In this document: positions 1 to 64,000 of the stretch, one piece after another
Layout: each line of letters starts with the position of its first letter
Position numbering within the stretch: position 1 is the stretch's first letter
NCBI GenBank assembly: GCA_023250195.1
Contig: JAHFBF010000001.1
Span: 273,907-337,906, forward strand
Source of the DNA: Candidatus Melainabacteria bacterium
GTDB lineage: Bacteria; Cyanobacteriota; Vampirovibrionia; 2-02-FULL-35-15
Direction of reading: 5' to 3'
Length of the DNA stretch: 64,000 nucleotides
The notes under the pieces: model-generated
What the model was told of the DNA's origin: nothing
The model's database searches: none
The model's input: the letters and a program-made list of their open reading frames with translations, nothing else
Program-made: the position numbers and the translations under genes

Positions 1-356
1 CGCTCCAAGTCCATCAGCATCAGAAGTATATTCAGGGGTTTCAAAAGAGACCTGTACATGGCTTTGAGCACCAAGGTTATATATCTCATCCGGCTGCACC
101 TGCTGTATTACACGAATCATATTAGTCGAATCCGTCATATCTCCATAATGTAAAAAGAATTTGCTTTCCGGATTATGAGGATCTTTATAAAGATGATCTA
201 TTCTTTCTGTATTAAAAAGAGAAGAACGTCTTTTTATCCCATGGACAATATATCCTTTACTTAAAAGCAATTCAGATAAGTATGCTCCATCCTGCCCTGT
301 AACGCCTGTAATTAATGCAACTTTTTGTCTCTGAATAGAATTATTATTTACAGTCA
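1..356 (-). CDS. gmd: GDP-mannose 4,6-dehydratase, N-terminal part (gene runs off the window start)
   Basis: Reverse complement of 1-356 translates without stops to ...[47 protein letters not shown]...[32 protein letters not shown]..., with the Gmd-type Rossmann GxxGxxG and downstream conserved block. It is absent from the ORF track because there is no stop inside the window. Confidence 0.65.
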
Positions 357-359
357 AAC

Positions 360-1838
360 TTACACTCCCGTTAAAGCTCTAAAAGCCTTCACATATTTTG
401 TAATATCCTTCATACGGGTAATTTTTTTTATGTTTCTATAGATTACACTTGGCTTCCTGTAATACTCTCTAAAAGCTTTTGCTAACAACTCCTGCATTCT
501 TTCTTTTCCAATTTGTGGGTTTACATAAACAGGATTTGAATAATCAACACAGCTATAATCTTTCCAGCTCATATTTTCTTTCAAGCCGCCATCTTCTTTT
601 GCCTGGGTTAGAAGATAAGATCCAGGATAAGGAACCGGTAAGAAAAATAATGCTGTTTCTGTAGCTAATTTCTTCGCAAAGCTAATAGTGTTTTCTGCAT
701 CTTCAACAGTTTCTCCCGGAAGTCCAAGAATATAGCTAGCCATAACCTGTATACCAAGCTTCTGGCAGTTTCTAATTTCCTGTTCATATTTATTTAAAAG
801 ATATGGTCTACCCTTTGGATCATTTGGATCAGCTTTAAATGCACTTGAGTAGGAAGCTTTTTTAATTAATTCAAGAGATTTTATATTTCCTGATTCAATA
901 CCAATCTGAATCATCCAACAGCCTGCTTTTTTCAGCTCACCTAAAAGCTCAAGATCTAATTGATCAGCTCTTGCATTACAGGCAAATGAAATTTTAAAGT
1001 CCTGATTTTGAAGCTCTTTAAGCAGCTTCATTATGAAATCTCTTCTTACTGTAAAAACACTGTCTAAGAAATAGATTCCTTTTGCACCATAATTTTCAAC
1101 AAGGTGCCTTATATTTTCTATTGCTCTTTCAACGCTAAGTGATCTGATTTTTCTGCCTAAAACAGCTCCATGATCACAATAAGTGCATTGGTAAGGACAG
1201 CCTCTTTGTAAAAGAATCGGATAGTTTGGAAGATCAACATATTGGGTTACATGAGGAACATATTTGTCCATTGGTACTTTGTGATAAGCAGGAAATGGCA
1301 ATACATCCAGGTCAGGGATTGGTGTTCGTGGAGTAGTATATTTTACTTTATTTTCTTCTTTACCCCAGTAAGCCAGACCATCTACCCCATGATAATCTTT
1401 ACCTTCCTGTAAACAATTTGCTAAATCAATAAATGTTTGTTCTCCTTCTCCAACTATTATTAAATCCGCATCAAGACATTCCTTTACAGTCTGCTCTGGA
1501 AGTGCCGTAGGATGAACCCCTCCAAGAACAATTAATGCATCAGGACAAACCTCTCTGGCAACCTTTGCAGAAGCAAAAGCATCCAGCGCAGAGTTAGTCA
1601 TGCAGGTAATTCCAATAAAGTCATATTTATTTTTTGAAAGGTGTTCTTTGAGATCAGCAATTTTATATTTTTCAACCAGACAATCCAGAACATCACAATG
1701 AAAACCTTTTTCTTCCATGTAATTTGCAATGTACATTATTCCAAGCGGGGGAACATAGCCACTTCCTTTTTTAAATCTCCCCCACATAACTTCATCTGAA
1801 ATTGGTGGCTGCAGAACTAATATTTTAATTTCTTTCAT
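360..1838 (-). CDS. B12-binding-domain radical SAM enzyme (class B)
   Basis: CPYQCTYC (CxxxCxxC) radical-SAM cluster motif follows an N-terminal cobalamin-binding-like domain. The stop abuts the gmd start. Confidence 0.75.
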
Positions 1839-2023
1839 AAGTATCTCTTTAGATTCTACTCCATTAGATATTACATATTTAGCAACAAGTTAAATTATAT
1901 TACAAGTAATTCTCCTAAACTATATTCAGGATTACTTATTACTTTATGTAGTTATGCAAGACGGAACCAAAGCTAAAGTGTTACTTCTTAACCTGCCATA
2001 CTGTTTACGCTATAATCTCTACT

Positions 2024-3967
2024 ATGTGCGGCATAGTAGGCATTTATAATTACACAACAAATGAACCGGCAAATAGGCAGATTTTAGAAAAGGCCACCTG
2101 GGCTATTGCTCATAGAGGTCCAGATGAGTTTGGTTATCATTTTGACGATAAAAATGGAGTGGCTTTAGGGAGCAGAAGACTAAGCATCATTGATTTAAGC
2201 ACAGGTAAACAACCTCTCTTTAACGAAGACAACTCAATTTCATTAGTGGGTAATGGAGAAATTTATAATTTTCCGGACCTCTTTGAAGAATTAACATCAA
2301 AAGGACATAAGTTTAAAACAAGATCCGATAATGAAGCAATAATTCATCTCTACGAAATATACGGTACAAAGTGTGTCGAGCATTTAAATGGAATGTTTGC
2401 ATTTGCCTTGTGGGATGAAAATAAAAAACTTTTATTTATTGCCAGAGACAGAATGGGAGTAAAGCCTCTGTATTATGCCCTCCAGAATAATTCTATTTAT
2501 TTTTGTTCAGAACTAAAGGGTTTACTTGCAATTCCTGAAATAAAAAGAGAGTTAAACCCGGAAGCATTAAATAAATATCTTACTTTTGAAAATATTCCTT
2601 CTCCACACTCTATTATTAAAAACATCTTCAAGCTTGAAGCCGGAAATATTTTAACCATTCAAAATGGACATATTAAAAAAGAGCAGTATTGGGATTTGCC
2701 ACTTGATCTTCCAAAATTAAAAATAACCGAGGAAGAGGCTGTTGAAGAATTTGAAAGATTATTCAGTCAATCTGTCAAAAGACGCTTGTTAAGTGATGTT
2801 CCTGTAGGAGTCTTTTTAAGCGGTGGAATTGATTCCAGTCTTGTGGCAAAGTTTATGGCAGAACACTCCAGCGATAAAATTAGAACATTTTCAATTGGTT
2901 TCCATGAGAAATCTTTTGATGAATCAAAAATTGCAATGAAATTCGCAAAAGAGTTAAACAGCGAACATAATCAGTTTCTATTTGACTCTAAAGAATGTTT
3001 AAATTTAATCCCTAATTTAGCTTCTCTTGTAGATGAACCACTCTCTGACGCTTCAATATTACCTACTTACTTTCTGTCACATTTCGCTTCCAAACAATTA
3101 AAAGTCTGCCTTGGAGGAGATGGTGGTGATGAACTTTTCGCCGGGTACCAGATATTTCCAGTTCATAAATTAATAGGACTTTATGATATTATTCCACGTG
3201 AGCTTAAAAAGCTGCTTTTATTTATGGCAAATAAAATGCCGCCAAGAGAAACTTATTTAAGTTTTCCATTTGTACTAAAGCAGTTTTTAAGGGGTGCAGG
3301 ATTATCGACAGAATTTAGAATGTTTGCCTGGATGGGAGCTTATCTGGATAATGAGAAAAAACAATTATTAAACCCTAATATTCAAGACATGATCAATGAA
3401 AACACTTTTGAAGATGTAAGAAATCATCTGAGTAAGAAATTTATTTCTACTGATGAAGATAGAATGCTTTATTTAATTTCAAAACTTTATTTAACAGATG
3501 ACGTGTTGGTAAAAGTAGACAGAGCAAGCATGTTCACAAGTCTTGAAGTCAGAGCACCATTTTTAGATTACACAATTCAGGACTTTGTAGCACAGCTTCC
3601 TTATGACTTAAAGCTAAGCAGATTGACTTCCAAATACCTGCTTAAAAAAATGGCCAAAAAACATATTCCAAATTACATAATAAACAGAAAAAAGCAGGGC
3701 TTTGCAATACCTGTCACTAAATGGCTCAAGCATGAATTAAAAGACACCCTACTACACTACACAAGCAAAAGTTATATCGATAACCAGGGTTTATTTAATC
3801 ATGACTTTATAGAAAAAATTGTGCAAAACCACTTAAACGAGACCTGGGATAATAAAAAACTTTTATGGAATCTTTTAGTTTTTCAAATTTGGTATGAAAA
3901 ATATAAACCGTCTATTGGAAGTATCGGTGAAACTAAGCCAGATAAAGGATTAACAGTTAGAGTTTAA
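2024..3967 (+). CDS. asnB: asparagine synthetase (glutamine-hydrolysing) family amidotransferase
   Basis: N-terminal MCGIVG (Cys2 nucleophile of class II GATase) and SGGIDSS PP-loop; 647 aa. Confidence 0.8.
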   Translation: MCGIVGIYNYTTNEPANRQILEKATWAIAHRGPDEFGYHFDDKNGVALGSRRLSIIDLSTGKQPLFNEDNSISLVGNGEIYNFPDLFEELTSKGHKFKTRSDNEAIIHLYEIYGTKCVEHLNGMFAFALWDENKKLLFIARDRMGVKPLYYALQNNSIYFCSELKGLLAIPEIKRELNPEALNKYLTFENIPSPHSIIKNIFKLEAGNILTIQNGHIKKEQYWDLPLDLPKLKITEEEAVEEFERLFSQSVKRRLLSDVPVGVFLSGGIDSSLVAKFMAEHSSDKIRTFSIGFHEKSFDESKIAMKFAKELNSEHNQFLFDSKECLNLIPNLASLVDEPLSDASILPTYFLSHFASKQLKVCLGGDGGDELFAGYQIFPVHKLIGLYDIIPRELKKLLLFMANKMPPRETYLSFPFVLKQFLRGAGLSTEFRMFAWMGAYLDNEKKQLLNPNIQDMINENTFEDVRNHLSKKFISTDEDRMLYLISKLYLTDDVLVKVDRASMFTSLEVRAPFLDYTIQDFVAQLPYDLKLSRLTSKYLLKKMAKKHIPNYIINRKKQGFAIPVTKWLKHELKDTLLHYTSKSYIDNQGLFNHDFIEKIVQNHLNETWDNKKLLWNLLVFQIWYEKYKPSIGSIGETKPDKGLTVRV

Positions 3968-3973
3968 ATCAGC

Positions 3974-4060
3974 ATGTCATTCCCGCAAAAGCGGGAATCC
4001 AGTTGTGATCCATAAGCATTATTAAAACTGGATTCCCTGGTCAAGCCAGGGAATGACATC
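3974..4060. repeat. Family-C palindromic MITE-like element (GTCATTCCCGC...GCGGGAATGAC termini), copy 1, in a convergent intergenic gap
   Basis: catgtcattcccgcaaaagcgggaatccag ... ctggattccctggtcaagccagggaatgacatc. A second copy lies at 47503-47588. Confidence 0.7.
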
Positions 4061-4070
4061 TTCAACTTTT

Positions 4071-5876
4071 CTAAATCCCACCACTCTTATTCTGTGAATT
4101 TAAAATTACAAACTTTTCAAAATCAACTGGTTGCCCAAATAAAAAGTTTAATCCAAACTGTGTCTGCTGTCTTAGTGCATCCCAATTTACAAGCATTTTA
4201 AAATCTTTTGGACCGACCTTTGCCCTGACTTGTCTTTCTATAACTTCCTGTACTTGTAAATTATATGTTCCATAACCACCAAGTGTAATCCACTCAGAAA
4301 GCTTTACATCACCATCCAGTGAAACACTCTGCATACCCTGAATATATTGATCATAAAATAATGGTGATTTCCCCCTTACATAGCCCTGATCATATCCAAG
4401 TCCAAATGAAACCGGTCCCAGTTTATTATCCAGTACAGGACCACCGGTAAATATTCCCTGAAAGTCACCTGTTGAATAAGCTCTAAAAGCATTTCTCGTC
4501 CTGAATCTTAAAGCAGTATTATATTTTTCTGTTCCCAGTTTAAATACCGGTTTACTGATAAGGGTAATTTGTTCTTCAGCTTTAAAAGCACTGTTTTTAA
4601 AATCTTTTGGATTCCCTGCATCATTTAGAAAGTTTTTATATTTTGTTGGTAAAATTCCCGGGCTGCTTTGAACCCAGGAACTTGCTGATCTGAAGTTAAC
4701 ACCACCTTCAGTAACCTTATTAAGGAAAGAATTTCTCCATTTCCTCCGATCTACAAGCCCAACATTAATCTGTGCAAGAGTACTTCCTAAGAAGCCTTCA
4801 TCAAGATAGTAATTATAAGCTGTACGAAACTCAGTTTTATTCCCAAAAAGTTTTTGTCTGAACTGACCTATAAAACGCTGTTTTAGAGAACCATAGGAAA
4901 GTTGCAAAGTTGTTGTTGGTCCATAAAAACCAAGCATACCTCCATATCCCGGCGAACCACCTGAACCAATTTGTGCAAAAGGAGAAAAAGAGAGAATATG
5001 ATAATCTGTAACATTAAGATTAAAAGCAGGTCCAATTGCAAATCCACCAAGAGCCCCCTGTGTACCAAGGGTAGGCGCAATAAGTGGGGCAGTTCTAACA
5101 TTTGGGTCTGAATTTACTGTCGTAGTAAATTTCGGCTCAGCAGGCAATGAAAAATTTTGAAAGTGTACTCTTCCACCATACACAGTTAAATTATTAACTG
5201 CTTTACTTTGATCATAGACAATTTTTTCTGCAGTTACTCTGTACTTTACATTCTTTGAAACATCATCCCATCCCGGGGCCTTCCTTGCAGCTCTTGAAGC
5301 CTGAAGACTATAAAATGTTCTGGGGTGAATCCTTGCACCAAATCCCTGTGCTACACGAACAGGTTCTTCAAGTTTTAATCTTCCATGCTCATATTCGATC
5401 TGACTATCAGGCAGACTGGCAACTGTTCTTGCTTTGATTACTGCACCTTTGATCAGAGTAAACGGTTTTGTCAACAGATACTTGTTTGAAGTAACATCAA
5501 ATTTAAATGACTCTCCACTTGTAACAATATTATCCCTGGTGATTTTTACATTGCCTTTTGCTTCTACATGCTGATCGCCACCGTAATAAGTAATCTCATC
5601 AGCTTCCAGTTTTGCGTTTTGTTCAACAATGTGAGCTGTTGACATCCCGGAAGTTATATAAACATTTGATTCGTGATCATATTCAACATTGTCACCTTCA
5701 AGCTCTAAATAAACAGCTTTTGCTTTTAGAGGATCGGATGATTGAGAATTAAGGTTTGAGGACTTAATAGTTTTTTTTGACTGTTTGTGAAAAGGATTCT
5801 TTAAAATGCTTGCATTTGCCTGCAAAGCAAATAAAAGACCAACTGTAATAACTAAGATTAAATAATATTTTTTCAT
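4071..5876 (-). CDS. lptD: LptD-like outer-membrane LPS-assembly protein (OstA-like N-domain plus beta-barrel)
   Basis: Signal peptide; N-terminal OstA/LptA-like jellyroll pattern (...AKLEADEITYYGGDQHVEAKGNVKITRDNIVTSGESFKFD...); long C-terminal barrel-like region. Short for LptD at 601 aa, so the call is tentative. Confidence 0.5.
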   Translation of the reverse strand: MKKYYLILVITVGLLFALQANASILKNPFHKQSKKTIKSSNLNSQSSDPLKAKAVYLELEGDNVEYDHESNVYITSGMSTAHIVEQNAKLEADEITYYGGDQHVEAKGNVKITRDNIVTSGESFKFDVTSNKYLLTKPFTLIKGAVIKARTVASLPDSQIEYEHGRLKLEEPVRVAQGFGARIHPRTFYSLQASRAARKAPGWDDVSKNVKYRVTAEKIVYDQSKAVNNLTVYGGRVHFQNFSLPAEPKFTTTVNSDPNVRTAPLIAPTLGTQGALGGFAIGPAFNLNVTDYHILSFSPFAQIGSGGSPGYGGMLGFYGPTTTLQLSYGSLKQRFIGQFRQKLFGNKTEFRTAYNYYLDEGFLGSTLAQINVGLVDRRKWRNSFLNKVTEGGVNFRSASSWVQSSPGILPTKYKNFLNDAGNPKDFKNSAFKAEEQITLISKPVFKLGTEKYNTALRFRTRNAFRAYSTGDFQGIFTGGPVLDNKLGPVSFGLGYDQGYVRGKSPLFYDQYIQGMQSVSLDGDVKLSEWITLGGYGTYNLQVQEVIERQVRAKVGPKDFKMLVNWDALRQQTQFGLNFLFGQPVDFEKFVILNSQNKSGGI

Positions 5877-5968
5877 AAAACCTATTAATAATTATATATT
5901 GTTAGACGTTAAGGAAATAATTCTGCCTAGAGACTAGATTAATCGCGTCTCTACGTTAATATACTCTT

Positions 5969-7162
5969 ATGCACCTAAAGAAACTAAAACTAGTTAACTA
6001 TAGAAATTACCTGGATTTTGAGGGTAAATTTCATCACTTAAAAACAATTATTATTGGCCAAAACGCTCAGGGAAAAACAAATATACTGGAAGCAATAAAT
6101 ATTCTTGCAACTGCTCAGTCAGACCGGGCAGAAAAAGACAATGATCTTGTTTACTGGAATAAAGAACATGCTCTGCTTTTTGCAACAGTAGGTGCAGGTC
6201 GGGACCTGCACCTACTGGAGATTGCACTGCAAATAAATTCAAGCGGCAGAAGAAAATTAAAAATAAATGACATAGCAAAAAAAGCTCCTCAGGCAGATTT
6301 GCTTGGAAACTTTTTTGCAGTAATGTTTTCCTGTGATGATCTTTATCTTATAAAAGGTTCCCCATCAATTAGAAGAAACTGGTTAGACTCTGTCATTTTT
6401 CAACTGGATTCAAAATACCACAGGACAATGCAGAGTTACCAAAAATCGATCACACAAAAAAACGCTCTTTTAAAAAATGCAAGAGAAATCGGAATGTCAA
6501 GAAAAACGCTAAAAGAACAGCTTGAAATCTGGAATGAGCAAATAATAAATTCAGGCTCAGACGTACTAAGCACTCGGCTGGATTTTATAAAAGAAATTAG
6601 ACCGATTGCAAAAGACTTTCAGGACAACATCTCCAAGCATACAGAAGCCCTGGATTTGATTTACAAATCTACCATTGAAACAGATAAAAATGTCATTGCC
6701 AGGAGCCAAAGCCACGAGCAAAGCGCGGCAGTCAGTGACAAGGAGACATTAAAAACTCAATTTAAAAAAGCCTTGGACAATTCTTTCGATGAAGAGCTTG
6801 CAAGAGGTCAATCTGTTATTGGTCCTCATAGAGACGATCTGATTTTTTTAATTAATGAAAAAGAGGCAAAATCATTTGCAAGTCAGGGACAACAAAGATC
6901 AATCGTTCTTGCTATAAAACTTGCAGAGTTAAAAATAATTGAAAAAAGAAAAGACGAAATTCCTGTTTTACTTTTGGATGATGTATTTGCCGAACTTGAT
7001 GAAAGCAGGCAGGATTTTTTACTTCACAATTTACCTAAAAACATACAAACATTTCTTACTACTACACACCTGAGTAATATTCAAAAAGAGTTTCTTAAAG
7101 GAGCACAAATACTTGAAATTAAAAATGGACAGGTCGTAGAAAACGCAGAGTGCCGTATATAG
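5969..7162 (+). CDS. recF: DNA replication and repair protein RecF
   Basis: Walker A GQNAQGKTN; RecF-type N-terminus MHLKKLKLVNYRNY; ABC signature region; sits in the recF - DUF721 - gyrB order. Confidence 0.9.
   Translation: MHLKKLKLVNYRNYLDFEGKFHHLKTIIIGQNAQGKTNILEAINILATAQSDRAEKDNDLVYWNKEHALLFATVGAGRDLHLLEIALQINSSGRRKLKINDIAKKAPQADLLGNFFAVMFSCDDLYLIKGSPSIRRNWLDSVIFQLDSKYHRTMQSYQKSITQKNALLKNAREIGMSRKTLKEQLEIWNEQIINSGSDVLSTRLDFIKEIRPIAKDFQDNISKHTEALDLIYKSTIETDKNVIARSQSHEQSAAVSDKETLKTQFKKALDNSFDEELARGQSVIGPHRDDLIFLINEKEAKSFASQGQQRSIVLAIKLAELKIIEKRKDEIPVLLLDDVFAELDESRQDFLLHNLPKNIQTFLTTTHLSNIQKEFLKGAQILEIKNGQVVENAECRI
6187..6216. repeat. Family-P short GC-rich palindrome (agtaggtgcaggtc gg gacctgcacctact) inside the recF coding sequence, in frame (encodes VGAGRDLHLL)
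   Basis: 14-bp perfect arms, 30 nt total, inside an otherwise AT-rich gene. Near-identical to the palindrome at 58611-58637. Confidence 0.75.
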
Positions 7163-7209
7163 CAGTAGGGGCACCGATGTGTCAGCCCTGAAGAAAATGT
7201 AAATCAAAA

Positions 7210-7536
7210 ATGCCAGATCTAAATAAAAAAACCAGAAGAGGAAACTTAACAAAAATCGGGGAAATTATTCCGGCGATAAAAGAGAATTTGGGGCTTGAAA
7301 AAAGTTTAAAAATTACAGCCCTAAAAGAGCTCTGGCCTTTAGTAACCAGTTTTGAAATTGCAAAATACAGTCAGCCAGCCTATTTTGATAATGAAGAAAA
7401 TCTGGTCATTGCAGTAAAAAGTGGACCACTTGCAACAGAATTATCCATGCATAAAATAGGCATTTTAGCGCAATTAAAAGAAGCTATTAAAAATACAGAT
7501 ATTACATTTAAAGATATTAGGTTTATAAACAGATAA
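7210..7536 (+). CDS. DUF721 (DciA-like) small protein
   Basis: 108 aa; conserved position between recF and gyrB; ...WPLV...LVIAVKSGPLATELS pattern. Confidence 0.55.
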   Translation: MPDLNKKTRRGNLTKIGEIIPAIKENLGLEKSLKITALKELWPLVTSFEIAKYSQPAYFDNEENLVIAVKSGPLATELSMHKIGILAQLKEAIKNTDITFKDIRFINR

Positions 7537-7605
7537 ATTCATAGACACAAATACATCATATATACCAGTTTTTAACTGGTAGTATTCTAATGTTATAAAT
7601 GCTAG

Positions 7606-9648
<2,043 letters not shown>

Positions 9649-9760
9649 ATTTTTCTGGCTGCTCACTATTGCAATTAAATACTCTCTAAGATATACTTTC
9701 TTTTAATTGTATACAAAATGTAAGCCGCAAACAACGTTATAAAGTTGTAATTTTATATAA

Positions 9761-10387
9761 ATGTCTCATGAAATCTCACTTAGAGCTCTCAGTATCCTAG
9801 CTGTCAAGCTTAGAGCATTTGAGGTTACTAACAGACCCAGACTAATTCGCAGTGCAACTAGCATAGATTCAGATTATTCTCCTCGAGTTAGACAAGCTGC
9901 AATACTGGCTATACTAGATAGCGGCAAAGTTGAAGAAAACGAAGTACTGGATTTATTTTCCATTATTAAGGATCCTGAAAATCATTTTCCAATCCTGGGA
10001 AATGATGACAATGCTAAAACAAATAATCTGGTTTTAAAAGTTGACGCTGCAGTAGCAATTGTGAAATTTGCACTGAAACACACAACTTTTAAAGATATAA
10101 GAGCTGAATTTATATCTGAACTTGGAAGCATTTTAGATTCAATGGAAAAAGATGAATTATTCAAAAGCTTACATACAAAATTAACCAGTGATAAATTACC
10201 AAAAAGAAATCTTGCTGAATTTGAAAACTATTATTGGGGTGGATTCAAAAGCCTTCTAGCTACCTTATACATAGCTGAAAAAGAACTATTGACAGACGAA
10301 ACTTTATCTTCTCACTACTTTGAAAAATATACAGGTCTCATAGATAAAAAAGACATACTACTCGGTATAAACTTTAAAGAAATTTGA
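9761..10387 (+). CDS. hypothetical protein (HEAT-like helical repeats?)
   Basis: 208-aa ORF with no recognisable catalytic motif. Confidence 0.4.
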   Translation: MSHEISLRALSILAVKLRAFEVTNRPRLIRSATSIDSDYSPRVRQAAILAILDSGKVEENEVLDLFSIIKDPENHFPILGNDDNAKTNNLVLKVDAAVAIVKFALKHTTFKDIRAEFISELGSILDSMEKDELFKSLHTKLTSDKLPKRNLAEFENYYWGGFKSLLATLYIAEKELLTDETLSSHYFEKYTGLIDKKDILLGINFKEI

Positions 10388-10519
10388 AATTGTTAATCCT
10401 TATAGCTTATAAAGCAGTTTCATAACAGCATATTTAATAACTACTCTTGTTCTTTTTCACCAAATTTAGGACAATGAGTCTGTTATCCCTAACATTTTTA
10501 TTCAAGAAAGGTCATATAA

Positions 10520-11524
10520 ATGGTAGAAACTTTAATAAGAAAAGAAGTAAGTGAGAATCCTTTATTAACACAAATGAACGGAAAAAGAGCAGTAAAAATA
10601 TTTTCAGGCCGTGCAAATATCCCTCTTTCAAAAGAAATTTGTGAATATTTAAAATTACCTCTTGGAAAAATAAATATAACCCCATTTTCAGATGGCGAAC
10701 TTTATGTACAAATTGAAGAGAGTGTGAGAGGCTGCGATGTCTTTTTAATTCAGCCTACCTGTCCTCCGGTTAATGAAAATATAATGGAACTGCTGATTGT
10801 TCTTGATGCTCTTAAGAGAGCAAGTGCAGAAAAGATCACTATTGTTATTCCTTATTATGGTTATGGCAGACAGGATCGGAAAGCTGCCGGTCGTGAACCT
10901 ATTACTGCAAAGCTGGTTGCTGATTTACTCTGTAATTCAGGCACCACAAGAATACTTGCACTTGATTTACATGCTACACAGATAATGGGATTTTTTGATG
11001 TTCTTGTAGATCATCTTTTTGCTACCCCTGTTCTTGTAAAACACATAGAATCACTTAATTTAAAAGATATTGTAGTAGTAAGCCCTGATGTAGGCGGTGT
11101 TACAAGAGCACGTGCTTTTGCAAAAAAACTAAATGCTCCAATTGCAATTCTTGATAAAAGAAGACCCATAGATAAACGCAATACTGTTGAAGTCATTAAT
11201 ATTATCGGGGAAATCAAAGGTAAAAGCTGCATCATGGTAGATGACATGATCGATACAGCAGGAACTATTACTCAGGGAGCTGAACTACTTGTAAAAGAAG
11301 GTGCAAAAGAAGTTTTAGCATGCTCTACTCATGCTGTTTTATCAGGACCAGCAAAAGAAAGAATAGATAAATCTCCTATAAGCACATTAATAGTTACAAA
11401 TTCTATCCAGATCCCAAAAGAAAAGGCACCAAAGAAACTAAAGGTCTTAAGTGTAGCTCCACTGCTTGCAGAAGCTATAAAGAGAATTCACCTTGATGAT
11501 TCCGTAAGTGAAATGTTTGCCTGA
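10520..11524 (+). CDS. prs: ribose-phosphate pyrophosphokinase
   Basis: PRPP synthetase motifs (DLHA, VVSPDVGGV, MVDDMIDTAGT). Confidence 0.9.
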   Translation: MVETLIRKEVSENPLLTQMNGKRAVKIFSGRANIPLSKEICEYLKLPLGKINITPFSDGELYVQIEESVRGCDVFLIQPTCPPVNENIMELLIVLDALKRASAEKITIVIPYYGYGRQDRKAAGREPITAKLVADLLCNSGTTRILALDLHATQIMGFFDVLVDHLFATPVLVKHIESLNLKDIVVVSPDVGGVTRARAFAKKLNAPIAILDKRRPIDKRNTVEVINIIGEIKGKSCIMVDDMIDTAGTITQGAELLVKEGAKEVLACSTHAVLSGPAKERIDKSPISTLIVTNSIQIPKEKAPKKLKVLSVAPLLAEAIKRIHLDDSVSEMFA

Positions 11525-11535
11525 CAGTTCTTAAA

Positions 11536-12348
11536 ATGGAAATAAAGCATAAAACCATTCCTTTAATATTTCTAATATTACTTTCTTATTCAAATTTAGG
11601 AACTTATATAAAAAAAGAGCTGGATACTGAAGAACAGAGTAGACCTCCAGAAGTAAGAAGATATGATACTGCAATTCCACAACAAATAATTATTCCCGAC
11701 CAACAACAAAATCAAAGAGATGCTTTACTTCTTAGAGAAGAAATTTCAAACTTAAAAAAAGAATTGCAGGAGCAAAAAGAATTAATAAGAACACAAGGCG
11801 GTACAACCACACAGCTTTTACAAAAAAACATTGATCTTACAAATGATCAAGCAAGGATAATTTCAGATTTAATAATGGACACCACTGTAATTCTTCAAGG
11901 ATTTGCAAATTCCACCAGACTCTTTATAGATCTCCAGAAGAAGTACAAAGATGCTTTTATATTTAATAAAGGTGGAAAACCTTATGCCTATATTGATTTT
12001 CCTGAGCTGAAGATATATGAATATGCCACTGGCAATCTTCTCGGTTGGATTAATTCAGACACAAATGAAATTATTAGAAATTATGATGGTTCAATAATTG
12101 CAACAATAGAAAATGATTTTTTAATTGATGACAAAGGTTCACCAATAGGATCAATAGAAAGATCAGAAACTCTCAAATGGGAGCGGGAAAAACTCACGAC
12201 ACAAAAGACTCCCGGATCTCATTTTTTTGTAATGGCAGTGGCTCCACAACAATTTATACAAACAAAATTCAGAACAAGCGATTGGTCTACACAAAAAATA
12301 GAGGATGTTTTGTTTTTCTCTGAAAAGAATGTACAAAAGCTAAAATGA
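11536..12348 (+). CDS. hypothetical secreted protein with coiled coil
   Basis: N-terminal hydrophobic segment, Q-rich coiled-coil region; 270 aa. Confidence 0.4.
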   Translation: MEIKHKTIPLIFLILLSYSNLGTYIKKELDTEEQSRPPEVRRYDTAIPQQIIIPDQQQNQRDALLLREEISNLKKELQEQKELIRTQGGTTTQLLQKNIDLTNDQARIISDLIMDTTVILQGFANSTRLFIDLQKKYKDAFIFNKGGKPYAYIDFPELKIYEYATGNLLGWINSDTNEIIRNYDGSIIATIENDFLIDDKGSPIGSIERSETLKWEREKLTTQKTPGSHFFVMAVAPQQFIQTKFRTSDWSTQKIEDVLFFSEKNVQKLK

Positions 12349-12380
12349 GTCTTATAAGCTATAATAAATAAGAATCAAAT

Positions 12381-12407
12381 CCTGATTCTCTGATCTCTGA
12401 TTCACGC
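12381..12407. repeat. CTGATYTCTGA-type short tandem motif upstream of tRNA-Val
   Basis: cctgattctctgatctctgattcacgc. Related motif copies flank the four-helix-bundle gene (16483-16515, 16921-16949) and lie 5' of tRNA-Pro (32815-32850). Confidence 0.5.
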
Positions 12408-12510
12408 TAAATATAAAGCGAAGAATGTTCGTAAGCGACATTCTGAGCGTGTGAAGTAAAACAAAAAATAGCAAGGCGTCTGCGTAGCAGCGCCGAAGCG
12501 TTATAAAAAA

Positions 12511-12582
12511 GGGCAGTTGGCTCAGTGGTAGAGCACCTCGTTTACACCGAGGGGGTCAGGGGTTCAAATCCCTTACTGCCCA
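12511..12582 (+). tRNA. tRNA-Val (anticodon TAC)
   Basis: GGGCAGT acceptor stem pairing with ACTGCCC, D arm GCTCAGTGGTAGAGC, anticodon loop TTTACAC, TTCAAAT T-loop, discriminator A. Confidence 0.9.
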
Positions 12583-12636
12583 AGTTCATTTTATAGGTTC
12601 AGACAAGCTGAACCTTCCTTCTGTCAAATCTCTCAC

Positions 12637-12669
12637 AGATCGGATTTGCTGGCAAAGCCAGACAAATCC
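12637..12669. repeat. Family-B element (partial: atcggatttgctggcaaagccagacaaatcc) 3' of tRNA-Val
   Basis: Similar to 30491-30576, 32641-32723, 35027-35082 (inverted) and 52634-52668 (inverted). Confidence 0.55.
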
Positions 12670-12784
12670 TTTAAGTACAATTACGTTATTGAAGGCTTTT
12701 CATATAAAGAAAATCCTTCACTTTAGATCTTGCTCAGTAAAAATAAGTCCTTTGTTGAGCTTTAAATATTAAAATAGATTTATC

Positions 12785-13315
12785 ATGAGCTATAAAATAA
12801 GACTTATTGAATCAAGAGACAACAAGCAAATTGAAGAAATTATTCTAAAAGTTTCAGAGGAATATGGCACTTATGATCCTAAATCAAAATCTGGCACTGG
12901 CGCAGGAGCTGGAGATCCAGAATTGAAAGATATTTACTCAGCCTATAATCTAAAAGGAAGCAAATATTGGGTAATAGAAGATGAGGCTTGCAAGATCGTT
13001 GGCGGCGGTGGTTACACCAGGCTAAAGGGGACTACTGAAGATGATAGAGTTTGTGAGATGCAAAAATTATTTATTCTCCCAGAAGCAAGAGGAAAAGATT
13101 TAGGCAAAAAACTTGTTGAATTGTTTTTAAGTGAAGCAGCAAGAGATGGATATAAGGAAATGTATCTTGAGACAGTAAAACAGATGAAAGAAGCAACAAA
13201 ACTCTATGAAAGATATGGTTTTAAACATTTAGCAGAATCTAAAGGAAGCACAGGTCATTTTCAATGTTCGGTTTTTATGACTAAAGAATTAAATGTCACA
13301 AGCAAGCTAAAATAG
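12785..13315 (+). CDS. GNAT family N-acetyltransferase
   Basis: Acetyl-CoA binding motif region ...QKLFILPEARGKDLGKKLVE... Confidence 0.6.
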   Translation: MSYKIRLIESRDNKQIEEIILKVSEEYGTYDPKSKSGTGAGAGDPELKDIYSAYNLKGSKYWVIEDEACKIVGGGGYTRLKGTTEDDRVCEMQKLFILPEARGKDLGKKLVELFLSEAARDGYKEMYLETVKQMKEATKLYERYGFKHLAESKGSTGHFQCSVFMTKELNVTSKLK

Positions 13316-13379
13316 GCAAAGTCACACAAATCCTATAGCTGCAAGGACAATTTACTTTTTCAGAATAATTACCAATTTT

Positions 13380-13658
13380 TTATTTAACTTCAATCTTATT
13401 TTGAATTTTGGGAGAATGAGTTATGCCTAACATTCCTGGCAAATCATCCTGAAGTTCAATTAAAGGTTGTTGAGCAAGCTGTTTAACGTAGTAAGTATCA
13501 CTTCGTCCTCTTAAAATTACAGATGTATCTCCATTTGTACCTTCTATTTGAACGTCAAGATCTTTAACTCTAGTACTTGTTCTTATATTAACTTGTCTTC
13601 TTAGGAATTCAGCTACTTCAACAACGTTTCCTACTGTAGGTTTAAAATCTATTTGCAT
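13380..13658 (-). CDS. hypothetical small protein (orphan, slightly GC-richer)
   Basis: 92-aa ORF. No antisense alternative in the ORF track. Its own transcription unit: a terminator separates it from the upstream gene. Confidence 0.35.
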   Translation of the reverse strand: MQIDFKPTVGNVVEVAEFLRRQVNIRTSTRVKDLDVQIEGTNGDTSVILRGRSDTYYVKQLAQQPLIELQDDLPGMLGITHSPKIQNKIEVK

Positions 13659-13765
13659 CTTTTAATCTCTCTATAAATATGCCCCATTGCAAGCCTTAAA
13701 TATAAAAGATAAGAACAAAATCTAAAGATTTCTTTATAAAGTTTTAATTATTAAATTATTGGAAC

Positions 13766-13799
13766 AAAAAAAAACGCAAGACTTTCATCCTGCGTTTTT
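13766..13799 (-). terminator. Rho-independent terminator of the 13822-14508 gene
   Basis: On the minus strand: acgcagg-AUGAAAGU-cuugcgu stem-loop (7 bp, one G-U) followed by U9. On the plus strand it also reads as a hairpin followed by T5. Confidence 0.6.
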
Positions 13800-13821
13800 G
13801 TAAGACACTATTATGTACTAT

Positions 13822-14508
13822 TTATTTGCGTTTGCGGCTTTGAAAATCATCATAGATTTTTTTTACTATATCGCCGGCTACATCTCTTCCGCCAAGACCA
13901 AATGCTAAAACACCGGTTGCAACAATACCCGTAAATAGTATCTCAACCAATGGTCGTGAAATTTGGAGTTGATTCATTGCAGCAAGAATTGCAAATGTAA
14001 AAATTGCAAATCTTGCAATTCCTGACAAATAACCAAGTTCATCTTTAAATGAAGTGGTAATCAGGTTTGCTACAAAGGTTGCAAGCAGTGATGCTACAAG
14101 CAGAATAGCTACAGCTACAAATACATTCGGCAGATAAAGTAAAACTTCATTAAAAAAGTCAGTTATCTGAGGCATATTTGCTACATCTGCTGCAGCAATA
14201 AAAACAATAATCAAAATAAACCATTTTACAAGTTCACCAAATAATTTGGATGTACTTATTTTTATACCAAGGTTTTCTGATACCGGATAAAGAACTGTCT
14301 TTTCAAGAGCAGTATCGATTTTTAATTTTTTAATCCCGCTGCCAACAATGCCGCCTAATAACATTGCAATTATTGAACCTACAATTAAAATTAAAATTGC
14401 CCCTATTATGTTTGGTAATGTCGACGATAATTTTTCCAATAGTGTTGTCAGCGCTGATTGCAGAGCTGATGTCCAATCAAGTATCATGTGCTTTGTTCCT
14501 TCCATCAT
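13822..14508 (-). CDS. membrane protein with repeated 'conserved TM helix' segments (MscS-associated type)
   Basis: Four or more hydrophobic helices with G/A-rich packing; resembles the N-terminal TM-helix repeat proteins of mechanosensitive channel families. Confidence 0.45.
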   Translation of the reverse strand: MMEGTKHMILDWTSALQSALTTLLEKLSSTLPNIIGAILILIVGSIIAMLLGGIVGSGIKKLKIDTALEKTVLYPVSENLGIKISTSKLFGELVKWFILIIVFIAAADVANMPQITDFFNEVLLYLPNVFVAVAILLVASLLATFVANLITTSFKDELGYLSGIARFAIFTFAILAAMNQLQISRPLVEILFTGIVATGVLAFGLGGRDVAGDIVKKIYDDFQSRKRK

Positions 14509-14722
14509 ATTTTTCTCCCCTGGTATCTAGTGAAGATAATAGAAATGACTTGTTCCTCAAATATTTATACAAAGGTCTAAATGTAATGATTTAAATCAAA
14601 ATTTAAGGATTATCTTAATTGTTCTGTCTGTTAAAAATTTTACTGTTGATATGAAGGATCTACTACATTAAATCTAAGAACCGGATTTTCACCATTCATA
14701 AGTGGCTTGCTAATTTAGGTAA

Positions 14723-15784
14723 TCATACCCCACTTATTAAAACTCTACCAAGACCAACTTGATCTCCAGGTTCAATTCCTCCTTGTGCATCAAGATCAAA
14801 TCTAGCTCCTCCTGTTGGTGGAACCCATCTAATTTCAATTTGACCACCTTGTCCTGCAAAAACAACCATATGACCATGTCCTGGAATTCCACTTTGATCT
14901 GTATAGAGAACTGACCCAGGTGGATATGTCCCTGGTGCTGCTTCACCTAAAACCCTAGTCCACAATAATCTATTAGTTTGTTCAAGGCAACGTGTAAGCC
15001 CTTCGCTTCCCTCTCCTGTAAACCTAGAACGACAGAGTGCCATAGATGTCTGAGTAGCTATAAGTCTTGGATCAAATGGGGTATCTTCACGGGTACTTGC
15101 CATAAGAATTTCATTAAATTTATCATTGAATTCCTGTTCATTAATATAGTGACTACCAGTGGATTCTTGATATTCCTGCCTTGCCTGCATATAAAGTGCA
15201 GTATATTCCTGTGTAGAGATAAATAGTATTCCCTGTGGATCATTAGTCCATGCCCTGTGAAAATTTTGTCTTAAGTTTCTTTGCCAACCTTCTGGCCAAC
15301 GAGTCAACTTATTGTCATCTGCGTTTAACGATATACCACCCAAGTGTTGAATTATATTTTGCCTTCCAGTAGCACCAACATTAAACGTTGTATTCCTATT
15401 AGTTGAATACCAGTTAATTTGAGCATTAATTACAGGATCTGCTCGAAGAGGATGGTTAGTAGCCATTTGAGTTGCAAGATTCCTAAAAAATCGCGCTCGT
15501 TGCGCTTCGTCAGGAATTAACTCATTAATATTTAAAAGTATTTGTCTTTGAGCTTCAAGAAGTTGATCTCTATTTGGAGTACTATTATCAATTCTTGCAG
15601 TAACGATATTTAATAAAGCAGAAATCTCTGCATTAGTATCAATCGCACCACTATTATCTCCACCCTGAAATGAATCTACACTAGAAATTGCTTGAGCTAC
15701 ATTTCCACCTCTAAGTGCTGCACCTACTTGAGTTAATAAAGTGATTTGCTGTGGTGATAACCTTGGGCCAACTGGCGGTGGCAT
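14723..15784 (-). CDS. hypothetical protein; C-terminal region has a Cys...His arrangement suggestive of a papain-like (NlpC/P60/CHAP-like) fold
   Basis: 353-aa uninterrupted ORF in an AT-rich genome; G/A/Q/R-rich composition; ...LTRCLEQTNRLLW...(about 40 aa)...GIPGHGHMVVFAGQ. Confidence 0.45.
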   Translation of the reverse strand: MPPPVGPRLSPQQITLLTQVGAALRGGNVAQAISSVDSFQGGDNSGAIDTNAEISALLNIVTARIDNSTPNRDQLLEAQRQILLNINELIPDEAQRARFFRNLATQMATNHPLRADPVINAQINWYSTNRNTTFNVGATGRQNIIQHLGGISLNADDNKLTRWPEGWQRNLRQNFHRAWTNDPQGILFISTQEYTALYMQARQEYQESTGSHYINEQEFNDKFNEILMASTREDTPFDPRLIATQTSMALCRSRFTGEGSEGLTRCLEQTNRLLWTRVLGEAAPGTYPPGSVLYTDQSGIPGHGHMVVFAGQGGQIEIRWVPPTGGARFDLDAQGGIEPGDQVGLGRVLISGV

Positions 15785-16061
15785 ATTATTCGATTTGATT
15801 TTACTAAAATTCTAAGACCAAATCCCCCCATTTATAAGCTCTCTTATTGAATCATTTTAAAAAGATTCTTATTACCTCTGTACCTACTTAAATCGACCAA
15901 TAAACAGATTTCCCGGCTTTATCAATCACTTGAATGAGATCCAAAAAGGGCTAGCTCTACACTCTACACAAAATTTTGAATTAACTATTCTAAGTAAAAG
16001 TTTATTTCTGGGACAAATGACCTTCTTATTAAAACCTCCTGTAAACCTCTTAACAAGCGGT

Positions 16062-16475
16062 TTACTCTTGACATATATGAGCCATAATTTTCTTAAAATC
16101 ATTAATGTTATTTGGCTTCCTAATATAGAAGTCTGCACCATTCTGATAACAGTAATTCATGTCAGAGGATGAATCGGAACTTGTAAAAACCACTGTAGGA
16201 ACTGCTTTAATAGACTTATTTGATTTTATCTTTTTCAGGACTTCAAGTCCGGTAACCTTTGGCAGATTAATATCAAGCAAAATCAAATTCGGCAGTTTCT
16301 CTTTTTCATTCACAAGTTTCATTAAATAGCTGACACCTTCTTCTCCGTTATTAACTACAGAAATGTTACTTTTAATGTTTGCTTTTTTAATTGCAAGCTC
16401 AATTAAAAAGACATCATCAGAATTATCCTCGATAAGTAGTATGTCATAAGTTTTATTATCTATATTTTTTAGCAT
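16062..16475 (-). CDS. single-domain response regulator (CheY-like receiver)
   Basis: LLIEDNSDD ... LILLDINLP ... K-containing receiver motifs; 137 aa. Confidence 0.8.
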   Translation of the reverse strand: MLKNIDNKTYDILLIEDNSDDVFLIELAIKKANIKSNISVVNNGEEGVSYLMKLVNEKEKLPNLILLDINLPKVTGLEVLKKIKSNKSIKAVPTVVFTSSDSSSDMNYCYQNGADFYIRKPNNINDFKKIMAHICQE

Positions 16476-16482
16476 TAGTTTT

Positions 16483-16515
16483 AGAGATGAGAGATCAGAG
16501 GTCAGAGATCAGATT
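16483..16515. repeat. Left inverted repeat (GAGATCAGAG tandem) flanking the four-helix-bundle gene
   Basis: agagatgagagatcagaggtcagagatcagatt. The reverse complement of 16921-16949 is gttcagagatcagagatgggagatcagag. Confidence 0.65.
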
Positions 16516-16920
16516 TTTAGATTTCATTAATTTTTCTGTTGAATTAATAAATCCATTAAGAATTCTTCTTGTTTCATCAATTTGAGTTTTCACATTGTCA
16601 AACACTTCTAAACTTAGATATCCTATGTCCATCGCAAGTAAACAAAAATTCTCAACTTCATATAAAGAACCTCTAGAAATGTATAAGAATCTGATTCTTT
16701 CTTTATAAGAATATCTTCCCATTCCTTCTGCAATATTTGCAGTAATAGACATAACTGCTCTTCTTATTTGACTAACCAAACCAAATAATTCATCTTTTGG
16801 AAAATCCTTTGTCAATTTATAAATTTCCAATGATAATTTGTGTCCATGTTTCCAAGCATCTATATCTGTAAAATATTCTATCTTCTTACTTGTTCTGGTT
16901 TCCAAAATTTCATTTCTCAT
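16495..16920 (-). CDS. four-helix-bundle protein (23S rRNA intervening-sequence protein family, TIGR02436-like)
   Basis: 141 aa, predicted all-helical, with the family-typical ...[42 protein letters not shown]... core. Confidence 0.7.
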
Positions 16921-18278
16921 CTCTGATCTCCCATCTCTGATCTCTGAACTAAAGTAAAGAAAAATTTGCTTCCTTTATTTGATTCTGACTGAAGCCATAT
17001 CTCACAATTATATTTTTCAAGTATTTTTTTTACAATTGCAAGCCCTGCACCTGTTCCTTCATATTCTTCCTGAGTGTGTAACCTTTGAAACAAATCAAAG
17101 ATTTTATCGTGATATTCCCTATCAATCCCAATTCCATTATCTTCAATACAAATGCAAACTTTATCAGAAGGAATTAAGCGGTCACCCACCATACTGATTT
17201 GAACGAGTGGTTTATTTGATTTATTAAACTTTATTCCATTGGAAATCAAATTCTTAAATATTGATTTTATCTTTTCTTTATTACCAATTACTGAAGGTAA
17301 TTTATTCAGCGCGATTACATCTGCATTTCTTTTTTGAATATAAGCAGTCAATTCAAAATTTACTTCCGTTAACAGCATGTTTAAATTCACGATTTCATGT
17401 TCTTTATCTTTCACCCCTCTTGTAGCTCTTGCAAGATTAGTTAAATCCTCTATCAGATTTCTCATCCTCTGAGTAGCTTTTACTATCCGAGAAAGACAAT
17501 CGCCTTGTTTTGGATTTAACTTTGATGTCCCCGGATCATCCTGAATCACACTTACAAAGCTTTCAATAGTTCTTAAAGGCTCTCGCAAATCGTGAGATGC
17601 AATATAAACAAATAAATCCAGTTCTTGATTTACCTGCTTTAAAATATCATTTGCCTGAGCAAGTTCTTTTTCAGACTTTTTTGCAGCTTCTAAAAGATAG
17701 TTTTTTTCAATTGTATTTGTAATTATATTTGCAGTAGTTCTCATGAATGAGAGTTCTTCATCATCAAAAGCATGAGGAGCCACATAATATTTTGTAATTG
17801 TACCTACAGCTTTGTCATTAACTATTATTGGAACAGCTGCAACAGAAACCACCTTCTTTGGTTTTATCGTATCCATGAAATACTTGGAAAAACTCATGTT
17901 CATTTGATCCATATTCTTAATAAGGACAATTTGTTTTTTTAGTATTGCCCGTGCTGAAGGCCAATTATCACGAATATCTCTCGAATAAAGATTTAAAATC
18001 TTTTCTTTATTTCTTATTTCTTTATACTCCTCCGGAAGACCATATGTTGCTTCTACGCATAACTGGTTATCAGGATCCTTTACAAGAAACACCAACCCAT
18101 AATCAGCATCAGTAAGCTCACAAAAAGGCTGAAGAACTTTATGCGCTGCAAGTGCCAGATCAGAAGTAAACAAATCTGAGCAGGTATTTGAAATCTCTTC
18201 TATTGCTTTTAGTCTTTTAAGAGTTTTTTCTAAATTTGTTTGCTTTAATTCAAATTTTTGCTTTGTGACTAATTGCAT
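16917..18278 (-). CDS. sensor histidine kinase (GAF-like sensor, HisKA, HATPase_c)
   Basis: H-box SHDLREPL; N, G1 and G2 boxes ([20 protein letters not shown]). Confidence 0.8.
16921..16949. repeat. Right inverted repeat (CTCTGATCTC tandem) flanking the four-helix-bundle gene; also encodes the HK C-terminus
   Basis: ctctgatctcccatctctgatctctgaac. Confidence 0.65.
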
Positions 18279-18315
18279 TTTTTCTTTTTATAATGCTTCA
18301 GACAAATTGAAGCTT

Positions 18316-18348
18316 CCATCGGGTAAACCGAACAAATCCTTCAAGGAT
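18316..18348. repeat. Family-B-like fragment (atcgggtaaaccgaacaaatcc)
   Basis: Partial match to the 3' half of family B. Confidence 0.35.
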
Positions 18349-18362
18349 AAAAACGTAAGAAC

Positions 18363-18444
18363 TTTTACTGCACAGTGTAAGAATCAGCATAAAGCGTTCC
18401 AGCCTTCTTTGGGTTAAACAGATTTAACCGATTTACAGTAAAAG
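18363..18444. promoter_or_regulatory. 9-bp inverted repeats (cttttactg ... cagtaaaag) bracketing about 65 bp in the divergent HK/HK intergenic region
   Basis: Seen directly; lies between divergently transcribed sensor-kinase genes. Confidence 0.3.
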
Positions 18445-18648
18445 TATTAGAAGTTTATGAATCTCATTACAATTTTTTAAATCCCATACTTTACCGGGTT
18501 GCAGTTAACTATTGAAAATTCTATACTCAAGGTACGAGTACAATTTATTAACCTTTCCTGAGATTATTTTGAATTGATATTATCTTGCGATTCAAAATCT
18601 TCAAAAGGCCCAAAAAGGACATTTCAGGCCTACTAACAGAGCTTCATT

Positions 18649-19842
18649 ATGAATATAAAAAAAGGCAGTCAGTCTAAGAAGAAAAAGACAAAACTGCTTA
18701 TTGTAGATGACAACAGCAATAACAGAGCAGCAATAAGTTATTGGCTTGGAGAAGAAAATTATGAAATACTTCATGCATCAAACGGTATAAGTGCATTAAA
18801 AATTTGTGCAACTTTCATTCCAGACATTATATTGCTTGATTACAATCTCCCCGATTTAGATGGTATAGAAGTATGTCAGAAAATCAGAACAAATAAAACT
18901 CTTCCTTTTATACCAATCATTATGATGAGTTCATATGCACCTGAAGCAAATGTCATTGCTCTGGAACAGGGAGCAGATGAGTTTATAGAAATGCCTATTC
19001 AATCAACAGAATTAAAGTCACGTATTAAAGCAATGCTTCGATTAAAAGAAGCTATTTCTGAATCTTCAGAACTCAGCAAAGAAAATAAAAAACTTCAGGA
19101 ACTCGACATAATCAAGTCAAATTTCATATCAAAAGTTTCACATGAATTAAAGACTCCGCTTCAGGCAATATTAGGCTATGCCGACATACTTTTAGGAGGA
19201 CTACAGGGAGAATTAAACTATCCTCAGAAATTAATGACAAAACAAATTCAAAATGCAGGAGAACAATTGCTTAATTTAATTACTCAATTATTGGATTTCG
19301 ATAATACAGAGAAGAATGGAGATACTACTTCATTTGAAATATTAAATGTAGAGGAAATATTCAACTATCTATCTCAGGTAACTACTCCACTTGCAATGAA
19401 AAAAAATATTAATATGAACTTTGTGCTGGAAGATAAAAACATACAGCTTGAATCAGATAAAAACATGGTCCAAAAAATATTGTTGAATATAATTTCCAAC
19501 TCAATTAAATTCTCAAACGAAAATACAAAAGTTTTAATTTCTGTAAAAGATCATCAGGATTTATTTATAGAATTTAAGATTCAGGACGAAGGGATCGGGA
19601 TTTCAAAGTCAAACATTTCATACATATTTGACAGCTTCTGGCAGGTAGATGACTCTATTACAAGATCTTATGGTGGTCTTGGCATTGGACTTGCACTGGC
19701 AAAAAAACTGGTGATTTTACTCGGAGGGCAAATACTTGTTGAAAGCAAGCCTAATAAAGGTTCAACGTTTAGAGTTTTAATTCCAAAAGAATTTAAAGCC
19801 TCAACTTCAATTTCTTTACTATCATTACAAAATGCTATTTAG
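18649..19842 (+). CDS. hybrid response regulator / histidine kinase (REC-HisKA-HATPase)
   Basis: Receiver with ILLDYNLPDLDG, H-box SHELKTPL, G-boxes. Confidence 0.8.
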   Translation: MNIKKGSQSKKKKTKLLIVDDNSNNRAAISYWLGEENYEILHASNGISALKICATFIPDIILLDYNLPDLDGIEVCQKIRTNKTLPFIPIIMMSSYAPEANVIALEQGADEFIEMPIQSTELKSRIKAMLRLKEAISESSELSKENKKLQELDIIKSNFISKVSHELKTPLQAILGYADILLGGLQGELNYPQKLMTKQIQNAGEQLLNLITQLLDFDNTEKNGDTTSFEILNVEEIFNYLSQVTTPLAMKKNINMNFVLEDKNIQLESDKNMVQKILLNIISNSIKFSNENTKVLISVKDHQDLFIEFKIQDEGIGISKSNISYIFDSFWQVDDSITRSYGGLGIGLALAKKLVILLGGQILVESKPNKGSTFRVLIPKEFKASTSISLLSLQNAI

Positions 19843-19849
19843 CAATTCA

Positions 19850-19936
19850 CGTCATTGCGAGCTGAATGAAATGAGGCATAGCAATCTCCTGACGTTTTGG
19901 AGATTCCCACGTCGCTTCGCTCCTCGGAATGACGTG
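19850..19936. repeat. Family-A RPE-like palindromic element, copy A1 (convergent intergenic)
   Basis: cgtcattgcgagctgaatgaaatgagg...cgctcctcggaatgacgtg. Confidence 0.7.
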
Positions 19937-20008
19937 ATATATTGGTTTATTTTTCACGTTTGGTCTGAGATCCTTCATCACTACCGTTCCTCAGGATGAC
20001 ACTTCGTG

Positions 20009-20266
20009 TCATTTCCTGGTCATATTCCAGTCAATTGGGATATAGTTTCTTTTTGAACATTTGGGGCAGACATAAATAGGATCATTGTGACCTGCAATTA
20101 AAGGTCTTATAAAAGGATTTTTACAGCTTCCGCAAACCACTGAAATATCTCTCTTTGAGATAAACTCAAACTGCCCTGGCAATATAGCACTTCTTCTCTT
20201 TGCTATTTCTTCCCATTTCCTTATATCTTCTTCAGTTGGTTGCATTTTTAATATAACGCGAAACAA
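20009..20266 (-). CDS. small zinc-ribbon protein (two CxxC pairs)
   Basis: CGSC...CPKC; 85 aa. Confidence 0.35.
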   Translation of the reverse strand: MFRVILKMQPTEEDIRKWEEIAKRRSAILPGQFEFISKRDISVVCGSCKNPFIRPLIAGHNDPIYVCPKCSKRNYIPIDWNMTRK

Positions 20267-20272
20267 CTGCTG

Positions 20273-20341
20273 ACGCAGATTGTTTCGCTATTTCTCGGCA
20301 GCTCCCTTTCGACGTTCAGGTTTGCACTGACAGCAAACCTT
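20273..20341. promoter_or_regulatory. two consecutive stem-loops (acgcgaaacaa...ttgtttcgct; ggtttgc-actgaca-gcaaacc) in a divergent intergenic region
   Basis: A locally GC-rich island in the AT-rich spacer between the zinc-ribbon gene and the TldD/PmbA gene. Confidence 0.35.
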
Positions 20342-20376
20342 CTCTTATATAATAACTTACTACGTTAAATATTTAA

Positions 20377-21657
20377 ATGAACTTAAAAACACTACAAAAA
20401 AAATATAATTTATCTGATCTAGAATTATTTAGTCAGAATACCTCTAGTCATAAAATCTCTTTTACAGCAAATAAATTAAAACAAACAGAATCTACTTATA
20501 CTTCAGGAAATGCATTAAGACTTATAAAAAACAAAAAATTTGGATTTTCAGCAAATTATGGGAGATGTAATCTGGAAGAAATGCTTAATCAGGCACTTGA
20601 GGCTTCCAGCTTTTCCAAAGAAATTAATTTTGAACTACCGGATAAAATTCATAAATTTGAAGAAATTAAAACCAATAAAGAATCTTTATCTTCATATATA
20701 GAAAAGGGGAAAGAAATTATAGAAGAGATTTTATCTCAGGCTCCAAATGTACTTACAGATATCTCTTTCGAAATAAATGATATTAAAGAAAAGATTGAAA
20801 ATAGTAAGGATTTAAATTATTCTTACTCAAAAGAACTATATTCATTCTCAATTAACATTAAAGAAACTCTCGAAAATGATTTTTTTGATATTTATACTGC
20901 TTTCGTAGATGGTAGATTCCCTGACTGCAGAACTTACGCCAATGAACTTATTCAATACTATGAATTATCAAAAAAACATTCAAGAATAAAAAATGGTTCA
21001 TTTCCTGTTTTATTTACAAGCAAAGCAGCAAAAGAATTACTTGAAATAATAGAACTTGCATTAAACGGTAAACAGATAAACCAGAAATCCTCACCCTGGC
21101 ATAATATGCTTGGCAAAAAGATTTTAAGTGAACTAATTACAATCAGACAGGATCCTGCTTTTGGTTATATGGCAAGGTCAATAGACGATGAAGGAAGCCA
21201 AATAAAACCTTTGGTACTTATAAATAATGGTATATTAGAAAATTTTTATTTTGACTTATCCACCGGTAGAGACGCTATTAATCGCACCTCTACCGGGAAT
21301 GGTTTCAAATCATCCCTGACTTCTCAACCTGAGCCAGCACTGTTAAATATGATAATTTCAGCAGGCTCATCTTCCATAAATAAAATAATAAAAGACATTA
21401 ATTACGGTTTGTTGATTGATCAGACAATGGGCGGATTAACCACAAATATTTCAGGAGATTTGTCTGTTAATGTAGACATTGGATTTTTAATTGAAAAAGG
21501 AGAAATCACAGGCAGGGTAAAAGACACAATGGTTACAGGAAATATTTATTCTGCTTTAAACAATGTAGTTGAATTGTCAAATAATTTAAAACAACACTGG
21601 TCAAATGTTTATAATCCAGATATGTTGATTGATGGACTTACAATTACATCAAAGTAG
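20377..21657 (+). CDS. TldD/PmbA family metalloprotease-like protein
   Basis: C-terminal ...STGNGF...GLLIDQTMGG...GDLSVNVDIGFLIEKGEITGRVKDTMVTGNIYSALNNV matches the TldD/PmbA fold pattern. Confidence 0.7.
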   Translation: MNLKTLQKKYNLSDLELFSQNTSSHKISFTANKLKQTESTYTSGNALRLIKNKKFGFSANYGRCNLEEMLNQALEASSFSKEINFELPDKIHKFEEIKTNKESLSSYIEKGKEIIEEILSQAPNVLTDISFEINDIKEKIENSKDLNYSYSKELYSFSINIKETLENDFFDIYTAFVDGRFPDCRTYANELIQYYELSKKHSRIKNGSFPVLFTSKAAKELLEIIELALNGKQINQKSSPWHNMLGKKILSELITIRQDPAFGYMARSIDDEGSQIKPLVLINNGILENFYFDLSTGRDAINRTSTGNGFKSSLTSQPEPALLNMIISAGSSSINKIIKDINYGLLIDQTMGGLTTNISGDLSVNVDIGFLIEKGEITGRVKDTMVTGNIYSALNNVVELSNNLKQHWSNVYNPDMLIDGLTITSK

Positions 21658-21666
21658 AGGTTATTG

Positions 21667-22281
21667 CTATAAATTTAAATTTTTTTCAATAAGCCAGTTT
21701 CTTGCATTAATTGTAAAAGGATGAATCACTTTGTCTTTTTTAATTACCTCCAATATCTTTTGATCAATGGCATGTAACACGGCTTTTTCCAGTCCTTCTT
21801 TTTTAAAGATTTTTAGTACTGATTGAATACGCTTTTTATCCCTACCCGGTTCTGTAGAATCAGCAAGAAAAAGTAACATGACCAGTTTGCTCATTTTTGG
21901 CTCCCCTAAAGTATGACAGCGTATTCCACCTAAAACATCAGGATCTCTTACATTAAACTTTTCCTTTGCAATCACTGCCCCGACTCTTGCATGCAAAACA
22001 TGAGGATTCATAAAATCCACTTCATCCATTTTTATTTTTTTCCTTTTTGCAAATCGTAAAAGCTGAGCATTGGTCATTTCCTTGGCACAGTCATGAAGCC
22101 ATCCTGCAAGCTCTGCTTTGTAAAAATCTAATTTAAGTTTCTTCGCATATTTCTTTGCAGTTCTTGCAACTCTTAAAATATGGTTAAAACGTTTCTGGCT
22201 TACATTTTCCTTAAGCCAGGAAATAATTTCCGGCTTCAGTATTTCAAGTTGTTTTTTTGTTTTTTGATTTTTGTTAGCCAA
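21667..22281 (-). CDS. HD-domain phosphohydrolase (YqeK-like)
   Basis: H...HD...D metal-ligand spacing (HILRVARTAKKYAKKL...WLHDCAKE); 204 aa. Confidence 0.55.
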   Translation of the reverse strand: MANKNQKTKKQLEILKPEIISWLKENVSQKRFNHILRVARTAKKYAKKLKLDFYKAELAGWLHDCAKEMTNAQLLRFAKRKKIKMDEVDFMNPHVLHARVGAVIAKEKFNVRDPDVLGGIRCHTLGEPKMSKLVMLLFLADSTEPGRDKKRIQSVLKIFKKEGLEKAVLHAIDQKILEVIKKDKVIHPFTINARNWLIEKNLNL

Positions 22282-22494
22282 AACTTTAGTCCTTATTGAG
22301 ATTATTCTATAAGGAATTTATTATTTATTGGACTTGTATAAAAAACATTCTGCATATCTCAAATTTTTACTGATTAAAACCTAAAGTATGCATATTGAGT
22401 GTTTTTTATGAGATTTAATCATTTTATTAACCGTTCAATAACCTGCATATGTTACTTATGTCAGGGTCAAACAAGAAAGAAGGGGACCATATAT

Positions 22495-22875
22495 ATGTCA
22501 GAAGCAGGAGTTACAACGATGTTTAGATCTTTATTTGCACCGGGAGAAAATCCTTGGGTTGCATCATTAATTACAAATCTTAGAATTCTATATAATCACA
22601 ATACTACGGCTGAGCAGCGAAAGGCAGTTATAAGACAGTTAGAATCTATACAAAATACTTATAACGACGAAGGACAAACACTTGATAGCCTAGTTGTTAA
22701 ACAACAAATACAACAATTGATTTACCTAACCAACGGTATTAATCCTCTCCTTGGTGATACTACACAGGGATTCTTTGATTTTTTAGCAACAGACAGACAG
22801 TCTGTTTGGCAAGGATTAAATGGCCTTATAAGAACACTTCAGGCAAATGAAGTAGCAATTGTTCTCGGGGTATAA
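22495..22875 (+). CDS. hypothetical protein (orphan; ORF-track start at 22399 is probably an artefactual N-extension)
   Basis: ORF with an internal Met at MSEAGVTTMF; no motif recognised. Confidence 0.35.
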   Translation: MSEAGVTTMFRSLFAPGENPWVASLITNLRILYNHNTTAEQRKAVIRQLESIQNTYNDEGQTLDSLVVKQQIQQLIYLTNGINPLLGDTTQGFFDFLATDRQSVWQGLNGLIRTLQANEVAIVLGV

Positions 22876-22889
22876 ATAGTACAGTATTT

Positions 22890-23927
22890 CTAAAACTGCT
22901 TCAAAAATCTTAAATCACCTGTAAAAAAGTAGCGAATATCAGGAATCCTATACTTTAGCATTGTAAATCGTTCAAGTCCAAGACCGGCAGCAAAACCTAT
23001 CCATTCATCAGGATCAATGTTTACCGCTTTTAAAACATTTGGATCTACCATTCCACACCCAAGCAATTCCAACCATCCTCTATTTCCACACGTTCCACAC
23101 CCGTTTCCATCACAAAAAGGGCACTGAGCATCCAACTCAGCGCTTGGTTCAGTAAAAGGGAAAAAATCCGGTCTGAATCTTGTTTTAATTTCTTTTCCAA
23201 AAAAATTTTTAATGAACTCATTTAAGACCCATTTCATATTTCCAAAAGTAAGGGTTTTTTCAACAGCTAAGATTTCAAGTTGGTGGAAAAATGGCATTTT
23301 TCTGGCATTAATTTCTTCATTTCTGTAAACCCGTCCATGAGCCAGAACACGCAACGGCGGTTTCATTTTCTCCATAGCCTTGATTTGAATTGTAGATGTG
23401 TGGCTGCGTAAAAGTACCTGTGGAGCAACATTTGTATAAAATGTATCCTGTTCATCTCTAGCCGGGTGATCTTCCGGTGTATTTAAAGCCGTAAAGTTAT
23501 AAAATGCTGTTTCAACCTCAGGACCCTGAACCACTGTAAATCCCATACCCTGAAATATTTCAACAATTTCATTTGTAACAATACTTAGAGGATGTTCATA
23601 ACCAACTTCATTTGGAGCACCAGGCAGAGTAATATCAAATTTTTGCTCTGAAAGTTTACTTTCTAATTCTTTCCCTTCAACAAGCAATTTTTTTTCATCA
23701 TAAATGCTTTGAATATAACTTTTCAAATCGTTTAGTAATTTTCCATATATTGGTCTTTCTTCTTTAGAAAGGTTTTTAAGATTACTTTGTTCTATAATTA
23801 AAAAACTTTTTTCGCCCAAATACTTAATACGAAATGATTCAAGAGTTCTCGAATCATCAACAGATTGTGATTCTTTATTAATTTCTGTCTTTAATTTATC
23901 AATTTCTGCTTCTAATGTATTTATCAT
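22890..23927 (-). CDS. pheS: phenylalanine--tRNA ligase alpha subunit
   Basis: Class II aaRS motifs (FRPDFFPFTEPS, GCGMVDPNV). Confidence 0.9.
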   Translation of the reverse strand: MINTLEAEIDKLKTEINKESQSVDDSRTLESFRIKYLGEKSFLIIEQSNLKNLSKEERPIYGKLLNDLKSYIQSIYDEKKLLVEGKELESKLSEQKFDITLPGAPNEVGYEHPLSIVTNEIVEIFQGMGFTVVQGPEVETAFYNFTALNTPEDHPARDEQDTFYTNVAPQVLLRSHTSTIQIKAMEKMKPPLRVLAHGRVYRNEEINARKMPFFHQLEILAVEKTLTFGNMKWVLNEFIKNFFGKEIKTRFRPDFFPFTEPSAELDAQCPFCDGNGCGTCGNRGWLELLGCGMVDPNVLKAVNIDPDEWIGFAAGLGLERFTMLKYRIPDIRYFFTGDLRFLKQF

Positions 23928-24007
23928 GGTTTTATAATTTTCATAAACCTAAGACATATATTATAGAATAGAATAGACTCGTTAAACATTTTAGAATAAA
24001 ACGAGTT

Positions 24008-24099
24008 GCGTCATTGCGAGGAACGCAGTGACGAAGCAATCTCTAAAACGTAAGGAGATTGCCACGTCGGCGCTAAGAGCACCTCCTCGCAATGACGCT
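24008..24099. repeat. Family-A RPE-like element, copy A2, forming the annotated N-terminus of ORF 24028-25353
   Basis: gcgtcattgcgaggaacgcagtgacgaagcaatctc...gagattgccacgtcggcgct...cctcctcgcaatgacgc. Encodes ...EIATSALRAPPRNDA..., the same peptide as in the ligA copy. Confidence 0.75.
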
Positions 24100-25353
24100 A
24101 TCCGTAGAGCCCCTCCTCATAAACCTATGCCTCTTGATCTTAAAAAAGTCATTGTCCAGCTTAAAAACATTGAAAACAATGATGTTCAGAACATAAATAG
24201 AAACAGATTGGATTCTACCTTTAAGCTCTTTGAACTTGCCCTAAGTAATCAGGAAGAACTTAAAGCAAAGCTATATGAAACTCAAGAATCAAAAAAAGCA
24301 AACTTTTTCTTTGCAGTACCTTATAGCGATGGATCATTAGAACAAACTATAAGCTGTAATGAAAACTTTTTACAGCCTCATATAACTGTTGCAACAGACG
24401 GATCACAAATTAGTCCTTCTGCTCATGAAGTTACAGGCTCTTTTTTAATCAATATCGGGCTTGTAAGCATTCCTTACTTTGCCAAAGACATTCCTGTAAA
24501 TCTCTCGTCTGAGCCTACTATTTACAACTCTCAGGAAGAAATAAGTCCAAAGACCGCAAATGAAAATATTCAGGAAGACGATCTAATCTCTTATGAACGA
24601 ACTTTAAAAGAAATAGAAGAATTAGTCAAACTGGCAAAAAGCTACAGCAAATACAGTCTTCCAATCATAGCAATACTGGACGGCACACTTATTCACTGGC
24701 ATATTGAAAAATTCAGCAGCTATTTTATAGAGAACTTTATCAAAAGATTTTCAGATGCAATGCATGAATTAAAATCTCTTCGAATTCCTGTAGCAAGTTT
24801 TCTCAGCAACTCAAGATCAAACGATTTAATAAACATGCTCAGAATCTACAAATGCCCTTATGAATCTGTGGACTGTAAAAAACACTGTGCAAATCTTGAT
24901 TCCAGAAACCTCCCCTGTAATCCGTGCCCAGACTATGCTCCTGTATTAGACAGAAGGTTAGTTGAAAAATATTTTAGTGACAAAAAAATCAAATCAGGGA
25001 CAAGAACAGTTTTATTTAAATCAAATAGTAAAGTATTCAATCACTATCCTGATGATTTAAAGGTGTCATTTTTCTATATGAATACCGGATCTGAAATAGC
25101 AAGAGTGGAAATCCCATCTTATGTGGCTAATGATAAAGACCTGCTTGACTTAACTCACAATGCAGTTGCACTTCAGTGCAAAGTAGGATTTGGTTATCCG
25201 GTAACATTAAGTGAAGCACACTTACAGGCAGTAGTTAATAAGGCAGATCGTCAGGTATTTTATGATCTAATTAAAGAACGATTACTAAAAGGAAGACAAA
25301 TGCCGGTAAGACTTTCAAATAAAGAGTTAAAGAAGAGGGTTAGTTTCGTTTAG
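24028..25353 (+). CDS. hypothetical protein, RNase-H-like fold nuclease candidate (NurA-like?) with a Cys-rich C-terminal region
   Basis: ...HITVATDGSQ... (xDGS acidic motif as in RNase H / NurA). CxxxxxxxCxxxC...CxxC cluster. The alternative start at 24127 (MPLDL...) would exclude the repeat-encoded peptide. Confidence 0.4.
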   Translation: MTKQSLKRKEIATSALRAPPRNDAIRRAPPHKPMPLDLKKVIVQLKNIENNDVQNINRNRLDSTFKLFELALSNQEELKAKLYETQESKKANFFFAVPYSDGSLEQTISCNENFLQPHITVATDGSQISPSAHEVTGSFLINIGLVSIPYFAKDIPVNLSSEPTIYNSQEEISPKTANENIQEDDLISYERTLKEIEELVKLAKSYSKYSLPIIAILDGTLIHWHIEKFSSYFIENFIKRFSDAMHELKSLRIPVASFLSNSRSNDLINMLRIYKCPYESVDCKKHCANLDSRNLPCNPCPDYAPVLDRRLVEKYFSDKKIKSGTRTVLFKSNSKVFNHYPDDLKVSFFYMNTGSEIARVEIPSYVANDKDLLDLTHNAVALQCKVGFGYPVTLSEAHLQAVVNKADRQVFYDLIKERLLKGRQMPVRLSNKELKKRVSFV

Positions 25354-25378
25354 TTTCGTTTAGTTTAGTTTAGTTTAG
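25338..25378. repeat. GTTTAG / GTTTAGTTTC microsatellite spanning two convergent stop codons
   Basis: gttagtttcgtttagtttcgtttagtttagtttagtttag. Confidence 0.8.
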
Positions 25379-26358
25379 AAGTTGGATGTTTTTTCAGCCA
25401 GCATCACCGTAAATTCCCTTGCCTTTTTAGCAGAGTCTTTTGAAATCTTTTTTAAATCTTTTTTATTCAGCTCATCATAAAAAGCATTTAATCTTTCTAT
25501 ATGAGTATTAAAATCCATAAGACTTTTTACTGATTCGGGATCTTTCAAGCTATCACTGGCAGAAATTAAAGAAGCATTGACTTCATTTAAATGATTTAAA
25601 ATATTTGTTTTAAAACTTTGCAGATTATCAGAAACTTTTGGATTTGAAACATTTTTAGATATTTCTGTCAGATTCCCTGAAATCTCTTTAAAATCCCCTT
25701 TAAATGAAGCAGTAATATTCTTATCATTGATGACTTTATTTAATGTAGCTATTGACTTTTGTGCTTTAAGTAAAAGTGCATTGGCCTCTGTCGTTCTTTT
25801 TGTAAGTTTTTGCTTCATGCTTATTAAGTCAGCTTCATGTTCAAACAGATTATTTGCTGTTTCATTTAAAGACTCGGAAGCTCTGGAAAAAGCCATTCTC
25901 GCTTTTTCAAAATTTTCCGGAGTGACATATTTTACAACTAAGCCGGAAAAGTTTTTTAACCTATCTAAAAGATCCAGTGATGCATACAACCAGGATTCAT
26001 TTGTAATTGGCTCCTGAATAATATATGCTTTGTTTTTATCCAAATTTTCATCAGGAGGAATTATTTCAAGGACTCTACCCTGATTTGGTCTAAACGAAGT
26101 AATTGCTAATTGTGAACCAGCAGGCGGCTGTGGAACTGATTTATTAGTGATTCTTATAGTTACTAAAACTCCATCAGCAGTTGATTTTGTTCTAATTACT
26201 TCCCCTATTTTTACTCCCAGAGCAGTTACTGGAGCCCCGCTTGGCAGTCCATCAATATTTTTAAACTTTGCCTCAAAAGTCTTTTCCGGGTTGAAATAGA
26301 TATAGCTGCCAACTACTAATATAAAAATCCCCGGTAAAAGTATAAATAACCTACCCAT
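25375..26358 (-). CDS. MlaD/MCE-domain protein with C-terminal coiled coil
   Basis: N-terminal TM; MCE-like ...LPSGAPVTALGVKIGEVIRTKSTADGVLVTIRI... Confidence 0.55.
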   Translation of the reverse strand: MGRLFILLPGIFILVVGSYIYFNPEKTFEAKFKNIDGLPSGAPVTALGVKIGEVIRTKSTADGVLVTIRITNKSVPQPPAGSQLAITSFRPNQGRVLEIIPPDENLDKNKAYIIQEPITNESWLYASLDLLDRLKNFSGLVVKYVTPENFEKARMAFSRASESLNETANNLFEHEADLISMKQKLTKRTTEANALLLKAQKSIATLNKVINDKNITASFKGDFKEISGNLTEISKNVSNPKVSDNLQSFKTNILNHLNEVNASLISASDSLKDPESVKSLMDFNTHIERLNAFYDELNKKDLKKISKDSAKKAREFTVMLAEKTSNF

Positions 26359-26366
26359 AAGTAATT

Positions 26367-26864
26367 TTATGACTGTGGTGTATGTAATTCTTTCTCTTTA
26401 GTCTCGGCATCCTGGATGGCAGACTTATACAAGTCTTCATTATTTTCATTATAAAATATTGAAACTACTTCACCTGTAGTTGGAACAACTATACCAACAG
26501 TTGCAGTCCTGCTCTTATTTGCATTATAAAAATCAATGATTTTAAGATCCTTTGCCCACTTCTGTGAAACCTCTGCTTTTGACGGTGTAGAAACGTCAAG
26601 CTGAACCAGTTCAATTTGTGGAAAATCTTTAACAATTTGATCCAAAGCAGGTTGTATATTTTTGCAACCAGGACACCAACTGGCATAAATCTCGGCAAGG
26701 ATTATTTTCTTATCACCGACTTTTTCTTCAACTGCTTGTTTGCTTTTTGTGACTTGGCTGTTTGTCCCTTTATGTTTTTTGAAAAGAAAGGCAGATGAAG
26801 GATTATTTAGGGTAATCCCAATAAACAAAATTAACATTAAAATTAGAATTATTTTTCTAAACAT
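26367..26864 (-). CDS. periplasmic thioredoxin-like thiol:disulfide oxidoreductase
   Basis: Signal peptide plus WCPGC active site. Confidence 0.65.
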   Translation of the reverse strand: MFRKIILILMLILFIGITLNNPSSAFLFKKHKGTNSQVTKSKQAVEEKVGDKKIILAEIYASWCPGCKNIQPALDQIVKDFPQIELVQLDVSTPSKAEVSQKWAKDLKIIDFYNANKSRTATVGIVVPTTGEVVSIFYNENNEDLYKSAIQDAETKEKELHTPQS

Positions 26865-27088
26865 TTACTCCTCCAAATTTTTTAGTTTTCCTTTAATTAA
26901 AGGATACATCTCTTTATAATAATATATATTGTAAGCTCTGGGGGTAAGTAAAACAGGCTACATCATTGTGAAGTAACTCTTCGCAATGATGGTTACCCGA
27001 AAAATAACACCACAGGAACATAACTTGCCAATTAGTTTGTATTATTGTTAGCATGTAAAGGTCAAATAAATAAAGGTTTTTTTATTAT

Positions 27089-27841
27089 ATGCAATTACAA
27101 GAGGAACTAAAACAAGAAAACGAATCAAATAATAAAGAGATTAAAACTTCATTTAAAACAAAAGCCTCATTACTCTTTAAAGAAATTATTGAACTTATCT
27201 TAGTTACGCTGTTACTTTTAATTGTAATAAGGCAGGGATTCATTGAAGCAAGATATATTCCAAGTGAATCTATGGTCCCCACACTAAAAGTAAATGATCG
27301 TTTAATTGTTGAAAAAGTTACTAAAAATTTAAGTCTTGTGGGATTCAATTTTCCTATTCAACGTGGGGACATTGTAGTGTTTTATCCACCTCCAGAAGGA
27401 AATCACGGTAAAGATTTGCATCATGATCCACTTAGCATTTTCGCCAGATGGACAGGCCTGCCATTTTTACCTCAAGATGATGCCTATATTAAAAGAGTTA
27501 TTGGTTTACCGGGAGATATAATTGAAATACACAAAGGAGAAGGAGTATTTATTAATGGAATGTTACTCATTGAACCCTATGTAAATGAGGTTCCAGATTA
27601 TACCTGTATAAATTTAGAAGATATACCTTCTTACAGAAGGCAGGGCAAAACCGGCAAAATCATTGTTCCAAAAGGACATCTCTTTATGATGGGAGATAAC
27701 AGAAACAGAAGTCAGGATAGTCACGTCTGGGGATTCTTGGACAAGAAAAGAATCGTTGGTAGAGCAGCCGTGATTGTTTGGAGAACATTAAAAGAAAAAC
27801 CAATTTTATTTCAACATACACAAAAGCTGCTTAATTTCTAA
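27089..27841 (+). CDS. lepB: signal peptidase I
   Basis: SESMVPTL (Ser box), GDNRNRSQDSHVWGF (box E). Confidence 0.8.
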   Translation: MQLQEELKQENESNNKEIKTSFKTKASLLFKEIIELILVTLLLLIVIRQGFIEARYIPSESMVPTLKVNDRLIVEKVTKNLSLVGFNFPIQRGDIVVFYPPPEGNHGKDLHHDPLSIFARWTGLPFLPQDDAYIKRVIGLPGDIIEIHKGEGVFINGMLLIEPYVNEVPDYTCINLEDIPSYRRQGKTGKIIVPKGHLFMMGDNRNRSQDSHVWGFLDKKRIVGRAAVIVWRTLKEKPILFQHTQKLLNF

Positions 27842-27842
27842 A

Positions 27843-28925
27843 ATGCCTCCTAAAAAAGAAAAAACTGCTTACGTTAGAGATATTCACAAACCAATCAAAG
27901 GTTTTGGTCAATCTGTTTTCTGGAGAGCTTTCAGCCTGTGGTTAATAGTAAGTTTTTTCTTCTTCTTATATAATAATCATCCTTATTATTTAAATGATGA
28001 TTTTAATAATGCCAGAGTATTAATACGCAGTGCTTATATGATCTTTTGTGTTCTGGCTCTGCCATATACATGGTTTACACTAAAGTTTAACTACAGAATA
28101 AAGGATGATTTTCGTGACCCTTCGATAATATTCTTTGTGCTTTTAAAAAGAGTTGGTCTTATGCTTGCAAGCAGGGATTTTGGGCAGATTTCAGGACTAT
28201 TTACGGTAAAAAGATTTAATAATTTTTGCCTGACCTGCCTGGTAAAAGGTTTCTTTCTACCTCTCATGGCAATGTTTATGTTTCACCATGTAACCACGGT
28301 ACAGCAGTTAATGGTAAATGTTTCAACACCAATGGATGGAATACCACTTTGTAACTGGTTTTTAGATTTAATTTATAATCTCTTATTTGTGTTTGATACA
28401 GGTATTGCACTAATCGGATATGGACTTGAATTAAAATGGTTTGGAAATAAAACAAGATCAGTTGAGCCTACGATGTTTGGATGGGCTGTAGCACTTATGT
28501 GTTATCCCCCATTCAACCAAACAAGCAGTGTTTATTTTCCACTTTATGACAGGCAGGATTTTTTCATTCAATTTACAGAAGAACAAAAAATCTTTATTAG
28601 ACTAATTATAATTTTCTTATATGGAATATTTGTCTGGGGAACATTTGCTCTCGGGGTACGATTTAGTAATTTAAGTAACAAGGGAATTATTGGCCGCGGT
28701 CCTTACAGATTTGTAAGACATCCTGCTTATGCATCAAAAAATATTGCCTGGTGGTTTGAACATATTCAATACATGAAAGGCGGACATAATATCCTGCCGC
28801 TGCTGTGCTGGAATATGATTTATGCACTTCGTGCCATTACAGAAGAAAGACATCTAATGAAAGACCCGGACTATCGCACCTATATGAAAAAAGTTAAGTA
28901 TCGGTTTATTCCAGGGGTATTTTAA
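27843..28925 (+). CDS. polytopic membrane protein with C-terminal ICMT/PEMT-type methyltransferase region
   Basis: ...GPYRFVRHPAY...EERHLMKDPDYRTYMKKVKYRFIP, characteristic of isoprenylcysteine / phospholipid methyltransferases. Confidence 0.5.
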   Translation: MPPKKEKTAYVRDIHKPIKGFGQSVFWRAFSLWLIVSFFFFLYNNHPYYLNDDFNNARVLIRSAYMIFCVLALPYTWFTLKFNYRIKDDFRDPSIIFFVLLKRVGLMLASRDFGQISGLFTVKRFNNFCLTCLVKGFFLPLMAMFMFHHVTTVQQLMVNVSTPMDGIPLCNWFLDLIYNLLFVFDTGIALIGYGLELKWFGNKTRSVEPTMFGWAVALMCYPPFNQTSSVYFPLYDRQDFFIQFTEEQKIFIRLIIIFLYGIFVWGTFALGVRFSNLSNKGIIGRGPYRFVRHPAYASKNIAWWFEHIQYMKGGHNILPLLCWNMIYALRAITEERHLMKDPDYRTYMKKVKYRFIPGVF

Positions 28926-30340
28926 TTAGCTGTTCCGTTAAAGTAGGTTTGTGCCTTTTTCCAGACTAAAGCTCCTATTTTACGTCCAAGTTTGCGGGCC
29001 TGGAAATCACCATCTTTAAAATGGATGCCACCCAAACGGCGAGATAAACCAGCTTCATTTGCAGCTTGTGAAAAAGTTTTCCATGAAAGTGTTACATCGC
29101 TTTTTGGAATATTTCCCGGTTCAATTACTGATGATCCTGCAGAAATGGTTACATGATTTTCAAAACTATCATTTCCTGTAAAAGATTTTAAAATTTCTGC
29201 ACTTGCTGCACTAAAAGTACTATGACCTGAAACATATTCTGCAAATGCCGGGGTTGAAATATAAGAATTCCAATCTTGTCCTTTAATAGTTTGTGTTCCC
29301 AGATTAGCTCCTGCCCATGCACTTATATCTTTGTCTTTAAAAAGAAATCTAATTGCAGTTACAGGACGCTCAGAGTCATAAACACGTTTGCTGTTCCATA
29401 CAGAAATACCTGCATCAAAAAGAGCATTTCCTAACGCAAAAAACATTTTTACGTCATTATCAAGTGTATGACTATCTCTATTAGAAACAAACTGTGCAAA
29501 AAGGCACCAGTGCCCTGGAGGTGTTACTGTTGCAGGTCCATCTGCCCAGTATTCAGCAATTGATTTTGTTCTATCGTTTAGGTTTGCACTGAGCATGATA
29601 AGTTCTACAGCCTGATCCCTGTATCTTCTGCCAGGAAATGTTGCTGGTGCAGGCGGTAAAATTTGATTACCAGAAGTAAGAGCAAAAGGAATTATCCTTC
29701 CCCAGTGAGGAGTAAGAAATTTTTGCTCTTTACCAGTAGACGGTACAATAAGTGGCTGCCATTTGTTTGGATTATTAACTTCAGCTGCAGTATTACCCGG
29801 CACATAACCTGTGTAATCAGAATATGCCCCTGAATTTAAATCACCAAGCTGGTTTGAACCATCCATATGGCGAAACTCAATTACTGCATTTGCTGCTGTG
29901 TTTCCAATACCAGCTGGAGTTATTGTATCTATTGAAGTGTCAGAAGGATCAAATCCCAAGCTTTTCATTAAGTCATCAAAACTTGCTTTCTCAGTCGGCA
30001 AAAGATCAACTAATGCTTTGTAAGCAGCATAACTAACTGCTTTTGTTTTATTTTCATCTGTCTGTTCTGTCTCAGGACGTCTAAGTGTTCCACCAAGCCG
30101 AGTTCCAACTGCTTTTGAATCATATGCTGCCCATGCATCATATATGCAGGTATGGACTATAGCCAGTGCACGTGAGGCCATTGGCGGTGCAAGTTTAGTT
30201 TTGCCTACAGCCTGTAATAATGCTTGATTCCACTGGATAACAGCATTATCAGTGCTCTCAGAATAACCTGGTCTGCCGGATAAAATAACCACACAGAGCA
30301 AGAACAAAAATATAAAATGCTTAATTTGACTAAGTTTCAT
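28922..30340 (-). CDS. secreted PAP2-superfamily protein (vanadium-haloperoxidase / acid-phosphatase-like)
   Basis: Signal peptide; K...RP (SERP), PSGHS-like (SGHS) and downstream R/H motif arrangement. Confidence 0.5.
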   Translation of the reverse strand: MKLSQIKHFIFLFLLCVVILSGRPGYSESTDNAVIQWNQALLQAVGKTKLAPPMASRALAIVHTCIYDAWAAYDSKAVGTRLGGTLRRPETEQTDENKTKAVSYAAYKALVDLLPTEKASFDDLMKSLGFDPSDTSIDTITPAGIGNTAANAVIEFRHMDGSNQLGDLNSGAYSDYTGYVPGNTAAEVNNPNKWQPLIVPSTGKEQKFLTPHWGRIIPFALTSGNQILPPAPATFPGRRYRDQAVELIMLSANLNDRTKSIAEYWADGPATVTPPGHWCLFAQFVSNRDSHTLDNDVKMFFALGNALFDAGISVWNSKRVYDSERPVTAIRFLFKDKDISAWAGANLGTQTIKGQDWNSYISTPAFAEYVSGHSTFSAASAEILKSFTGNDSFENHVTISAGSSVIEPGNIPKSDVTLSWKTFSQAANEAGLSRRLGGIHFKDGDFQARKLGRKIGALVWKKAQTYFNGTAN

Positions 30341-30490
30341 GAAATCTCCCTTTTAAAAATTTTATTTAACAACTGAGACAGTTGAATAAATTAACATAAA
30401 TAACTGGTATTTCTTTAGAGAATAAATTGAACCTTAGAAGAATTTAATCTTGTATTTATTTTTAAAAAGGTAAAACATAATTTATTTTTT

Positions 30491-30576
30491 ATAAGCGCTC
30501 CGTGCTTACGCACTCCGCTTTTATCGGTTAATTCCTTTCACTAGATCGGATTTGCCGAATAAATCGGACAAATCCT
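30491..30576. repeat. Family-B element, full-length copy
   Basis: ataagcgctccgtgcttacgcactccgcttttatcggttaattcctttcactagatcggatttgccgaataaatcggacaaatcc; about 85% identical to 32641-32723. Confidence 0.7.
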
Positions 30577-30791
30577 ATAATTGTGAATCATAAGAATTAT
30601 TGATCGGGTAGCAGAGGATCTTGTACGTGTAGGTTTTAAACCTGTACCTGAGCCACGCTCCAAATTTAACTAGCAAATTCTAACTTTTGAAATGCATCTA
30701 GATACAACTCATTTATGTAACTTAAAATTACATGCAATGACGTAACTAGTTATATCTCCAGATATGATAAGTTTAAAATATAACAACGAGA

Positions 30792-32630
30792 TTGGAAATG
30801 AAGCTTGAAAACCTAAAAACAATATTTAGCCTGGATATAAGAGCACTTTCAGTCTTCAGGATCGCACTTGCTCTTCTAATTATTTATGATCTAACAACAA
30901 GAGTATCAGATCTTACCGCTCACTACACAGACAGCGGAATATTACCAATGCAAGTAATATTAAATGATAGCCCTCTGTTTCAGTACCTATACATTCACTT
31001 TTTTTCAGGTAGTACAGGGTTTGAAGCTTTTGTGTTCGTCATTGCTTATTTATTTGGATTTTTGCTTCTTATAGGATATAAAACAAGACTTGCAACAATA
31101 ATCTCCTGGTATCTCTTAATTTCTCTACAGGCAAGAAATAATTTTATTTTATACGGTTCTGACTTTTTGCTTCGCATACTACTTTTCTGGAGCATGTTTT
31201 TACCACTTGGTCTATGTTATTCAGTAGATGGCATACTAAACAAAGCAAAAAAATATAAATCAAATTTAGTATTTTCAGGTTGGACAATTGGTTATGTTAT
31301 CCAAATTGCACTTGTTTACTTTTTTGCTGCAATGTTAAAAAGTGGTGCTGAATGGCATGAAGAAAAAAGCGCTGTTTATTACGCTTTAAACCTCGAAACA
31401 TATGCAAGACCCCTTGCTGAAAGCTTATTACAACTACCAGGAGAATATCTGAAACTGCTTACAAGTGCAGTTCTTTGGTTTGAGTATATAGCACCTTTCT
31501 TACTATTCTCACCAATTTTTACTAGTCAAGTAAGAATACTTGCAATACTTGGATTAATTACACTTCACATTGGGTTTAATACATTTTTAGAACTTGGACA
31601 TTTTGGAATTTGCTCAATTATTGCAATACTCCCTTTACTTCCCCTCAAAAACAAGGCAAACAATATTCTCAAAGAGGCTACCCAGCATATTACAGAAAAA
31701 ATAGCTGTGACACTTCTTATTCTTTACATTTTTACCTTAAACATTGCAACAGTAAATCCAAACTTCAAAATACATAAATCAATTTTCTGCATTGCTAAAT
31801 ATTTACAATTAGATCAACAATGGGGAATGTTTGCGCCGCATCCTGCCAAAGAAGATCTTTGGCCTGTAATTGTAGGCAGACTAAAAAATAAAGAGATTGT
31901 AAATTTGCTAACTGCTGATCAAAAAGTAAACTTTAAAAAGCCTGATTCTCTATTAGATCTTTTTCCAAACATTAGATGGAGATCTTTTATAAGTCTAATA
32001 ACAAAAACTAAAAACTTTGAATACTTAGGAAGCAACTGTAAATACTACAGCAAATATTTGTGTGAAGAATGGAATAAAAATCACATAGAAGATCTTAAGC
32101 TTGAGTGGATAGAATTTTATTTTATGCAGGAATCAAACATACCAGAGAAGAAATCAATCAAGCCAACAATCATTCCTGTATTGGACTACAACTGTAATCA
32201 TAGCCTTGCTATTGATATAAATTACGCAAGGATACTTATCAGTAAAGAAATAAAAACAGAATTTCCTAAGCCGTTTGGTGAACATTTATTAATCTGGGCA
32301 GAAGGTGCAAAAAAAGAAAATAATCAGAAAAAATATAGTGCTATAAAATCACTTATAAATTCAATAAGTAATGAAGGTTTCAACCATATAAATGTAAGTA
32401 AGGATTTAATAAACCTCGCTAATATTTACAAGAAGGAAAAAGATTTTAAAAAAGCAGAATTATTATATAAACTAGCACTCTTAACATGGATACAAAATAC
32501 AAAAGAAGGAGCACTAACACATATTCAAGCTCTCAAAAATCTTGAAGAACTATACAAGTCACAGAAAAGAAAAAATGAAATAGTAATCATCGAGGGTTGG
32601 GAAAGACTCCTTGAACTCACTATTAGCTAA
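30792..32630 (+). CDS. HTTM-domain (vitamin-K-dependent gamma-carboxylase-like) membrane protein with C-terminal helical domain
   Basis: N-terminal ...LDIRALSVFRIALALLIIYDL... HTTM signature and multiple TM helices; 612 aa. Confidence 0.55.
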   Translation: MEMKLENLKTIFSLDIRALSVFRIALALLIIYDLTTRVSDLTAHYTDSGILPMQVILNDSPLFQYLYIHFFSGSTGFEAFVFVIAYLFGFLLLIGYKTRLATIISWYLLISLQARNNFILYGSDFLLRILLFWSMFLPLGLCYSVDGILNKAKKYKSNLVFSGWTIGYVIQIALVYFFAAMLKSGAEWHEEKSAVYYALNLETYARPLAESLLQLPGEYLKLLTSAVLWFEYIAPFLLFSPIFTSQVRILAILGLITLHIGFNTFLELGHFGICSIIAILPLLPLKNKANNILKEATQHITEKIAVTLLILYIFTLNIATVNPNFKIHKSIFCIAKYLQLDQQWGMFAPHPAKEDLWPVIVGRLKNKEIVNLLTADQKVNFKKPDSLLDLFPNIRWRSFISLITKTKNFEYLGSNCKYYSKYLCEEWNKNHIEDLKLEWIEFYFMQESNIPEKKSIKPTIIPVLDYNCNHSLAIDINYARILISKEIKTEFPKPFGEHLLIWAEGAKKENNQKKYSAIKSLINSISNEGFNHINVSKDLINLANIYKKEKDFKKAELLYKLALLTWIQNTKEGALTHIQALKNLEELYKSQKRKNEIVIIEGWERLLELTIS

Positions 32631-32640
32631 ATTATTTTTT

Positions 32641-32723
32641 ATAATGCTCCGTGCTTACGCACTTCGCTTTTATCGGTCAAACCTCTCCCTGGATCGGATT
32701 TACCGAATAAATCGGATAAATCC
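32641..32723. repeat. Family-B element, full-length copy, 3' of tRNA-Pro
   Basis: ataatgctccgtgcttacgcacttcgcttttatcggtcaaacctctccctggatcggatttaccgaataaatcggataaatcc. Confidence 0.7.
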
Positions 32724-32737
32724 TACCTCTACAAAAA

Positions 32738-32811
32738 TCGGGGCGACACGATTTGAACGTGCGACCCCCTGCTCCCAAAGCAGGTGCTCTACCAAGCTGA
32801 GCCACGCCCCG
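32738..32811 (-). tRNA. tRNA-Pro (anticodon TGG)
   Basis: Minus-strand read: CGGGGCG acceptor pairing with CGCCCCG, GCTCAGCTTGGTAGAGC D-arm, anticodon loop TTTGGGA, TTCAAAT T-loop, discriminator A. Confidence 0.9.
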
Positions 32812-32814
32812 AAT

Positions 32815-32850
32815 TCAGAAATCAGTTGTCAGAAATCAGAAAATCAGATT
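32815..32850. repeat. CAGAAATCAG tandem motif (reverse complement CTGATTTCTGA) 5' of tRNA-Pro
   Basis: cagaaatcagttgtcagaaatcagaaaatcagattc. Confidence 0.5.
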
Positions 32851-32915
32851 CAATTCTACTAACAATCGCTAGAATATTATATACCCTACTATAAGATATA
32901 TACTGATTTTTATAA

Positions 32916-35021
<2,106 letters not shown>

Positions 35022-35026
35022 TTGTA

Positions 35027-35082
35027 ATAAATCGGAATTATAATTATAGGATTTATCCCATTTATTGGGCAAATCCGATCCA
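35027..35082. repeat. Family-B element, inverted orientation, 3' of ligA
   Basis: ...gggcaaatccgatcca is the reverse complement of tggatcggatttgccc. Confidence 0.55.
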
Positions 35083-35147
35083 GCGAAAAGGATCTGCAGA
35101 AGAAAGCTCCAGATAAGCTGGAGCTTTATAAATAATAAAATAAACAC

Positions 35148-35498
35148 ATGAAAATATATAAATTAAACTCCTTAACTACAATTCTTTTTGGGTTTCTAAT
35201 TATCTGTCTTATTGTTTTTCTACCAATAATTTTTATTGAGGCCTTATGGAACTCTACAGTAGCAAAATCATATAGCAATTTTACTATTGATTTCTGGCAA
35301 GCATTGATTCTCTGGTTAATAGCACTGGTTGCACTAAACATTATAGGAATATTTAAGTTTGAATTTGCAGTAGAAACTACAGATACATTCGATAAAGATA
35401 TACTAACAAAGAAGCTTGAAGGCTTACAAAGCAAGCCTGAAGAGAACCCTGAAATTAAGCAAAATTCGACAAAAAAAGAGCCTTTAGATAAAAATTAA
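35148..35498 (+). CDS. small membrane protein (two TM helices)
   Basis: Hydrophobic helices; preferred over the antisense ORF 35126-35434. Confidence 0.3.
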   Translation: MKIYKLNSLTTILFGFLIICLIVFLPIIFIEALWNSTVAKSYSNFTIDFWQALILWLIALVALNIIGIFKFEFAVETTDTFDKDILTKKLEGLQSKPEENPEIKQNSTKKEPLDKN

Positions 35499-35570
35499 AG
35501 GGAATTTATTAAAATTTAACCTGCTCTTAATAAATTATTTCTGTTTTTTTGCTTTTTACTATATAGAACT

Positions 35571-36629
35571 ATGAAAATAAAACTATATTTTAATATCCTC
35601 TCTCTGCTTCTTTTTTTTATTGCCTGTTCATTACCGGCAAATAGCTCACCAGAAGAAAGATACGACAAAATTCTTGCAAAATTAGAACGCATAAAAGATA
35701 TTCAAAGTGAACAAGAAAAGAAAGAAGCCAAAGAACAAAATATAAAAGAAGACTCAAAAGACGAAAAGACCAAAACCAGAGAAGAAGCTGATATAACACC
35801 TGAAAATTGGGTTCTTACCTTTGATCATGCTCAACTACCAGATTTAAATGGCGTATGGCTGCTTACAAAAAAGACAATTAAAAGAAAAGCAAATCCTGTA
35901 CTCTCAAAGCCAATCACATTTGTACACTGCGCATCAAGGCTTCCATTTGAAAAAAGAGATTTTGAAGAAAAAGAAGTAGTTATTAGTTTAACAAGCCCTG
36001 ATTCGTTTTCAGTAATGGCAATTTATCCTATAACTGATGATATTTACTATGATCCAAATCAGAAAAAAGACATTGTATATCAGAATTTCAGTTTCAAAGG
36101 CATTATAAGACCTGAAAATATTACCTATGCTTATACATTAAAGCTAAAGAACCATATGGAGGAACCTGCACTTGCAAGACAATTATGGCTTAATGGAAAA
36201 CTTAAGTTCGAACACATTTCACAATCTATCATTAAAGCAAAAGGATATGAAGTTGAATATACCCCTGAATGTCGTGGTTTCATAATAGACGAAATCGCAT
36301 TTGAATTCAAAAAACAAACAGATATCTCCGGTGTAGGAGAAGGAACTATTGCAATGTCATTTTTTATAGAACAGGCTGCCAATGCAGCTGAAATAAGGGA
36401 TCCTGACAAAGGCAGCATATTACCTGAGCAAGGTAATATCCCAAATGAAAACAAGTCCTTACCAACACAATTCAATAGTGCAAAAGATAAATCAGGATTT
36501 GAAGCAAGTAATAATTACAAACCTATTGATATAGTTGAAAATCAAAAAGACAAAGGAATATCTGGATCTAAAAAACCTGGAGAACACCAGCAATACCAAG
36601 ACAGTATAAAGGTTCCTGGAATGTGGTAG
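35571..36629 (+). CDS. hypothetical lipoprotein
   Basis: Signal peptide with lipobox-like ...FFIAC. Confidence 0.4.
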   Translation: MKIKLYFNILSLLLFFIACSLPANSSPEERYDKILAKLERIKDIQSEQEKKEAKEQNIKEDSKDEKTKTREEADITPENWVLTFDHAQLPDLNGVWLLTKKTIKRKANPVLSKPITFVHCASRLPFEKRDFEEKEVVISLTSPDSFSVMAIYPITDDIYYDPNQKKDIVYQNFSFKGIIRPENITYAYTLKLKNHMEEPALARQLWLNGKLKFEHISQSIIKAKGYEVEYTPECRGFIIDEIAFEFKKQTDISGVGEGTIAMSFFIEQAANAAEIRDPDKGSILPEQGNIPNENKSLPTQFNSAKDKSGFEASNNYKPIDIVENQKDKGISGSKKPGEHQQYQDSIKVPGMW

Positions 36630-36632
36630 AAA

Positions 36633-36971
36633 TTATTTTTTTGTGGCAATCTTAAGTGCCTCTTCAAGAGTTTTAATTTTCTCTTCAAGCTGACTTATTT
36701 TTGAAGACTCCAGTTCATGATTTAATTTTGAATTTTCAAGTTGTCTTTTAAAATCATTTTTAGATAATTTTAAGGTTGAATTCATTGATATTAAAAATAA
36801 TAGTGTTGCAATACTGGATAAGATGACGCAAAATAAAATAAAAAATCCTACACTTGCTTTCAGGCTTAAAAAGGCAGTTTCAAAGGTTATTGTATTCGAA
36901 ATATTAAGAAAGACAAAAAGTCCTATTATTAAAAATATTACAATTGAAACAAGCTTAAGATTTAATTTCAT
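36633..36971 (-). CDS. small membrane protein with C-terminal coiled coil
   Basis: Two N-terminal TM helices, then a heptad-like region. Confidence 0.3.
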   Translation of the reverse strand: MKLNLKLVSIVIFLIIGLFVFLNISNTITFETAFLSLKASVGFFILFCVILSSIATLLFLISMNSTLKLSKNDFKRQLENSKLNHELESSKISQLEEKIKTLEEALKIATKK

Positions 36972-36987
36972 AAAACCCTTTCTTTAA

Positions 36988-37902
36988 TTATTTTACCTGA
37001 CTCTCCAGAAATTGTGTAATTCTTTCCGGAATATCAAGCTCAAGTTTAATTTCTTTCTTAGTTCTTGGATGGGTAAAAATTAATTTGTAAGCATGCAGCA
37101 TCATTTTATTAACAGGATCATTCTTCTTTCCATATGTAATATCACCAGCGATTGGATGTCCAATACTTTTCATATGAACCCTGATTTGATGCGTACGACC
37201 TGTTTCCAGTGTACATTCTAAGAAAGTAAACTTTTCAAATCTTTTTAGGACTTTCCAGTGAGTAATTGCATTTCTTCCACTGCTTACAACTGTCATTTTA
37301 TGCCTGTGAACCTTATCTCTGCCAATTGGCTTGTTTACAATTCCCTTGTCATGTATGATTTTCCCATAAACAATTGCCAGATAGTGTCTTTTTAACCTTC
37401 TCTCTTCTATTTGCTTTGCAATCTCAACATGAGACTTATCATTTTTACAGGCTATGATTAAGCCGGAAGTTTCCTTATCAAGCCTGTGAACAATTCCTGG
37501 TCTTAAAACACCATTAATCCCTGACAGCGAACTCTTGCAGTGACCTAAAAGGGCATTAACAAGGGTTCCTTTGTATACACCACTTGCCGGGTGGGTTACC
37601 ATTCCCTGCGATTTATTTACTACTATCACATCATTATCTTCAAAAACAACATCAAGTTTAATTTTTTCAGGCTCAATCTTTGTTTCTTCCAAATCAGGCA
37701 TAGAAACAAAGACCAGGTCATCCATCTTTAATCTATAACCTGATTTTGAAGATTTGTTATTTACAAGAATTAGATTTTCATCAATTAATTTTTGAATTAA
37801 TGTTCGACTTAGATCTTTAAGAGAGGCTAAAACAAAGCGATCCAGTCTCTCCCCAGAAGATTCACTTGGAACAGTTAATGTCATTTGATTAGTCATATCC
37901 AC
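36988..37902 (-). CDS. rluD: 23S rRNA pseudouridine synthase (RluA family, RluD-like) with S4 domain
   Basis: HRLDKETSGL catalytic Asp motif; N-terminal S4-like domain. Confidence 0.8.
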   Translation of the reverse strand: MDMTNQMTLTVPSESSGERLDRFVLASLKDLSRTLIQKLIDENLILVNNKSSKSGYRLKMDDLVFVSMPDLEETKIEPEKIKLDVVFEDNDVIVVNKSQGMVTHPASGVYKGTLVNALLGHCKSSLSGINGVLRPGIVHRLDKETSGLIIACKNDKSHVEIAKQIEERRLKRHYLAIVYGKIIHDKGIVNKPIGRDKVHRHKMTVVSSGRNAITHWKVLKRFEKFTFLECTLETGRTHQIRVHMKSIGHPIAGDITYGKKNDPVNKMMLHAYKLIFTHPRTKKEIKLELDIPERITQFLESQVK

Positions 37903-37917
37903 CTTTAAGCGTCATTG

Positions 37918-38015
37918 CGAGGGCTTTAGCCCGAAGCAATCTCATCAACTTTTTCACATTTATGAGATTGCTTCGTCAGTCCTCCGGACTTCCTCGCAAT
38001 GACGTGTCACGTTTT
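37918..38015. repeat. Family-A RPE-like element, copy A4, overlapping the 3' end of lspA (supplies the last 13 codons of the ORF)
   Basis: gcgtcattgcgagggctttagcccgaagcaatctc...gagattgcttcgtcagtcctccggacttcctcgcaatgacgtg. Confidence 0.75.
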
Positions 38016-38485
38016 CTAGAAACAAACCACCCAATTAAAATCAATACTACTCCAATATCAATAGATACATCAGCCAGATTAAAAACAGCAAAATTAAAAA
38101 ACTGCAGATCAAAGAAATCTATAACACCACTATGAACAAATCGATCTATTAAATTCCCCATAGTGCCGCCTAAAATACATGCACAGCCTGTTTTAATCAT
38201 GCCGTTTAAGGTTACGACAGGACAAAATGTCAAATAAGAAAAAATCAAAACATTTACAACTCCAAGAAGTTGAAAAAAAACAGGATACTGTCTGAGAATA
38301 CTAAACGCACCACCTGTATTCTGCACTATTGTAAATTGCATAAATCCCGGAATAAAAGGTTTACTGTTATTTAAACCAATATCAAAAAGTAAGTATTTTT
38401 TTGATAATTGATCAAAAATAACAATTGAAAAAAAAAGAAAGAAGTTTAATATTAACCTCTTTTTATAGCCTTCAGAAAATTCCAT
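37976..38485 (-). CDS. lspA: lipoprotein signal peptidase (signal peptidase II)
   Basis: Four TM helices; conserved ...NTGGAFS... and ...FNLAD... blocks. The C-terminal tail is encoded by element A4. Confidence 0.75.
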   Translation of the reverse strand: MEFSEGYKKRLILNFFLFFSIVIFDQLSKKYLLFDIGLNNSKPFIPGFMQFTIVQNTGGAFSILRQYPVFFQLLGVVNVLIFSYLTFCPVVTLNGMIKTGCACILGGTMGNLIDRFVHSGVIDFFDLQFFNFAVFNLADVSIDIGVVLILIGWFVSRKRDTSLRGSPED

Positions 38486-38611
38486 AGTTTTTATTCACCG
38501 CCCTCCTCACTCATTCTTCGCTTACTCACCTCGCTTCGTGGGCGAAGCGGGTCGGGCTTTGCCAAGTTCATTATTCTAGTCAAGTTACACATGCTGAATA
38601 GTTACTCATAA

Positions 38612-39460
38612 TTATATTTCAGTTTCATCATTTGAATCGTTGTCTTCAATGGATCTCCCAACAACCCCTCTTTTACTTGTTCTAAAAAAGTTTACCAGTT
38701 TTTTTATTTCATCAAACTGCACAAGTTCGCTTTCTACCTTCTCAAGTGCATTTGCAGCATTGAAACCGGACAGATAAATTAACTTATATGCTTTTACCAG
38801 TTCAGTTCTTACTTCAGCTTTAATTCCACGTCTTCGAAGCCCAACTTTATTTACCCCTTTAATTTTTGCCGGTCTACCATCAGCCATAAAATAAGGAGGA
38901 AGATCAAGTCTGGTTCCTGTCATTCCACCAACCATGGCGGATTCTCCTATACGACAATGCTGATGAGCTACACACAGCGCACTAATAAAAACAAAATCTT
39001 CAACAATGGCATAGCCGGCAAGAATTGATGAGTTAGCCATAATTACATTATTTCCAACCTGAGCATTATGAGCGATGTGAGCACAGTTCATTAAAAAACA
39101 ATTTTTCCCTATTACCGTAAATCCTTCTTTTACTGCTCTGTGAATGGTTACATACTCTCTTATAACTGTATTCTCACCAATTTTTACTCCCGTAGGTTCA
39201 TCTTTATAGCTTATGTCCTGAGGCGGTAGACCAATACTGCAGGCAGCAATCAATTTACAATTTGCTCCAATTTCTGTTTTACCTTCAATAATTACATACG
39301 GACCAATAAAAGTATTTTCTTTAATTTCAACATCAGGTCCTATAACACAATAAGGGCCAATACTTACACCAGGAGCAATTTTTGCTTCAGGTGCTATTAT
39401 TGCTGTCGGGTGTATTGTTGTGGGAGACTGGTTTATCAGACCTGTAGCATTTGACATCAT
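38612..39460 (-). CDS. lpxA: acyl-ACP--UDP-N-acetylglucosamine O-acyltransferase
   Basis: Left-handed beta-helix hexapeptide repeats throughout; LpxA-type C-terminal helical domain. Confidence 0.85.
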   Translation of the reverse strand: MMSNATGLINQSPTTIHPTAIIAPEAKIAPGVSIGPYCVIGPDVEIKENTFIGPYVIIEGKTEIGANCKLIAACSIGLPPQDISYKDEPTGVKIGENTVIREYVTIHRAVKEGFTVIGKNCFLMNCAHIAHNAQVGNNVIMANSSILAGYAIVEDFVFISALCVAHQHCRIGESAMVGGMTGTRLDLPPYFMADGRPAKIKGVNKVGLRRRGIKAEVRTELVKAYKLIYLSGFNAANALEKVESELVQFDEIKKLVNFFRTSKRGVVGRSIEDNDSNDETEI

Positions 39461-39478
39461 AAAAATAGTTTAACATAT

Positions 39479-39520
39479 GAGATTGCCACGTCGGCACTTT
39501 GCGCCTCCTCGCAATGACAA
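39479..39520. repeat. Family-A element, right-half fragment (copy A5)
   Basis: gagattgccacgtcggcactttgcgcctcctcgcaatgaca. Confidence 0.55.
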
Positions 39521-39523
39521 AGT

Positions 39524-39982
39524 ATGACAGACATCCCAACCCAAATACAATTTGAATCTTTGGACAAAGTATTGTCAGAATCAATAGACAAAGAAATTCT
39601 TTTAAATCTTGATCATTATTTAAATCTTGTAAGAGAAAGAAGTCGTGCTCTGGCATCAAGTCTAAAAAGATGTTTTGACAATGCAAGAAACAGCATGAGA
39701 TATGTACTTGTTTATAATCTCGGGAAAGAAGATTTTAAAAATAAAATTTGCATCAAAGAAAAAGAGCTGCAAAAATATCTGGAGAACTATTTAAAAGACT
39801 ATTTTGAAAAGAACGATTTTATGCATTACAGAGAATTTGTAAGACTGCTGCGTGCATGCACTATAGATACAGGTGGAAAAGTAAGCTCACCAATTAAAGA
39901 AATTTATAATAGTTTTTTCTTAGGTAAGAGACTAACTGCTGCTTATAAACTTGGCTTAGCAGATAAAGTAAGAATAGAATAA
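39524..39982 (+). CDS. hypothetical protein
   Basis: 152-aa ORF with no motif. Confidence 0.35.
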   Translation: MTDIPTQIQFESLDKVLSESIDKEILLNLDHYLNLVRERSRALASSLKRCFDNARNSMRYVLVYNLGKEDFKNKICIKEKELQKYLENYLKDYFEKNDFMHYREFVRLLRACTIDTGGKVSSPIKEIYNSFFLGKRLTAAYKLGLADKVRIE

Positions 39983-39997
39983 AACAATTTCTATAAA

Positions 39998-40285
39998 CTA
40001 TGCACTTGCTACTTCAGATGCTTCTTCATATGTTGAATTAGCTTGTACTGCTGGACGAACCGCCTGTGCTTGTGCCTGTACTTCTGCTTTTCCTTGAGCT
40101 TTTTGATCCGGTGGATGTCCATTAGGGTTATTATGCACAGCTGCCACATTTCTTGAAGCCTCTATTGCCCCTCTTAAAAACATATACGGAAGTAGTGGCA
40201 TTGCTGGTACAAAAAAACAACATGCTCCAGCGGCAAGAATACCTTTCAGTCCACCTCTAATACCTGCAGTAACTGCATCTACCAT
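39998..40285 (-). CDS. small hydrophobic protein with AQ-rich tail (orphan, GC-richer)
   Basis: GILAAGACCFFVPAMPLLPYMFL hydrophobic segment; ...QAQAQAVRPAVQA tail. Confidence 0.35.
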   Translation of the reverse strand: MVDAVTAGIRGGLKGILAAGACCFFVPAMPLLPYMFLRGAIEASRNVAAVHNNPNGHPPDQKAQGKAEVQAQAQAVRPAVQANSTYEEASEVASA

Positions 40286-40517
40286 GTTGCTATCCTCAAA
40301 AACCTTTTAGTTTACAGATATATAAAGTATGCTATTCCAAAAACTTGATACTTTTAACCTTCTATTAACTAATCTCATGTTGAAATAGGCTCATTTATAA
40401 AATTTCAATAGTTACTATCAACTTTTTCTTAGTGTCTGCCTTTTACTATCAGAGCCAACCTCTGGATTGGCTATATTTAAGAACTATTTAAGAAAAAATA
40501 TTTAAGGAATTATATAA

Positions 40518-41156
40518 ATGGGATTTGATCCAATAGCACTTATTAAAGCACCATTTCTGACTAATTTTAGTATGCAGGGAAGATGCGGCCTTATAGCTAT
40601 TAACTCTGGTGCCAATTTACTTATACCTGGCGAAGCTGACCATGAAATTATACCTATGAGCAGTGGTCCCCTGGGCTTTCTAGATAAAACAGTAGGATTC
40701 CTCGGCTTTGCTCTCCTTTGGCCTGGACTTATATTCACCCCAATAGGTGCTGCACTATTCGGTGCAGTTCTCTTATTCTCTGCATTGAGAAGTGTAAATT
40801 CTCTTGGAAATTTAATTGGATCTATATGCTCTATGGATCTTGGTGGAATACTAAAGAACGGACTTTGTCTATTAGGAAACCTTATTACTTTCTTACCTTT
40901 TGGGAAATTATTTAGTGTGGGGCCTCTTAAGATGTTGACTAAGATAAAAGCTGATGCTGTTATTGCTGGTGGAGGTTTTCAAGGTCACATGCTTGCAGGT
41001 GCTGAAAACATATATGGTACCGAACTTGCATATGGAGTTACCAGGACAATGACATATAACGGCGCTACTCGTACTGTACAAACAGGTGGATTACACGGTT
41101 TACTTAATCCTACAAGCTGGTTTAACGGCTTAAAAGTCTCATTAGGAATCCCGTAA
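40518..41156 (+). CDS. glycine-rich polytopic membrane protein (orphan, divergent from 39998-40285)
   Basis: 212 aa; long bilobed hydrophobic stretch VGFLGFALLWPGLIFTPIGAALFGAVLLFSAL; multiple GxxxG motifs. Confidence 0.45.
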   Translation: MGFDPIALIKAPFLTNFSMQGRCGLIAINSGANLLIPGEADHEIIPMSSGPLGFLDKTVGFLGFALLWPGLIFTPIGAALFGAVLLFSALRSVNSLGNLIGSICSMDLGGILKNGLCLLGNLITFLPFGKLFSVGPLKMLTKIKADAVIAGGGFQGHMLAGAENIYGTELAYGVTRTMTYNGATRTVQTGGLHGLLNPTSWFNGLKVSLGIP

Positions 41157-41227
41157 TTTATATTTTAATTTCTTAGAATAACAGCTTTAATTTCACTATA
41201 TTCAAATCTGAGACAATATAAGAAGGT

Positions 41228-41572
41228 ATGAGACTTTTCTATATTTTTTTAATCTTATTTATTCTTTCTTACTCTAATCCCATATCAGCAAAATCTGACT
41301 TTCCAGGCAAAGCTCTTTTCTACAATTCAAAAGGAAAATTCGGATCGTGCAATCACTGTCATAGTCTTGATGGTTCAAGTCGCAGATGGAATTTTGAAAC
41401 TCAGTCTATAGATACCGAAGAAGGCAGAAAAATCCCCTCGCTTAAAGGGGTTGGAAAAAGAAAAGACCAGGATCAAATTCAAAGGTCAATTCAAATGATG
41501 AGAAAAATGTTTGGTTTTAAATTAACAGATGAACAAATATCACAACTAGCAGAATATCTGGGAACCCTGTAA
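41228..41572 (+). CDS. small secreted mono-haem c-type cytochrome candidate
   Basis: Signal peptide; single CNHCH (CxxCH) motif; Met-rich segment about 50 aa downstream. Confidence 0.45.
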   Translation: MRLFYIFLILFILSYSNPISAKSDFPGKALFYNSKGKFGSCNHCHSLDGSSRRWNFETQSIDTEEGRKIPSLKGVGKRKDQDQIQRSIQMMRKMFGFKLTDEQISQLAEYLGTL

Positions 41573-41623
41573 TTTGATTTGTTTTCATTAATTATTGTGA
41601 TTAATATTTTTTTACGTCATTGC

Positions 41624-41712
41624 GAGGGCTTTAGCCCGAAGCAATCCCGAACTGTTTACGTAAAAGCAAGCGAGATTGCCACGCCTCACTTTGTTCGGCT
41701 CGCAATGACATG
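41624..41712. repeat. Family-A RPE-like element, copy A6, immediately 5' of (and readable in frame with) the OMP gene
   Basis: cgtcattgcgagggctttagcccgaagcaatcccgaactg...gagattgccacgcctcactttgttcggctcgcaatgacatg. Confidence 0.75.
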
Positions 41713-42697
41713 TTTAGTAATCTTTTTTCTCCTCACAATCAATATCTCTTTTGCCAAAGAACCAAAAATTGTAGACTACAACAAAGAAAATAAAACAATA
41801 AAAGTAGAAATTGAAGGAAAAGAGTATACCTTAGATGTCCCTGTTGAAGAGCCAGAACCATTACACCCAACGCTTCTACAGGGCAAAGTAAAGAAAGAGT
41901 ATGCTAAAGGCCCTGCCACTAGCACAGTAGGAGCAAGACTATTTAATATCCCTACAGATACTCTCCTGCCTAAAAAAGGATTTGGATATGATTTTACTCA
42001 CCGATTCGCTCAAGCCATTGACAACAGCACAAATCATGATGTTTATGGTTTAGACGGTTTTGCTTACACAGGCATTGGGTTATATTACGGAATTACAAAT
42101 AATCTTGAAGCACATATATTCAGATCAAGTCTTACTGATGCTTCTGAATTTGGAATAAAATTCAGGATGTTTAAGGAAGCAAAAAAATGGGGAGAAGGCG
42201 CACCATTTGGATTAACCTTGTCAAGCGGATTTCAAACCGATAATATTCAAAACTCTATAGATCCCTATGTTCAGGCAATTTTTTCAAAAGTGATTATTCC
42301 AGGCTGGATGAAAGTATATATTGTGCCCTCGTGGGCATTTAGAACACCAACCATTGGAAGCCCCGGTTCAAAGTCAGCAAATTTTTTTACTTTCAGCGAT
42401 CCAAAGCATAGAGAATTCATAAAAGACAGAGGTACATTTGCATTGCCTATTGGCGCTTCACTTCAGATAGTTCCAAACAGGCTTTCTTTATTTGGAGAAT
42501 ATACTCCCGTTCTTGGTGGTTATAAAGAAGTAAATAATGCATGGGCTTTTGGTTTACAAATTTTATCCAGGCTTGAAACACATGTGTGGACACTGGGAGT
42601 ATCCAATGTTCCTTACACAACTTTTGGACAGTTTATAACCGGTGGTCCATCAAATAATTTACACTTTGGGTTTAATTTAACAGCTAGGATAAAGTGA
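41705..42697 (+). CDS. outer-membrane beta-barrel protein candidate (start chosen at MTCLVIFF... signal peptide; the ORF track extends to 41579 through the repeat)
   Basis: Signal peptide then alternating amphipathic strands rich in aromatic residues and Gly. Confidence 0.4.
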   Translation: MTCLVIFFLLTINISFAKEPKIVDYNKENKTIKVEIEGKEYTLDVPVEEPEPLHPTLLQGKVKKEYAKGPATSTVGARLFNIPTDTLLPKKGFGYDFTHRFAQAIDNSTNHDVYGLDGFAYTGIGLYYGITNNLEAHIFRSSLTDASEFGIKFRMFKEAKKWGEGAPFGLTLSSGFQTDNIQNSIDPYVQAIFSKVIIPGWMKVYIVPSWAFRTPTIGSPGSKSANFFTFSDPKHREFIKDRGTFALPIGASLQIVPNRLSLFGEYTPVLGGYKEVNNAWAFGLQILSRLETHVWTLGVSNVPYTTFGQFITGGPSNNLHFGFNLTARIK

Positions 42698-42704
42698 CAC
42701 GAAG

Positions 42705-42800
42705 TGTCATTGCGAGCCGAATGAAATGAAGCGTGGCAATCCCAAACTATTTACATAAAAACGATCGGGGTTGCTTTGCCTGAGACAGGCTCGCAATGAC
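42705..42800. repeat. Family-A RPE-like element, copy A7 (convergent intergenic)
   Basis: gtcattgcgagccgaatgaaatgaagcgtggcaatc...ggctcgcaatgac; preceded by a gtgacacgaagtgtcat hairpin. Confidence 0.7.
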
Positions 42801-44029
42801 TAAATATTTCCTACAATCCTATCAATCAATTTGATGTTCCTTTTCTGCTGCGGGTCCCAGATAGTTGAATTCATTTTTTCCAGTCCATCCTTATAACCCA
42901 AATCTATAAGTGCCTTACTGTAATAAGGATTAAAAAAGAAGTAACTTAAAAGATCTCCGCGTAAATGTCCTTTTAAGTTTCCTAATTTAAAAAGCCAATC
43001 CAGCGTACGAAAATTTTTTCTTGTATCAGGAAACCTGTCCCATATATCTTCTGCAATCTCACTTATAGGTACACTTGGAGAAACAAGGAGATCGGGGATT
43101 ATCCTCCATGGCTTGGAGCCTTTTTTTATTCTTTGTTCATTTATTTTCTCTAACAGAGCAGGATCATCAATGGATTCTAAAATCTCATTTACCATGTTCA
43201 ATCTCTGAGTATCAAATCTTATATGATCCAAAAAAAGTGCATTTAAAAGTTTTCCGACATTTTGCAAAAGCCCGGGCTTTTCAATATCTGCACTAAATCT
43301 TTCCTCAGTAAAGTGAAGCCCCACAATAACAAGCGCATCTGCCCCTAAAGTTAATGCAGGCGATAAAGGAGTATTCTGCCTTAAACCTCCATCGCAAAAC
43401 CAGTCTTCATGATCTTCATTGTGATCTTTAAATTTTATATACTCCGGCTTGAAGAATATTGGAATTGCTGTAGAAGCAAGCGCATGTGTAGCAGTAATTG
43501 TATCTGGAACAAATCTTGCATGAGAATCTCTAGGTATAACACTTATACAGCTTGGATCATAAGATTCATAAAATATGATTGATTTTCCACTTGTAACAGA
43601 AGTTCCAGTAACAGTTAAAGCATAGATTAATTCATTGTCAATATTTTTTCTTATCTGCTCCCAGCTGATTTCATTTTCCAAGATTCGCTTTAATGGCGTG
43701 TTATCAAGCAGCCCCTGAAAATCCGGCTGCCCCAATCTAAGAGAACCAAGAAAAGATCTAAGTCCTGCATGTGCCCAGTTTTCTATAAAAACCTGTTCTC
43801 TTTTTAGGGTAAGCCAGTAGCGTTCAAGCCCCTCAATAATTTTTTCAGCCGGTAAATGTACAAGTGAACTTAAAAAACAGGCATTAACTGATCCAACACT
43901 TGTACCGCAAATAATTTTGAAACCACCGTATTTCTGGAACTCTGGAATTAGTGCTTTCAACACACCAACTTCATATGCTCCTCTTGCCGCTCCACCTGAT
44001 AAAACCAGCGCTATTTTTCTGTCAGCCAT
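42800..44029 (-). CDS. patatin-like phospholipase
   Basis: GGAARG oxyanion motif and GTSVGS (GxSxG) nucleophile. Confidence 0.8.
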   Translation of the reverse strand: MADRKIALVLSGGAARGAYEVGVLKALIPEFQKYGGFKIICGTSVGSVNACFLSSLVHLPAEKIIEGLERYWLTLKREQVFIENWAHAGLRSFLGSLRLGQPDFQGLLDNTPLKRILENEISWEQIRKNIDNELIYALTVTGTSVTSGKSIIFYESYDPSCISVIPRDSHARFVPDTITATHALASTAIPIFFKPEYIKFKDHNEDHEDWFCDGGLRQNTPLSPALTLGADALVIVGLHFTEERFSADIEKPGLLQNVGKLLNALFLDHIRFDTQRLNMVNEILESIDDPALLEKINEQRIKKGSKPWRIIPDLLVSPSVPISEIAEDIWDRFPDTRKNFRTLDWLFKLGNLKGHLRGDLLSYFFFNPYYSKALIDLGYKDGLEKMNSTIWDPQQKRNIKLIDRIVGNI

Positions 44030-44183
44030 ATTAGTAAATTTCTACCCAAAAACAATTCATCTAGCACATCATATTAATGATATAACTTTTGAAAGATGAT
44101 ATTGATGATGTTAAACAAGTAATAATCATATATTTAGGTATAATTATTACTGTAGATAATAGAGCAGGAAAAAAGGGGAATAA

Positions 44184-45524
44184 ATGCCACGATCTGTCTT
44201 TGACAAAATTTGGGATTCACACACTGTAGAAGAATTGCCAGGAAATAATTATTTGATCTTTATGGATCAAATTGTTGCACATGAAATTACAACTCCACAG
44301 GGTGCTATGGAAATTGATCAAAATTTTAACGGAAAGCTTTATTCACCAGATAGAATTATTGCCATAAATGATCACGTTGCTCCTGCAAAAGACACTGCCA
44401 CAGCGATTCAGGCAAAGGTATTACGGGATTGGGCAAAGAAACACAGGATAAAAATATTTGATATTGGAGACAATGGAATTTGTCATGTAGTTGCACCTGA
44501 AAGAGGCTATGTACAGCCAGGAATGACGCTTTGCTGCGGCGACAGCCATACCGGTACAAATGGTGCCTTTGGTGTATTTGCATTAGGGATAGGAACCACT
44601 GCACAGGCAGGAGCAATGCTTGCACAATGTTTAATTTTAAACAAACCAAAAACTTTCAGAGTATTAATTGATGGAAAGCTTCCATCATTTGTTTATGCAA
44701 AAGATGTAATTCTGGCAATTATTGGAAAAATATCTTTCCGTGGTGCTACAGGTTATGTTCTTGAATATGCAGGTTCTACCATTGAATCAATGTCAATGGA
44801 AGAAAGAATGACCATGTGCAATATGTCCATTGAAGCAGGTGCTACAAGCGGCATGATAAGTCCTGATCAAGTTACTGCCGATTATTTATGGGGTAAAGAA
44901 GTTATTACAAAAGACAAAAATGAATTTGAAAAATTAAAAATTAAATGGTTAAGTTATGCCAGCGATAAAGCTGTAAAATATGACAAAGAAATTTCTTTAG
45001 ATGCAAATTCATTAAAACCAAAAATCACCTGGGGAACCAATCCTGGTGAAGTTATAGATATTGATGGTGAGATTCCATCTGATGCAGATGAAAGCTCTCT
45101 TGAATACATGGGACTAAAAAAGGGGCAAAAGTTAATGACTCTTCCTATGGATCAGGCTTTTATTGGCTCATGTACAAATTCCAGAATTTCAGATCTTCGT
45201 GAAGCTGCAAAAATATTAAAAGGTAAAAAAGTTTCAATCCCGACAATTATTACTCCAGGTTCACAGGCAGTGAAAAGACAGGCAGAACGTGAAGGACTAC
45301 ATGATATTTTTCAGGATGCCGGTGTACTCTGGACACACTCATCATGTGGACCATGTCTTGGAATGTCTATGGGTGTAGTTGCTCCGGGATCCAGATGTAT
45401 TTCCTCTACAAATAGAAACTTTCCAGGACGTATGGGAACGGGTTCAAGACCACATTTGGCAAGCCCTGCTGTGGTAGCAGCAAGTGCCTTAACCGGAGTA
45501 ATTACCCATCCAAAGGATTTATAA
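44184..45524 (+). CDS. leuC: 3-isopropylmalate dehydratase large subunit (aconitase family)
   Basis: Conserved blocks GICHVVAPE..GMTLCCGDSHT, IGSCTNSR, SCGPCLGM. Confidence 0.8.
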   Translation: MPRSVFDKIWDSHTVEELPGNNYLIFMDQIVAHEITTPQGAMEIDQNFNGKLYSPDRIIAINDHVAPAKDTATAIQAKVLRDWAKKHRIKIFDIGDNGICHVVAPERGYVQPGMTLCCGDSHTGTNGAFGVFALGIGTTAQAGAMLAQCLILNKPKTFRVLIDGKLPSFVYAKDVILAIIGKISFRGATGYVLEYAGSTIESMSMEERMTMCNMSIEAGATSGMISPDQVTADYLWGKEVITKDKNEFEKLKIKWLSYASDKAVKYDKEISLDANSLKPKITWGTNPGEVIDIDGEIPSDADESSLEYMGLKKGQKLMTLPMDQAFIGSCTNSRISDLREAAKILKGKKVSIPTIITPGSQAVKRQAEREGLHDIFQDAGVLWTHSSCGPCLGMSMGVVAPGSRCISSTNRNFPGRMGTGSRPHLASPAVVAASALTGVITHPKDL

Positions 45525-46052
45525 ATGATAATCAAAGGCAAAATCTTACCATTAGACAGAAGTAATATTGACACTGATCAAATTATTCCAGCACGACATC
45601 TTACAGGAATTACAAAGAGCGGCTATGGAGTTTATTTACTTGAAGATGTTCCTCATACTACAATCAACGAGCCAAAATATAAAGACTCAACTGTCTTATT
45701 AACAAGAGAAAACTTCGGCTGCGGTTCTTCCCGCGAACATGCTGTCTGGGCAATTATGGACAGAGGCTTTAAAGTAGTCATTGCCACCAGCTTTGCAAGA
45801 ATCTTTGAGGAAAATTGTTATAACAATGGTTTAGTTCCTATTAAATTAAAACCAGAAGAAATTGAAAAATTGTTTAACCAAAATGAATGTGAAATTGACG
45901 TAATCAATCAAATCGTAAAACTCTCAAATGGTGAAACTCTGAACTTTGATCTTGATCCGCTAAAAAAAGAATTTATATTAAAAGGCGGGTTTTTAAAGTT
46001 TATGGAAGGTAAGATCGACCACGTAAAGACCTGGGAAAAGCAATACAGTTAA
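45525..46052 (+). CDS. leuD: 3-isopropylmalate dehydratase small subunit
   Basis: Directly abuts leuC; ...DTDQIIPARHL...GCGSSREHA... blocks. Confidence 0.8.
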   Translation: MIIKGKILPLDRSNIDTDQIIPARHLTGITKSGYGVYLLEDVPHTTINEPKYKDSTVLLTRENFGCGSSREHAVWAIMDRGFKVVIATSFARIFEENCYNNGLVPIKLKPEEIEKLFNQNECEIDVINQIVKLSNGETLNFDLDPLKKEFILKGGFLKFMEGKIDHVKTWEKQYS

Positions 46053-47680
46053 CGTAAAGGTTCTCTCACAGGAATATCTACAACAATCGGATCATGATCC
46101 GAGATTCTATTGCCAAATGCTCTGTTTACCAGCTGCAAAGTTCTCCCAAAATGAGGAGCAAATACATATGAACCTTCTTTATCTTTCGGATCTTTTAATT
46201 TTAAGGGTTTTACAAAAAACCAGTCCAGTTTATATTTTGCAATTCCAAGATTTCTTTCAAGTTCAAAGGTATGTTTATATCCTTTAAAACTCCGTTCATT
46301 TGAATTCCCTGAAAATGCAGAATAGCCGTATGCCTTTCCTGATATCCCTCTTAAATCAAATGCGCCACCATCATTGAATCTGAATTCTGTCAAAAGATCA
46401 AAAAGTTTTCGTTCTTTATTTGGCAAAATAATAGGAATATTTTTTGTGGTTGGATCTTTAAATTGTTTAAATGCATTTGCTGTATTTAAACCTAACGCCT
46501 GTATAAGGCTAATTGGTGTTAAATATAAAATTGCCTGCTTAGCTACGTATACAGGATCTTTCACTCTTTTCAACACTTCTTTCTTTACTGATACAGGAGT
46601 TGCATCAGCACCGGTTGTATTAAAATCTCCGGCTAAAACAAGAGGATTATTGACATTTCGGAGTCTGTTTAATAAAAATTCAAGCTGCTTATATCTACAT
46701 TCAGGCACACATCTGTTTTCAAGATGTGTTGCAACAACTGTAATTTTATTATTATTTGGAAGTAAAAGATCCGCGACAATTGCCATTCTTCCTCCTTGAC
46801 GTAATTCTGTTAAAACCTTTGAAGAAAAAACCTTTTCAGCAGCTTCTCTTCTTGCAAGCTCAAGGGCTGAAAGCTTATTTGACTCTTCTTCATACCATTT
46901 ATAACAATCAGGAAGCCTTACAATCTTTGCATTTAAAATTGGATATTTTGAAAGTACTGCAGTTCCATGTAACCCTTTAAATCTATTTTTGTCGATATTA
47001 TCCAGCTGCTCCAATGCTTGAGGCTCAAGAAATGTTCTTTCTTCATTTGTAAACTTTTCAATTCCAAGCTGGTAAGGATCTACTTCAATAAATTCTGTTC
47101 CAAAAATAAAACCCATTTTTAATACCGATGCTAATTCTTTTACAATATTCTGATATTTTGTTCTTGGCAATCCTATATCAACTTCATTTAAAATGATTAT
47201 GCTTGTCTCTCTTAGAACTCTTAGCTCTTCCTGCAATGTATCATTATTTTCATCTGATGTAATATTTACTAAAAAGACTTTCTTAATCAAATCAATATTA
47301 AACCCTCTTTCAATATTCCAGCTCGCTACCCTAAAAAAGTCCCCTAACATTCCTTCATTCAAGAAAGTTATTTCACCTACAGACGGCTGCAAAATAATTG
47401 GAGTATTTAATTGTTTTTCAAGCTTCTCTTTAAGCTCTCTAGAAGGATTTGATGTTTTGCTTAATTGAACCAAATTTTGATAATCTAAATAAAACTTTGT
47501 AGTGTCATTCCCACGAAAGCGGGAATCCAGGTTATACTCATCATCGTTATTATGACTGGATTCCCTGGTCAAGTTAGGGAAGGACATGTCACTCTCAGAT
47601 TTTTGACATAATCCACTAAAATAAAAAGATGAGTTTAAAGATATAATAAATAAAATAATGATTAGAAGGATTTTTCTCAT
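46049..47680 (-). CDS. secreted endonuclease/exonuclease/phosphatase (EEP) family protein; N-terminal region carries an in-frame family-C element
   Basis: Signal peptide; C-terminal ...NRISDHDP... EEP motif; 543 aa. Confidence 0.6.
   Translation of the reverse strand: MRKILLIIILFIISLNSSFYFSGLCQKSESDMSFPNLTRESSHNNDDEYNLDSRFRGNDTTKFYLDYQNLVQLSKTSNPSRELKEKLEKQLNTPIILQPSVGEITFLNEGMLGDFFRVASWNIERGFNIDLIKKVFLVNITSDENNDTLQEELRVLRETSIIILNEVDIGLPRTKYQNIVKELASVLKMGFIFGTEFIEVDPYQLGIEKFTNEERTFLEPQALEQLDNIDKNRFKGLHGTAVLSKYPILNAKIVRLPDCYKWYEEESNKLSALELARREAAEKVFSSKVLTELRQGGRMAIVADLLLPNNNKITVVATHLENRCVPECRYKQLEFLLNRLRNVNNPLVLAGDFNTTGADATPVSVKKEVLKRVKDPVYVAKQAILYLTPISLIQALGLNTANAFKQFKDPTTKNIPIILPNKERKLFDLLTEFRFNDGGAFDLRGISGKAYGYSAFSGNSNERSFKGYKHTFELERNLGIAKYKLDWFFVKPLKLKDPKDKEGSYVFAPHFGRTLQLVNRAFGNRISDHDPIVVDIPVREPLR
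47503..47588. repeat. Family-C palindromic element, copy 2, in frame within the 5' part of the EEP gene
   Basis: gtgtcattcccacgaaagcgggaatccag...ctggattccctggtcaagttagggaaggacatg. Encodes ...SDMSFPNLTRESSHNNDDEYNLDSRFRGNDTT... Confidence 0.75.
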
Positions 47681-47698
47681 ATAATAAATGATACAACC

Positions 47699-48832
47699 AT
47701 GACAAAAGATTCAATAACCGCAGTTTATACTGTAAAAAAAGATGAGCGGGATATAAAGAAATTTGCTCAGGCTATAGCAATAGGACAAACTACAGGTACC
47801 TGGAATGAACTTTCAGGTAATTTAAGATTACAAGTTTCAAAACATGTTGCCGAAGTTCTATCAATTGAAGAATCCGAATTTACTTCTATAATTAAAATTG
47901 CATTCCCTATTGAAAATTTTGGTTCAGATCTCGGAGCATTATTAACTGCTATTTATGGGAAAATCAGTCTTGCTCCAAAAATTAAACTTGAAGACATCGA
48001 ATTTTCACAAAAATATTTACAGATGTTTAAAGGACCAAAATATGGTATTAGCGGAATCAGAGAACTTGTCGGCAAGGATAGAAGTCCGCTCTTAATGAGC
48101 ATATTCAAGCCCTGTTTAGGACTTAGTCCTGGTGAGCTTGGGACTATGTTTTATTCACAGGCAGAAGCTGGTTTTGATCTTGTAAAAGATGATGAGATTT
48201 TATATAACAGTGATTTTAATTTAACCTTAAAAAGACTTGAAGCATGCCTGCAGGCAAAAGAAAAAGCAAATGCCAGGACAATTTACGCAATAAATCTTAC
48301 AGGAGAAGTAACTGAAATTTTGAATCATGCAATTCAATTAGAAAAAAACGGAGCAAATTGTATTTTATTTAATTATGTTTCTTATGGATTGCCGCTTCTT
48401 GCAGCACTTAGAAAGACTATTTCAATTCCGATTATGGCTCATCCTGCATTTGCAGGGGCTATGTGCATGAGCAGCAATTCAGGACTAAGTGAAAAACTGC
48501 TTCTTGGCAGTTTGCCAAGGATTGCCGGTGCTGATTTTGTTTTATTTCCAAGTCCATATGGATCACTTGCATGGGACAAAGATGTTACAAAAGACATTCA
48601 AGACAAATTAACCAGGTCACTTTCAAATATCAAATCTTCTTGGCCTGTACCGTCTGCAGGTGTTAAAACAAGCATGATAAAAGAAATGGTTCTAGACTTT
48701 GGAGAAGATATTGTGATAAATGCCGGAACTGCTGTCTGGGAGCATAAAAATGGCGGACTTAACGGTGCTAAAGAGTTTATTAAAGAGATTGAAAATTTAA
48801 ACATAAAAGAAGTGGTTCAAAGTTCAAATTAA
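47699..48832 (+). CDS. mtnW: RuBisCO-like protein (form IV), MtnW-type 2,3-diketo-5-methylthiopentyl-1-phosphate enolase candidate
   Basis: RuBisCO large-subunit active-site block GFDLVKDDE; immediately followed by mtnX- and mtnB-like genes. Confidence 0.65.
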   Translation: MTKDSITAVYTVKKDERDIKKFAQAIAIGQTTGTWNELSGNLRLQVSKHVAEVLSIEESEFTSIIKIAFPIENFGSDLGALLTAIYGKISLAPKIKLEDIEFSQKYLQMFKGPKYGISGIRELVGKDRSPLLMSIFKPCLGLSPGELGTMFYSQAEAGFDLVKDDEILYNSDFNLTLKRLEACLQAKEKANARTIYAINLTGEVTEILNHAIQLEKNGANCILFNYVSYGLPLLAALRKTISIPIMAHPAFAGAMCMSSNSGLSEKLLLGSLPRIAGADFVLFPSPYGSLAWDKDVTKDIQDKLTRSLSNIKSSWPVPSAGVKTSMIKEMVLDFGEDIVINAGTAVWEHKNGGLNGAKEFIKEIENLNIKEVVQSSN

Positions 48833-48834
48833 TT

Positions 48835-49512
48835 ATGAGTAGACTCAAAACTCCGATAATTTTTTCTGATTTCGACGGCACTATTACAGAACATGATGTA
48901 ATTATATCAATCATGGAAAAGTTTGCTCCTCCAGAATGGATAGAATTAAAAGACAAAATTTTATATAAAAGAACCGTTACTTTAAAAGACGGTGTAGAAA
49001 AGCTTTTCAGTTTAATTGAAAGTAGTAAAAAAAATGAAATCGTAAATTATATAAAGGAAAATACAAGACTAAGGAAAGGCTTTGAAGATTTTTTAAGCTT
49101 TTGCAAAAACAAACAGATTGAATTCAATGTGCTTAGTGGAGGGCTTGATTTTCATATTGAGCCTATATTAGAAAGTTTTAAAGATAAATTAAAAATCTTC
49201 TGTAATAAAGCAAATTTCAATTCAGACAGAATAAAAATAGATTATAAGTATCTGCCTATAAACTGTACTTCCTGTGGCGACTGTGGTTTCTGTAAAATTG
49301 AGGTTATAGAACAATTCACAAAAGAAAAGTTTACAAGAATATTAATAGGTGACAGTCTTACAGACTTATCTCCTTCAAAAGTAGCAGATGTCGTATTTGC
49401 AAGAGGTGATTTGATAAAATATTTAGAACAAGAGAATATTTCTTATATTCCTTTTTCAAACTTTCATGAGGTAAAAGAAAAATTAGTACAAAAACTATCA
49501 ATAAAGATTTAA
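48835..49512 (+). CDS. mtnX: HAD phosphatase, MtnX-like (2-hydroxy-3-keto-5-methylthiopentenyl-1-phosphate phosphatase)
   Basis: FSDFDGTIT (DxDxT); size and context. Confidence 0.55.
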   Translation: MSRLKTPIIFSDFDGTITEHDVIISIMEKFAPPEWIELKDKILYKRTVTLKDGVEKLFSLIESSKKNEIVNYIKENTRLRKGFEDFLSFCKNKQIEFNVLSGGLDFHIEPILESFKDKLKIFCNKANFNSDRIKIDYKYLPINCTSCGDCGFCKIEVIEQFTKEKFTRILIGDSLTDLSPSKVADVVFARGDLIKYLEQENISYIPFSNFHEVKEKLVQKLSIKI

Positions 49513-49574
49513 AACTACAGCAAGCAAAAACCGACTTAATAAAAGTCAGTAAAAGCTTTTATCATCGCGGCTGG

Positions 49575-50108
49575 ATGCTTGGTACTTCGGGAAATCTTTC
49601 TGTCTTAATTGAAGAAAATCCAATTCAATTTTTAATTACTGCAAGTGGAAAAGATAAAGGAGAACTTACTGAAGATGATTTTATTTTAGTAGATGAGTTT
49701 GGAGTCATTGCGAGGAGTGACGTGAATACGTTAAAACCATCAGCTGAAACTCTTTTACACAGCACTATTTATAAACATACAAATGCAAAAGCTGTTTTTC
49801 ATGTTCATACTGCAAATAACACACTATTATCTATGAAATCACAGGATAAAATCATTTTTTCAGATCTTGAAATGCTAAAAGGACTGGGCTTCAAAACACA
49901 TGATGTGAAAATAGAAATTCCAATAATTGAAAATAATCAGGATATGAAATATCTATCCACCATTGCACCAAGTTATATTAGTGAAGAAATACCAGGACTT
50001 ATTTTAAAAGGACATGGAATTTATGCCTGGGGGAAGACCCCTCAAGAAGCTAAAAAGCATATAGAAATATTTGAGTTTCTTTTTGAATATAGAATTAAGG
50101 AACTGTAA
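49575..50108 (+). CDS. mtnB: class II aldolase/adducin family protein, MtnB-like (methylthioribulose-1-phosphate dehydratase)
   Basis: TSGNLSV and HVHT motifs; conserved-looking residues continue in frame upstream of the first ATG (see findings). Confidence 0.6.
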   Translation: MLGTSGNLSVLIEENPIQFLITASGKDKGELTEDDFILVDEFGVIARSDVNTLKPSAETLLHSTIYKHTNAKAVFHVHTANNTLLSMKSQDKIIFSDLEMLKGLGFKTHDVKIEIPIIENNQDMKYLSTIAPSYISEEIPGLILKGHGIYAWGKTPQEAKKHIEIFEFLFEYRIKEL

Positions 50109-50150
50109 ATAAAATTTTAAATTAATATATCTTCCTTCTAGTTTAAGTCT

Positions 50151-50411
50151 TTATTCAGCAGTTTTTTCTTCAGTTTCTAGGCGCTTTCTTAGCCGTTCTT
50201 GTAATCTTTCCATAACTTCTGGAGGAATTGGTTCTACTTCTGGCTGTAACCATGCTCCTGCTAATCTTATTGCCCCTCTTAATTCATCTGCTTGTCTTTC
50301 TTCTTTTGTTCTCTTATCATCATTATTACCATTAACCTCACCACTATCTCCACCTCCAGTTACCGTACTGTTCATTTTAAGAGATTTAATTCCACCTAAG
50401 TGTATACGCAT
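50151..50411 (-). CDS. hypothetical small protein (orphan, GC-richer, charged C-terminal helix)
   Basis: 86-aa ORF; the weakest of the orphan set. Confidence 0.25.
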   Translation of the reverse strand: MRIHLGGIKSLKMNSTVTGGGDSGEVNGNNDDKRTKEERQADELRGAIRLAGAWLQPEVEPIPPEVMERLQERLRKRLETEEKTAE

Positions 50412-50519
50412 AATAAGCCCCCTGTTTTTGTATATCTATCCCTATGTTAGCCAGTAAATTACAATAATTCAATTCTCAAATCTAAAAATAAACTAAAGAT
50501 TGAAAGTAAATTTATTTAA

Positions 50520-51029
50520 TTAAGAAATGCTAGTAGTAGTGTTCACATGCATCTCATAAATAGCTTCCCATTTGGGATTTTCTTTAAAGACTCGAATACA
50601 ACAAATATTTTTTTTATCAGTTAAATCAAACCAATGTCTTGTATCAGCTGGTACAACCAGTAGGTCTCCAGGTTCTACATAAACTTCAAAAGGTGGATCA
50701 GTAAGCGGATTTATTCCAAATATCCCTTCACCTTCCACTGTAAATCTAACTTCATCATCCGAATGATGATGTTCTTTTATAAATGCACTTAGCATTTTGT
50801 CGAGATTTTGAGTATTCGAACTCATCGCACAGACATCTGCTGATGCATATCCAAATTTCTTTTTTAATTTTTCAATCTGATTTTTATATTTTACAAGTGG
50901 ATCTGAAATAGAACTGTCTGTGACTTCCGGCTGCCAGAAGTCAGCATATAAGCCATACTTTGAGAGAAAGGTTTTTGCTTCATTTTTATCAGTTATCGTT
51001 TTTGTATTAATCTTTATCTTCATATACAA
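50520..51029 (-). CDS. mtnD: acireductone dioxygenase (cupin), MtnD-like
   Basis: ...EHHHSDDEVRFTVEGEGIFG... His/Glu metal-ligand cupin motifs. Confidence 0.6.
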   Translation of the reverse strand: MYMKIKINTKTITDKNEAKTFLSKYGLYADFWQPEVTDSSISDPLVKYKNQIEKLKKKFGYASADVCAMSSNTQNLDKMLSAFIKEHHHSDDEVRFTVEGEGIFGINPLTDPPFEVYVEPGDLLVVPADTRHWFDLTDKKNICCIRVFKENPKWEAIYEMHVNTTTSIS

Positions 51030-51042
51030 ACCCTATTTTATC

Positions 51043-52062
51043 CTATTCCGCATGCATATTAATATTTCTCGTCATTCTGGATAAATTATTAAATAAATTA
51101 CCACCAAATGAGGCAGCTATTAACTGAATAGTCCAATCAACTGTCTGCCCTCTTAAATCTTTACGTTCTAGTCTCGGAGCCACTTCCATAATTTCAAAAC
51201 CAGCCAATCTATCAGTCAGTCTTATTCTTTTATTTATAGCTCTGGCAAGCACAAGCCCCTCTCTAAGATTTAACTGGCTGTCACCACTTGTACCAGTACC
51301 TGTAACATTCATTGAATCTATATCCCAGGCTATATATACGTACTTAACTCTTTTCAAAAGATAATTTAGAGCTTCATCAACAATCTTATTTATCCCCCTA
51401 CTATCAATATCTTCCATTAAATACCATTTTGTATTTGGTTTAATATAACTTTTTTCACCAATTGCAATCTGAACAAAATTTTCCGGTTTTACTTTCGGCA
51501 ACTTTTTATTTTTCCCTATCATTAATAATTTTTGAAAATCAGGGTGTGAATCATAGTTTTTATTTGCAATAGCTACTGCAACAGGCATTCCATGTGCTCT
51601 CCACGATGGTGTATTTTTAGGAGAATGTGCATCAAAATGACGATCTATCCATAAAACCCCTGTAGTGGCAGGTTTTAAACCTGCCACTACACCAGAAATT
51701 GTCCCAATAGCAAGGCTATGATCACCACCTATTGTTAGCGGAATAGAAGCATTTTTAATTTCTCTTGAAACGGTTTTTGAAAGCCACTCATTAACCTTAA
51801 TTATTGATTCTATATTTTTAATTCTATTTTTTTTGTTTGTTGATTTATTAGTAGAAACATAAGTCATTAAGTCTTTATCGGGTTTAATGATTTTCACATT
51901 GAACCCTAATTCAATTAAATCATCTGAAAGACCATTGGACATCAACGCTTTAGGACCATCTTTAGCAGCATCATTTGGTCCACCAATGGAAAAAGGTGCA
52001 AGAATTATTGAAATGTTACGTTTTCTATTTCTATTTGCCATTATCTTTTCACAAAAGACCAT
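51043..52062 (-). CDS. ureohydrolase family protein (agmatinase/arginase-like) with a partly non-canonical metal-site motif
   Basis: GGDHS, DAHSP (canonical DAHxD), DIDSMNVTGTGTSG blocks. Confidence 0.55.
   Translation of the reverse strand: MVFCEKIMANRNRKRNISIILAPFSIGGPNDAAKDGPKALMSNGLSDDLIELGFNVKIIKPDKDLMTYVSTNKSTNKKNRIKNIESIIKVNEWLSKTVSREIKNASIPLTIGGDHSLAIGTISGVVAGLKPATTGVLWIDRHFDAHSPKNTPSWRAHGMPVAVAIANKNYDSHPDFQKLLMIGKNKKLPKVKPENFVQIAIGEKSYIKPNTKWYLMEDIDSRGINKIVDEALNYLLKRVKYVYIAWDIDSMNVTGTGTSGDSQLNLREGLVLARAINKRIRLTDRLAGFEIMEVAPRLERKDLRGQTVDWTIQLIAASFGGNLFNNLSRMTRNINMHAE
51662..51690. repeat. Family-P-like palindrome (gtagtggcagg-ttttaaa-cctgccactac) inside the ureohydrolase coding sequence
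   Basis: 11-bp perfect arms; arm sequence resembles GTAGGTGCAGG of the recF and nadE copies. Confidence 0.6.
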
Positions 52063-52625
52063 TCAAGCTTTCTGAGAATATATTTCCACCTGGGCTCAAT
52101 ATCTGCTGTTAGCGCTCTAACCAAAATTGTTTTAAACCCAAACCTCTGACCAAGCCATGTATCAGTTAAAGGACGATCGCCTATTACTGCAATTTTATCA
52201 TTTTGTAATTTTAAAATTTCAAGGGCTTCGTGAACCCCAAATGACCAGGGCTTTTTTGCAAATCCAATTACCGGGAGATCCAAAACCTGTTTCACTGCTT
52301 CCAGATAAAATGCTTTTTTATTGTTTGTAAGCACTACTATCTTAAAATTTTTTTTCATCAGCTCCATCCATGGCTGTACATGTGGCTCCAATCTAGCACT
52401 TTTCGGTGCCATTATTGTATTATCCAGATCAAGGATTAAGCCTTCTACAGCAAGATTCTTAAGATCTTTAAGTGATACTTTCGTTACATCACCATCATAG
52501 ATTAAAGTAGGTTTTAGAAATGGAAACATTTGGTTTAATTTATACTCTAACTCTTTTGATAGATTTATGCCTAATTGATTATAATTCAATCTGATTAGAA
52601 TTGTTATTCTATCTAACAAATTCAC
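52041..52625 (-). CDS. HAD-IIIA phosphatase (YqeG-like)
   Basis: ILDLDNTI DxDxT motif. Confidence 0.5.
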   Translation of the reverse strand: MNLLDRITILIRLNYNQLGINLSKELEYKLNQMFPFLKPTLIYDGDVTKVSLKDLKNLAVEGLILDLDNTIMAPKSARLEPHVQPWMELMKKNFKIVVLTNNKKAFYLEAVKQVLDLPVIGFAKKPWSFGVHEALEILKLQNDKIAVIGDRPLTDTWLGQRFGFKTILVRALTADIEPRWKYILRKLEWSFVKR

Positions 52626-52633
52626 AAATTAGA

Positions 52634-52668
52634 GGCTTTGTCCAATTTACTTGGCAAAGCCGATCAAG
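52634..52668. repeat. Family-B fragment, inverted orientation, in a divergent promoter region
   Basis: Reverse complement cttgatcggctttgccaagtaaattggacaaagcc resembles 12637-12669. Confidence 0.5.
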
Positions 52669-52702
52669 CGTAAGATAAGATCGAAGGAAGCGCAAACTTG
52701 TT

Positions 52703-54292
52703 TTGCGCTTTGAAAAAATGAACAGAAAACTTTTTAAAATCGCAGGCTTCGTAGGAATAATTACCGTAATAAGTAAAATCGTTGGATTACTTAGAGATTT
52801 AGTAATTGCAAAATTTTACGGCACTACAATTACAGCAGATGCATACAATTTTGCATATCTTTTGACCGGTAATGCACTTATATTGCTTGGTGGACTTGGT
52901 GGTCCTTTTCACTCAGCCACTATAGCTACTCTTACAAAAATAAAAGATAGTGCAAAAGAATCTGGAAGTTTTTTAATAAAAATTGTTATCTCAACATTTA
53001 TAGCACTTTCACTAATAACACTTGCAGTAATCTGTTTTAAAAATCAAATAGTACATTTTATTGCTCCAGCCACCGGACATGATATTTCTTATCAGGAGAA
53101 ATTATGGCATTTAACGACCATGCAACTTGAGATAATGTCACCATTGATTATTATTTCAGGATTACTCGGGATTTTGTGTGGCGTAGCAAATGTTTATGGT
53201 GGATATTTTTGGCCTTCATTCAGCCCTGTTTTACCAAGCATTGCGATTATTTGTTGTATCCTGATAAATCCTGAACCAAAAATTGGCATTGCACTTGGAG
53301 TTGGAACAGTAATCGGTGCAATATTACAACTGCTCGTTCAATTACCTGATTTACTTAAAGCAGGGTTATATGAAAATTTAAAACTTGCACTGATAAAAAA
53401 GCAAGAGGCTGTAAGTAGCTTTAATCATTTTTTAGGCCCTGCCATACTTAGCACTTCTATTGGTCAGATTACTGTATACATTGATAGTTTCTTTTGTTCA
53501 GGGCTTCAGGAAGGAAGCTGGACAGCTACAATCCTTGCAAACAGGCTAATCCAGCTCCCACTCGGCGTTTTACTTACTTCATTCCTGGTACCATTTTTCC
53601 CAAGATTTTCTGAACTGGCAAATGCTAAAAACATTGACGGATTAAAAGAAACTTCTATCCTGGTAATCAGATCTCTCTGGTTTTTAACATTACCTATTGC
53701 AGTATATTTATTTTTATTTGCAAAGCCAATTGTAGAAATAGTCTTCCAGAGAGGTGCATTTGATGAAAGATCTACCCTGCTTACAAGCAGTATTTTAATT
53801 GCTCTTTTGCTTTCCATGGTTGCTTATGTAGCCAGAGACACTTTAACAAGAGTGTTTTATTCATTTGGCAATTCACGAATACCTTTACTTATAGCAATAT
53901 TCTCTATAGCATTAAAAATAATTTTAAATATCGTTTTAGTAGGAAAATATCAGGCTCCTGGAATTGCATTTGCGACATCACTGGTTACTTTATTTAATTT
54001 TTTACTTTTAGGCTTCATGCTAAGAAAAGAAATTGGCTGCCTTGGATGGTTGAAACATATTAGATCTCTTTTAAAGATGGTAATGGCTACATTTGTAATG
54101 TATTTATTTGGTTTATTGTTTATAAATATTTTTTCTTTATATTTTCAAAATTGTAATTTTATTTCAAAAGCAATATTACTGTCTACAAGTTTTGCAGTTT
54201 GTTTTTTGCTCTATTACGGACTTTCCTTAACACTGAGAGTAGAAGAAGCAAAAAAAATTCTGGAAGTAGTAAAAAATAAAATTATTAACTGA
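52703..54292 (+). CDS. murJ: lipid II flippase MurJ (MviN)
   Basis: 14-TM MOP-superfamily pattern with N-terminal ...KIVGLLRDLVIAKFYG... Confidence 0.8.
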   Translation: MRFEKMNRKLFKIAGFVGIITVISKIVGLLRDLVIAKFYGTTITADAYNFAYLLTGNALILLGGLGGPFHSATIATLTKIKDSAKESGSFLIKIVISTFIALSLITLAVICFKNQIVHFIAPATGHDISYQEKLWHLTTMQLEIMSPLIIISGLLGILCGVANVYGGYFWPSFSPVLPSIAIICCILINPEPKIGIALGVGTVIGAILQLLVQLPDLLKAGLYENLKLALIKKQEAVSSFNHFLGPAILSTSIGQITVYIDSFFCSGLQEGSWTATILANRLIQLPLGVLLTSFLVPFFPRFSELANAKNIDGLKETSILVIRSLWFLTLPIAVYLFLFAKPIVEIVFQRGAFDERSTLLTSSILIALLLSMVAYVARDTLTRVFYSFGNSRIPLLIAIFSIALKIILNIVLVGKYQAPGIAFATSLVTLFNFLLLGFMLRKEIGCLGWLKHIRSLLKMVMATFVMYLFGLLFINIFSLYFQNCNFISKAILLSTSFAVCFLLYYGLSLTLRVEEAKKILEVVKNKIIN

Positions 54293-55556
54293 CCTCTTTT
54301 GCTCCACCAAGATAACCCTGCAAAACCTTAGGGACAAGAACTGTTCCTTTTTCTGTCTGATAATTTTCCAATATCGCAGCAAGAGTTCTTCCAATAGCAA
54401 GCCCTGAACCATTTATAGTGTGTACAAACTGCGGTTTGTCTTTTGGATTTGGTTTATATTTTATGTTTGTTCTTCTTGCCTGAAAAGAGCCAAAATTAGA
54501 ACAACTGCTTATCTCACGATAAGTATTCTGACTTGGAAACCAGACTTCAAGGTCATAGCATTTCATGGCTGAAAATCCAATATCTCCTGTACAAAGAAGT
54601 GTTTTTCTATATGGAAGTTCTAGCTTCTGCAAAATTTCTTCTGCATCCTTTGTAAGCTCTTCATGCTCCTTATCACTTGTTTCAACCGAAGTTATTTTTA
54701 CAAGCTCTATTTTATTAAATTGATGCTGTCTGATTATCCCTCTTGTATCCTTACTTGCAGCACCAGCTTCTCTTCTAAAACAAGGAGTATAAGCACAGTA
54801 CTTAACAGGTAATTGTTCAAGTGGAATTACTTCATCCCTGTGTAAGTTTGTTAAAGGTACTTCTGCAGTTGGTGCAAGATATAAAAATTCATTTTCGCAC
54901 TTATAAAAATCACCATCAAATTTAGGCAGCTGTCCCGTTCCAGTCATTGAATCCTTATTTACTAAAATTGGCGGGAAAATTTCTTTATAGCCTTTAGTAG
55001 CAGCATTATCAAGCATAAAGTTCATTAAAGCTCTTTCAAGCTTTGCACCCATACCACTTAAAACAGTAAATCTTGATTCAGCAATTTTTACACCACGTTC
55101 AAAATCAAAAATACCTAATTTTATACCTGTCTCCCAGTGAGGTTTTACCCAGTTTTCAATTCTTGGGTTACCCCATTTGGAAATTTCTTTATTTTTTGTT
55201 TCATCTTCTCCCTCAGGGACAGAATCACAAACAATATTTGGCAGCCACATAGCTTTTTCAATAAGCTTATGGGTTAAATCCATTTCTCCCTTTTCTATCT
55301 CAGCTAATTTTGAATTAACATCAGTCCCTTCTTTTTTTAATGTTTCAACTTTATCTTTGTTATCTTTTGAACGTCCTATTTCATCTGCAATATCATTTTT
55401 CTTTTTGCGGAGTTCATCTGCTTTAGCCTGTATTTCCCTCTTTTGTTGATCCAGTTTCAAGATTTCTTCAAAAAGCAAAACAAGACTTTTATCTCTTTTT
55501 GAGAGTTTATCTTTATAATAATCAGGTCTTGTTCTTAAATCCTTTAAATCATGCAT
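54285..55556 (-). CDS. serS: serine--tRNA ligase
   Basis: N-terminal coiled-coil arm plus class II motifs (FRREAG, GSGLAIGRT). Confidence 0.9.
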   Translation of the reverse strand: MHDLKDLRTRPDYYKDKLSKRDKSLVLLFEEILKLDQQKREIQAKADELRKKKNDIADEIGRSKDNKDKVETLKKEGTDVNSKLAEIEKGEMDLTHKLIEKAMWLPNIVCDSVPEGEDETKNKEISKWGNPRIENWVKPHWETGIKLGIFDFERGVKIAESRFTVLSGMGAKLERALMNFMLDNAATKGYKEIFPPILVNKDSMTGTGQLPKFDGDFYKCENEFLYLAPTAEVPLTNLHRDEVIPLEQLPVKYCAYTPCFRREAGAASKDTRGIIRQHQFNKIELVKITSVETSDKEHEELTKDAEEILQKLELPYRKTLLCTGDIGFSAMKCYDLEVWFPSQNTYREISSCSNFGSFQARRTNIKYKPNPKDKPQFVHTINGSGLAIGRTLAAILENYQTEKGTVLVPKVLQGYLGGAKEVS

Positions 55557-55574
55557 GATTCTATTTTATACTAT

Positions 55575-55654
55575 GTCATTCTAAGCTGAAGGCGAAGAAT
55601 CTCAAAATGCTGCAATCGGTCAACAGAGATTCTTCACTTCGTTCAGAATGACAC
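55575..55654. repeat. Family-A variant element (GTCATTCTAAG...CAGAATGAC), copy A9, in the divergent serS/lipoprotein intergenic region
   Basis: gtcattctaagctgaaggcgaagaatctc...gagattcttcacttcgttcagaatgacac. Confidence 0.65.
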
Positions 55655-55676
55655 TATCTACGATATAATAACGATT

Positions 55677-56048
55677 ATGAAAAGATTTTTTAATTTATTC
55701 ACTATTTTAATCCTAATAAGTACTTCATGCTGCTTTGTTGATCCTGTTACACGTGCCCAGAACCTCTCTCAAAAGGGAAAATTTGGAGATGCAATTAAAA
55801 TACTTGAAAATGAGTATAAGAACAAACCGAATTCAATCCCAATAAAATCTCTACTAGCTCAGGCATATTCAGATTATGGTATAGCTTTATGCCAGGATAC
55901 CACTAAACCACCAAAAGCAAAATATCCAATGGCAAAAGAACAATTCTCCATGGCATTAACTCTAAATCCATATTTAAAAGATGCAAAAGACATGTATGAA
56001 ATGATTGAAAAAATACAGGAATCCTTTCGTACAAATAATGTGAATTAG
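55677..56048 (+). CDS. small TPR-like lipoprotein
   Basis: Signal peptide with ...ISTSC lipobox-like motif. Confidence 0.35.
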   Translation: MKRFFNLFTILILISTSCCFVDPVTRAQNLSQKGKFGDAIKILENEYKNKPNSIPIKSLLAQAYSDYGIALCQDTTKPPKAKYPMAKEQFSMALTLNPYLKDAKDMYEMIEKIQESFRTNNVN

Positions 56049-56050
56049 TA

Positions 56051-56890
56051 ATGGGTTTTATATTCTTGATTATCAAAAACAAAATCATTTTATTACCTGT
56101 TATATTTGTTTTTTCAATCTTAGTTCTGGTCATATTATCGTACATGGGATTTGGTTTTGGTAAATATTCTTTTGATTTTCAGGATCAGGAGATAATTCTC
56201 CAATCACCTTCATTTGAACACCCCCTTGGCACAGATCAACTTGGAAGAGATATGCTGGCAAGATTAATTTTTGGAGCAAGATTATCTTTTTTAGTTGCTG
56301 TTGTAACTGCCTTAATTGCTCTCTTTATAGGCGTTTCCCTGGGTAGTATTGCCGGGATGCTTGAAGGCAAGATTGATTTTATTATTTCAAGAGCAATCGA
56401 CATAATTTATTCTTTGCCTGATCTTTTAGTCTTAAGTATTATAGGACTACTGTTTAACAGATCTACCAGTGGCATACTCTTTGCTATAGGCTTAATCAGC
56501 TGGATGGATTTAGCCAGATTAACCAGAGCAGAAATTCTAAAACTAAAACAGCATGAATTTATTCTTTCGGCAGTAGCAATTGGATTGAGTAAAAGAAGAA
56601 TTTTTTTAAAGCATCTACTACCAAATATTTTAAATGTGATTTTAGTTTCAATTACATTTATCATGCCAAGAGCAATTATTGCCGAATCAACTTTAAGTTT
56701 TCTTGGACTTGGACTTTCCCCGCCAAACTGCAGTTGGGGAACATTAGCCAGTGATGGCTGGCAATTTTTAAATACACATACAAATCTTATTCTTTATCCA
56801 AGCATTATGATTATGCTTACTGTTCTAAGCTTAAACATAATTGGTGATTTTTTAACCGAATTGAATCAACCTAAGAAGATTTATATATAA
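56051..56890 (+). CDS. ABC transporter permease (DppC/OppC family), orphan
   Basis: EAA-like loop and 6-TM pattern; N-terminal ...PLGTDQLGRDMLARLIFG... Confidence 0.75.
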   Translation: MGFIFLIIKNKIILLPVIFVFSILVLVILSYMGFGFGKYSFDFQDQEIILQSPSFEHPLGTDQLGRDMLARLIFGARLSFLVAVVTALIALFIGVSLGSIAGMLEGKIDFIISRAIDIIYSLPDLLVLSIIGLLFNRSTSGILFAIGLISWMDLARLTRAEILKLKQHEFILSAVAIGLSKRRIFLKHLLPNILNVILVSITFIMPRAIIAESTLSFLGLGLSPPNCSWGTLASDGWQFLNTHTNLILYPSIMIMLTVLSLNIIGDFLTELNQPKKIYI

Positions 56891-56920
56891 TGTAGGGGCG
56901 TTGCATGCAACGCCCCTACA
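56891..56920. repeat. 30-nt perfect palindrome tgtaggggcgttgca|tgcaacgcccctaca exactly between the permease stop and the nadE ATG
   Basis: 15-bp arms with no loop; GC-rich island. Confidence 0.75.
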
Positions 56921-56921
56921 T

Positions 56922-58610
56922 ATGAAAATTGCACTTGCACAAATTAACCCAACAGTTGGAGATTTCGAAAACAACCTGAATAAAATTTTAGAAGCTATTG
57001 ATCACGCAGGTAAAAAAAATGCTGAGCTGGTTATTTTTTCAGAACTTGCTTTATGCGGTTATCCACCAAAAGATTTGTTATTAAAAAACCAATTTATAGA
57101 AGACAGCAAAAAGTATTTAAATAAACTGGCTGACAGCATAAAAGCTGGAATTACTGTTATAGTTGGATTTCCAGAAGAGAATAAAGGCAGTGGCAAACCA
57201 TTATTTGATTCCCTTGCAGTAGTTCAAACAGGCAAAGTCCTATGTACAAGACAAAAAATTCTACTGCCGACTTATGATGTTTTTGATGAGGATAGATACT
57301 TTGAACACGGGGAAATAATTAGTCCTATTGAACTTTTCAATCAGAAAATAGGATTAACTATATGTGAAGATATCTGGCATGATGATTTAAGCTGGACCAA
57401 GCCAAGATACCATCTTGACCCGGTTGCAGAGCTTTCAAAACAAAATATCAATTTAATAATCAATTCTTCTGCTTCACCCTATTTTATGGGAAAACCCACA
57501 TTGAGAGAAGACATCTTAAGAAATTGCGCAAAGAAATATAAATTGCCGATTATTTATGTTAATCAGGTTGGCGGAAATGATGAACTGATCTTTGACGGCA
57601 ATTCATGTGTAATAGATGGAGCTGGAAATGTATGCATGAAATTAAAATCTTTTGAAGAAGATTTACAGATCGTTGAACTTAACGATAACAATCAAATCAT
57701 TGTTAATAGAGACACACCACCGGCACATCTCTACCATGACAACAATGATATCGAGGAATTGCTGCAGGCTATAACCTGCGGGCTTCGTGATTATGTAAAA
57801 AAATGTGATTTTAAAAAAGTTATTGTTGGTTTATCAGGCGGTATTGATTCAGCCCTTGTAGCAGCCATTGCTGCTTATGCCATAGGGAAAGAAAACGTTC
57901 TATGTGTATTTATGCCTTCAAGATACACTTCAGAAGCAAGTTCCAGCGATGCACAAAATTTAGCCTCAAATCTTGGTATTGAATTAAATACTATTTCAAT
58001 AGAAGAACCATTTAAAGTATTTTTACAACTTTTTGAGTCAGCTTTTACGAATAGCAGCACGCCCTGGTATGCCTCTACAACCAAGGAAAATATTCAACCG
58101 CGAATACGTGGTCTAATTCTAATGGCGCTTTCAAATCAAAACAAAGCTCTGGTCCTATCTACAGGAAATAAAAGTGAAATTGGAACTGGATATTGCACAT
58201 TATACGGTGATATGTGCGGGGGTCTGGCAATAATTTCAGATCTTCCAAAAACATTAGTTTATAAACTTGCAGAGTATATAAATAAAAAAGAGGGTAAAGA
58301 ATTAATTCCAAAAAATATTCTTACAAAAGCTCCAACTGCCGAATTAAAATTAAATCAAACCGATCAAGATGTATTGCCTTCCTACGACGTTTTGGATAAA
58401 GTTTTAAACTTTTATGTAGAACAACATGCTCCCTTAAAAGAAATAATAAAGAATGGTATACCTAAAGATACAGTTGAAAAAATTTGTAATATGATTAACT
58501 TAAGTGAGTATAAAAGATATCAGTCAGCGCCTGGATTAAAACTAACAAGCAGATCTTTTGGTTATGGTTGGAGAATGCCAATTGCACAACGATATAAAGA
58601 AACAATCTAA
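56922..58610 (+). CDS. nadE: glutamine-dependent NAD+ synthetase (nitrilase domain plus NAD synthetase domain)
   Basis: N-terminal CN-hydrolase domain (E...K...C triad region ...GLTICED...) and C-terminal SGGIDS PP-loop. ATG at 56922 preferred over the TTG at 56901, which lies inside the palindrome. Confidence 0.85.
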   Translation: MKIALAQINPTVGDFENNLNKILEAIDHAGKKNAELVIFSELALCGYPPKDLLLKNQFIEDSKKYLNKLADSIKAGITVIVGFPEENKGSGKPLFDSLAVVQTGKVLCTRQKILLPTYDVFDEDRYFEHGEIISPIELFNQKIGLTICEDIWHDDLSWTKPRYHLDPVAELSKQNINLIINSSASPYFMGKPTLREDILRNCAKKYKLPIIYVNQVGGNDELIFDGNSCVIDGAGNVCMKLKSFEEDLQIVELNDNNQIIVNRDTPPAHLYHDNNDIEELLQAITCGLRDYVKKCDFKKVIVGLSGGIDSALVAAIAAYAIGKENVLCVFMPSRYTSEASSSDAQNLASNLGIELNTISIEEPFKVFLQLFESAFTNSSTPWYASTTKENIQPRIRGLILMALSNQNKALVLSTGNKSEIGTGYCTLYGDMCGGLAIISDLPKTLVYKLAEYINKKEGKELIPKNILTKAPTAELKLNQTDQDVLPSYDVLDKVLNFYVEQHAPLKEIIKNGIPKDTVEKICNMINLSEYKRYQSAPGLKLTSRSFGYGWRMPIAQRYKETI

Positions 58611-58637
58611 CGTAGGTGCAGGCGACCTGCACCTACG
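58611..58637. repeat. Family-P palindrome cgtaggtgcagg-cga-cctgcacctacg between the nadE stop and the mqnA-like start
   Basis: 12-bp arms, 3-nt loop; near-identical arms to the recF copy. Confidence 0.75.
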
Positions 58638-58638
58638 A

Positions 58639-59445
58639 ATGGGACAGGTAGATTTTATTAACTGTCTGCCTATCAATCTTCCAATTGAACTTGGTGAAGT
58701 AACGGTTAATGCAACCATCATAAATGCTGTACCAAGTGAATTAAATAAAAAGATTTTAAGTGGGGAAATAGATATTGCACCGATATCATCCTACACGTAT
58801 CTTCAAAACAAAGATAAACTGGTCCAAATCTCCGATCTCTGCATAGCATCAAATGGTCCGGCAGACAGTGTTCTATTGTTTTCACAGTTTCCAATAGAAG
58901 AACTTGATGGAGCAAAAATTGCATTATCACCTGCATCTGCTACATCAAACAAATTGTTAAAAATTATATTAAGAGAATTTATAAAAGTTAACGCTGTCTA
59001 TAAAGTAGAGGCGTTACATACAGCACCTCTACAATCAAAAAATTATCCAGCTGCACTTTTTATAGGAGATCATGCACTCTTGGAATTCTCAAATATGCCA
59101 AGAAATCTGTTTATTTATGACCTTGGTTCTCTATGGAAAAAATATACAGGATTACCAATGATTTTCGGAATCTGGGTTGCAAGAAAAGAAATCATAAACC
59201 AATATCCAAACGAAGTTAAAATAATATCAAATCAGCTAGAAAAATCAAAGGAACTTGGCTTAACAACAATGTTTGATAAGGTTATTAAAAAAGCACAGGA
59301 AAAAGTTTTAATTTCAACAGAGTTTTACAGTACTTATTTTCAGCATTTGAGTTACGAATTTAATACTGAATGTAAAAAAGGATTAGAGTTGTTTGAAAAT
59401 TTATCAATTAAAAAACACAATGCAGTCACAAAATCACTCGTATAA
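58639..59445 (+). CDS. mqnA: MqnA/MqnD-family (futalosine pathway) periplasmic-binding-fold protein
   Basis: MGQVDFINCLPINLPI... N-terminus typical of chorismate dehydratase MqnA. The ORF-track start at 58558 overlaps the nadE 3' end. Confidence 0.55.
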   Translation: MGQVDFINCLPINLPIELGEVTVNATIINAVPSELNKKILSGEIDIAPISSYTYLQNKDKLVQISDLCIASNGPADSVLLFSQFPIEELDGAKIALSPASATSNKLLKIILREFIKVNAVYKVEALHTAPLQSKNYPAALFIGDHALLEFSNMPRNLFIYDLGSLWKKYTGLPMIFGIWVARKEIINQYPNEVKIISNQLEKSKELGLTTMFDKVIKKAQEKVLISTEFYSTYFQHLSYEFNTECKKGLELFENLSIKKHNAVTKSLV

Positions 59446-59502
59446 TTTTAATTAGGACTCCAAATATTTTTTTCTTTGTATTATTGAATATATACTAAGT
59501 AA

Positions 59503-60009
59503 TTACGATTTGGCTTGTATAGGAAATGCGCTAAGAAAAAGTTCATAAGTTCCAGAATTTACTAGTGGTTGTACGATCAAAGCACCCCATTTCCCAGAAG
59601 GCATTGCTGCAACTGCTGCATTTGTAGAAATTACTTGGCGAGTGCCAATGACTCTAAGTCCAATATAAGCTCCCTTAATAGCCCCTTCAAATTCTTGATT
59701 GATTGGTTTTTGGTTTGCACCAGTTGTGGTATCTGTTTCATTAATTTCTAATCTAAAAACAGCGCTACCTGTTTGATCTTTTGAGATTTCACCAAGAAGT
59801 TCTCTAGTACCGACTTGTTTTTGAGGAAAAACTATTATTTTTCCACCATTTGGTACAGCAGCACTATCGTATTTGAAACGTATAACTTTATTAGTTGCCA
59901 TAAAAGTGTTTAAATTTCTTACGAGGGTTTGATCAACAACTGGCAATGGCTTAGCCGTAGGTTGAGAAGGCTGACTAGATTGCGTTGTAATTATTGGAAT
60001 AGTAACCAT
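59503..60009 (-). CDS. hypothetical protein (orphan; predicted beta-rich)
   Basis: 168-aa ORF with no signal peptide. Confidence 0.4.
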   Translation of the reverse strand: MVTIPIITTQSSQPSQPTAKPLPVVDQTLVRNLNTFMATNKVIRFKYDSAAVPNGGKIIVFPQKQVGTRELLGEISKDQTGSAVFRLEINETDTTTGANQKPINQEFEGAIKGAYIGLRVIGTRQVISTNAAVAAMPSGKWGALIVQPLVNSGTYELFLSAFPIQAKS

Positions 60010-60116
60010 AAACTCTCCATTGAATTTAATCTTGTTATTTACATGTAATTAATCAAATTCTAAAGGTTAAATCAAATTTAGGCAAGAAATATATTAAGTA
60101 TGTTAATTAGTTAGAT

Positions 60117-60617
60117 TCAAATAATATCTTTAATCAACTTTTTCAGCAATTCTCTATCAAGCCTATATGTAAACCATTCTTTCATATGCTTTGCACCTAT
60201 TTTTTCATAGAAATTAATTGCAAGTTGATTCCAGTCAAGCACCTGCCACTCCATTCTTCCACATCCTTCATCATAAGCTAATTTTACAAGGTGCCTAAAA
60301 AGAGATTTTCCAATACCACATGCTCGATACTCAGGTAAAACAAAAACATCTTCCAGGTATAACGTCGGCAAAGCCAGAAATGAAGAGTATGTATAAAGGG
60401 TAATTGCATAAGCTGCTGCTTTTCCATCTTTTTCTGCAAGCCATGGTGTAATTTTAGGATTTTTTCCAAATGCATCCTTTAGAAATCTTTTTTTTGCATC
60501 AGAATCCGGTCTTTCTAATTTTTCATAGTCAGCAAGAGCATCAATCAAAGAAAACAAATCCTCGCTATCATTTATTGAAGCTTTTTTAATATTTACTTTT
60601 TGAATTATTTTAGTCAT
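60117..60617 (-). CDS. GNAT family N-acetyltransferase
   Basis: ...VLPEYRACGIGKSLFRHL... CoA-binding motif. Confidence 0.6.
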   Translation of the reverse strand: MTKIIQKVNIKKASINDSEDLFSLIDALADYEKLERPDSDAKKRFLKDAFGKNPKITPWLAEKDGKAAAYAITLYTYSSFLALPTLYLEDVFVLPEYRACGIGKSLFRHLVKLAYDEGCGRMEWQVLDWNQLAINFYEKIGAKHMKEWFTYRLDRELLKKLIKDII

Positions 60618-60620
60618 GGT

Positions 60621-61286
60621 TTATAAAAGTACTTTTTCATAAAAGGCGCCATAAGATTTTTCAGGATGTCTGATTTGAATTTCTAAAATCCAATATCCCG
60701 CTTCAGGAGGATAAGGATAAGTATTTAAGCCATCTTTCCATCCTTTATGAGGAAATGATCCGATCAAATGCCCCGCTGGATCTAAATTAAAAATAAAACC
60801 CGCTTCTTTAGTTAGCTTGTAAATATATTTGTATAATTCAATTCCAGTCGAATTATTTTCTCTCCAATAATTACAGGCCATTTTAAAGATGAGTTCACTT
60901 TGAAATTTTAATTCGTCAAATAAACTGTTTTTACCAAAAACCAGTGTCTGACCGGCATCACCTTCAACATCCTCTATTATTGGTCCAATATCTATATAAG
61001 CAATATCTTCTTCCTGTAATATCTTTTCTTCCGCAGATTTATCCTTAAAAGTAAGAATAGTGTTTGTACCAAAGTAAATATAAGGATTATGCCAGTTTCT
61101 CTTTATTCCAAACTTTTCATACAACTCAATGGTTTTTTTCCTGGACTCACTTTCAGATATTCCCGGTTTAATTATTCGTGAGATTCCCTGAAGTAACTCA
61201 CCTGCAATGCTTGCTGCATGTTTCGTTTTTTCAATTATTTGTTTTTGCGTATATTCAGCTACTAGAGGGGATTGCATAGATAACAT
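60621..61286 (-). CDS. M24 (pita-bread) metallopeptidase-like protein, short form
   Basis: ...IAYIDIGPIIEDVEGDAGQTLVFG...AGHLIG...ILEIQI resembles the MetAP/creatinase metal-ligand blocks. Confidence 0.45.
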   Translation of the reverse strand: MLSMQSPLVAEYTQKQIIEKTKHAASIAGELLQGISRIIKPGISESESRKKTIELYEKFGIKRNWHNPYIYFGTNTILTFKDKSAEEKILQEEDIAYIDIGPIIEDVEGDAGQTLVFGKNSLFDELKFQSELIFKMACNYWRENNSTGIELYKYIYKLTKEAGFIFNLDPAGHLIGSFPHKGWKDGLNTYPYPPEAGYWILEIQIRHPEKSYGAFYEKVLL

Positions 61287-61295
61287 TGTACTATT

Positions 61296-63701
61296 TTACC
61301 CACTACACACCAAACAATCTTCTTTATTTTCAAGCGAACAGGCAACTGCTGCCATTTCTTTTTCTTTATCTATTTCTGCATGCTTACCGTTTCCATTACT
61401 GCCATTCTTTGAAACAAGCGGTGTAAGCGGTACTTCAGCCTGTGTTTGGACTGTGAATTTAATAGCATCTACTGCTGCTTTAGTACGCAAATAATACATG
61501 CCGGTCTTTAAGCCTTTTTTCCAGCCATAAAAATGCATTGATGTAAGCTTTGAAAAATCCACATCCTGTAGAAAAAGATTTAATGACTGTGACTGACAGA
61601 TAAATGCTCCTCGATCTGCTGCCATATCAATTAGTGTTCTTTGCTTAATCTCCCAGACAGTTTTATATAAATCCTTTATGTCCTGTGGGATTTCTTCAAT
61701 GTTTTGTATTGAACCATTTTTAGTAATAATCTTATTTTTTAATTCATTATTCCAAAGCCCAAGCTCTACCAAATCTTTCAATAAATACTTATTAACTACA
61801 ATAAACTCCCCTGATAGAACCCTTCTGGTATAAATGTTTGAAGTGTATGGTTCAAAACATTCATTGTTGCCTAATATTTGAGATGTCGATGCAGTAGGCA
61901 TTGGAGCAAGTAATAGTGAGTTCCTGATTCCATTCTTTTTTACTTCTTCTTTTAAAGCATTCCAATCCCATTTATCAGATGGTTTTACATCCCACATATC
62001 AAACTGAAAGATCCCTTTTGAAACGGGAGAGTCTTTAAATGTTTCATATGAACCCTCTTTTTTAGCAAGGTCCATTGAGGCTGTCATAGCACCAAAATAA
62101 ATTGTTTCAAAGATTTCTTTGTTTAATTCCTTCGCTCCTTCCGAGTCAAATGGCATTTTAAGCAAAATGAATGTGTCTGCAAGCCCCTGAACCCCAATTC
62201 CAATCGGACGATGGCGAAAGTTGGATCTTCTTGCTTCTTCTACCGGGTAATAATTTACATCAATAATCTTATTCAGGTTTTTTGTAACAACTTTTGTTAT
62301 TTCAAATAATCTTTGATGATCAAATTTTCCATCAATTATAAATCTCGGCAGTGCAATTGAAGCCAGATTACACACTGCAACTTCATCCGGAGACGTATAC
62401 TCCACTATTTCAGTACAAAGATTTGAACTCTTAATGGTTCCAAGGTTTTGCTGGTTTGATTTTCTATTACATGCATCCTTGTAAAGAATGTACGGAGTAC
62501 CAGTTTCAATCTGAGATTCTAAAATTGCAAACCATAACTCCTGTGCCTTTACAGTTTTTATAGCTTTACCTTCTTTTTCATATTTTTCATACAAAGCTTC
62601 AAACTCATCTCCCCAACTAGTTGTTAGTCCTGGAGCTTCATTTGGACAGAATAATGACCAGCTGCCATTTTCTTCAACCCGCTTCATAAAAAGGTCACAA
62701 ACCCATAGTGCATAAAATAAATCACGTGCTTTAAGTTCTTCTTTTCCATGGTTTTTCTTAAGTTCTAAAAACTCAAAAACATCTGCATGCCAGGGTTCTA
62801 AATAAATCGCAAAAGAACCTTTTCTTTTTCCACCACCCTGATCTACATAACGTGCAGTATCATTAAAAACTCGAAGCATTGGAATAATGCCATTTGAAGT
62901 ACCATTTGTACCTCTTATATATGATCCCGTTGCTCTAATCTCATTAATGCTAAGTCCAATACCACCTGCTGACTGCGAGATTTTTGCACATTGTTTTAAT
63001 GTGTCATAAATGCCTTCTATACTATCCTCTTTCATAGTAAGAAGAAAACAGGAAGAAAGCTGTGCCTTTGGTGTACCAGCATTAAACAGTGTAGGTGTAG
63101 CATGTGTAAACCAGCGCTCTGACATTAAATTATAAGTTTCAATTGCAGAATCAACATCTTCCTTATGGATTCCAACTGCTACCCGCATTAACATGTGCTG
63201 CGGACGTTCAACTACTTCTCCATCAATTTTCAAAAGATAGGATCTTTCAAGTGTTTTAAAACCAAAATAATCATATCCAAAATCCCGATCATAAATAATA
63301 GTAGAATCTAAAAGATCTGCGTTTTTTTGAATAACCTGATAAACATCATTGGCTATAAGTGATGCTTTTTTCCCTGTCCTTGAATCAACATAGTTATATA
63401 AATCAGCCATTGTAGCTGAGAAAGATTTTTTGGTGTTTTTATGCAAATTTGAAACTGCAATTCTTGAAGCAAGACGAGCATAGTCAGGATGTTTTGTAGT
63501 AAGTGAAGCTGCTATTTCTGCCGCAAGATTATCAAGCTCCGGAGTGGTTACCCCATCATAAATCCCTTCAATTACTTTTTTTGCAACATCTGCAGGATCT
63601 ACATGTTTTGGATCAAGCGAGTAACAAAGTTTTTCAATTCTGGCAGTGACCTTATCAAATTTTACAGACTCACGCCTGCCATCTCTTTTTACGACATCCA
63701 T
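61296..63701 (-). CDS. nrdA: ribonucleotide reductase class Ia large subunit, eukaryote-like (ATP-cone plus catalytic barrel)
   Basis: ATP-cone [20 protein letters not shown]; [22 protein letters not shown] active-site block; C-terminal [14 protein letters not shown] redox tail. Confidence 0.9.
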
Positions 63702-63710
63702 AATTATTCT

Positions 63711-64000
63711 CTAGAAATCTTCATTTAAACTAAATTCATATGCTTTTGTTTTATTGCTGTTCATAACACCAGCCTTTTGATATTCACCAACTCTTTTTTC
63801 AAAGAAATTTGTTTTTCCCTGCAATGAAATGAGTTCCATAAAATCAAAAGGATTAGTTTTATGATACAACTTTGGATAACCTAAAGCAACAATCAAACGA
63901 TCAGCTACAAACTCTATATACTGACACATAAGTTTTGAGTTCATACCAATTAAATCTACCGGCAATGCACTTGTAACAAATTCTTTTTCAATTTCTACCG
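63711..64000 (-). CDS. nrdB: ribonucleotide reductase small subunit, C-terminal part (gene continues beyond window end)
   Basis: ...YIEFVADRL...[26 protein letters not shown]...FSLNEDF C-terminal R1-binding tail. Confidence 0.8.

Follow-up and report, generated by a model that had tools for sequence, protein, structure and literature searches.

Double-foot GTAG REP-like palindromes in a Melainabacteria lineage, including an in-frame copy in recF

REPs of the GTAG superfamily are palindromes of 20–40 bp that carry a GTAG tag and form subfamilies with complementary stems; some of these families are inserted within palindromes, and units located in ORFs, many of them in genes for replication and repair, encode short peptides such as VGAG... 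(Di Nocera, De Gregorio, and Rocco 2013, PMC3733652). In the supplement of PMC3733652, the "VGAG..." peptides are given as frame 0. In-frame REPs in genes, frequently those for DNA repair, have been reported (PMC3733652, PMC6006769). Double-foot REPs, which start with 5′ GT[AG]G and end with C[TC]AC 3′ (PMC6006769), make non-disruptive in-frame insertions and are distributed patchily over Cyanobacteria, Bacteroidetes, Chloroflexi, and other phyla (PMC6006769, PMC5581495). They go with TnpA_REP subclass 2.4, for which a REP inside the RayT gene is a hallmark according to Quentin, Siguier, Chandler, and Fichant (2018, PMC6006769), also known as RAYT group 4, which is spread over 17 bacterial classes (Bertels, Gallie, and Rainey 2017, PMC5581495). 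REPINs are non-autonomous, REP-derived units made of two inverted REPs and a spacer; they presumably rely on a RayT present in single copy, and their copies persist and decay as a population within the genome (Bertels and Rainey 2011, PMC3116915). Rickettsia palindromic elements, as cited in PMC3733652, are in-frame palindromes in genes that remain functional, including replication and repair genes; RPE-4 and RPE-6 are tagged with CGTC, RPE-1 is a longer palindromic insertion, and no dedicated transposase is known.

The window analyzed here is a stretch of 64,000 nucleotides from Candidatus Melainabacteria bacterium. Melainabacteria are the non-photosynthetic sister group of cyanobacteria. In the window, recF is located at 5969–7162 (+ strand; TIGR00611, E = 7e-94; match to the RecF structure PDB 5Z67, E = 7e-51), and the gene order recF-dciA-gyrB is common to the window and its relatives. 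The initial annotation of this DNA had described a GC-rich perfect palindrome of 30 nt with 14-bp arms in recF. The palindrome is real and perfect, but it is 2 nt longer, extending over 6186–6217 (CAGTAGGTGCAGGTC-GG-GACCTGCACCTACTG) with 15-bp arms and a 2-nt center. Its core at 6188–6215 (GTAGGTGCAGGTC-GG-GACCTGCACCTAC) has the form of an intact double-foot GTAG REP. As had been stated, the palindrome is in frame with the ORF, and translation gives VGAGRDLHLL at residues 74–83. The gene had also been called essential, but recF is in general not an essential gene. An assembly artifact is an unlikely source of the palindrome because an independent ENA assembly (P0001) encodes a RecF that is 99% identical and has the identical loop.

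Seven GTAG...CTAC palindromes or remnants, none of them assigned to a strand, were found in the window: the recF copy, two intergenic copies, and four in other genes. The three sites that had been listed as related (58611–58637, 56891–56920, and 51662–51690) are all perfect palindromes, the latter two slightly longer than noted. The copy at 58611–58637 (GTAGGTGCAGG-CGA-CCTGCACCTAC; 12-bp arms) is intact, has arms as in the recF copy, and occupies the spacer from the nadE stop to the mqnA start; Pfam matches to NAD synthase and MqnA confirmed these neighbors. The intact copy at 56890–56921 (GTAGGGGCGTTGCATGCAACGCCCCTAC; 16-bp arms) fills the spacer from the stop codon of an ABC-permease gene to the start codon of nadE, so that both intergenic copies lie exactly between the stop codon of one gene and the start codon of the next. 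The third, at 51661–51691 (GTAGTGGCAGGTTT-T-AAACCTGCCACTAC; 15-bp arms), is an intact 29-nt REP in frame in an arginase-family gene (51043–52062, minus strand), where it encodes VVAGLKPATT. Three copies were additional to the earlier list: a degenerate one at 59005–59032 (GTAGAGGCGTTACATACAGCACCTCTAC), in frame in mqnA and encoding VEALHTAPL; a remnant at 57706–57734 (ATAGAGACACACCACCGGCACATCTCTAC), in frame in nadE and encoding NRDTPPAHLY; and a degenerate one at 21263–21296 (core GTAGAGACGCTATTAATCGCACCTCTAC), which lies in a PmbA/TldD gene and is translated there in the other open frame as GRDAINRTST. The perfect palindromes have arms of 12–16 bp and total lengths of 25–32 nt, and the elements proper measure 25–29 nt. 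The GTAG start and the CTAC end are present in each of the four intact copies and also in the mqnA copy.

GTAG...CTAC hairpins with at least nine pairs occurred five times in the window, compared with 0.165 expected from 200 first-order Markov shuffles, in which the maximum was one. Folding of the intact copies, four in number, in single-stranded form gave −14.6 to −16.6 kcal/mol (z-scores between −7.3 and −9.1), values matched by none of 200 shuffles; the recF copy was at −16.6 kcal/mol and z −9.1. These results agree with the earlier statement that chance is negligible, and the common arms and GTAG/CTAC ends indicate one dispersed family, as had been proposed, with five copies and two remnants in 64 kb. 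Five of the seven copies lie in ORFs and not in extragenic DNA, and those in frame, such as the recF copy, bear out the view that these units can occupy coding DNA without breaking the frame. Searching the window with Rfam at the gathering threshold returned two tRNAs only.

The elements are short, stable stem-loops with the terminal motifs of double-foot REPs, and by sequence they fit this known type, that is, REPs of TnpA_REP subclass 2.4/RAYT group 4. The family is no new kind of element, as the palindromes match the published GTAG REP superfamily and double-foot REPs (PMC3733652, PMC6006769). Since intragenic REPs are documented in both studies, location within genes is compatible with membership, although the window copies differ from typical double-foot REPs in that five of seven lie in housekeeping genes and in that the host belongs to a non-photosynthetic Melainabacteria lineage with 34% G+C. 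Unlike the tag of the GTAG superfamily, which is described as unpaired at one end (PMC3733652), the GTAG foot here is paired with CTAC, a difference that counts against this assignment. There are reports of GTAG REPs from other bacteria, but apparently none from Melainabacteria and none for recF: this gene is missing from those named in the text and the accessible part of the supplement of PMC3733652, Melainabacteria are outside that survey, a literature search gave no report joining Melainabacteria and REPs, and a full-text search with the arm sequences (GTAGGGGCAGG and variants) returned unrelated primer matches only. The other hosts in the window (arginase-family, PmbA/TldD, MqnA, and NadE) lend no support to a bias toward DNA repair genes such as Di Nocera et al. 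had suggested.

Several other element types were considered and rejected. In contrast to REPINs, the copies of the window stand alone: none of the intact ones has a partner half-site within 200 nt. The GTAG tag and the length of 25–29 nt do not fit Rickettsia palindromic elements or CGTC REPs, and the host phylum is also different. MITEs (DDE-transposase dependent, 70–300 bp, with terminal inverted repeats) would be expected to leave a duplication, and the elements here are shorter and show none in filled/empty pairs. The copies are isolated, kilobases apart, and form no array, excluding CRISPR repeats; the element contains no GCGATCGC, excluding HIP1; and the hairpins have no T run on their 3′ side, with two copies abutting start codons, excluding transcription terminators. 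Small dispersed repeats (SDR) of heterocystous cyanobacteria, reportedly described by Elhai et al. in 2008, resemble the window REPs in being mobile and 21–27 nt long, in forming hairpins in some cases, and in lying in conserved sequences and within one another; their sequences are others, and they are not known to have GTAG/CTAC feet.

Orthologous sites were compared between the window and related Melainabacteria. A metagenome search with MqnA yielded three loci, which are sufficient for empty-site tests and too few for statistics. In relatives L131 and L132, the sites corresponding to 56892 (TAAT|TTTCTC|ATG) and 58612 (TAAC|ATTGGT) were empty and showed no target duplication. The recF loop site was empty in L129, L003, and L007. 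The palindromes therefore behave as mobile insertions, as the initial annotation had suggested, with polymorphism at orthologous sites, no target duplication, and the loss of some native bases (6–15 nt deletions). The filled recF of L128 and the empty recF of L129 are 96% identical and differ by a 28-nt REP, with mismatches locally raised near the loop. The net change is +28/−10 = +18 nt, and the window recF has lost a further 12 nt relative to filled relatives. The frame of recF is thus kept only because native bases were lost too; the insert is not a 30-nt unit in a multiple of three, as had been assumed. Owing to the additional 12-nt loss, the RecF loop of the window is just two residues longer than the ancestral loop of seven residues, which is conserved in most orthologues of the clade. 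Most RecF orthologues lack the inserted residues, and the rest encode them with palindromic or decaying-palindromic codons; the same residues in non-palindromic codons, the observation that the initial annotation had named as decisive against it, were not seen among them. The recF insert has decayed in L002, L004, and L130. In a neighbor-joining tree of RecF without support values, with DNA-level comparison limited to a single sister pair, filled loops were scattered, and other palindrome types were found in the same loop. The boundaries of the recF insert are the same in scattered lineages, which requires either site-specific insertion or the transfer of alleles by recombination.

In the arginase-family alignment, the short form of the segment (28 residues) is present in 68 of the 83 sequences (82 orthologues and the window), and a few carry a REP or nested REPs, one REP being located in the tip of another. 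The copy in the window is the same as that of L135 at 28 of 29 nt, in genes with an identity of 77% (P about 0.005). The mqnA copy is of equal length and more decayed in L131 and L132, indicating an old, shared insertion. L131 has a better-preserved orthologue of the nadE remnant, and in L135 the orthologous copy (3332–3360) forms a perfect palindrome; a perfect copy of the subfamily of the PmbA/TldD element was also found in L135, at 10149–10176. Further copies are present in relatives L001, L128, L131, L134, and L135, and the old copies common to relatives are decayed.

In the AlphaFold model of RecF, strands are predicted at residues 67–76 and 81–90 with a turn at 77–80, and the alignment with 5Z67 agrees on the position of the loop. 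The REP peptide would accordingly sit at the tip of a surface beta-hairpin, in line with the loop between strands of the N-terminal ABC domain that had been proposed by comparison with E. coli RecF. Most probably, RecF tolerates VGAGRDLHLL as a neutral passenger, and the peptide does not serve as a functional module.

The pattern GTAGGNGCAGG-N0-10-CCTGCNCCTAC was scanned in GTDB genomes and matched at least 120 loci, among others in Chloroflexota, Planctomycetota, Bacteroidota, Cyanobacteriota, Acidobacteriota, Deinococcota, and Proteobacteria, a distribution that agrees with that of RAYT group 4. Among the matches listed, 86 of 122 cross-phylum copies were 29 nt long, and in 13 of these 122 the flanks extended the palindrome by at least 4 bp, compared with 0.5 expected. 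A RayT homologue adjoined the palindrome in 5 of the 120 listed loci (L086, L071, L029, L106, and L099), and in L086 and L071, a REP was also located in frame, without disruption, within the RayT gene. Pfam Y1_Tnp matched L086 with 29.8 bits (gathering threshold, 23; E = 7e-7) and L071 with 22.9 bits, just under this threshold (E = 1e-4). Many of the best 120 of about 8,000 RayT homologues (E ≤ 1e-10) carry the JGI name "REP element-mobilizing transposase RayT", and none of these 120 carries a Melainabacteria label. The palindrome is thus linked to RayT in other phyla. Unlike in double-foot REPs, no cognate RayT gene was found by an HuH...Y regular expression or by tblastn with two RayT proteins in the window and about 130 kb of related Melainabacteria contigs (about 195 kb in total). 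For this lineage, RayT is thus a presumed mobilizing enzyme.

We consider it probable that a family of 25–29-nt double-foot GTAG REPs (5′ GTAG, stem, short center, CTAC 3′) colonized this Melainabacteria lineage and that the recF copy is one of them, spread by RayT and tolerated as a passenger. By analogy with characterized REPs, each strand would adopt a hairpin fold whenever it is single-stranded, as at a replication fork, and RayT/TnpA_REP, an HuH-tyrosine single-strand nuclease-ligase of subclass 2.4/RAYT group 4, would recognize the GTAG foot and stem. Its cutting and rejoining of DNA would allow copies to spread without target-site duplication. Surviving insertions may then be those that avoid the frame in which the TAG of GTAG is a stop codon, change the length by a net multiple of three, and lie in a tolerant surface loop. 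In RecF, each DNA arm would code for the end of one strand and the palindrome center for the turn. Many of the insertions lie in genes because this compact genome has spacers only a few bases long. The loss of native bases at the insertions (−10 nt in recF and about five codons in the arginase-family gene) is not predicted by the peel-and-paste model.

An origin of the palindrome by chance or in assembly is exceedingly improbable: nothing was found in its favor, and the excess of copies over shuffles, their z-scores, the same RecF loop in P0001, and the orthologous copies in several relatives all oppose it. It is unlikely that the palindrome is a selected functional structure instead of a passenger, either as an mRNA or DNA hairpin in recF, which could modulate recF-dciA-gyrB expression by pausing ribosomes, by guiding RNase processing, or by serving as a binding site for a protein, or as a new surface peptide of RecF. 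Among seven orthologous recF copies, 88% of cells were paired and four stem pairs showed compensatory double changes, with a covariation score reached by none of 500 shuffles. This pairing kept through double changes, together with the almost unchanged arginase-family copy in diverged genes, hints at maintenance or selection of what would not be a purely neutral passenger. However, REP subfamilies are known to differ by stem variants that complement each other (PMC3733652), and independent insertions can therefore mimic covariation. The intergenic copies occupy stop/start junctions, where a hairpin could affect translation, and E. coli REPs affect mRNA stability and translation according to references cited in PMC6006769; against this, the same sequence family is found in spacers and in genes unrelated to one another, decay of the copies in mqnA and nadE is unrestrained, and the recF copy is missing from most RecF orthologues of the clade and is in decay in several lineages.

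We also regard it as unlikely that these REP-like palindromes are spread or maintained in the lineage by routes other than RayT, such as homologous recombination or gene conversion, acting between copies and between related genomes, templated repair of quasi-palindromes by which the arms become perfect again, or the capture, at breaks, of hairpin oligonucleotides, in the course of which flanking bases are lost. The lack of RayT in the Melainabacteria DNA searched is consistent with such routes, as are the deletions at the insertions, the constant recF boundaries, the raised mismatches around the L128/L129 loop, the palindrome-extending flanks, and the REP nested in the tip of another. On the other hand, the palindrome is physically linked to RayT genes at five loci in other phyla, the DNA searched is a small part of any Melainabacteria genome while RayT is typically a single-copy gene, and the new copies at unrelated sites (56892 and 58612) need a dispersal step, for which conversion alone is insufficient.

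Beyond spread by RayT as tolerated passengers, it is possible, if doubtful, that the REPs of this lineage are more than tolerated junk, being kept perfect in genes, aimed at existing hairpin or palindrome centers, and introduced by a replacement reaction that deletes 6–15 native bases. Their upkeep as perfect hairpins is suggested by the near-identity of the arginase-family copy and the recF pairing, and the complementarity of flanks and the nesting of REPs point to hairpin or palindrome centers as targets. If so, the same two RecF loops and the arginase-family loop would have been repeatedly recolonized, with REP peptides replacing native residues, which would represent a mode of REP insertion outside the peel-and-paste model and a source of recurrent loop variation in housekeeping proteins.

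These results extend GTAG REPs to Melainabacteria, where RayT may have been active, and recF joins the DNA repair genes with in-frame REPs. RecF and the arginase-family enzyme present a ladder of empty, filled, nested, trimmed, and decayed states, which could serve for dating the activity of REPs, for separating site-directed insertion from filtering by selection only, and for testing how selfish DNA is accommodated in the surface loops of proteins. In annotation, peptides such as VGAGxxPAPT or VGAGRDLxL that interrupt a conserved protein are marks of REP insertion and not real domain features.

The initial annotation had described a palindrome within recF (positions 5969..7162, + strand; TIGR00611, E=7e-94; PDB RecF 5Z67, E=7e-51). 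The sequence was present at that position, perfect, and in frame in the recF open reading frame. With 15-bp arms, the palindrome spans 6186-6217, CAGTAGGTGCAGGTC-GG-GACCTGCACCTACTG, in a window of ~34% G+C, and encodes VGAGRDLHLL, residues 74-83 of RecF. In the AlphaFold model of this RecF (mean pLDDT 89.3), strands 67-76 and 81-90 are joined by a turn at 77-80. Residues 74-83 are therefore modeled as the tip of a beta hairpin in the N-terminal ABC lobe, concordant with the 5Z67 alignment, and the palindrome centre encodes the turn. The small gene 3' of recF (7210-7536) is the counterpart of DciA (PF05258) in the loci of relatives, and the gene order recF-dciA-gyrB is kept across the clade.

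The three other sites named in the annotation were also perfect palindromes (51661-51691, 56890-56921, and 58611-58637), and all four intact copies start with GTAG and end with CTAC, as in double-foot GTAG REPs. Markov shuffles predict 0.165 GTAG...CTAC hairpins for the window, which has five; the intact copies, as single-stranded DNA, have folding energies of -14.6 to -16.6 kcal/mol (z -7 to -9). With two further degenerate copies included, two are intergenic and five intragenic, the latter located in recF, an arginase-family gene (encoding VVAGLKPATT), mqnA (VEALHTAPL), nadE (degenerate, 57706-57734, NRDTPPAHLY), and a PmbA/TldD gene (degenerate, 21263-21296, GRDAINRTST). The intragenic copies use only two reading frames; in the third the TAG of GTAG would be a stop codon on either strand. 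The intergenic copies, upstream of nadE (56888-56924, TAA-T-REP-AT-ATG) and between nadE and mqnA (58608-58641, TAA-C-REP-GA-ATG), fill the whole stop-to-start spacer; any ribosome-binding sequence of nadE or mqnA would need to fall inside the hairpin. In relatives without these REPs, the spacers are only 6-7 nt.

The RecF alignment comprised 82 sequences: the window protein, 78 relatives belonging to the Melainabacteria clade, and, as outgroups, three distant sequences; Melainabacteria is also the label on the arginase-family relatives. The ancestral loop has seven residues (I-x-T-K-D-S-E), a length shared by the more distant sequences. Loops of 11-16 residues are dispersed on the tree, often beside a close relative whose loop has 7 residues (proteins P0025 vs P0042, P0010 vs P0008, P0026 vs P0018/P0021, and P0043 vs P0030); some contain other palindrome types (P0017, GEVAQSRL; P0032, KVCKPHL). 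Between two sister recF alleles with 96% DNA identity, L128 has a perfect 28-nt GTAGGGGCAGGTCGCGACCTGCCCCTAC in place of 10 different bases in L129, which makes L128 18 nt longer there. The unit is 28 nt, not the 30-nt in-frame block originally proposed. A further 12 nt are gone upstream in the window allele, so that its loop is only two residues above the ancestral length. Decaying versions were found in clade loci L130, L002, and L004, and in L006 and L005 pairing is kept with a different stem sequence. The initial annotation had held that orthologues encoding the same 10 residues with non-palindromic codons would refute insertion; the orthologue comparison did not do so.

Insertion polymorphism was also observed elsewhere. 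In the relatives L131/L132 (MqnA 76-78% identical), the REPs at 56892 and 58612 are absent and the target is not duplicated. Both relatives share the mqnA and nadE copies, which have the same length there, are degenerate, and are therefore older insertions. In the arginase-family protein, the segment from HSLAIG to WIDRHFD has a short 28-residue form in 68 of 83 aligned sequences, and a few (P0242, P0269, and P0248/L135) contain the same REP. In P0250/L134 and P0286, a second small GTAG palindrome is nested at the centre of the first (L134 5354-5412); it stays in frame (VVAGF-SAVGRPALGK-KPTTT) and lengthens the loop by 15 residues. The REP replaced ~5 native codons in L135, and the window gene has three codons fewer still, for a net gain of two residues. 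L135, a Melainabacteria MAG (GCA_016193285.1), has REPs at 3332-3360, 10149-10176, and 10337-10365, two of them in the arginase-family gene. Its nadE has a perfect REP where the window keeps only a remnant, so one site can be perfect or decayed depending on lineage.

Scanning a single genome for each GTDB species with the pattern GTAGGNGCAGG-N0-10-CCTGCNCCTAC gave at least 120 loci in Chloroflexota, Planctomycetota (Brocadia), Bacteroidota, Cyanobacteriota, Acidobacteriota, Deinococcota, Nitrospirota, and Proteobacteria. Their commonest form, the 29-mer GTAGGGGCAGGTTT(G/C)AAACCTGCCCCTAC, is near-identical in genomes of many phyla (L008-L127). Adjoining copies have the feet GTAGGGGC/GCCCCTAC or GTAGAGAC/GTCTCTAC in common while the palindromic interiors vary, and the window variants represent both foot groups. 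At five of the 120 loci (L086, L071, L029, L106, and L099), the palindrome adjoins an ORF homologous to RayT with HuH and Y motifs, demonstrating a physical link between palindrome and RayT in other phyla. Pfam Y1_Tnp scored 29.8 bits in L086, over the gathering score of 23, and 22.9 bits, just under it, in L071, whose ORF itself contains a GTAG palindrome. RayT homologues numbered ~8,000 at E <= 1e-10; among the best 120 listed, JGI gives many the name "REP element-mobilizing transposase RayT". The palindromes match the double-foot REPs (5' GT[AG]G and 3' C[TC]AC) of TnpA_REP subclass 2.4, whose tnpA_REP genes carry in-frame REPs (Quentin et al. 2018, PMC6006769). The corresponding RAYT group 4 is common in Cyanobacteria, Chlorobia, and Caldilineae and occurs across 17 classes (Bertels et al. 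2017, PMC5581495). The GTAG REP superfamily was defined by Di Nocera et al. 2013 (PMC3733652), whose supplement includes REP-encoded VGAG... peptides.

Another palindromic repeat family, unrelated to the GTAG one, forms a nested hairpin of ~95 nt with outer arms GTCATTGCGAGG/CCTCGCAATGAC and inner arms CGAAGCAATCTCA/TGAGATTGCTTCG. A full intergenic copy lies at 37910-38005 (inner arms 37932-37948 / 37959-37975). L007 recF has one in frame at 10717-10805, in the disordered second variable region (CVIARSFSDEAISQ...NEIASPSVRND, -21.5 kcal/mol); a short form occurs in L006 (about 2664-2690), and a decayed remnant, VIARSQSHEQSAAVSD, in the window recF (6692-6739). RecF residues 240-255, predicted to be disordered, coincide with a second hot spot where other palindromic repeats have inserted. 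In relatives, both RecF loops are also occupied by small palindromes of still other types (L002 848-871; P0017, P0032, P0022, and P0028), with AAGCGAGGTTGCGCAACCTCGCCT encoding SEVAQPRL or GEVAQSRL, and other loop peptides KVCKPHL or EVCKPHL. In the Melainabacteria clade, insertions have therefore recurred at two hot spots in RecF.

The evidence best supports a non-autonomous REP moved by a RayT-type HuH-tyrosine enzyme on single-stranded DNA. Selection would afterwards sieve the insertions, so that the copies that persist are in frame and in tolerant loops. The window and ~130 kb of related DNA yielded no RayT gene; we infer that this organism has one, that the window REPs move by the single-strand reaction, and that the encoded peptide is neutral.

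Several observations lie outside this simple model. Every clean filled/empty comparison shows native bases missing where the REP inserted. The recF boundaries are identical in dispersed lineages, which calls for either insertion at a specific site or recombination that transfers the allele. Of the cells in seven orthologous recF copies, 88% are paired; double changes occur at four stem pairs, and the outer foot is the first part to decay. The arginase-family REP is 28/29 identical between host genes with 77% identity (P about 0.005), unlike the mqnA and nadE copies, which decay. In 13 of 122 cross-phylum copies, against 0.5 expected, the palindrome continues into the flanks for 4 bp or more, and it does so for 1-2 bp in all four intact window copies. 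Together with REP-in-REP nesting at the hairpin tip, this extension suggests insertion into hairpin centres. The 13 copies lie inside larger palindromes with locus-specific outer arms (e.g., L009, L039, L078, L083, and L117). Lost bases, fixed boundaries, kept pairing, and flank extension keep a more novel reading alive and leave the classification unchanged.

The core idea of the initial annotation, a family of tiny mobile palindromes able to sit in coding DNA, is borne out, and the recF element is a member of an already published REP family. REPs lying in frame in repair genes have been documented before. recF is absent from the REP-bearing genes in the text and supplement of Di Nocera et al. 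2013 (PMC3733652), and none of the papers we searched links REPs with Melainabacteria. What is new is the host lineage, the host gene recF, and a well-resolved set of alleles that range from empty and filled to nested, trimmed, and decayed.

Follow-up and report, generated by a model that had tools for sequence, protein, structure and literature searches.

A four-helix-bundle gene framed by complementary heptamer arrays: a probable intervening sequence-type cassette at a kinase-regulator junction

To our knowledge, no function has been established for the S23p/four-helix-bundle (4HB) protein family since the early 1990s. Open reading frames (ORFs) of this family (S23p/PF05635) are carried by the 23 S rRNA intervening sequences (IVSs) of Coxiella burnetii and Leptospira (PMC4990558). 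In the Coxiella IVS, tandem GACAGAT heptamers stand before the S23p start and the ends form a 28-bp terminal stem, in which RNase III cuts have been mapped at the first repeat (PMC4990558). Tandem heptamers have also been described as dispersed repeats, including TAACTGA in Beggiatoaceae, cyanobacteria, and Bacteroidetes (PMC4679880) and GGGAATC in Xanthomonas, where 70-75 convergent pairs occur (PMC4692102). A literature search returned no paper that connects the PF05635 family as a whole with inverted heptamer arrays, and the Coxiella 23 S rRNA IVS is the sole published precedent found.

In the window (the whole 64-kb stretch of DNA that was analyzed), a 4HB gene is located between the genes of a histidine kinase and a response regulator, and all three are co-directional (Table 1). 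The ORF list and Pfam placed these ORFs exactly where the original prediction had them, but its spacing required correction. The kinase and 4HB genes are not separated by 1 nt; they share a 4-nt overlap (ATGA, 16917-16920) in which the 4HB start codon overlaps the kinase stop codon, and the gap between the 4HB and regulator genes is 19 nt rather than 20 nt. The kinase, with HisKA and HATPase_c domains, and the receiver-domain protein have the composition of a two-component system operon, and the orthologous pair overlaps directly in a relative (L094).

Assignment of the 4HB protein to its family was clear, with matches to PF05635 (E = 2.4e-37; 127.8 bits, cut-off 33.8; positions 2-106 of the 106 in the profile), TIGR02436 (125.7 bits; cut-off 24), and XCC0516 (PDB 2gsc; E = 3.7e-19). 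In an alignment of the window protein with its homologs (32 sequences in all), Arg-54, Ser-58, and Asn-62 (R54, S58, N62) of the R-x3-S-x3-N-x2-E motif, which is conserved among Xcc0516 homologs (PMC3936711), were invariant, and E65 was conserved in at least 90% of sequences. The same alignment revealed that the protein extends beyond its homologs at both ends, by additional N-terminal residues and by a tail, NLISDL, at the C terminus; this tail is encoded by the 3′ arm of the flanking repeat. The association of TIGR02436-type genes with 23 S intervening sequences and with Avd of diversity-generating retroelements, as stated with the original prediction, agrees with the published record (PMC4990558, PMC10053308).

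Table 1. Coordinates of the kinase-regulator locus and of related heptad arrays within the window
Feature	Position	Strand	Description	Basis
GAF histidine kinase	16917-18278	-	453 aa; Pfam GAF+HisKA+HATPase_c	ORF, ortholog tails, L094 alignment
4HB gene	16495-16920	-	141 aa; PF05635/TIGR02436	Pfam, TIGR02436, PDB 2gsc, homolog alignment
Response regulator	16062-16475	-	137 aa; Pfam Response_reg, receiver domain only	L094 gene table and alignment
Whole inserted cassette	16480-16948	-	~468 bp; 5′ arm, 4HB ORF, and 3′ arm	L094 alignment, inverted repeat 16480-16513/16915-16948
5′ arm (transcript sense)	16912-16948	-	Five purine-rich heptads: CAGAGAT CAGAGAT GGGAGAT CAGAGAT GAGAAAT	Sequence, TRF period 7, inverted repeat
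3′ arm (transcript sense)	16483-16513	-	Pyrimidine-rich: CTGATCT CTGACCT CTGATCT CTCATCT CT	Sequence, TRF, lag-7 scan
Predicted RNA stem-loop	16472-16955	-	16955-16914 pairs with 16514-16472	MFE and centroid folds, duplex energy
Solo heptad array	12382-12401	+	CTGATCT x2.7; ~110 nt upstream of tRNA-Val	TRF, motif search, tRNA prediction
Solo heptad array	32811-32848	-	CTGATTT (minus strand) x5.3; directly 5′ of tRNA-Pro	TRF, sequence, tRNA prediction

The proposal that inverted tandem repeats stand on either side of the 4HB gene was borne out by the arms themselves and by scores far above those of shuffles, although the repeat ends given as 16515 and 16949 lie at 16513 and 16948. Both arms were resolved by TRF as period-7 tandem arrays, AGAGATC x4.4 (16483-16513) and TCTGATC x4.7 (16915-16947), the former being the sole stretch in 64 kb to pass a strict lag-7 self-match test. 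Inverted arms of 35 nt with 83% complementarity were found at 16483-16517 and 16904-16938, and equivalent pairings also exist at shifts of 7 or 14 nt. The ungapped inverted-repeat score at the locus was 20.5, compared with 8.3 ± 1.1 in shuffles, and the energy of the arm RNA duplex was -44.4 kcal/mol, compared with -17.3 ± 3.7 kcal/mol in shuffles (best shuffle, -31.2). Pairing of the arms was present in both the MFE and centroid folds (z = -4.67), giving a predicted stem of 34 bp that has single-base mismatches approximately every 7 nt and encloses the 4HB ORF.

The arms are closely interwoven with the ends of the genes. As had been noted, they encode the tails of the kinase (...QRSEMGDQR*) and of the 4HB protein (...NLISDL*). 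The 5′ arm holds the kinase stop codon, the ATGA overlap, and a Shine-Dalgarno-like GGAG (16931-16928) 7 nt ahead of the 4HB start; the 4HB stop codon lies in the 3′ arm, whose end is 7 nt ahead of the regulator ATG. In a scan of the cassette region, promoter-like sites were no more numerous than expected by chance and a terminator was not detected, and comparison of the arms with Rfam gave Ocean-VII matches on both, far below threshold, and nothing else.

The original prediction that a cassette had been inserted into a two-component operon is supported by the empty junction in the relative, whose kinase is 83% identical and directly overlaps the regulator. In a pairwise alignment, homology between the window and this locus stops just past the shared ...FFFTL codons and restarts at the start region of the regulator, and the cassette therefore occupies the place of ~24 nt of kinase tail. 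The last 9 residues of the window kinase and its stop codon are supplied by the 5′ arm, so that the suggestion of a new C terminus holds: all 24 kinase orthologs examined (59-84% identity) have short, unrelated tails after ...FFFTL, and the repeat-encoded tail was found in none of them. Neither a 4HB gene nor a heptad remnant was detected downstream of the kinase in three orthologous arrangements on five contigs (L090-L092, L093, and L094). Comparison of the orthologous operons, the check proposed with the original prediction, yielded an overlapping pair; a repeat-free 4HB gene at this site in relatives, or repeats conserved in kinase orthologs, was not encountered. By parsimony, these sequences suggest gain at this site rather than loss in the relatives. 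The base composition of the cassette is host-like, which argues that the insertion is not recent. Copies from three other readable samples were identical across the region compared, with no polymorphism of the arms, and tblastn detected no further 4HB copies within the 64-kb window.

Other repeat-flanked copies, which had also been suggested as a check, were found elsewhere. The closest 4HB homologs (~70% identity) occur in three other contexts unrelated to this one, and in each the gene has separate inverted heptad arms of 32-36 nt, whose heptamers (AGAGCTG, AGAGATG, and AGAGAWC) are related yet different. One of these genes lies among CheA, CheB, and PAS genes (L004) and another between two receiver-domain genes (L009).

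A family-wide survey was performed on one set of loci from different species, using an inverted-repeat score threshold of at least 14 and displaced windows as controls. The family is very large: with ~2,900 candidates scored, 2,912 clusters matched, and of the first 600 hits to the pattern in species genomes, confirmation was obtained for 599. Inverted flanks were observed at 47 of 76 loci in this first sample, compared with 0 of 270 displaced controls; the remaining 29 loci fell under the threshold, and a few loci had direct instead of inverted arrays. A metagenome scan for closer relatives of the cassette gave nothing above 55% identity, and its loci were used solely as an independent replication sample, in which 37 of 66 had inverted flanks against 0 of 163 controls (0 of 433 controls for both samples pooled). 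Where arms were periodic, the period was 7 in 62 of 66 cases in the first sample and 38 of 46 in the metagenome sample. The 5′ arm was purine-rich at 35 of 44 loci (p = 1e-4; metagenome sample, 30 of 36), and the upstream neighbor was co-directional at 61 of 70, usually with a short gap. The framed layout spans many bacterial and some archaeal lineages and most sampled family members, including those of the cultured cyanobacteria Nostoc punctiforme and Calothrix brevissima. The heptamer varies from locus to locus while the two arms within one locus remain complementary, and higher protein identity was accompanied by a smaller heptamer distance; the ORF and its arms thus evolve as one unit. For definition of the cassette ends, the Nostoc PCC 7120/Calothrix plasmid duplications were uninformative because they either continue into IS elements or comprise entire 3-kb blocks.

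Heptads are also found outside the cassette. The claim that the same motif marks the tRNA loci was correct for tRNA-Val, ~110 nt upstream of which an exact CTGATCTCTGA is present (12390-12400), but the array directly 5′ of tRNA-Pro, CTGATTTCTGA when read on the strand of that gene, is only a related one. The array near tRNA-Val is oriented like the 3′ arm of the cassette. As a general rule, adjacency to tRNA genes was rejected, since only 3 of 83 cassettes lie directly upstream of a tRNA, with no clear enrichment.

Taken together, the data are best explained by an IVS-type selfish cassette, in which a promoterless PF05635/TIGR02436 gene with complementary heptamer arms was inserted at a formerly overlapping kinase-regulator junction of a Melainabacteria-like genome; we assign this reading a probability of roughly 70%. 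The cassette would be transcribed by read-through from the host operon, and on the RNA the arms would pair into a double-stranded stem. As in the Coxiella 23 S IVS, RNase III may cut this stem, which would excise the 4HB segment and uncouple the kinase and regulator messages. Ribosomes that finish the kinase would open the 5′ arm and re-initiate at the 4HB start codon, and expression of the 4HB protein would therefore depend on host translation. Such a selfish passenger would presumably be tolerated where cutting of the RNA is harmless, namely between cistrons, beside tRNAs, and in rRNA expansion helices. For the locus itself, expression of the kinase and regulator is predicted to be uncoupled relative to the ancestral overlapping arrangement.

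A possible but rather doubtful alternative is that the element operates mainly as DNA, the inverted heptad arrays being the functional ends, or hairpin or cruciform substrates, of a mobile or recombination-prone unit. Complementarity would then be kept by template switching, gene conversion, or slippage, and the RNA stem would be a by-product; this explanation overlaps that of the IVS-type cassette, and the two are not mutually exclusive. Selection for a sense-RNA stem only would be expected to generate an excess of G:U-compatible mismatches between the arms, but these numbered 44 against 45 A:C in the first sample and 40 against 40 in the metagenome sample. The asymmetry sought as a sign of sense-RNA selection thus found no support in either sample, and the strand symmetry implies that complementarity may be maintained at the DNA level. 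Consistent with this, the antisense strand of the window arms forms an equally good duplex (-46.8 kcal/mol), and very regular arrays at some loci, such as the seven perfect CTGGTGA units at locus L058, suggest ongoing slippage or homogenization. Within the same heptamer family, inverted pairs that lack an ORF and solo arrays also occur nearby, and the junction is conserved except for the cassette, which may be present or missing. Against a DNA-level element, no nuclease, recombinase, or transposase activity is known for the 4HB fold. Compared with an insertion sequence or a MITE, the cassette likewise has inverted ends, and the only ORF between them encodes the 4HB protein, without a transposase domain (Pfam). 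No target-site duplication was seen, the only empty site being that of a diverged relative (83% protein identity) against which a duplication or a defined element end is unreadable. Also against a DNA-level element, the arms are polar with respect to the gene (purine-rich 5′ arm, co-directional upstream gene, and Shine-Dalgarno-like site in the arm) and therefore fit a transcript-level function, and cutting of such a stem by RNase III has been demonstrated in Coxiella (PMC4990558).

It is very improbable that the 4HB protein is a domesticated accessory or modulator of this two-component system and the repeats mere operon punctuation. Its tight embedding, with the ATGA overlap on the kinase side and the short gap to the regulator, would suit such a role, as would the presence of two of the three closest homologs among signaling genes (L004 and L009). 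However, the kinase-regulator pair of the relative (L094) does without the 4HB gene, which is also missing at other kinase orthologs; the repeat frame recurs across the family irrespective of context, and the contexts are diverse, members lying in rRNA (PMC4990558, PMC11270868), between cas genes (PMC3936711), upstream of tRNAs, and downstream of a tRNA-guanine transglycosylase gene. The idea that the 4HB gene is the Avd accessory of an intact or remnant diversity-generating retroelement is scarcely credible and is effectively refuted at this locus: PF05635 proteins are homologous to Avd (PMC10053308) and a weak match to NF033474 was obtained (E = 5.5e-6), but its 26.6 bits fall well below the cut-off of 80, no ORF of at least 110 aa in the 64-kb window contains the YxDD motif of reverse transcriptase, and the neighbors are housekeeping genes. 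The chance that the inverted repeat is a fortuitous match or ordinary kinase and 4HB coding sequence is negligible, since, even though coding sequence extends into the arms on both sides, the arm scores lie far beyond both shuffles and displaced controls, which refute this origin, the repeat-encoded tails are missing from kinase orthologs and 4HB homologs, and the same frame surrounds homologs with different heptamers.

The survey points to a widespread selfish cassette of which no description was found in the literature. With considerable reserve, it might be extended to a single pan-prokaryotic class of PF05635 4HB genes with inverted heptamer arms. ORF-bearing 23 S and 16 S rRNA intervening sequences would then be the subset that landed in rRNA, and dispersed heptamer arrays (STRR, GGGAATC, TAACTGA, and the tRNA-side solo arrays) would be solo or ORF-less derivatives. 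A pentameric 4HB protein would act on the heptads, as RNA or DNA, in the manner of RAYT on REP. If heptad framing is general and the genes are transcript passengers, several puzzles would share one testable explanation, namely the location of PF05635 genes inside rRNA, in cas operons, and between unrelated genes, the over-representation of heptamers in many bacterial genomes, and the origin of intervening sequences. For annotation, a neighboring 4HB gene is not proof of functional linkage, and such cassettes give host genes new C termini and stop codons and may break up operon transcripts.

Among known systems, integron cassettes resemble the present element in being promoterless, co-directional, single-ORF units with imperfect inverted repeats at their bounds. 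They differ in having one attC downstream of the ORF, a GTTRRRY core, and arrays beside an integrase; here, a solitary element inside a host operon has heptad arms on both sides and no GTTRRRY core in the arm sequences, and an integron cassette was accordingly rejected. An analogy is offered by REP/RAYT (REPIN) elements, in which a single small gene stands between inverted short repeats that are also scattered genome-wide. REP sequences are scattered in the genome alone or as hairpin-forming pairs. However, RAYT is a tyrosine (HUH) transposase of known mechanism, while no enzymatic activity is known for the 4HB protein, and REPs are palindromic units rather than tandem heptamers. Avd has a homologous four-helix-bundle fold (PF05635-like), and both Avd and the crystallized homolog Xcc0516 are reportedly pentamers; the difference here is that a reverse transcriptase is absent and the score is under the cut-off of the Avd model. 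Inverted heptad arms are not known to us as a feature of diversity-generating retroelements.

The dispersed heptamer repeats, to which the STRR heptamers of Calothrix and Nostoc also belong, likewise have a period of 7, with 2-6 or more units per array; most lie between genes, near gene ends or start codons, and they occur solo or as convergent pairs with a lineage-specific unit. The CTGATCT and CTGATTT of the window share the CTGA core of TAACTGA and are also found solo beside two tRNAs. The papers on those arrays did not link them to PF05635 genes, whereas here the arrays are paired around one. The 23 S IVS differs in its host RNA, which is helix 25 or 45 of 23 S rRNA rather than a two-component operon; a gathering-threshold Rfam scan of the whole 64 kb found no rRNA and only two tRNAs. 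The arms here also extend into two ORFs and alter their ends, the heptamer is AGAGATC rather than GACAGAT, and excision by RNase III, demonstrated for Coxiella, is proposed here by analogy. By contrast, the architecture is shared: a promoterless ORF of the same protein family inside terminal inverted repeats, a stem of ~28-34 bp, heptamers directly upstream of the start codon, a purine-rich Shine-Dalgarno-like site in the stem, and a similar size, 428-444 nt in Coxiella and ~468 nt here.

Three minus-strand genes were identified at the locus by open reading frame (ORF) calling and Pfam searches, at the positions originally predicted. The predicted gaps of 1 and 20 nt were slightly off, as the kinase stop overlaps the start of the four-helix-bundle (4HB) gene and 19 nt separate the 4HB stop from the regulator ATG. 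The 4HB protein scored 125.7 bits against the TIGR02436 profile (cut-off 24) and matched XCC0516, a crystallised Xanthomonas protein; on profile evidence, it is assigned to PF05635/TIGR02436.

Positions of genes, repeat arms and heptad arrays in the window and at loci with 4HB homologues
Feature	Locus	Position	Strand	Remarks
Histidine kinase gene	window	16917-18278	-	GAF-HisKA-HATPase_c; ORF and Pfam
4HB gene	window	16495-16920	-	full-length PF05635 match, E 2.4e-37; ORF and Pfam
Response regulator gene	window	16062-16475	-	receiver domain; ORF and Pfam
Kinase stop/4HB start overlap	window	16917-16920	-	ATGA
Cassette	window	16480-16948	-	about 468 bp
Inverted arms	window	16483-16517/16904-16938		35 nt, 83% complementary
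Strict lag-7 stretch	window	16483-16513		within one arm
Predicted stem	window	16955-16914/16514-16472	-	34 bp
Weak RF03092 match	window	16921-16952	-	16.4 bits
Weak RF03092 match	window	16475-16514	+	14.8 bits
353-aa ORF	window	14723-15784	-	GC about 0.38-0.42 vs 0.34
Solo array CTGATCT x2.7	window	12382-12401		3'-arm orientation; about 110 nt upstream of tRNA-Val
Solo array CTGATTT x5.3	window	32811-32848		3'-arm orientation; abuts tRNA-Pro, 5' side
TTAGT x7.8	window	25340-25378		end of 24028-25353 ORF
Cassette between PAS ORFs	L004	2241-5058		
Alternative pairings	L004	3958-4463		
ORF-less inverted pair	L009	3305-3341/3384-3421		
ORF-less inverted pair	L009	3440-3510		
ORF-less inverted pair	L009	6871-6907/6934-6962		
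Long heptad array	L074	2538-2952		beside 4HB gene
Long heptad arrays	L044	912-1096, 5709-6050		beside 4HB gene

Orthologues of the kinase were labelled Candidatus Melainabacteria. Five contigs (L090-L094) represented three orthologous arrangements with neighbours as in the window, namely pheS, HD, a divergent hybrid kinase and a mechanosensitive channel. In L094, the kinase (83% identical) overlaps the regulator by 8 nt, and the cassette is absent from the junction. Homology with the window ends just past the ...FFFTL codons and restarts at TAAAACTAATG, the regulator start; the cassette has thus taken the place of about 24 nt at the kinase end. A different gene lies downstream of the kinase in L090-L092 and L093, and no heptads were seen in their kinase 3' flanks. 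Short, unrelated tails followed ...KGSKFFFTL in all 24 orthologues examined, and the repeat-encoded tail of the window kinase, ...QRSEMGDQR, occurred in none; the cassette has rewritten the kinase C terminus, as had been proposed. Neither a 4HB gene lacking repeats in relatives nor conservation of the repeats as kinase coding sequence was observed. The most parsimonious reading of this comparison with a single, diverged empty site is that the cassette was inserted into a kinase-regulator operon.

The region downstream of the operon is a variable slot. In the window, the regulator and mechanosensitive-channel genes are separated by a 353-aa ORF that has no Pfam match and whose GC is slightly raised. 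The slot holds no gene in L094, and L090-L093, in which the regulator is absent, have other Pfam-less genes of 636-797 aa.

As originally claimed, inverted repeats bracket the 4HB gene. Each arm is a tandem array of period 7 (AGAGATC x4.4 in one, TCTGATC x4.7 in the other), and a single stretch in the 64-kb window, within one arm, passed a strict lag-7 test. Arm complementarity is far above chance expectation, with an ungapped inverted-repeat (IR) score of 20.5 compared with 8.3 ± 1.1 in shuffles and a duplex energy of -44.4 kcal/mol compared with -17.3 ± 3.7. When a 501-nt minus-strand RNA was folded, both the MFE and centroid predictions contained the same stem, enclosing the ORF and having single mismatches about every 7th base; registers shifted by 7 or 14 nt can also pair. 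The last kinase codons and the kinase stop fall within the 5' arm, as do the 4HB start and, 7 nt before it, a Shine-Dalgarno-like GGAG; the 4HB stop falls within the 3' arm, whose end is 7 nt from the regulator ATG. Both arms, read in the purine-rich orientation, weakly matched Ocean-VII RNA (RF03092, Rfam; gathering score 53.5), which is probably a compositional effect. The TTAGT pentanucleotide repeat in the window is unrelated to the heptads.

Other copies of the framed cassette were sought. The nearest 4HB homologues, about 70% identical, occur in unrelated contexts (between an RR-PAS gene and a PAS gene of a chemotaxis cluster, after a tRNA-guanine transglycosylase gene and between two receiver-domain genes), always co-directional with flanking genes, and each has its own inverted heptad arms of 32-36 nt (AGAGCTG, AGAGATG and AGAGAWC). 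In L004, a 578-aa RR-PAS ORF and a 192-aa PAS-only ORF, both on the cassette strand, flank the cassette, which may have split one sensor gene into two. The 3' pyrimidine arm of this cassette can pair in two mutually exclusive ways, with the distal 5' arm around the ORF (91% over 32 nt) or with another purine-rich array that closely follows the stop (84% over 31 nt, 18-nt loop); L011, L037, L071 and L086 are arranged likewise.

The survey was extended to 80 loci from 80 species genomes found via the family alignment (76 testable) and to 66 testable metagenome loci, with ORF starts set by rule and neighbour strands taken from long ORFs rather than gene calls. The species-genome sample included candidate-phyla-radiation groups, Bacteroidota, Acidobacteriota, Planctomycetota, Chloroflexota, Gammaproteobacteria, Deltaproteobacteria and two archaeal MAGs. 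At most loci of this sample, tandem heptamers precede the 4HB gene and their reverse complement follows it, the heptamer varying by locus (CTGGTGA, AAGAAGT, GTACCAA, CAGCTTT and others). IR scores of at least 14 were obtained for 47 of 76 species-genome loci, the other 29 falling below this threshold, and for 37 of 66 metagenome loci, compared with 0 of 270 (maximum 13) and 0 of 163 displaced control pairs, respectively. The period was 7 in 62/66 and 38/46 periodic arms of the two samples; period-7 arrays occurred in 4 of 274 control windows. The arms are polarised, the 5' arm being purine-rich at 35 of 44 loci (p 1e-4) in the first sample and 30 of 36 in the second. Neighbours were co-directional upstream at 61/70 loci and downstream at 49/65, usually with short gaps. 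Heptamer distance decreased with protein identity (rho -0.20, p 1e-7; mean Hamming distance 2.0 at ≥65% identity and 3.5 below 45%), and therefore ORF and arms diverge as one unit, the arms staying complementary. Cultured strains also have the layout (Nostoc punctiforme pNPUN01, with CAGGAGT; Calothrix brevissima, with GGGTGTA), and it is therefore not a metagenome-assembly artefact. Two cassettes in one Terriglobales MAG (L049 and L055) have different heptamers, GGTCAGT and GAAGACY; the heptamer is thus specific to the cassette, not the genome. The alpha and gamma plasmids of Nostoc PCC 7120 carry 4HB genes that encode the same annotated protein and are about 91% identical in DNA. Both genes keep a CTCTGCC array downstream; no complementary array is visible upstream, where an ISL3-family element ends and may have displaced the 5' arm.

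Additional heptad arrays lie beyond the cassette at many loci, among them close inverted pairs of the same heptamer family without a 4HB ORF, as in L009, and a local hairpin in L004. At a few loci, arrays are direct instead of inverted. The L009 pairs share the heptamer family of the adjoining cassette and look like its miniature relatives; in one of them, the 3' half is partly duplicated and the 5' arm is followed by a short stub that starts with ATG. In two Bacteroidota MAGs (L074 and L044), AGAAGTT/AGGAGTT arrays reach about 400 nt, far more than a stem requires. Heptad arrays also lie 5' of both window tRNAs, as had been noted for the motif, the tRNA-Pro unit being related only. No 4HB remnant was found beside these two arrays, which may have been left behind by lost cassettes or may have arisen independently.

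In a scan of the cassette region, promoter-like sites were not in excess and a terminator was absent. On the most likely model, the cassette would be promoterless and carried on the operon transcript, where the arms would form double-stranded RNA cut by RNase III, as in Coxiella, freeing the 4HB segment and separating the kinase and regulator messages. Cleavage farther down the stem could even deprive the kinase message of its stop codon, which sits at the top of the 5' arm. On reaching the end of the kinase ORF, ribosomes would melt the stem and start again on the 4HB gene, whose start codon overlaps the kinase stop. Such an element would be tolerated wherever RNA cutting does little harm, which would explain sites between cistrons, before tRNAs (as seen in L016, L022 and L055) and in rRNA expansion helices.

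The chief rival explanation, that a DNA-level process maintains arm complementarity or that a DNA-level structure is the functional one, may hold, given that G:U-compatible and A:C mismatches are equally frequent in the arms (44 vs 45 and 40 vs 40 in the two samples) and that the sense and antisense strands of the window arms fold equally well; it and the RNA model are not mutually exclusive. A dedicated partnership of the 4HB protein with the window two-component system is unlikely, as the family is context-independent and the orthologous kinase-regulator pair in L094 lacks the gene. A role in a diversity-generating retroelement (DGR) at this locus was excluded: none of the window ORFs of at least 110 aa has a reverse-transcriptase YxDD motif, and the Avd model score is 26.6 against a cut-off of 80.

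The window locus is one of very many, and its interest lies in the family-wide rule that it exposes. PF05635 ORFs have been described within insertions that candidate-phyla bacteria carry in 16S and 23S rRNA (PMC11270868) and between cas genes, where they were taken as functionally associated (PMC3936711). The originally stated link of TIGR02436-type genes to 23S rRNA intervening sequences (IVS) and DGRs is established in the literature (PMC4990558, PMC10053308), the latter through homology to Avd. No paper stating a general association of PF05635 with inverted heptamers was found in full-text literature of incomplete coverage. GGGAATC arrays dispersed in Xanthomonas, with 70-75 convergent pairs (PMC4692102), and TAACTGA arrays of Beggiatoaceae, cyanobacteria and Bacteroidetes, most of which lie shortly before start codons (PMC4679880), were published without a link to PF05635 genes; 4HB cassettes are possibly connected to such unexplained repeats. 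The Coxiella 23S IVS is a 428-444-nt element with a 28-bp terminal stem, a purine-rich Shine-Dalgarno-like site, three tandem GACAGAT heptamers preceding the S23p start and RNase III cuts mapped at the first of these (PMC4990558). Its anatomy is almost identical to that of the window cassette. Given that no rRNA is present in the 64-kb window, the cassette is not a 23S IVS; by analogy, it would be an IVS-type cassette that works like an intervening sequence, residing in a protein-coding kinase-regulator operon rather than in rRNA.

Follow-up and report, generated by a model that had tools for sequence, protein, structure and literature searches.

The last genes of the DNA stretch analysed here (64,000 nucleotides in all, hereafter the window) encode ribonucleotide reductase (RNR) subunits that resemble those of animals and fungi, which raises the question of how this bacterium came to possess them and whether they tell of a life with eukaryotes. 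Their host is a member of the Melainabacteria, non-photosynthetic relatives of cyanobacteria. We consider it likely, with a probability of about 0.85, that the pair is a working aerobic class Ia RNR of the NrdAe/NrdBe type, received by this lineage from a bacterial donor, already present in the ancestor of its family and subject to later losses.

An nrdJ-nrdB-nrdA gene row at the window edge

The features of the window that bear on this question are listed below.

58558..59445, plus strand: mqnA, futalosine-pathway menaquinone synthesis (Pfam VitK2_biosynth, 204 bits)
59503..60009, minus strand: ORF of 168 aa, with no family match in Pfam
60117..60617, minus strand: GNAT acetyltransferase gene, 166 aa (Pfam Acetyltransf_1, 70 bits), co-directional with nrdA
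60621..61286, minus strand: short M24-peptidase-like gene, 221 aa (Pfam Peptidase_M24, 46 bits)
61296..63701, minus strand: nrdA, encoding NrdAe, the large subunit of class Ia RNR; intact ORF, 801 aa
63711..64000, minus strand: 3' end of nrdB, encoding NrdBe, the small radical-generating subunit; C-terminal 95 aa within the window

The full nrdB ORF (349 aa; L083:618-1667(-)) runs 760 bp past the window, to genome position C6:338666. Together with nrdA, from which it is separated by 9 nt, it forms the final two genes of a minus-strand row, nrdJ-nrdB-nrdA, in which the nrdJ/nrdB spacer spans 45 nt. Another 9 nt separate the end of nrdA from the M24-peptidase-like gene, which follows it in the same orientation. 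Both RNR genes are free of introns and lie inside a 632-kb contig. This row thus places a B12-dependent, O2-independent class II RNR side by side with an O2-dependent, B12-independent class I enzyme.

Conserved residues predict a functional class Ia enzyme

NrdA displays the Pfam domains ATP-cone (PF03477, residues 1-88), Ribonuc_red_lgN (PF00317), and Ribonuc_red_lgC (PF02867), and a genome-wide ATP-cone search assigned a single N-terminal cone to nrdA, which accords with the subclass layout of ATP-cone, all-alpha and ten-stranded barrel domains. The protein scored 747 bits against NCBIfam TIGR02506 (cut-off 341), and none of the bacterial-subfamily PRK models reached its own cut-off. The catalytic residues C218, N427, C429, E431, and C444, the radical-transfer pair Y736/Y737, and the C-terminal redox pair C796/C799 (Cys-x-x-Cys) are all present, align to the human residues and are invariant in a 10-sequence alignment. 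NrdB, in turn, matched Pfam Ribonuc_red_sm with 397 bits. Its metal ligands (D98, E129, H132, E190, E224, and H227) and radical tyrosine (Y136) align to D139, E170, H173, E233, E267, H270, and Y177 of mouse R2, the radical position being occupied by Tyr and not by Phe, as in class Ic. The NrdB tail carries Y327 and the R1-binding heptapeptide FSLNEDF, aligned to the mouse tail (FTLDADF). All peptide stretches quoted in the original prediction, this heptapeptide included, were found in the NrdA and NrdB translations.

Full conservation of these known residues suggests how the enzyme would work. NrdB is predicted to house a di-iron center and a tyrosyl radical on Y136; we infer the metal cofactor, the activity and the oligomeric state likewise. 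The radical would travel from Y327 in the NrdB tail to Y736/Y737 of NrdA and on to C429, which would initiate ribonucleoside diphosphate reduction with C218, C444, N427, and E431, whereas the C-terminal C796/C799 pair would re-reduce the active site. ATP and dATP would switch the enzyme on and off via the single N-terminal ATP-cone.

Comparison with the human RRM1/RRM2 and yeast Rnr1/Rnr2 enzymes (PDB 3hnc, 1zyz, 1h0n, and 1jk0) revealed 65-70% identity over the full length of NrdA, and matching active-site, specificity-loop and ATP-cone residues (D57 among them), as well as the R2 tail motif F-x-L-x-x-D-F; on these grounds, the bacterial enzyme very probably operates in the same manner. The differences lie elsewhere. 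The bacterial genes are intron-less and organised as an operon, the long N-terminal regulatory extension of the eukaryotic protein is missing from NrdB (its alignment begins at residue 65 of mouse R2), and the predicted control is by NrdR, instead of the cell-cycle proteolysis or Sml1-type inhibitors of human and yeast. With E. coli NrdAB (NrdAg), the textbook class Ia enzyme of bacteria, the pair would share the chemistry, with a tyrosyl radical at a di-iron center, an alpha2-beta2 assembly and control through the ATP-cone, although similarity is low (246 bits for NrdA, 67 bits for NrdB) and the E. coli gene order is the opposite, nrdA-nrdB.

The pair belongs to a eukaryote-type group of bacterial reductases

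Searches with phmmer against PDB aligned NrdA end-to-end (1-800) with human RRM1, including the C-terminal Cys-x-x-Cys tail, at 1274.6 bits, followed by yeast Rnr1 (1239 bits), far above the NrdA proteins of P. aeruginosa (575 bits) and E. coli. For NrdB, mouse R2 (508 bits) and yeast Rnr2 (483 bits) stood well apart from the next-ranked beta-subunit entries (~130 bits) and from E. coli R2. Global identity of NrdA reached 68-70% with animals, 72% with a plant and 65% with canonical yeast Rnr1, as compared to ~40% with the other NrdA type of the same bacterial class. The eukaryote-like character first noticed in the two proteins, and their much greater closeness to eukaryotes than to typical bacterial class Ia enzymes, are thus borne out, and sequence comparison confirmed that the pair falls in the eukaryote-type subclass NrdAe/NrdBe.

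NrdA is nonetheless more similar to its nearest bacterial relatives outside its own family (75-81% identity) than to the sampled eukaryotes (65-72%), and NrdB is 72-80% identical to the NrdB of the eukaryote-type bacterial clade. Among the best 120 NrdA matches listed, which are 77-100% identical, all those with an organism name are bacterial metagenome-assembled genomes (MAGs). Homologues occupy 586 genome loci, mainly of Bacteroidota, with 71-81% identity, and hundreds of bacterial homologues from Bacteroidota, Omnitrophota, Eisenbacteria, and Melainabacteria are 75-93% identical. A separate search of protein representatives recovered mainly unnamed, intein-bearing or fused sequences, with lengths of 1000-1900 aa. 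The order of the genes is also common to the group: of 16 loci checked from Bacteroidota, Omnitrophota, and IMG/VR, 14 have nrdB immediately ahead of nrdA (a nrdB match was not found in the available sequence of the other two, L037 and L066), and so do 5/5 loci of the family, while the distant outgroup NrdA type shows the reverse order, nrdA-nrdB.

The pair is therefore a member of a bacterial NrdAe/NrdBe group that has already been described (Lundin et al. 2010, BMC Evol Biol 10:383, PMC3019208) and is not unusual among bacteria. Domain layout, the single ATP-cone, catalytic and radical residues, the Cys-x-x-Cys tail and the nrdB-nrdA order are all alike, at the identities given above for both subunits. 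It differs from the published clade in that its host is a Melainabacterium and not a Bacteroidete, with Omnitrophota/Eisenbacteria as the nearest branch, and in that the operon directly follows a class II nrdJ gene, an arrangement conserved in the family.

NrdA phylogeny

Phylogenetic placement rests on NrdA, NrdB having been compared with eukaryotes by scores. The eukaryotic NrdA sequences, gathered with a yeast-like representative and a poxvirus gene as queries, comprise animals, budding yeasts and one plant. In the 41-row tree, the Melainabacteria family forms a clade (100/98) that is sister to Omnitrophota/Eisenbacteria (94/97) inside a eukaryote-type bacterial clade with moderate support (89/93). 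A 54-row PMSF tree recovered the bacterial clade, the family clade and the grouping of the family with Omnitrophota/Eisenbacteria with SH-aLRT values of 91, 98, and 96, respectively. The approximately unbiased (AU) test rejected an exclusive grouping of the family with eukaryotes in the long-branch-free set (p 7e-5), whereas with long-branch sequences included, in the 54-row set, the result was borderline (p 0.052). NrdA thus lies in a bacterial clade, while its identity to eukaryotes is high and not the moderate one that the original prediction had coupled with such a placement.

At a deeper level, eukaryotes and eukaryote-type bacteria together form a 100/100 clade with respect to giant-virus sequences, parted from the NrdA type of ~40% identity of the same class by a branch of 2.56 changes/site, and the two groups would share a recent common ancestor. 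Trees rooted on the outgroup place the bacterial clade as sister group of the animal, fungal and plant sequences sampled, with no nesting among them. The root is unreliable, however, because the deep branches are fast-evolving and probably viral, and, given the narrow eukaryote sample, the bacterial clade may lie either within or beside eukaryotes.

One contig of the public set, 3.8 kb long and carrying a Synechococcus label, groups closely with Chryseobacterium, probably through mis-binning.

The operon occupies a single, variable site in the family

NrdAe was detected in 6 of the 12 family genomes searched (G000, G002, G004, G005, G007, and G008; 83-92% identity) and not found in G001, G003, G006, G009, G010, and G011, whereas nrdJ is present in 12/12. 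The G007 NrdA is 100% identical to a protein listed at NCBI under 'Candidatus Melainabacteria bacterium'. In all six nrdAB-positive genomes nrdJ adjoins nrdB at one and the same site, and the arrangement of the present genome is repeated, flanks included, in the other five, which were assembled independently. Comparison with G001, which belongs to the same genus and where NrdB was not found either, delimits a variable block of ~5.4 kb that G001 lacks, from window position 59446 to about 64805: homology to G001 breaks off close to the mqnA 3' end and restarts exactly at the nrdJ stop codon. mqnA is the conserved left flank, which abuts the nrdJ end in nrdAB-negative relatives. The 168-aa ORF is the last gene of the block, to which the M24-peptidase-like and GNAT genes also belong. 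The former yielded no tblastn match in L178 or L179 and was not found beside nrdA in G005/G008; nrdAB-positive genomes have the latter in the interval from mqnA to nrdJ, with its place beside mqnA in G005 and G008, and it is absent at the site in G001, G009, and G010. Flanking repeats or mobile-element marks were not seen at the block ends. Phage was considered as a vector, but the five neighbor genes of the nrdB-nrdA pair on IMG/VR contig L084 gave no PHROG match, which neither supports nor excludes such spread.

In the NrdJ tree, G001 falls inside the genus clade of G000 and G002 (100/99), and the presence and absence of nrdAB require a minimum of four changes. The NrdA and NrdJ trees have the starred pairs G000+G002 and G005+G008 in common. 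Base composition is that of the host, and so is codon usage, as originally noted: GC3 is 0.246 in nrdA and 0.206 in nrdB (genome mean 0.231, sd 0.029), and similarity to genome codon usage places them at the 96th and 32nd percentile, respectively, of 915 long ORFs. Collectively, the single family site, the loss in G001 and the host-like composition and codons indicate that nrdAB is old, vertically inherited and not the product of a chimera. The operon would have been at its present site in the family ancestor and have suffered several later losses.

Predicted NrdR control and B12 economy

The genome encodes the repressor NrdR (TIGR00244, 203 bits, cut-off 125). Two NrdR-box-like sites, each with 2-4 mismatches to the 16-bp consensus, lie upstream of nrdJ; they are ~335 bp apart, unlike the usual close pair. 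Of the 10 family genomes examined, all have the distal site and 9 the proximal, which is located just after the best -35/-10 match. No intergenic terminator was found in the nrdJ-nrdB-nrdA row, and spacing suggests co-transcription, so that the three genes probably form one transcript under NrdR. Control by a B12 riboswitch was also considered, but the 12-kb nrd region, scanned against Rfam, showed no riboswitch or other RNA family.

The class III enzyme NrdD, a potential third system, was not found. Three marker searches in this one genome inform the B12 rationale, with CbiC, a marker of corrin-ring synthesis, not found and the B12 salvage enzyme CobS present. As nrdJ is universal in the 12 family genomes and nrdAB optional, the latter may be a reserve enzyme, called upon when oxygen is present and B12 in short supply. 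Streptomyces-type genomes likewise combine class Ia and class II RNRs, both NrdR-controlled, in separate operons, and in Streptomyces the class I genes are under a B12 riboswitch. The Melainabacterium has in common with them the B12-dependent and B12-independent enzymes, NrdR and, putatively, its operator boxes, and differs in having both classes in one gene row and no detected B12 riboswitch.

Origin of the gene pair

The donor to the family would have been another bacterium of the eukaryote-type clade, the nearest being Omnitrophota/Eisenbacteria and then Bacteroidota, and not a eukaryote. How that clade relates to eukaryotes was addressed by Lundin et al. (PMC3019208), who concluded that it stems from a single old eukaryote-to-Bacteroidetes transfer: both of their subunit trees strongly support an origin of the bacterial group inside eukaryotes, in the vicinity of oomycetes, Aureococcus, and Naegleria. 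The ancient transfer proposed for the present genes would therefore hold for the clade as a whole but not for this lineage specifically.

Other histories are conceivable. The span of the clade over at least four phyla, beyond the 'mainly marine Bacteroidetes' known as hosts in 2010 (Lundin et al., PMC3019208), and its sister position to animals, fungi and plant mean that it may be the source or sister of eukaryotic RNR. Meanwhile, in another Melainabacteria family (f5), NrdAe groups with eukaryotes and the two subunit genes are unlinked, 225 kb apart, which suggests that direct transfers from eukaryotes may occur in the class. That both hold, the clade being source or sister and the f5 gene an independent direct acquisition from a eukaryote, is doubtful. 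Conceivable in principle, and on balance improbable, is that the direction was simply the reverse, the clade being sister or donor of the eukaryotic class I reductase and the present gene descending from that bacterial source. The same phylum span and sister position speak for it, as does the conclusion by Lundin et al. (PMC3019208) that the eukaryotic enzyme itself is ultimately bacterial in origin. It conflicts, however, with the published nesting of the bacterial group in eukaryotes, near protists that our trees do not contain, and leans on the unreliable root; moreover, the short branches and intermixed phyla of the bacterial clade fit recent spread better than an ancient family.

Direct host-to-symbiont transfer, by which this lineage took R1 and R2 from its own eukaryote host and the genes mark a eukaryote-associated lifestyle, is very unlikely. 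The very high identity to the enzymes of animals, plants and fungi, the borderline AU value with long branches and the f5 case are in its favor. Against these stand the closer similarity to Omnitrophota, Eisenbacteria, and Bacteroidota, the shared bacterial nrdB-nrdA order, the sister grouping with Omnitrophota/Eisenbacteria and the rejection in the clean AU set, the fully host-like composition and the presence of the gene in the ancestor of a whole family with ~30% NrdJ divergence. The suggested hint at such a lifestyle is accordingly not upheld. Finally, although MAG contigs can be chimeric, as the Synechococcus-labelled contig warns, the idea of eukaryotic or other contaminant DNA joined by mis-assembly or mis-binning is effectively refuted by synteny in the five other assemblies, and further opposed by the long contig, the lack of introns, the genome-typical GC3 and codon usage and an estimated contamination of 0.07%, in agreement with the initial judgement.

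Implications

A bacterial origin of the family's genes does not overturn current understanding, and the pair does not indicate a lifestyle with eukaryotes. It adds one more phylum to the published inter-domain exchange of an essential enzyme, and documents a B12-dependent and an O2-dependent RNR in one, apparently NrdR-controlled, gene row. A bacterial enzyme ~70% identical to human RRM1/RRM2 is also a possible, easily expressed stand-in for the human drug target. For the organisms themselves, it implies that, after its entry into bacteria, the gene spread between phyla and was long kept in one Melainabacteria family, within which it was repeatedly lost.

An intact eukaryote-type class I reductase adjoins nrdJ

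The window end and L083, the stretch of the source genome (G000) that spans the nrdA end, nrdB and nrdJ, carry the following features on contig C6:

window 61296-63701, minus strand: nrdA, intact ORF, 801 aa
window 63711-64000, minus strand: nrdB 3' end, last 95 codons, ORF extending past the window end
L083:1713-5045 (C6:338712-342044, just past the window end), minus strand: nrdJ, class II, 1110 aa
window 60621-61286, minus strand: M24-peptidase-like ORF, 221 aa, starting 9 nt after nrdA

C6 measures 632 kb and belongs to a genome of 2.21 Mb (98.9% completeness, 0.07% contamination); the window occupies C6:273907-337906. Reading past the window end yielded a full-length NrdB of 349 aa with nrdJ directly upstream on the same strand. 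NrdA contains ATP-cone, all-alpha and barrel domains, NrdB is a Ribonuc_red_sm protein, and NrdJ has an RNR barrel, a TSCPD domain and a Cys-rich tail. NrdJ is unusually long and 70-85% conserved across all 12 genomes of the Melainabacteria family of G000, yet it reaches none of the NCBIfam cut-offs for NrdJ, the best score being 262 bits vs 400 (TIGR02504). The M24-peptidase-like ORF is well below the usual length of M24 enzymes, and neither of the family genomes G005 and G008 showed it at the nrdA-adjoining site.

The original prediction described both subunits as eukaryote-like, and this proved correct, well past chance; the peptides quoted in it all occur in the translated NrdA and NrdB ORFs. 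Among solved structures, NrdA matched human RRM1 with 1274.6 bits (residues 1-800 to 1-791, a span that takes in the C-terminal Cys-x-x-Cys tail), followed by yeast Rnr1 (1239), P. aeruginosa NrdA (575) and E. coli NrdA (246). NrdB scored 508 bits against mouse R2, 483 against yeast Rnr2 and 67 against E. coli R2, the next-ranked unnamed beta-subunit entries reaching about 130 bits. Aligned globally, NrdA shares 68-70% of its residues with animal sequences, 72% with that of coconut palm, 65% with canonical yeast Rnr1 and ~40% with the other NrdA type of the same bacterial class. The eukaryote-type label is thus right.

The complete set of residues required for class Ia chemistry was found in the two proteins. 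NrdA retains C218, N427, C429, E431, C444, the Y736/Y737 pair and C796/C799, together with the ATP-cone residue D57; NrdB provides the metal ligands D98, E129, H132, E190, E224 and H227, the radical tyrosine Y136, and a tail with Y327 and a terminal FSLNEDF, the counterpart of the mouse R1-binding peptide FTLDADF. Since the chlamydial class Ic enzyme has Phe at the radical position, the Tyr in NrdB sets it apart from that type. From these residues we infer an enzyme that depends on oxygen, uses a di-iron tyrosyl radical, is under ATP/dATP control and would work like those of human and yeast.

NrdA belongs to a known bacterial clade

A search of 5.8 billion proteins listed at least 120 NrdA matches at 77-100% identity; among these, all that bear organism names are bacterial MAGs (Bacteroidota/Bacteroidia, Omnitrophica, Eisenbacteria and Melainabacteria), and many lie on contigs hundreds of kb long. 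Scanning prokaryotes at one genome per species returned 586 NrdA loci, the best 80 being nearly all Bacteroidota (71-81%). Eukaryote-type NrdA is therefore not unusual among bacteria, where the group has already been reported as a transfer from eukaryotes into Bacteroidetes (Lundin et al. 2010, PMC3019208). In Burnim et al., the eukaryote-type large subunit, NrdAe, is called 'predominantly eukaryotic'. In agreement with a melainabacterial source for G000, NrdA of G007, a genome of the same family, matches an NCBI protein labelled 'MAG: Candidatus Melainabacteria bacterium' at 100% identity across 797 aa.

Eukaryotic NrdA for phylogeny came from two further searches (budding yeasts; animals, one plant and poxviruses), which limits the eukaryotes in the trees to animals, budding yeasts and one plant; unnamed sequences that evolve fast and are probably viral make up the deepest branches. 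A tree of 54 rows was computed under LG+C20+F+G4 with PMSF, taking the 40%-identity NrdA type as root. In it, a clade with SH-aLRT 91 gathered all sequences of Bacteroidota and Omnitrophota/Eisenbacteria together with the Melainabacteria family and one IMG/VR contig. Adjoining this clade were animals with fungi (97), the plant, and f5, another family of Melainabacteria (88). A full search on 41 rows, with long branches removed, recovered the bacterial clade (ultrafast bootstrap/SH-aLRT 89/93), the family (100/98) and its grouping with Omnitrophota/Eisenbacteria (94/97), placing the family within the bacterial clade. Constraining the family to group with eukaryotes, other bacteria excluded, was 52 log-likelihood units worse in the clean set (AU p 7e-5) and 48 units worse in the long-branch set, where rejection was borderline (AU p 0.052). 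Gene order lends independent support to the bacterial placement. All Melainabacteria-family loci have nrdB directly upstream of nrdA, and so do 14 of 16 loci checked from Bacteroidota, Omnitrophota and IMG/VR; the available sequence of the other two, L037 and L066, gave no nrdB match. The outgroup NrdA type has the order nrdA-nrdB. Collectively, trees, AU tests and gene order identify a bacterium as the immediate source of nrdAB for the G000 lineage, within a known bacterial clade. That clade as a whole may derive from within eukaryotes, as published, or be their sister.

Several related loci deserve mention. L038 (CALRTD020000472.1), a 3.8-kb contig labelled as a Synechococcus sp. UW140 MAG, encodes an NrdA that pairs with Chryseobacterium (SH-aLRT 100) and is probably a mis-binned Bacteroidota fragment. 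Two IMG/VR contigs filed as viral, L084 and L085, both carry the bacterial-style nrdB-nrdA pair; L085 NrdA (79%) pairs with an Eisenbacteria protein, and L084 NrdA (67%, long branch) sits among Flavobacteriales, with no PHROG matches among its neighbour genes. Both could be phages that move the operon, or bacterial DNA with a wrong label. Of the 50%-cluster representatives near NrdA (P0121-P0270), most are 1000-1900 aa long and match in 2-5 separate stretches, a pattern suggestive of inteins (one or more) or other insertions; such insertions are common in unnamed, probably giant-virus, relatives.

Family f5, whose genomes measure about 1.8-2.0 Mb, encodes, outside the window, a different eukaryote-type NrdA (L170-L172 in G021, G031 and G015; nrdB at L192-L193), 67-69% identical to that of the window. 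It groups with plant, animals and fungi (95/89), outside the bacterial clade. In G015, whose genome is a single contig, 225 kb separate nrdB from nrdA. The f5 enzyme may have been acquired independently and more directly.

nrdAB is old in the family and probably lost repeatedly

All 12 family genomes have nrdJ. nrdA occurs in six (G000, G002, G004, G005, G007 and G008; NrdA identity 83-92%), always with nrdJ directly upstream of nrdB, and was not found in G001, G003, G006, G009, G010 and G011 (79-98% complete). In G001, G009 and G010, mqnA abuts the nrdJ end; in G000, a ~5.4-kb block of a 168-aa ORF, a GNAT gene, the short M24-like gene, nrdA and nrdB separates them, G000-G001 homology ending at the mqnA 3' end and restarting exactly at the nrdJ stop codon. 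No NrdB was found in G001, which nests within the G000/G002 genus clade of the NrdJ tree (100/99), so its lack of nrdAB reflects loss. Presence and absence require at least four changes across the family, and well-supported pairs agree between NrdA and NrdJ trees. Since even those members that diverge most (NrdJ identity about 70%) share an identical insertion site, the simplest reading is that nrdAB is ancestral to the family and was then lost repeatedly.

In GC3 and codon usage, nrdA and nrdB resemble the rest of the G000 genome, which fits old acquisition and bears out the earlier argument from codon usage against contamination. A chimeric join at nrdAB is countered by conserved synteny across five independent assemblies. 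The genes are thus old and vertically inherited. They reached this lineage from other bacteria, not from a eukaryotic host as the original prediction hinted, and they provide no evidence for the suggested host-associated lifestyle.

Predicted regulation and role

G000 encodes NrdR (TIGR00244, 203 bits vs cut-off 125). Two of the three NrdR-box-like 16-mer matches in 12 kb fall within the 547-bp spacer upstream of nrdJ (L083:5160-5175 and 5496-5511); NrdR boxes usually form a close tandem pair, whereas these lie about 335 bp apart. Sites at similar positions occur in 10 of 10 family genomes examined (distal) and in 9 of 10 (proximal), the proximal one a short way downstream of the top-scoring -35/-10 match. 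The distal site is nearer to a divergent TPMT-type methyltransferase gene. The short spacers (nrdJ-nrdB 45 nt, nrdB-nrdA 9 nt), with no intergenic terminator between the three genes, suggest a single nrdJ-nrdB-nrdA transcript. The nrdJ-nrdB spacer (L083:1668-1712) holds a perfect 12-nt palindrome, ATGCCATGGCAT. No riboswitch was found in the nrd region, and no class III reductase was found.

CobS was found in G000 and CbiC was not; judging from this gene content, the organism may rely on salvaged corrinoids for NrdJ. nrdAB would serve as an optional, oxygen-using, B12-independent reserve for the core class II enzyme.
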